Of a stretch of DNA of 64,000 nt, positions 1 to 64,000 are shown one piece after another. The DNA comes from Carcharhinus longimanus. Lineage: Eukaryota. The DNA is taken from contig JASCQW010000043.1 of the NCBI GenBank assembly GCA_030264375.1, forward strand, positions 74,615,397 through 74,679,396, written 5' to 3'. The notes below the pieces were generated by a model, which worked only from the letters and a program-made list of their open reading frames with translations, was not told where the DNA came from and ran no database searches. Every line of letters begins with the position of its first letter. The first letter of the stretch is position 1. The position numbers were made by a program, and so were the translations under genes.

Positions 1-207
1 CAGCAGTTGTGAGCTGCACGACATCAGAAAATTCCGGCCATAATCTAGTTATTATTTAAATCTGATTTTTTTTCCCCTGCTGCTTTTAGTTTTTGATGCT
101 AAAAAATATTCAAAAATACACCACTTTTCAAAATTGTCAATAAAAATTGACTTTAAAGACCATTAGTTACTACCACGCCAGTGAAAGCACTTAAGATTAA
201 GAAATTA

Positions 208-54446
<54,239 letters not shown>

Positions 54447-54881
54447 GTTGTGGATGCGACTGGGCTAGGATAATCACACACCGTCTTAGCTCCCACCAAA
54501 CGGCCACTTTAATCCTCAGCAAAGTAGACGCTGTCTGGCAAACTTCATACTCCTCGGAGCGATGGCGAGTCAAAGTTTGCGCCTTCCATTCCCACATTTC
54601 GCGATCTGGGGGATCCCGGCGATCTTCTACATTCACGGGAACGGTGCGCTTTTAAGAGAGACCCGGAGAGCGAAGCTTGAAAACGTTCACCTTCTTCCAG
54701 AGACTGGGGAGTTTACCCGCACCGATCACTCGCTTGAACCATTCTATGCACCAGGCCCTGGAACTCTGTGAGCCTTGATTCAATAGAAAAAAAGCCTCTC
54801 TCTCCATTTAGGGGGGAAGGAAAGCAAAAACCCGCCTCCAGGGCCGTCAGATGGCTGGGAGAAGGCTTGTATTGCTTGGCT

Positions 54882-54890
54882 CTGATTGGC
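54882..54890 (-). promoter_or_regulatory. CCAAT box (NF-Y) GCCAATCAG
   Basis: Extended NF-Y consensus in promoter position. Confidence 0.65.
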
Positions 54891-54931
54891 CGAGGAAGGC
54901 AGAAATTACTCAGCAAACACGACTATTATTA

Positions 54932-54944
54932 GCTGCTTAGCAAC
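54932..54944. promoter_or_regulatory. RFX X-box-like element GCTGCTTAGCAAC
   Basis: Imperfect palindrome with strong TAGCAAC half-site, 18 bp from the GLI site. Confidence 0.5.
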
Positions 54945-54962
54945 AGCTCACCAAAGTAGAGA

Positions 54963-54971
54963 GACCACCCA
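54963..54971 (+). promoter_or_regulatory. Consensus GLI binding site GACCACCCA, proximal promoter
   Basis: Exact consensus about 520 bp upstream of the ATG; PTCH1 is a canonical direct GLI target. Confidence 0.9.
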
Positions 54972-55876
54972 GGCTGTGAATGCATCCATGCCCACTTCAG
55001 GGGAGCCGCGGTTCGCCTGAAAGAAATCATAGCTCTCCACTCCCGTCTCCCTCTCCCTTCTTTTGCACGCACTCGGTTTAAAACAAGAGTTAATGTACAA
55101 AGATATGATCCTGGGATTATATTTCTTCAGCGGGCACCTCGGGGGTTTCTGCAGATTACACAGCGGGCCGATTCTCGCGAGGAGATTGAACTTTTGGAGG
55201 CACTTTGCTCTGATTTAGAGAAAACCCTTTAGCGGCATCTTGGCCCCAAGTTGTAACAAATGCTGGGAGGTCTCCCCGTTGAATCGCCAGCTTGCACAAA
55301 TAATGACAGTGCCTGCATCGTGCAGTGGGGAAGTGTCAGCTTTTTGCATTCACTCGAAATCTCAATAGCTGCTCTTTCTCGACCCACACATTAAATGGAA
55401 AACAAAATAAACTTTTTTTTGTGGGGGGGGGGCGAATCGCCCTGAGTAAATGGGAATATTATCAGACTGGAGAAAAACAAACTTATTTATTTGTTAAATC
55501 ATGGGATGGGGTGGATTTTGGATATAAATAAGGTTATCGACAATTTTTAATCATAGAAATCTCCCACATGCCTCCCGGCCGCCCCCACACAAACCACACA
55601 CACACACACACACATTTTCATTTTATTCATTGAGATAGGGGAGTTTCACTGGAGGTCATGTGACCGGCGTACCCAGGGCGACGCGCTGCAACAATGTGGG
55701 AATGACTGAATGACAGGAGTAACACAGGAAGAAAACAAAAAGCTCAGTAGTCCTGTCAAACTCCATCAGGATCAATGTGATTTGCATGGCTAATTAACAG
55801 ACTTCTGTTAATTTCTAGAAGGGGAAGAAGGTGGCTGGCTGGGGAAGGAAACCTGATAAATCAAATTTCACCTTCA

Positions 55877-55942
55877 CCTGCTGAGATTTTCCAGCACTTT
55901 CTGTTATTTGTTTCAGATTCCAGCATCCGCAGTATTTTGCTT
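55877..55942 (+). mobile_element. Penelope-like 3' tail fragment
   Basis: CCTGCTGAGATTTTCCAGCACTTTCTG...CAGATTCCAGCATCCGCAG. Confidence 0.5.
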
Positions 55943-57858
55943 TCACCTTCATATTGTTAAGGTGCTTTAGAGACAAGCCCAATGAGGGCTACCCATTCGC
56001 CGTTAGCCAATACGGTCCCGTTTACCAGTGCTCCTGGTGGAAGTTTGAACCTTAGCAGTAACTTTATTTCCTTTGCAGCCCTCCTTTCATCCAATGCCAC
56101 AATTAGATAGCGTTTCAAGGCCTTGAGCTGGACTCGTTGAGATGTGTTATTTTATTGAGCGCAATACGGTAACGTGACGCTGCAGTATGTTATAGCAAAT
56201 TCAAGTTTCAATTGGAATAACAGTTCAGAATCACAGGGGCTAGCAATCACATGGAACGTAAGAGCTGAAACATGAGCATTTGGGCAAGGCAGAGGATGGA
56301 CCGGGTGGACATACGGAATTGTTTATTCAGCCTTTTCAACCTTTTCATATGAGATCAAACGGAAATAGGGTCATATTACTTAAATACCAAAGGAGAAATT
56401 TAACATATTTAACACAGAAATCGCGATTTATCATATCAAGAAAGAAGTATCGATTCTCAGTAATTGACCATACTTTGCATAATAAAACATCATTTATTCC
56501 AATATTGAGGATAAATCGATTCCATCATAGCACAGATGTTTTCGCATTTTTATTTCATCCTAATTCTTAGCACAATTGGATTTCATTATTGAGTAAGCTC
56601 ATTGACTACTACTACAAATAAACATTCCATCACTTTTTACTGACTTAATTTATTCAATATATACATGAACTGTTAAGCATCTGTGAATTATTATCTAATC
56701 ATTATTTATTTCAATTTGGTTCGACTGTACTTACGTGAACCCTACAGATATGTGGTCACAGTATTTTCATGGATTAGTATTTCTGTTGGTATTAGGACAG
56801 TGAAAGCAAATAAGGTCCCAATTATGAATATATGACATGTAAACATATACACACATTTCTGATCAATACGTTAACTGTAATGCAATGCAATATCGTTAAC
56901 CATACCTATCTGATGAATGTATTTTATGGCTGTACCTCTCCCCCAAAATGCATTTTATACTATGCCCCTTAGAGACCGGAATAGGTACTGCAATGAACCA
57001 CTTTGAAGATTGATGAATTGATCGAAATGCAATCCAAACTCTGAATTAGCATTTACTACCAAGATAGCTGTTCCTGTTCAAAACGTATCCTACATTTTCT
57101 AAATGTGTGTGTATGTGTGTATTAGGGGTCTTGGTATTCTGGCTATAATAATTTTTTAAAATATGGCCATCACAGATGAAAGAATAATATTAAATTTCAA
57201 GAGATAAACGTAATTTGGGTAAAAATCCACGCATCTTAATTGATAAATTTTCACACACAATAGTCCAACGAAATGTTAAAGGAACACTATCATGTTAATT
57301 GGGTCATTTTTGTCTGTGAATTTTAATCTATATACAAAATATCTTCTATATCCAACTGTCAAATAAGGTCATTCTTTGTGACTGTATCATTAAACTTTTG
57401 TCAATTTAAAGCTTTATATGATTAACTAGAAAATTTTTACTGATTGAATCTGATATTATGACACTGACCTGAATGAAAAATGTATTTGCTACCTTAACAT
57501 TACAAAACTATCTGAAAGGGGGCGTTGTTAATCAGTAGCTGCGGAGAACTTCATTTTAACGCACCTATTTACAAACATACTTAAAGGTGTGCAAATCTGT
57601 TTTGTGGTGAAACAAACGTGTTCAGAGACCCGTTTTGACAAAATGTTTAAGCTGCAATGATGATTTTTCCTCCAATTTATTCTAAACGGTTGTTCTACTT
57701 AGAATAGCGGAAAAAAGTTTAAAAGGCATTTTAATCTTGTGATCCTCAGTTAACTGCTTTAATGGCAAAGGGATTGGATGGAGTACATTTGGCATATAAT
57801 TGACTTGCTTCTGTATGGCTGGAGAGAAAGGAAGAAGTGTGAGCACAAACTCGCAACT

Positions 57859-57867
57859 TGGGTGGCC
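57859..57867 (-). promoter_or_regulatory. GLI site variant GGCCACCCA, about 3.4 kb upstream
   Basis: 8/9 match to consensus in non-repetitive upstream DNA. Confidence 0.55.
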
Positions 57868-60430
57868 AGCTATGGATGCCCTCAATTTGCCTCATTGCTA
57901 ATGCATGCGAGTGTTCTATTCCGAAGCGATAATGTTGTTCGTAATCAATCTAGCCTTATTTACATTTGGAAGCATTGTTGTCTTTAATATGCATGCCTTG
58001 CTCATGTAAACGGCGCTCGACGCCCGGTTGGGTTAACTTCAACAAATCACTAAAGGTCTCCTCATAGTGGTCAGAATCTTTTTTTTCGGATTGAATCAAT
58101 TTTATTTTTCACTTGGGTTTTGCAGAGTACAACTAGCAAGCTAATCTAGCTCTTCTGCGTTTGACCACTTTTTTCTGTAATGGTACTTATTAACAGGATT
58201 TCTATACATTTAGTCAACCATCCATTCATACATTAACGGGATACCCATGTTTTACGTTACGTGGATTTTTAACTTTACTCTGTTATTTTTCATTTATCAT
58301 CATGGTTAGGTAGAGACATACATAAAATCCAATATCTTGAATATGTTTCTTTGAGCATCATTGATTGGTTGGTTTTAAATTTGCAATAAGAGTATACTTT
58401 TAAAAACTGTTATATGGATCTGTTTGTTACAAGTTGTCTACCCAATCGTATATTTAGGTCAATCAGTGCATATTATGAAAAATGGCAGATATATGCTGTT
58501 CCTTTTTTCACTCCATCCACCCATCCATATACTGTGCCAGGCTGTCCTCCCCTCTGCCCATGCTGCCTTCAGGCACAAAGTATTGCATTATTAGCTCCCG
58601 CTAAACAGGCAATGCCAGCAGGTATGCATTGTGGCACATTACATCTCCCATTATATTCTTCCAACTCCAACATATATAGGTTTTTAATCTTTAGAATTTA
58701 AAGATCACCCATTTCTAAGCAGCTCTGGCGACAACGGTACAAAAAGTGCAAGCTTTCTATAAATGACCATCACTGACTAACATGGATCATTCATCCCATT
58801 TTCAATTCCAATAAACACAAGTGAACTGGGACTTTGGACATCACTTCCAACTCGTACCAAGTGTTGCTTTGGAGCTATGTCTTTCGCTTACTGATTTTGA
58901 ATTAAGAATCTCTTCAATACTTCTAATTCGTTTAGTTTCATTTGAGTTTTTCATGTATTGATTGGCTTTACACCTGGAAAACTTTGAGTGATGGAACATT
59001 GCAGATCACATTGACTCATCTCACAGTGCAACATATATTCAATGTAGATTTTTGCCTGGACTAATTAATAAGGATACTTCATCAGAGTGCGAATATTACT
59101 TGCACTTCTTCCTTTGAACTATTTTCAGTTAACAGGGATTTTCAACTGAAGTAGATGTTGTCTTCCAGTGAGTTTTAATCTTGTAACTCGTTTCAATATG
59201 TCAAGCCCCCACTCTTCCCCTCCTCCCACTTCTCCCACACACGTTGGGCGAGGGGGGGGGGGCACTACTCACAAAATCTGTCAAAATAACGCAACTAATT
59301 ACCCTTGATGGAGCTGAAAGAGAAGTGGATTGCATGCTGTCCAGAGCATGGACACCGAATTAGGGGTACAACACACAGGCATATACACACTGACAAACAC
59401 ACACAAAAAGATCTGCTTTCAGTAAGTAATTTTAATCATTTCAGGGGCCATTCATTTGACAACCTAGCATCACGTCTTGTCGAACACGATTGGCGACACG
59501 ATCCTTTGACCTGCCGCTGTAGCAACAAATTTATTAGATATATAGGCATGAGAAATGAAAGGAAGTAAAACAATCGCGCCTCATTGTGCTCACCCTTTGA
59601 CTCTGCTAATCCGGTTTACACCTCACGCCTACATCACTCAATAGGACTATTACCAGCAAAAAATAAAAGGGGGGGGGGGTTGCTGATGTCTATGGGGGAA
59701 AACTATTTAAGTGAAAATGAGAAAGATTAAGACATTTCTTTACACGCAGCGATCTCCACCATCCCTTTTTTGTGATTGAAATTTTTTTTGCAAAGGGCTA
59801 CGCTTTAAATATAATTATCTGGCTGCACGTTTTATTGTTGCTTGTGATCAGAAATAAATGATTCGGTTTATCACCCATGCTTTGGATTACTTTTATAGGC
59901 AGACCAACTAGTTTGATTTTAAATATCATTAAAACATTCATGTGTTTGAAGTAAAGCAAAGAAAAAATACAACACCCACTGACAAATAATTTAAATGAAA
60001 TAGCAATCGAGGTGAAAAAAATGTAGATGTCTTTTTCCCCTGCTGAGGACAGCACTAATCATAGATTTATTTTTGTCCCAGAGGTGCATCTCAATAGGAA
60101 TTGCACTGAACGGAAGCTGGGGGCAACCCCTCGGAGCGTGAAAATAGGTTACAGGGATCCTAAGGACCCCCAACTTTGTCAGCGTTTCCATCAATGACTC
60201 CGTCTGTTCAGCATCTAAGTCTAACTGAGTATTCCGAATACAGTGAGAACACAAAATCACCTCAGATACATATCAATGCTCTGATACCACCCAACCATAA
60301 TAATCCCACTATTAGCTACAGCAACAGTGGCTGAATTAACAATATCAGTAACACAACATGCCCAAGCTATTTGCCAAGAGTATACCCCAAGAGCATTGCA
60401 GTCTTTTTTTTCAAAGGTAATTTCACTTAC

Positions 60431-60660
60431 CATCTTCCTCGAGGCTTCCTTGTGTGACCGTACTGGTCTAGCTTTGCTTTATATTTTCGGGGAGTATACG
60501 ATGTTATTTTTCACAAGGTTTAAAAAGTGATATTTTTTAAAGGAACAGGGAGTGTAATAATCCTGCTAGGTTGCAGTCATTCTGCTGTGTGCTGGAAGGT
60601 CTCACAATTACATGCCTGTTTCTATTAAGCAGCGCGATCCTCGAGGTGGGTGGTCTGCTC
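60431..60660 (-). other. PTCH1: Probable alternative first exon of PTCH1 (exon 1a-like); 5' end approximate
   Basis: Strong donor AAGATG|GTAAGT at 60431/60430. Sequence CTGCTTAATAGAAACAGGCATGTAATTGTGAG reads LLNRNRHVIV, resembling the recalled human exon-1a N-terminus MELLNRNRLVIVS. Adjacent GLI/E-box/GC-box cluster. Confidence 0.75.
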
Positions 60661-60715
60661 TCAATAGGCAGGACCTGTCACCGTCACGTGACGGCCCCAA
60701 CACCACCCCCGCCCC
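60647..60715 (-). promoter_or_regulatory. Distal promoter cluster: GACCACCCA (60647-60655), palindrome CCGTCACGTGACGG (60681-60694), GC box (60707-60715)
   Basis: Three exact motifs within 70 bp in a locally CpG-rich patch. Confidence 0.8.
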
Positions 60716-62774
60716 CCGCAATAAACTAAACTTAAATCTAAACGAAACTAGCATGCTATCAGTACTGTGTAAACAGCCTGCAAAGCACAAACCAAGAGGA
60801 ACCACGTATTCAATTGCTGTGAAATTCATATTCAGTTCTCCAAAAACATTGACAACTAAAACAGGTCGTGAAATTGCACGAAACAATTCTTTGTGTGACG
60901 AAAATAAATGGGACAAAATTGAATGGCAACACAATTGTACATTGACGTGATTCAGTTTGAAAACATGAAATTGTGTAACTACGTACTTTACATGGCTTAT
61001 GTGAGAGAGACAGCCATTTAATTCACTTCATTTCACAAATAGCCGTTCAAACATCTCAAAATGTTGCCTCCAATAATTGGATTATGATAAACCCTAACTA
61101 CATACAGTTATCCGCCCCAATCTAGCAATTGCATTAGGTATGAATTGTTATCATCCCCATGCTGCGACAGAATTCAACAAAGGTATCTGGGAGTTAAATG
61201 TTACCGTTATTCTATCGTTTAATAATTCATATCTTTAGTGTAACACGAGGCGAGGAAGGATGAATAATAGCGAACCAGACAAGATGCAAGATTCAAGACA
61301 ATGGTCATGGAAAGACACAGAAAATAAAAGATATGTGACAGTGGGATAAAGAGAGACAAAAAGATGTGTATGTGTGAGAAAAAGAGATACAGGAAGAGGA
61401 CGAGACACCGAGCGACAATAGGTGAAAGGCAGAAAAACAGTGTTAGAAATAATAAGACACCAAGACAGAAGATTGAGTGAAAGACAGAAAAAAATGTAAG
61501 TAATACTGTCAGAAACACATCAAATATAGACGGACTGTTAGAGCGTGTGCGTTATTATGTAGGGGTGATAGAGAAACACAGCGAGTGAAGGACTCAGCTT
61601 GTAAATAAGAATATTTGCAAAAGAGATCGAGTATAATATACATCAACGTGTAGTGTATAGTAGCTCATTTTTTAAATGTTAAACAAGACATAGATTGATT
61701 TCGACCCACGTATCAGAGCCAAGGAATACAGGGTAACTGCAGAGCAATCATTCTTGATTTTTGTCCTGTTATTTTGTATAGTGTATACAAATACGATATA
61801 ATCACAGATTCCTGTCCTTTACAAACTTCATGGTGAGCAACGTTCAACAGTGGCAATTCTGTTCATCACAAGAAATGAACAGTATGGGGACAAGATAACG
61901 TTGGATCCTGTTAATCTTTAGAGAGGCTATGTTATAGTGGAAAGGGATATCGTTAGTGTTCGTTGATAATTTTTAAATTGTTATTTTAGTTGCAGAGAAC
62001 TCCTTTCATGCTGGGAGCTGAGAACACTCCGCAGATGTCAGATAATATTTCGAGCTGTTTTAATTGCATTTTTCTACTGGACGGGGAGACAGAGTTGGAA
62101 AACAATAGAAAAAAAACTTATTCTAACCCTTAATGAAGTGCGTCTGTTCTAGTTGCACTAACCCAGTCTGGTTTTTTTAAATATCGGATTTTCTTATTTT
62201 AATTTGGCTGTATAGTTTTGCACACTCGGTCCCTAACCGGGTTAATAGTTTATGNNNNATTTCATTAAAGCAACCTTAAAAATCTTACTGCCAGTAAAAA
62301 CGAACAACAGCTTTAATATCTGTCACTGAATGTTTCCCAGTTGCAGACTTGCGCGCCTCAATGGCCAAATGGTTTTGTAGGAACAGTTCAGCAAGAGATT
62401 GACAGAGAAGATACTGAGATACTGCCACATGGGGGTACAAGAGTGAAACCATTCCCATTTTCCAATAACAGTCCCTAAGTGAAGCAATATGTTGCTTTGT
62501 TTAATGCCGTGCTATATTAACTGAGATGGAGACTGTTGAGAGAAGTTGGTGGGAGCTGGCGATTGTCATCAATATGTCCCCCGTCTTGAGGCGAAGGCCG
62601 GTGTTGGGCTTTCTCGTTGAGCAAGGAGCACCAGGCTAACTGACTGATCCTGGCCGGGCCTTTGCCGCCTTTGCAAACTGATTGAAATGTCATTCATATG
62701 AGAATGTGGCATCCTAGGTTTAGTTAATTGGTCTAAAAACATCGTTTACCTCCCCATAATAGGCAATGCTACAT

Positions 62775-63880
62775 TGTTATATTATTCTAGGAGCTAATTG
62801 TTATGTAAACGTATGGCCCAGGGTACAATATTGAACTACATTCATGTGCGCAGTAGCAATGCATCATTCTATTAGTTTACTAGCCACACGGTGAACGGTA
62901 AGACATGCTTTCATTCAAGGTCCAGCATTTTCAGTCCAAAGATATGATTATTTTGAATTCTGGGAACTTGAATAAATAACATGGTGGCAGTGAAGGGTCT
63001 GTGAGTAAAAGCCCAAACATTTTAAACAAAAATAATGCTTAATGAGATTGAAAACTCAACTGAAATAGTGCCAGAGGAGAGAGAAAGAAACTGAGTGAAT
63101 CATGCAAAAATGAAGTGGTCACCGGACTCAATGTGTGACGAATGGGAAGGCTGATGGAAGGCATTTGAGAAGTTTAATAAAAAGTACAAACTGACATTTA
63201 ACAGTTTTCTAGAAGGCAGTGGTGAAGAACAAAGGGTCAACCATGTCCTTTCCTGGGCTAGAGTGAAAAGGTTAAATTCATTTAACAGCTGGGAGCTGAA
63301 TGGTCACAACAGCAGAAACCTGGATAAAACATTTTGAAAAATCCAGCACACATCTTCAGACAAAGCCAAATTATCAAGTCTCCTGCAATGAGAAGGAATC
63401 AGGTGAGCCAGTTGGCAATTTCCTAACAAGATTGAAAGATGTAACCAGAAAATGTAAATTCAAGGACACAAACATAAGCTGCTAGATCAGTTCAACTGGA
63501 GATGTGCACAGTCTGATATACAAGAATGATTTAACTGGAAAGACCAAGTAACACTATTGCAAGCCTGTACACACTGCCAGAGTGCATAAAACCACAATTA
63601 GACAGATGAAGATGCTGACTATGCAAATGGCTAACATGCAGTTAAGACAAGAGAAAGGCAGCATGGTTGATGCAGTGAAACAGCAGCAAAAGAATGCTCA
63701 TGAGGCAGAGAATAAGATGTGCAAGAACTGTGGATGACCATTAGTTCATCGACAATAAGGAATGTTCTAACCATAGATCAAATTGCAGAGTTTGTGGAAA
63801 ATCCAATCACTGGGAAAAGATGTACAGGACAATGAAAGCCAATGGTAAACAAGTTATCAAGGACAGTGACAGAAGCCACG
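62775..63880 (+). mobile_element. Degenerate Gypsy-like LTR, PBS and gag fragment
   Basis: LTR ends AATAAATAACA (62981) followed by TGGTGGCAG; gag-like GEPVGNFLTRLKDVTRKCKF and zinc-knuckle remnant CRVCGKSNH. Confidence 0.7.
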
Positions 63881-64000
63881 GTCTTCTAGAAAACTGTTAA
63901 ATGTCAGTTTGCACTTTTGATTAAACTTCTCAAATGCCTTCCATCAGCCTTCTAATTCATCACACATTGGGGCTGTGTTATTGGTCTGGTGACTATTTCA

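Follow-up and report, generated by a model that had tools for sequence, protein, structure and literature searches.

PTCH1 isoforms carry the labels M, L' and S, and the human form NM_001083602 / NP_001077071 is the one we take to be labelled 'isoform M'. Its first exon is called exon 1a in the numbering of Nagao and exon 1C in that of Shimokawa. A GLI site within mammalian exon 1a is said to have been reported by Nagao in 2005. Passages of PMC10363645 and PMC3449132 place the ATG of the mammalian form in this most upstream exon, which is spliced to exon 2; a passage of PMC3449132 puts mouse exon 1a/1C more than 9 kb upstream of exon 2, and in a supplement of PMC4496206 a primer for mouse exon 1a is located at -7645 relative to the 1b ATG. 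PTCH1-1B and PTCH1-1C are termed Hedgehog-regulated variants in part of PMC3362617, and Hedgehog-induced PTCH1 variants are described as the strongest inhibitors in part of PMC2386930, while a section of one review makes 1C a weaker pathway inhibitor than 1B (PMC10363645). The available text and supplements of PMC4887206 hold no shark or exon data, and the available parts of PMC2989332, PMC9581113 and PMC6534611 hold nothing informative on the exon 1a question. A literature search on shark conservation of the isoform returned nothing relevant; subscription papers, the primary ones included, and bioRxiv supplements lay outside it and may report it.

The window, the whole stretch of DNA analysed here, is 64,000 nt from the shark Carcharhinus longimanus and carries the 5' part of PTCH1 on its minus strand (Table 1). 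In a protein search with exon 2 as query, the named full-length top matches were all patched 1, with identity up to 100%. Seventeen exons rebuilt from the window gave 958 residues, of which 949 are identical to PTCH1 of Mustelus asterias, the closest among the 13 shark proteins compared; the end of the last exon was mis-called in this frame. The gene was assigned as the PTCH1 orthologue on its best matches and on the PTCH1 frame that its exons restore. PTCH1 relatives were also confirmed by a PDB search, which had no bearing on the N-terminus. All 56 residues of the exon 1b peptide are identical to Heterodontus XP_067886187.1, and a search for distant relatives of this peptide gave 22 matches, the best at 95% and the others at 47-69%. 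Folded as a single sequence, it reached a mean pLDDT of 69 and a pTM of 0.35; nothing above cut-off was found for the exon 1b and exon 2 peptides in a Pfam scan. The exon 2 acceptor at 53111 is preceded by a pyrimidine tract and TAG, and the exon begins GGA AAG GCT ACT in phase 0. Eight N runs are present in the window, and several fragments of intron 2 (44900-49600) resemble LINE reverse-transcriptase tails by eye.

Table 1. Features of the 5' region of shark PTCH1, in window coordinates.
Feature	Position	Strand	Remark
GC box (GGGCGG), putative promoter element	60709..60714	-	motif scan
Palindromic E-box GTCACGTGAC, putative promoter element	60683..60692	-	motif scan
Distal GLI consensus site GACCACCCA	60647..60655	-	perfect 9-mer, 213 nt before ATG
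Conserved element, residues 3-17 of mammalian MELLNRNR-type PTCH1 N-terminus	60588..60632	-	tblastn 11/15, E 2e-4
Start-stop upstream ORF (ATG TAA), if exon begins 5' of it	60608..60613	-	
Four-codon upstream ORF (MTAT)	60566..60580	-	end 132 nt before main ATG
In-frame TAA closing frame 5' of start codon	60479..60481	-	overlaps TATAAA at 60483
Start codon, final three bases of exon 1a	60431..60433	-	context AAG ATG
Exon 1a splice donor GTAAGT	60425..60430	-	top of 647 GT sites; same 9-mer used at 21010
Proximal GLI site region upstream of exon 1b	54950..54973	-	24/24 bases identical to mouse Ptch1 primer
Exon 1b coding part, long-isoform N-terminus	54279..54446	-	168 nt, 56 codons
Third conserved first exon, 3' end	53772..53810	-	donor GTC/GTAAGT at 53772
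Exon 2, acceptor common to three first exons	52919..53111	-	encodes GKATG through first hydrophobic segment
Exon 3	28830..29019	-	internal Met at 28960 (MFNPQ) starting short form

The preliminary description had proposed that a distal exon of this gene ends AAG ATG/GTAAGT, with an in-frame TAA 16 codons upstream, and that its ATG is joined to a phase-0 exon 2 starting GGA, by which Met replaces 56 exon-1 residues. Each of these elements was found: the ATG at 60433-60431 with the donor from 60430 on the minus strand, the TAA at 60481-60479 as the 16th codon, GGA at 53111, and an exon 1b of 56 codons. Joined to exons 2-4, the ATG gives an open frame without stop that starts MGKATG; joined to exon 3 it gives MLVVE and then a stop (5 codons), and unspliced read-through closes after 58 codons. 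Only the ATG is supplied by the distal exon, in frame with exon 2, and it lies several kb upstream, separated from the 1b ATG by 5987 nt and from exon 2 by 7.3 kb. The start context is strong, with A at -3 and G at +4, as had been claimed; that it is created by splicing did not hold, since the +4 base is G spliced or unspliced, so that splicing keeps the Kozak context. We read the stretch, with a probability of about 0.9, as the 3' end of shark PTCH1 exon 1a (1C), a first exon with a GLI-bearing distal promoter and a terminal ATG that is spliced to exon 2.

On a donor matrix, the donor at this ATG scores 9.9 bits. Upstream of exon 2, 10,889 nt contain 647 GT sites, of which it is the best; it is also the best of the 13 ATG/GT sites there, the next of which scores 4.1 bits. 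On the same matrix, scores of 5.0-12.0 were obtained for the 16 donors of the gene that had been called correctly. An identical donor 9-mer serves an internal exon of the same PTCH1 gene at 21010. In random 300-nt strings, 110 of 20,000 held an ATG with a donor of at least 8 bits and a purine at -3. We rejected the Kozak-plus-donor motif RNNATGGTRAGT as stand-alone evidence (1 match in 64 kb vs 0.68 expected). A donor directly after the exon 1b ATG (ATG/GCCTCG) was rejected by inspection as the source of the Met, as it lacks the consensus.

A promoter with a GLI site had likewise been claimed, and a perfect 9-mer does lie at the exon, at 60655-60647. The 9-mer has three sites in the window (60655-60647, 54963-54971 and 12249) vs 0.40 expected, and 1 of 100 shuffles reached three. 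The proximal site region is the one that matches a mouse Ptch1 primer, which is given in part of a bioRxiv preprint (10.1101/2024.01.11.575263). A literature search on the flanks of the distal site returned no PTCH1 title except a paper with the proximal-site primer. Of the 20 windows between 53.0 and 63.0 kb, 18 have a CpG observed/expected ratio above 0.41, the 95th percentile of the gene body, as expected for a promoter domain, and the ratio drops to 0.1 beyond 63.0 kb. The segment 63100-64000, where CpG retention falls to 0.1, has by eye a near-duplicated segment and a frame resembling a retrotransposon fragment. If the exon starts 5' of both, as homology to the mammalian exon suggests, the two tiny upstream ORFs (60613 and 60580) may reduce initiation; the TATAAA at 60483 allows a shorter leader.

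Taken together with mammalian PTCH1, this arrangement would work as follows. The first exon would be made from a distal promoter with a GLI site, located some 6.0 kb 5' of where exon 1b starts, and would be spliced in this species over 7.3 kb to exon 2 to give a receptor of about 1379 residues, a length taken from related sharks. Met would take the place of the 56 cytoplasmic residues of exon 1b, and all membrane segments would be retained, the first hydrophobic segment because its start, residue 90 of the long form, falls inside exon 2. By analogy with mammals and from the motif, GLI would bind and control the shark promoter, and Hedgehog signalling via GLI would most likely increase this transcript, which would form a second arm of negative feedback by PTCH1. 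The terminal ATG would let the distal promoter yield a near full-length and presumably active inhibitor. If it were absent, initiation would drop to the exon 3 Met, giving a short form without the first membrane segment.

Proteins that begin with Met + exon 2 were sought among 561 PTCH1 records, of which 47 unnamed ones were excluded and 514 named ones counted. Met + exon 2 is exactly the N-terminus in 62 of the 514, and 13 others carry a longer prefix whose last residue is Met; most are automated models, and the counts are cluster samples, not a census. As introns end in AG, a Met that immediately precedes GKATG has to be contributed by a spliced exon. Seven of 13 shark species have a Met-only record (two Scyliorhinus, Heterodontus, Stegostoma, Hemiscyllium and two Chiloscyllium), and none was seen for the other six (Mustelus, Carcharodon, Cetorhinus, Rhincodon, Heptranchias and Pristiophorus). 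Six of eight batoid species have one, among the 14 named records listed of 28. Like the spliced product predicted from the window, RefSeq models of Scyliorhinus canicula (XP_038660724.1), Heterodontus francisci (XP_067886190.1) and Amblyraja radiata (XP_032873595.1) have Met directly before GKATG, and where both forms were seen the elasmobranch Met-only models are 55 residues shorter than the exon 1b form (1379 vs 1434). In ray-finned fish such records occur in sturgeon, both paddlefish copies, pike and five salmonids, with Met-Met in gar, and in tetrapods they occur in caecilian, axolotl, many frogs, snakes, lizards, birds, opossum and placentals. None was seen among 12 Callorhinchus, 4 Latimeria and 1 lungfish records, 15 listed of 81 cyprinid-cluster records, or 9 named catfish-cluster records. 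The extended models end R-G-K-M in turtles, M-K-M in a snake, G-E-M in lizards and M-M in gar, and the R-K-M of the window is alike; the turtle and lizard extended N-termini matched nothing in the window. In a bird, several mammals and human RefSeq (P0028, P0031, P0534), a Met + exon 2 form of 183 residues is annotated, which ends at the YLL exon boundary.

That a human isoform starts MGKATG, as the preliminary description had stated, was supported. Human RefSeq NP_001341848.1 begins with Met + exon 2, and reviews put the ATG in exon 1a/1C. A table in PMC11201393 numbers NP_001077071.1 66 below NP_000255.2, with Lys89 as Lys23; in Met + exon 2 this Lys is residue 23, so the offset of 66 fits one residue before exon 2. 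The proposed age, before the split of sharks and bony fish, is supported by Met + exon 2 records in sharks, batoids, ray-finned fish and tetrapods, and judging from these sequences the Met-only receptor form is very likely as old as jawed vertebrates. That it is easily missed by annotation is only half true. Three-base coding exons escape protein-based annotation, and no record was seen for 6 of the 13 sharks, among them the nearest relative, Mustelus asterias; RefSeq nevertheless already models the form for 13 elasmobranch species, seven of them sharks and six batoids.

The stretch before the donor also has a mammalian counterpart. A few mammalian PTCH1 proteins begin MELLNRNR, a peptide which we take to be isoform L', originating in exon 1a; it is the N-terminus in 2 of the 514 named records, a bat (P0403) and a ground squirrel (P0547), both placental. 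Residues 3-17 of this peptide match the shark element at 60632-60588, which begins 14 nt after the distal GLI site and precedes the exon 1a donor. The tblastn E-values are optimistic, with four stray matches at E 0.002-0.007 among 35 prefixes tested, so shuffling and location carry the orthology argument: none of 1000 shuffles reached the score, and 4 of 1000 placed their best match in that 230-nt stretch. The distance from the Met position to the donor is similar, 208 nt in the shark, while the two mammals have 192 and 201 nt. Homology of the shark exon to the mammalian one is seen in this 45-nt element, matched through the mammalian peptide; the mouse exon 1a primer had no match in the window at 3 mismatches.

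Unlike the mammalian peptide, the shark reading has ATC (Ile) at the Met position (60638), is closed by a stop at 60539 after 31 codons, and lies one base off the Met-only frame. With no upstream ATG and no open frame, the mammalian long (L'-type) reading cannot be made in the shark and looks like a later gain. The Met-only product is thus likelier than the long form to be ancestral, in a comparison of one shark with two mammals, and the pattern suggests an element conserved as DNA and a later coding gain from regulatory DNA. A table in PMC11201393 makes NM_001083603 one residue shorter than the reference. This length fits the MELLNRNR peptide as L' from exon 1a.

Shark exon 1a is like that of human and mouse in that it is the most upstream, bears an ATG, would join exon 2, and would put one residue before exon 2; it also lies several kb upstream of exon 1b and has a DNA element in common with them. 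The distances are 7.3 kb to exon 2 and -5987 to the 1b ATG in the shark, and more than 9 kb and -7645 in mouse. Unlike in the human form, in the shark form 56 residues would be replaced, not 67, and unlike the mammalian exon, the body of the shark exon is AT-rich, not GC-rich, and its second, long reading is closed.

The third first exon (53772-53810) matches the N-terminal prefixes of named models from sheep, panda, monkey and ide, and its donor scores 5.0. It has no in-frame ATG, which leaves the exon 3 Met at 28960, and it would give the short form; this Met begins the shark short records of 1293-1295 residues. The shark thus appears, from its sequence, to have counterparts of all three mammalian PTCH1 outputs. 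The exon 1b leader (54430-54597, minus strand) contains an upstream ORF of 55 codons from 54597 that overlaps the main ATG out of frame, and a second of 14 codons from 54589. The 55-codon ORF matches the prefix of a croaker model, so the exon 1b leader is conserved from shark to teleost. Two catsharks (P0125, P0135) have a further first exon that gives MVLVW ahead of exon 2; the part of the window upstream of exon 2 yielded no such peptide.

Exon 1a could be real in the shark and still serve chiefly as a leader without a coding role, or feed production of the short form: its upstream ORFs would take up the ribosomes, or it would be spliced to exon 3, with translation beginning again at the exon 3 Met. 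The ORFs at 60613 and 60580, the stop after MLVVE when the ATG is joined to exon 3, and the MFNPQ-type records common in sharks would all agree with this, as would a passage of PMC3449132 in which mouse exon 1C is spliced to exon 2 or 3. We consider it unlikely, however, as both ORFs are tiny and end at least 132 nt upstream of an ATG whose -3 and +4 bases make a strong context, and as Met-only records extend from sharks to human, which is unexpected for an idle ATG.

It is extremely improbable that the shark Met-only models derive from another ATG/GT, e.g. the one at 53843 in the intron ahead of exon 2, and that 60431 is a chance donor. There are 13 such sites upstream of exon 2, RNNATGGTRAGT is expected 0.68 times per window by chance, and weak donors can be real, given the conserved donor of 5.0 at 53772; but the 12 other sites score at most 4.1, less than any of the gene's 16 donors that were called correctly (5.0-12.0), and the GLI site and the mammal-conserved element precede only 60431. 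Alternatively, transcription might start further upstream and the GLI site lie outside the promoter, the stretch being an internal exon or a donor-bearing GLI enhancer. An acceptor-like site before 60777 has 10 of 14 pyrimidines, where real acceptors have 9-14, and the CpG-rich domain extends to about 63 kb. The GC box, E-box and GLI site are nevertheless clustered just 5' of the conserved element, and the mammalian exon is described, in passages of PMC10363645 and PMC3449132, as the most upstream first exon, which makes this reading very unlikely; it would leave the protein product the same.

The shark exon 1a is the orthologue of a known Hedgehog-induced mammalian exon, and it reveals no new mechanism. 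The present analysis ties an exact shark exon to its mammalian counterpart and puts the two products of the exon in order of origin, which indicates which of them is older. It also dates a known mammalian Hedgehog feedback isoform back to the last ancestor shared by sharks and bony vertebrates, an age that speaks for selection on the form. Antibodies or knockouts directed at exon 1b fail to reach the Met-only form.

An N-terminal Gly can be subject to lipid modification or glycine-specific turnover. We put forward tentatively, and regard as rather unlikely, the wider view that the earliest jawed vertebrates already had all three PTCH1 promoters (distal for the Met-only form, exon 1b for the long one, proximal for the short one) and that the Met-only form was kept as a biochemically distinct receptor, and not just for its full length; of this view, the age of the form and the closed shark frame are supported here, and the biochemical part is speculative. 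If it is true, the Met-only form would lose a conserved cytoplasmic motif of 15 residues, its Gly-first N-terminus after Met removal could invite such modification or turnover, and a different lifetime or location might be set for the feedback receptor. On this view, the long form that mammals make from exon 1a would have arisen later, as a conserved regulatory element became coding.

What the first reader, a model, noticed from the sequence alone, without database searches (positions are those of the whole stretch)
60520..60660. Human L' N-terminus appears here as conserved but non-coding DNA
Seen: ATC GCG CTG CTT AAT AGA AAC AGG CAT GTA ATT GTG AGA (IALLNRNRHVIVR), starting 9 nt after the GLI site. 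Recalled human isoform L' begins MELLNRNRLVIVS. The start is ATC here, the frame closes with TAA near 60538, and an ATG-TAA start-stop sits inside. Inference: the block is conserved for a DNA or RNA function, and the mammalian coding N-terminus was exapted from a regulatory element, or was lost in sharks.
Basis: partly seen in the sequence, partly recalled or inferred. Interest (0 to 1): 0.75.

Follow-up and report, generated by a model that had tools for sequence, protein, structure and literature searches.

The report
Shark Patched1 upstream first exon
This is likely the shark copy of a known Hedgehog-responsive first exon of Patched1: its conserved block would be untranslated leader in sharks, and the protein start that mammals read from it is likely a later, unstable addition.

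Summary
On the minus strand a GLI consensus (60655-60647) is followed by ATC and LLNRNRHVIVRP, an ATG-TAA, and a TAA at 60539-60537. A database mammalian L'-type N-terminus matches best at exactly this place (0 of 200 shuffles as good). Spliced to exon 2 it would give the short PTCH1 'M' isoform, which databases list for three sharks, salmonids, a caecilian, reptiles, birds and mammals. So the block is likely the 5' UTR and promoter of PTCH1 exon 1a. Shark-mammal likeness is as strong upstream of the mammalian Met, across a frameshift, as downstream, so coding is not needed to explain it. The L' frame was found only in placental mammals among named records; a chinchilla record lacks its Met, and 6 of 20 records cannot have its splice donor. 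Gain in mammals is favoured over loss in sharks, but intermediate lineages were not seen at DNA level. Known exon, modest new evolutionary point.

The parts
60681..60694 (.). 14-bp palindrome holding an E-box (CACGTG); likely promoter element
   Evidence: sequence; reads PSRD in the shark frame and in mammalian records P0229, P0230, P0233; core changed in run X19
60647..60655 (-). GLI consensus site GACCACCCA
   Evidence: exact match; RPPT in shark and in P0229 is compatible with the same bases; binding not tested
60537..60638 (-). ATC-started frame of 33 codons plus TAA; remnant or precursor of the mammalian L' frame
   Evidence: A at -3 and G at +4
60588..60632 (-). stretch matching the mammalian L'-type N-terminus (LLNRNRHVIVRPSST)
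   Evidence: best six-frame match of P0154 and P0229, 0 of 200 shuffles each
60608..60613 (-). ATG-TAA start-stop in the predicted leader
   Evidence: weak start context
60566..60580 (-). four-codon upstream ORF (MTAT-stop)
60431..60433 (-). ATG as last codon of the exon; predicted start of isoform M
   Evidence: only ATG|GTRAG on the minus strand between 53112 and 64000; A at -3, and G at +4 after splicing
60425..60430 (-). consensus splice donor GTAAGT; predicted 7.3-kb intron to exon 2
   Evidence: use of the donor not shown by reads
54279..54446 (-). coding part of exon 1b (main first exon, 56 codons)
   Evidence: equals N-terminus of P0047
52919..53111 (-). PTCH1 exon 2, phase-0 acceptor

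Best explanation
The block is likely the promoter-proximal 5' untranslated part of the shark's PTCH1 exon 1a, a first exon that would be switched on by GLI and is predicted to splice from an ATG-ending donor to exon 2, making the short M isoform. Shown: the motifs, the donor, the phase, the shark-mammal homology, and M-type proteins in shark annotations. Inferred: GLI and an E-box factor bind here and drive Hedgehog negative feedback; the bases are conserved for that DNA or leader function; scanning ribosomes would meet a start-stop and a four-codon ORF before the M start, damping output. Inferred, weaker: in the mammalian line an ATG arose beside a 3-base indel, opening a frame of about 110 codons that is mostly an upstream ORF and becomes the L' N-terminus only where a weak internal GC donor exists.
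For: Only ATG|GTRAG upstream of exon 2 in the window, phase 0. Proteins starting [12 protein letters not shown]: 25 of 201 stored proteins that hold the exon 2 motif, among them Scyliorhinus canicula, S. torazame and Heterodontus models of 1379 aa = 1434 - 56 + 1, salmonids, a caecilian, python, Pogona, birds and mammals. The 30 residues upstream of the L' Met in P0229 match 60694-60641 with score 55, the first 20 from the Met match 60632-60588 with score 48, in different shark frames, 0 of 200 shuffles each; chinchilla P0230 gives 50 upstream, 0 of 200. L'-type tail spliced to exon 2 in 3 of the 201 proteins (ground squirrel, two Pipistrellus). Every named hit to the tail is a placental mammal. 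Unspliced, the frame runs about 80-116 codons with variable ends; the residue after the L' junction is Ala in 14 of 20 records where the site was found (GC donor possible), Thr in 5 and Ser in 1 (no GT or GC possible; reindeer, leopard), Val in none. Chinchilla P0230 has Thr for the Met. A PTCH1 exon-1C variant is reported in human but not mouse (PMC2386930 passage). Run X19: 3 substitutions in 124 bases of the predicted leader against 26 in 238 upstream, Fisher p=0.004. The stop at 60539-60537 shows no change in X13, X15, X19; indels of -4 (three runs) and +1 (one run) lie just downstream. Two guessed-RNA contigs lie wholly inside the predicted exon (60471-60642, 60458-60652), a weak hint.
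Against: No read or contig shows the splice from 60431 to exon 2; the two guessed-RNA contigs stop short of the donor, and X19 runs far upstream and may be DNA. The genomic source of the M in other species was not checked; another ATG-ending exon could supply it, and catsharks have a further first exon (MVLVW) that was not found in this window. The X19 contig lacks 60625-60657, GLI site included, which if real means the site is dispensable in that lineage. In X13 the block is not significantly better conserved than its flanks (p 0.05-0.75 depending on two unlisted differences). Mammalian homology is read through translations, not DNA. The protein searches cannot see a frame as diverged as the shark's, so absence outside placentals is weak. 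P0229 is unnamed, and P0230 could be a duplicated copy. Squirrel and bat L' models may be projections of human annotation.
Confidence: 0.7

Rival explanations
1. A conserved upstream peptide: sharks start it at the near-cognate ATC, mammals at ATG, and the LLNRNRxVIVxP peptide itself is under selection (for example a ribosome-stalling leader peptide that tunes PTCH1-M output).
For: ATC sits in a strong start context (A at -3, G at +4); the frame is open for 33 codons; 10 of 12 residues match the mammalian frame; the first 38 residues differ at 0-4 places among most placental records.
Against: Equal likeness upstream of the start across a frameshift; likeness ends by about codon 17; frame lengths differ (33 against about 80-116); chinchilla record lacks the Met and changes the peptide; X19 contig lacks the ATC.
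Confidence: 0.12
2. The coding L' N-terminus is ancestral to jawed vertebrates and was lost in cartilaginous fishes.
For: The sequence is homologous and one base from ATG; DNA from intermediate lineages was not seen, so loss is not excluded.
Against: No L'-type tail in any non-placental named record among 201 exon-2 proteins or among the 6 hits in 1.84 billion representatives (4 related, 2 unrelated repeats); it would need several further losses, and tail and donor are unstable even in placentals.
Confidence: 0.08
3. The block is an upstream GLI enhancer acting on the exon 1b promoter, and is not a transcribed exon in this shark.
For: No splice was shown; several GLI-bound modules act on mouse Ptch1 (PMC4887206 passages).
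Against: Consensus ATG-ending donor in phase; M-type models in three sharks; guessed-RNA contigs inside the predicted exon. Enhancer and promoter roles can coexist.
Confidence: 0.1

Closest known systems
Human/mouse PTCH1 exon 1a (Nagao naming; exon 1C in Shimokawa naming)
   Same: Most upstream first exon, kilobases above exon 2 and spliced to it (over 9 kb in mouse per PMC3449132 passage; 7.3 kb here); own ATG; Hedgehog-upregulated (PMC10363645 passage). A functional GLI site inside exon 1a and the names M and L' are recalled from Nagao 2005 and RefSeq; that paper was not held.
   Different: No ATG and no long frame at the L' position; a start-stop and a four-codon ORF instead; leader shorter and without the G/E/D-rich stretch of mammals.
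PTCH1 isoform L' (exon 1a')
   Same: Residues 3-14 match 10 of 12; same place relative to GLI site and E-box, give or take one codon.
   Different: ATC instead of ATG, stop after 33 codons, 208 bases to the donor (out of frame). The shark cannot make L' from this frame.
Repressive upstream ORFs of mouse Ptch1 (Fujii 2017, PMC5316868) and start-stop elements (bioRxiv 10.1101/2021.07.26.453809)
   Same: Upstream ATGs in a Ptch1 leader; an ATG directly followed by a stop.
   Different: The passages seen name the 1b isoform as predominant and do not treat exon 1a; the start-stop preprint's main text does not mention PTCH1. The shark start-stop corresponds to Leu-Val in the mammalian frame, so it is not shared at that position.

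Membership tests
PTCH1 exon 1a/1C orthologue | Lies upstream of exon 1b of PTCH1, same strand | tested here: met
   about 6 kb above the exon 1b ATG
PTCH1 exon 1a/1C orthologue | Sequence homology to mammalian exon 1a | tested here: met
   through translations only: P0154, P0229, P0230; human DNA not available
PTCH1 exon 1a/1C orthologue | GLI consensus site at or in the exon | tested here: met
   60655-60647
PTCH1 exon 1a/1C orthologue | Ends in an ATG and a phase-0 donor that would give isoform M | tested here: met
   M-type shark models
PTCH1 exon 1a/1C orthologue | Transcribed and spliced to exon 2 | tested here: inconclusive
   guessed-RNA contigs inside the exon, no junction seen
PTCH1 exon 1a/1C orthologue | Induced by Hedgehog through GLI binding | not testable with these tools
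   needs ChIP or reporter assay
Isoform L' coding exon | ATG at the start of the LLNRNR frame | tested here: not met
   ATC
Isoform L' coding exon | Open frame to an in-frame donor | tested here: not met
   TAA after 33 codons; 208 bases to the donor
Conserved-peptide uORF | Conservation confined to the frame, with synonymous bias | tested here: inconclusive
   likeness extends upstream out of frame; synonymous bias needs DNA not held
Structured RNA element | Stable fold or known family | tested here: not met
   z -1.12, 28 of 200 shuffles as stable; no Rfam match at E<=1

The most novel reading that the evidence does not exclude
The human PTCH1 L' N-terminus was born de novo in the mammalian line from a GLI/E-box promoter-leader element older than the shark-mammal split: an ATG gain made a long upstream ORF in the ancient M-isoform leader, replacing the short-ORF control seen in sharks, and a weak GC donor that comes and goes among placentals captures it as a protein tail. 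Sharks may already start the proto-frame at a near-cognate ATC.
Probability: 0.45. Interest if true: 0.5.

Novelty: new member of a known kind. Interest (0 to 1): 0.3.

Why it matters
It would date the exon-1a promoter and the M isoform of a core Hedgehog feedback gene and tumour suppressor to the jawed-vertebrate ancestor. It also suggests that the high conservation of the human L' codons reflects regulatory DNA, not protein: a variant there that looks like an L' missense may act on GLI-driven transcription or on an upstream ORF. It is a clean, testable case of a coding tail arising from old non-coding sequence, a known kind of event.

Tried and rejected
Vertebrate DNA of the element from outside sharks could not be had: the GLI+block pattern gave 10 matches in metagenome contigs, none with homologous flanks, and 0 in genome and viral contigs. 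No listed sequencing run is on record as RNA; this is no evidence on expression. The exon 1a-exon 2 junction could not be examined with reads, so splicing stays open. No second copy in the own genome. No paralogous block in 20 kb above PTCH2 exon 2: best local hits E 0.39 or worse, and the one beside-GLI-looking hit (E 4.7) has no GLI site. RNA hairpin idea rejected. Triple CTCAATAGG (59637, 60090, 60660): 25 of 500 shuffles and 3 of 37 real tiles do as well, and the mammalian translation reads Trp where the shark copy reads Leu, so it was dropped. The C-terminal 30 residues of the mammalian frame do not match the window (193 of 200 shuffles as good), nor do chinchilla's 20 residues from the Thr (169 of 200). 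Earlier scan findings: none. Literature: seven searches showed no paper on the origin of L' or on shark exon 1a; the library lacks most subscription journals, and the two primary papers asked for were not held. Supplement text of PMC5316868 and PMC4496206 held no exon 1a sequence; figures kept as pictures (5' RACE and conservation panels of PMC5316868) could not be read and may bear on novelty.

Full report
Observation. The window holds PTCH1 on the minus strand: exon 2 (53111-52919) is 100% identical to two shark PTCH1 proteins among 581 hits, 120 listed, and the exon 1b coding part (54446-54279) equals the catshark N-terminus. About 6 kb above exon 1b lie, in order, a 14-bp E-box palindrome (60694-60681), a GLI consensus (60655-60647), ATC at 60638 opening IALLNRNRHVIVRP, an ATG-TAA (60613-60608), a four-codon ORF (60580-60566) and the TAA closing the ATC frame after 33 codons (60539-60537).

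Homology to the mammalian L' tail. No human record of it was retrieved. A ground-squirrel model with the L'-type tail spliced to exon 2 (P0154) turned up among cluster members. Its first 20 residues score 48 at 60632-60588, the best in all six frames, with 0 of 200 shuffles reaching that; the full 67 residues against the upstream minus strand were reached by 6 of 500 shuffles. The match is real but short.

At 60433-60425 the sequence reads ATG|GTAAGT, the only ATG-ending GTRAG donor on the minus strand between 53112 and 64000. Exon 2 starts in phase 0, so the splice would give a protein starting Met-Gly-Lys-Ala-Thr. Such proteins are 25 of 201 stored proteins holding the exon 2 motif (the 201 come from the top 120 hits and the listed cluster members, not a full census). 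They include Scyliorhinus canicula, S. torazame and Heterodontus models of 1379 residues, exactly the 1434-residue form less 56 plus 1, and salmonid, caecilian, snake, lizard, bird and mammal models. That this is isoform M from exon 1a, and that L' comes from an internal donor of the same exon, is recalled from Nagao 2005 and RefSeq; the paper was not held. Passages read support the frame: exon 1a equals 1C, carries its own ATG and is upregulated by Hedgehog signalling (PMC10363645); it lies over 9 kb above exon 2 and splices to exon 2 or 3 (PMC3449132); the mouse region has three GLI sites and exons 1a-1e (PMC4496206). I did not check where the Met of each database model lies in its genome.

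Why the block is conserved. Two records read the mammalian frame from further upstream: unnamed P0229 and chinchilla P0230. The 30 residues before the L' Met in P0229 match 60694-60641 with score 55, higher than the 48 of the first 20 residues after it, and in a different shark frame; 0 of 200 shuffles reach either; chinchilla scores 50 upstream, 0 of 200. So shark-mammal likeness covers about 105 bases from the E-box through the GLI site into the LLNRNR block, straddles a one-base indel, and is indifferent to the start codon. This is what DNA-level or leader-level constraint predicts (inference). The mammalian frame has one more codon between the GLI site and LLN, so the ATC-ATG correspondence is plausible but sits on an indel.

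Other sequencing runs. Four of 24 listed runs were laid, all contigs. DNA run X13 spans the stretch with 16 substitutions, none of the kind that would make ATG. Guessed-RNA runs X15 and X17 cover 60471-60642 and 60458-60652, inside the predicted exon; their ends are too close to the ATC to judge it, and they do not reach the donor. The closing stop shows no change in X13, X15 and X19; X17 has unlisted differences and cannot be judged. A 4-base deletion (three runs) and a 1-base insertion (one run) at 60531-60532 show the ATC-to-donor distance is not frame-constrained. X19 has 3 substitutions in 124 leader bases against 26 in 238 upstream (p=0.004), but lacks 60625-60657, GLI site and ATC included; this is one contig and is unexplained. 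In X13 the block's conservation over its flanks is not significant.

State of the frame in mammals. Searches with the tail found 1 long protein among 47 candidates, 10 short ones among 13, and 6 representatives of 1.84 billion, 2 of them unrelated repeats. Named records are all placental: ground squirrel, two bats, reindeer, slow loris, leopard, snow leopard, chinchilla. Unspliced, the frame runs about 80-116 codons with variable ends. At the L' junction the next residue is Ala in 14 of 20 records where the site was found, Thr in 5, Ser in 1, never Val; 3 unspliced records did not fit the pattern and were left out. By the code this means a GC donor at best, and none at that place in reindeer and leopard records (inference; single-base errors or other donors are possible). 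Chinchilla has Thr for the Met and a drifted peptide, though the record may be a duplicate. A passage in PMC2386930 says the PTCH1-1Ckid variant was detected in human but not mouse; that 1Ckid equals L' is my recall. These searches could not detect a frame as diverged as the shark's, so absence in birds, reptiles and fishes is weak evidence.

Mechanism. Best reading (0.7): an ancient GLI-responsive promoter and first exon whose only conserved product is isoform M; the block is leader and binding sites; short upstream ORFs would damp translation, as upstream ORFs do for the mouse Ptch1 leader tested in PMC5316868 (abstract and passages) and as start-stops do generally (bioRxiv 10.1101/2021.07.26.453809, passages). 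L' likely arose in mammals by ATG gain plus a weak donor. Binding, transcription, splicing and translation effects are all untested here. Rivals: a conserved peptide started at ATC in a strong context (0.12), an untranscribed enhancer (0.10), ancestral coding lost in sharks (0.08).

Novelty. The exon, its GLI control and isoforms are known, and shark M-type models are already in databases. I found no paper on the origin of the L' tail in seven searches (listings seen, passages read for eleven papers), but the library lacks most subscription journals, including the primary PTCH1 isoform papers. Verdict: real, orthologue of a known exon, with a modest and testable evolutionary point. Interest 0.3.

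Noticed in passing
run X19 laid on window 60625-60657: One contig of another organism lacks 33 bases that hold the GLI site and the ATC, and has a changed E-box, while the rest of the leader is 97.6% identical. Real lineage loss or artefact is open.
   Followed up: partly
L015 about 7000-7120 (PTCH2 promoter, G000:C81): The GLI site before PTCH2 exon 1 lies in about 100 bases that by eye resemble the promoter before PTCH1 exon 1b, a likely paralogous conserved element; PTCH1 and PTCH2 are listed as a pair with such an element in PMC3595034. Not quantified.
   Followed up: partly
proteins P0123, P0133 (Scyliorhinus): A further first exon giving MVLVW before exon 2 is annotated in two catsharks; no matching codons were found on the window's minus strand.
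   Followed up: partly
proteins P0203, P0204, P0211, P0212, P0230: The mammalian exon 1a frame is annotated as separate genes under unrelated names (dr1-associated corepressor homolog, polyribonucleotide nucleotidyltransferase-like); likely mis-annotations of PTCH1 exon 1a.
   Followed up: partly
proteins P0199, P0226, P0227 against P0198, P0203: Frameshifted ends (ELM-stop against GIDVK) imply an ATG-TGA start-stop late in placental exon 1a, a possible parallel to the shark ATG-TAA at another position (inference).
   Followed up: no
proteins P0096, P0242, P0244, P0112, P0183: Lizard and songbird models have a 21-residue N-terminus ending in Met before exon 2, suggesting separate in-frame extensions of the M start in those lineages.
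   Followed up: no
window 59637, 60090, 60660: CTCAATAGG three times in 1 kb, same strand; borderline against shuffles (25 of 500).
   Followed up: yes
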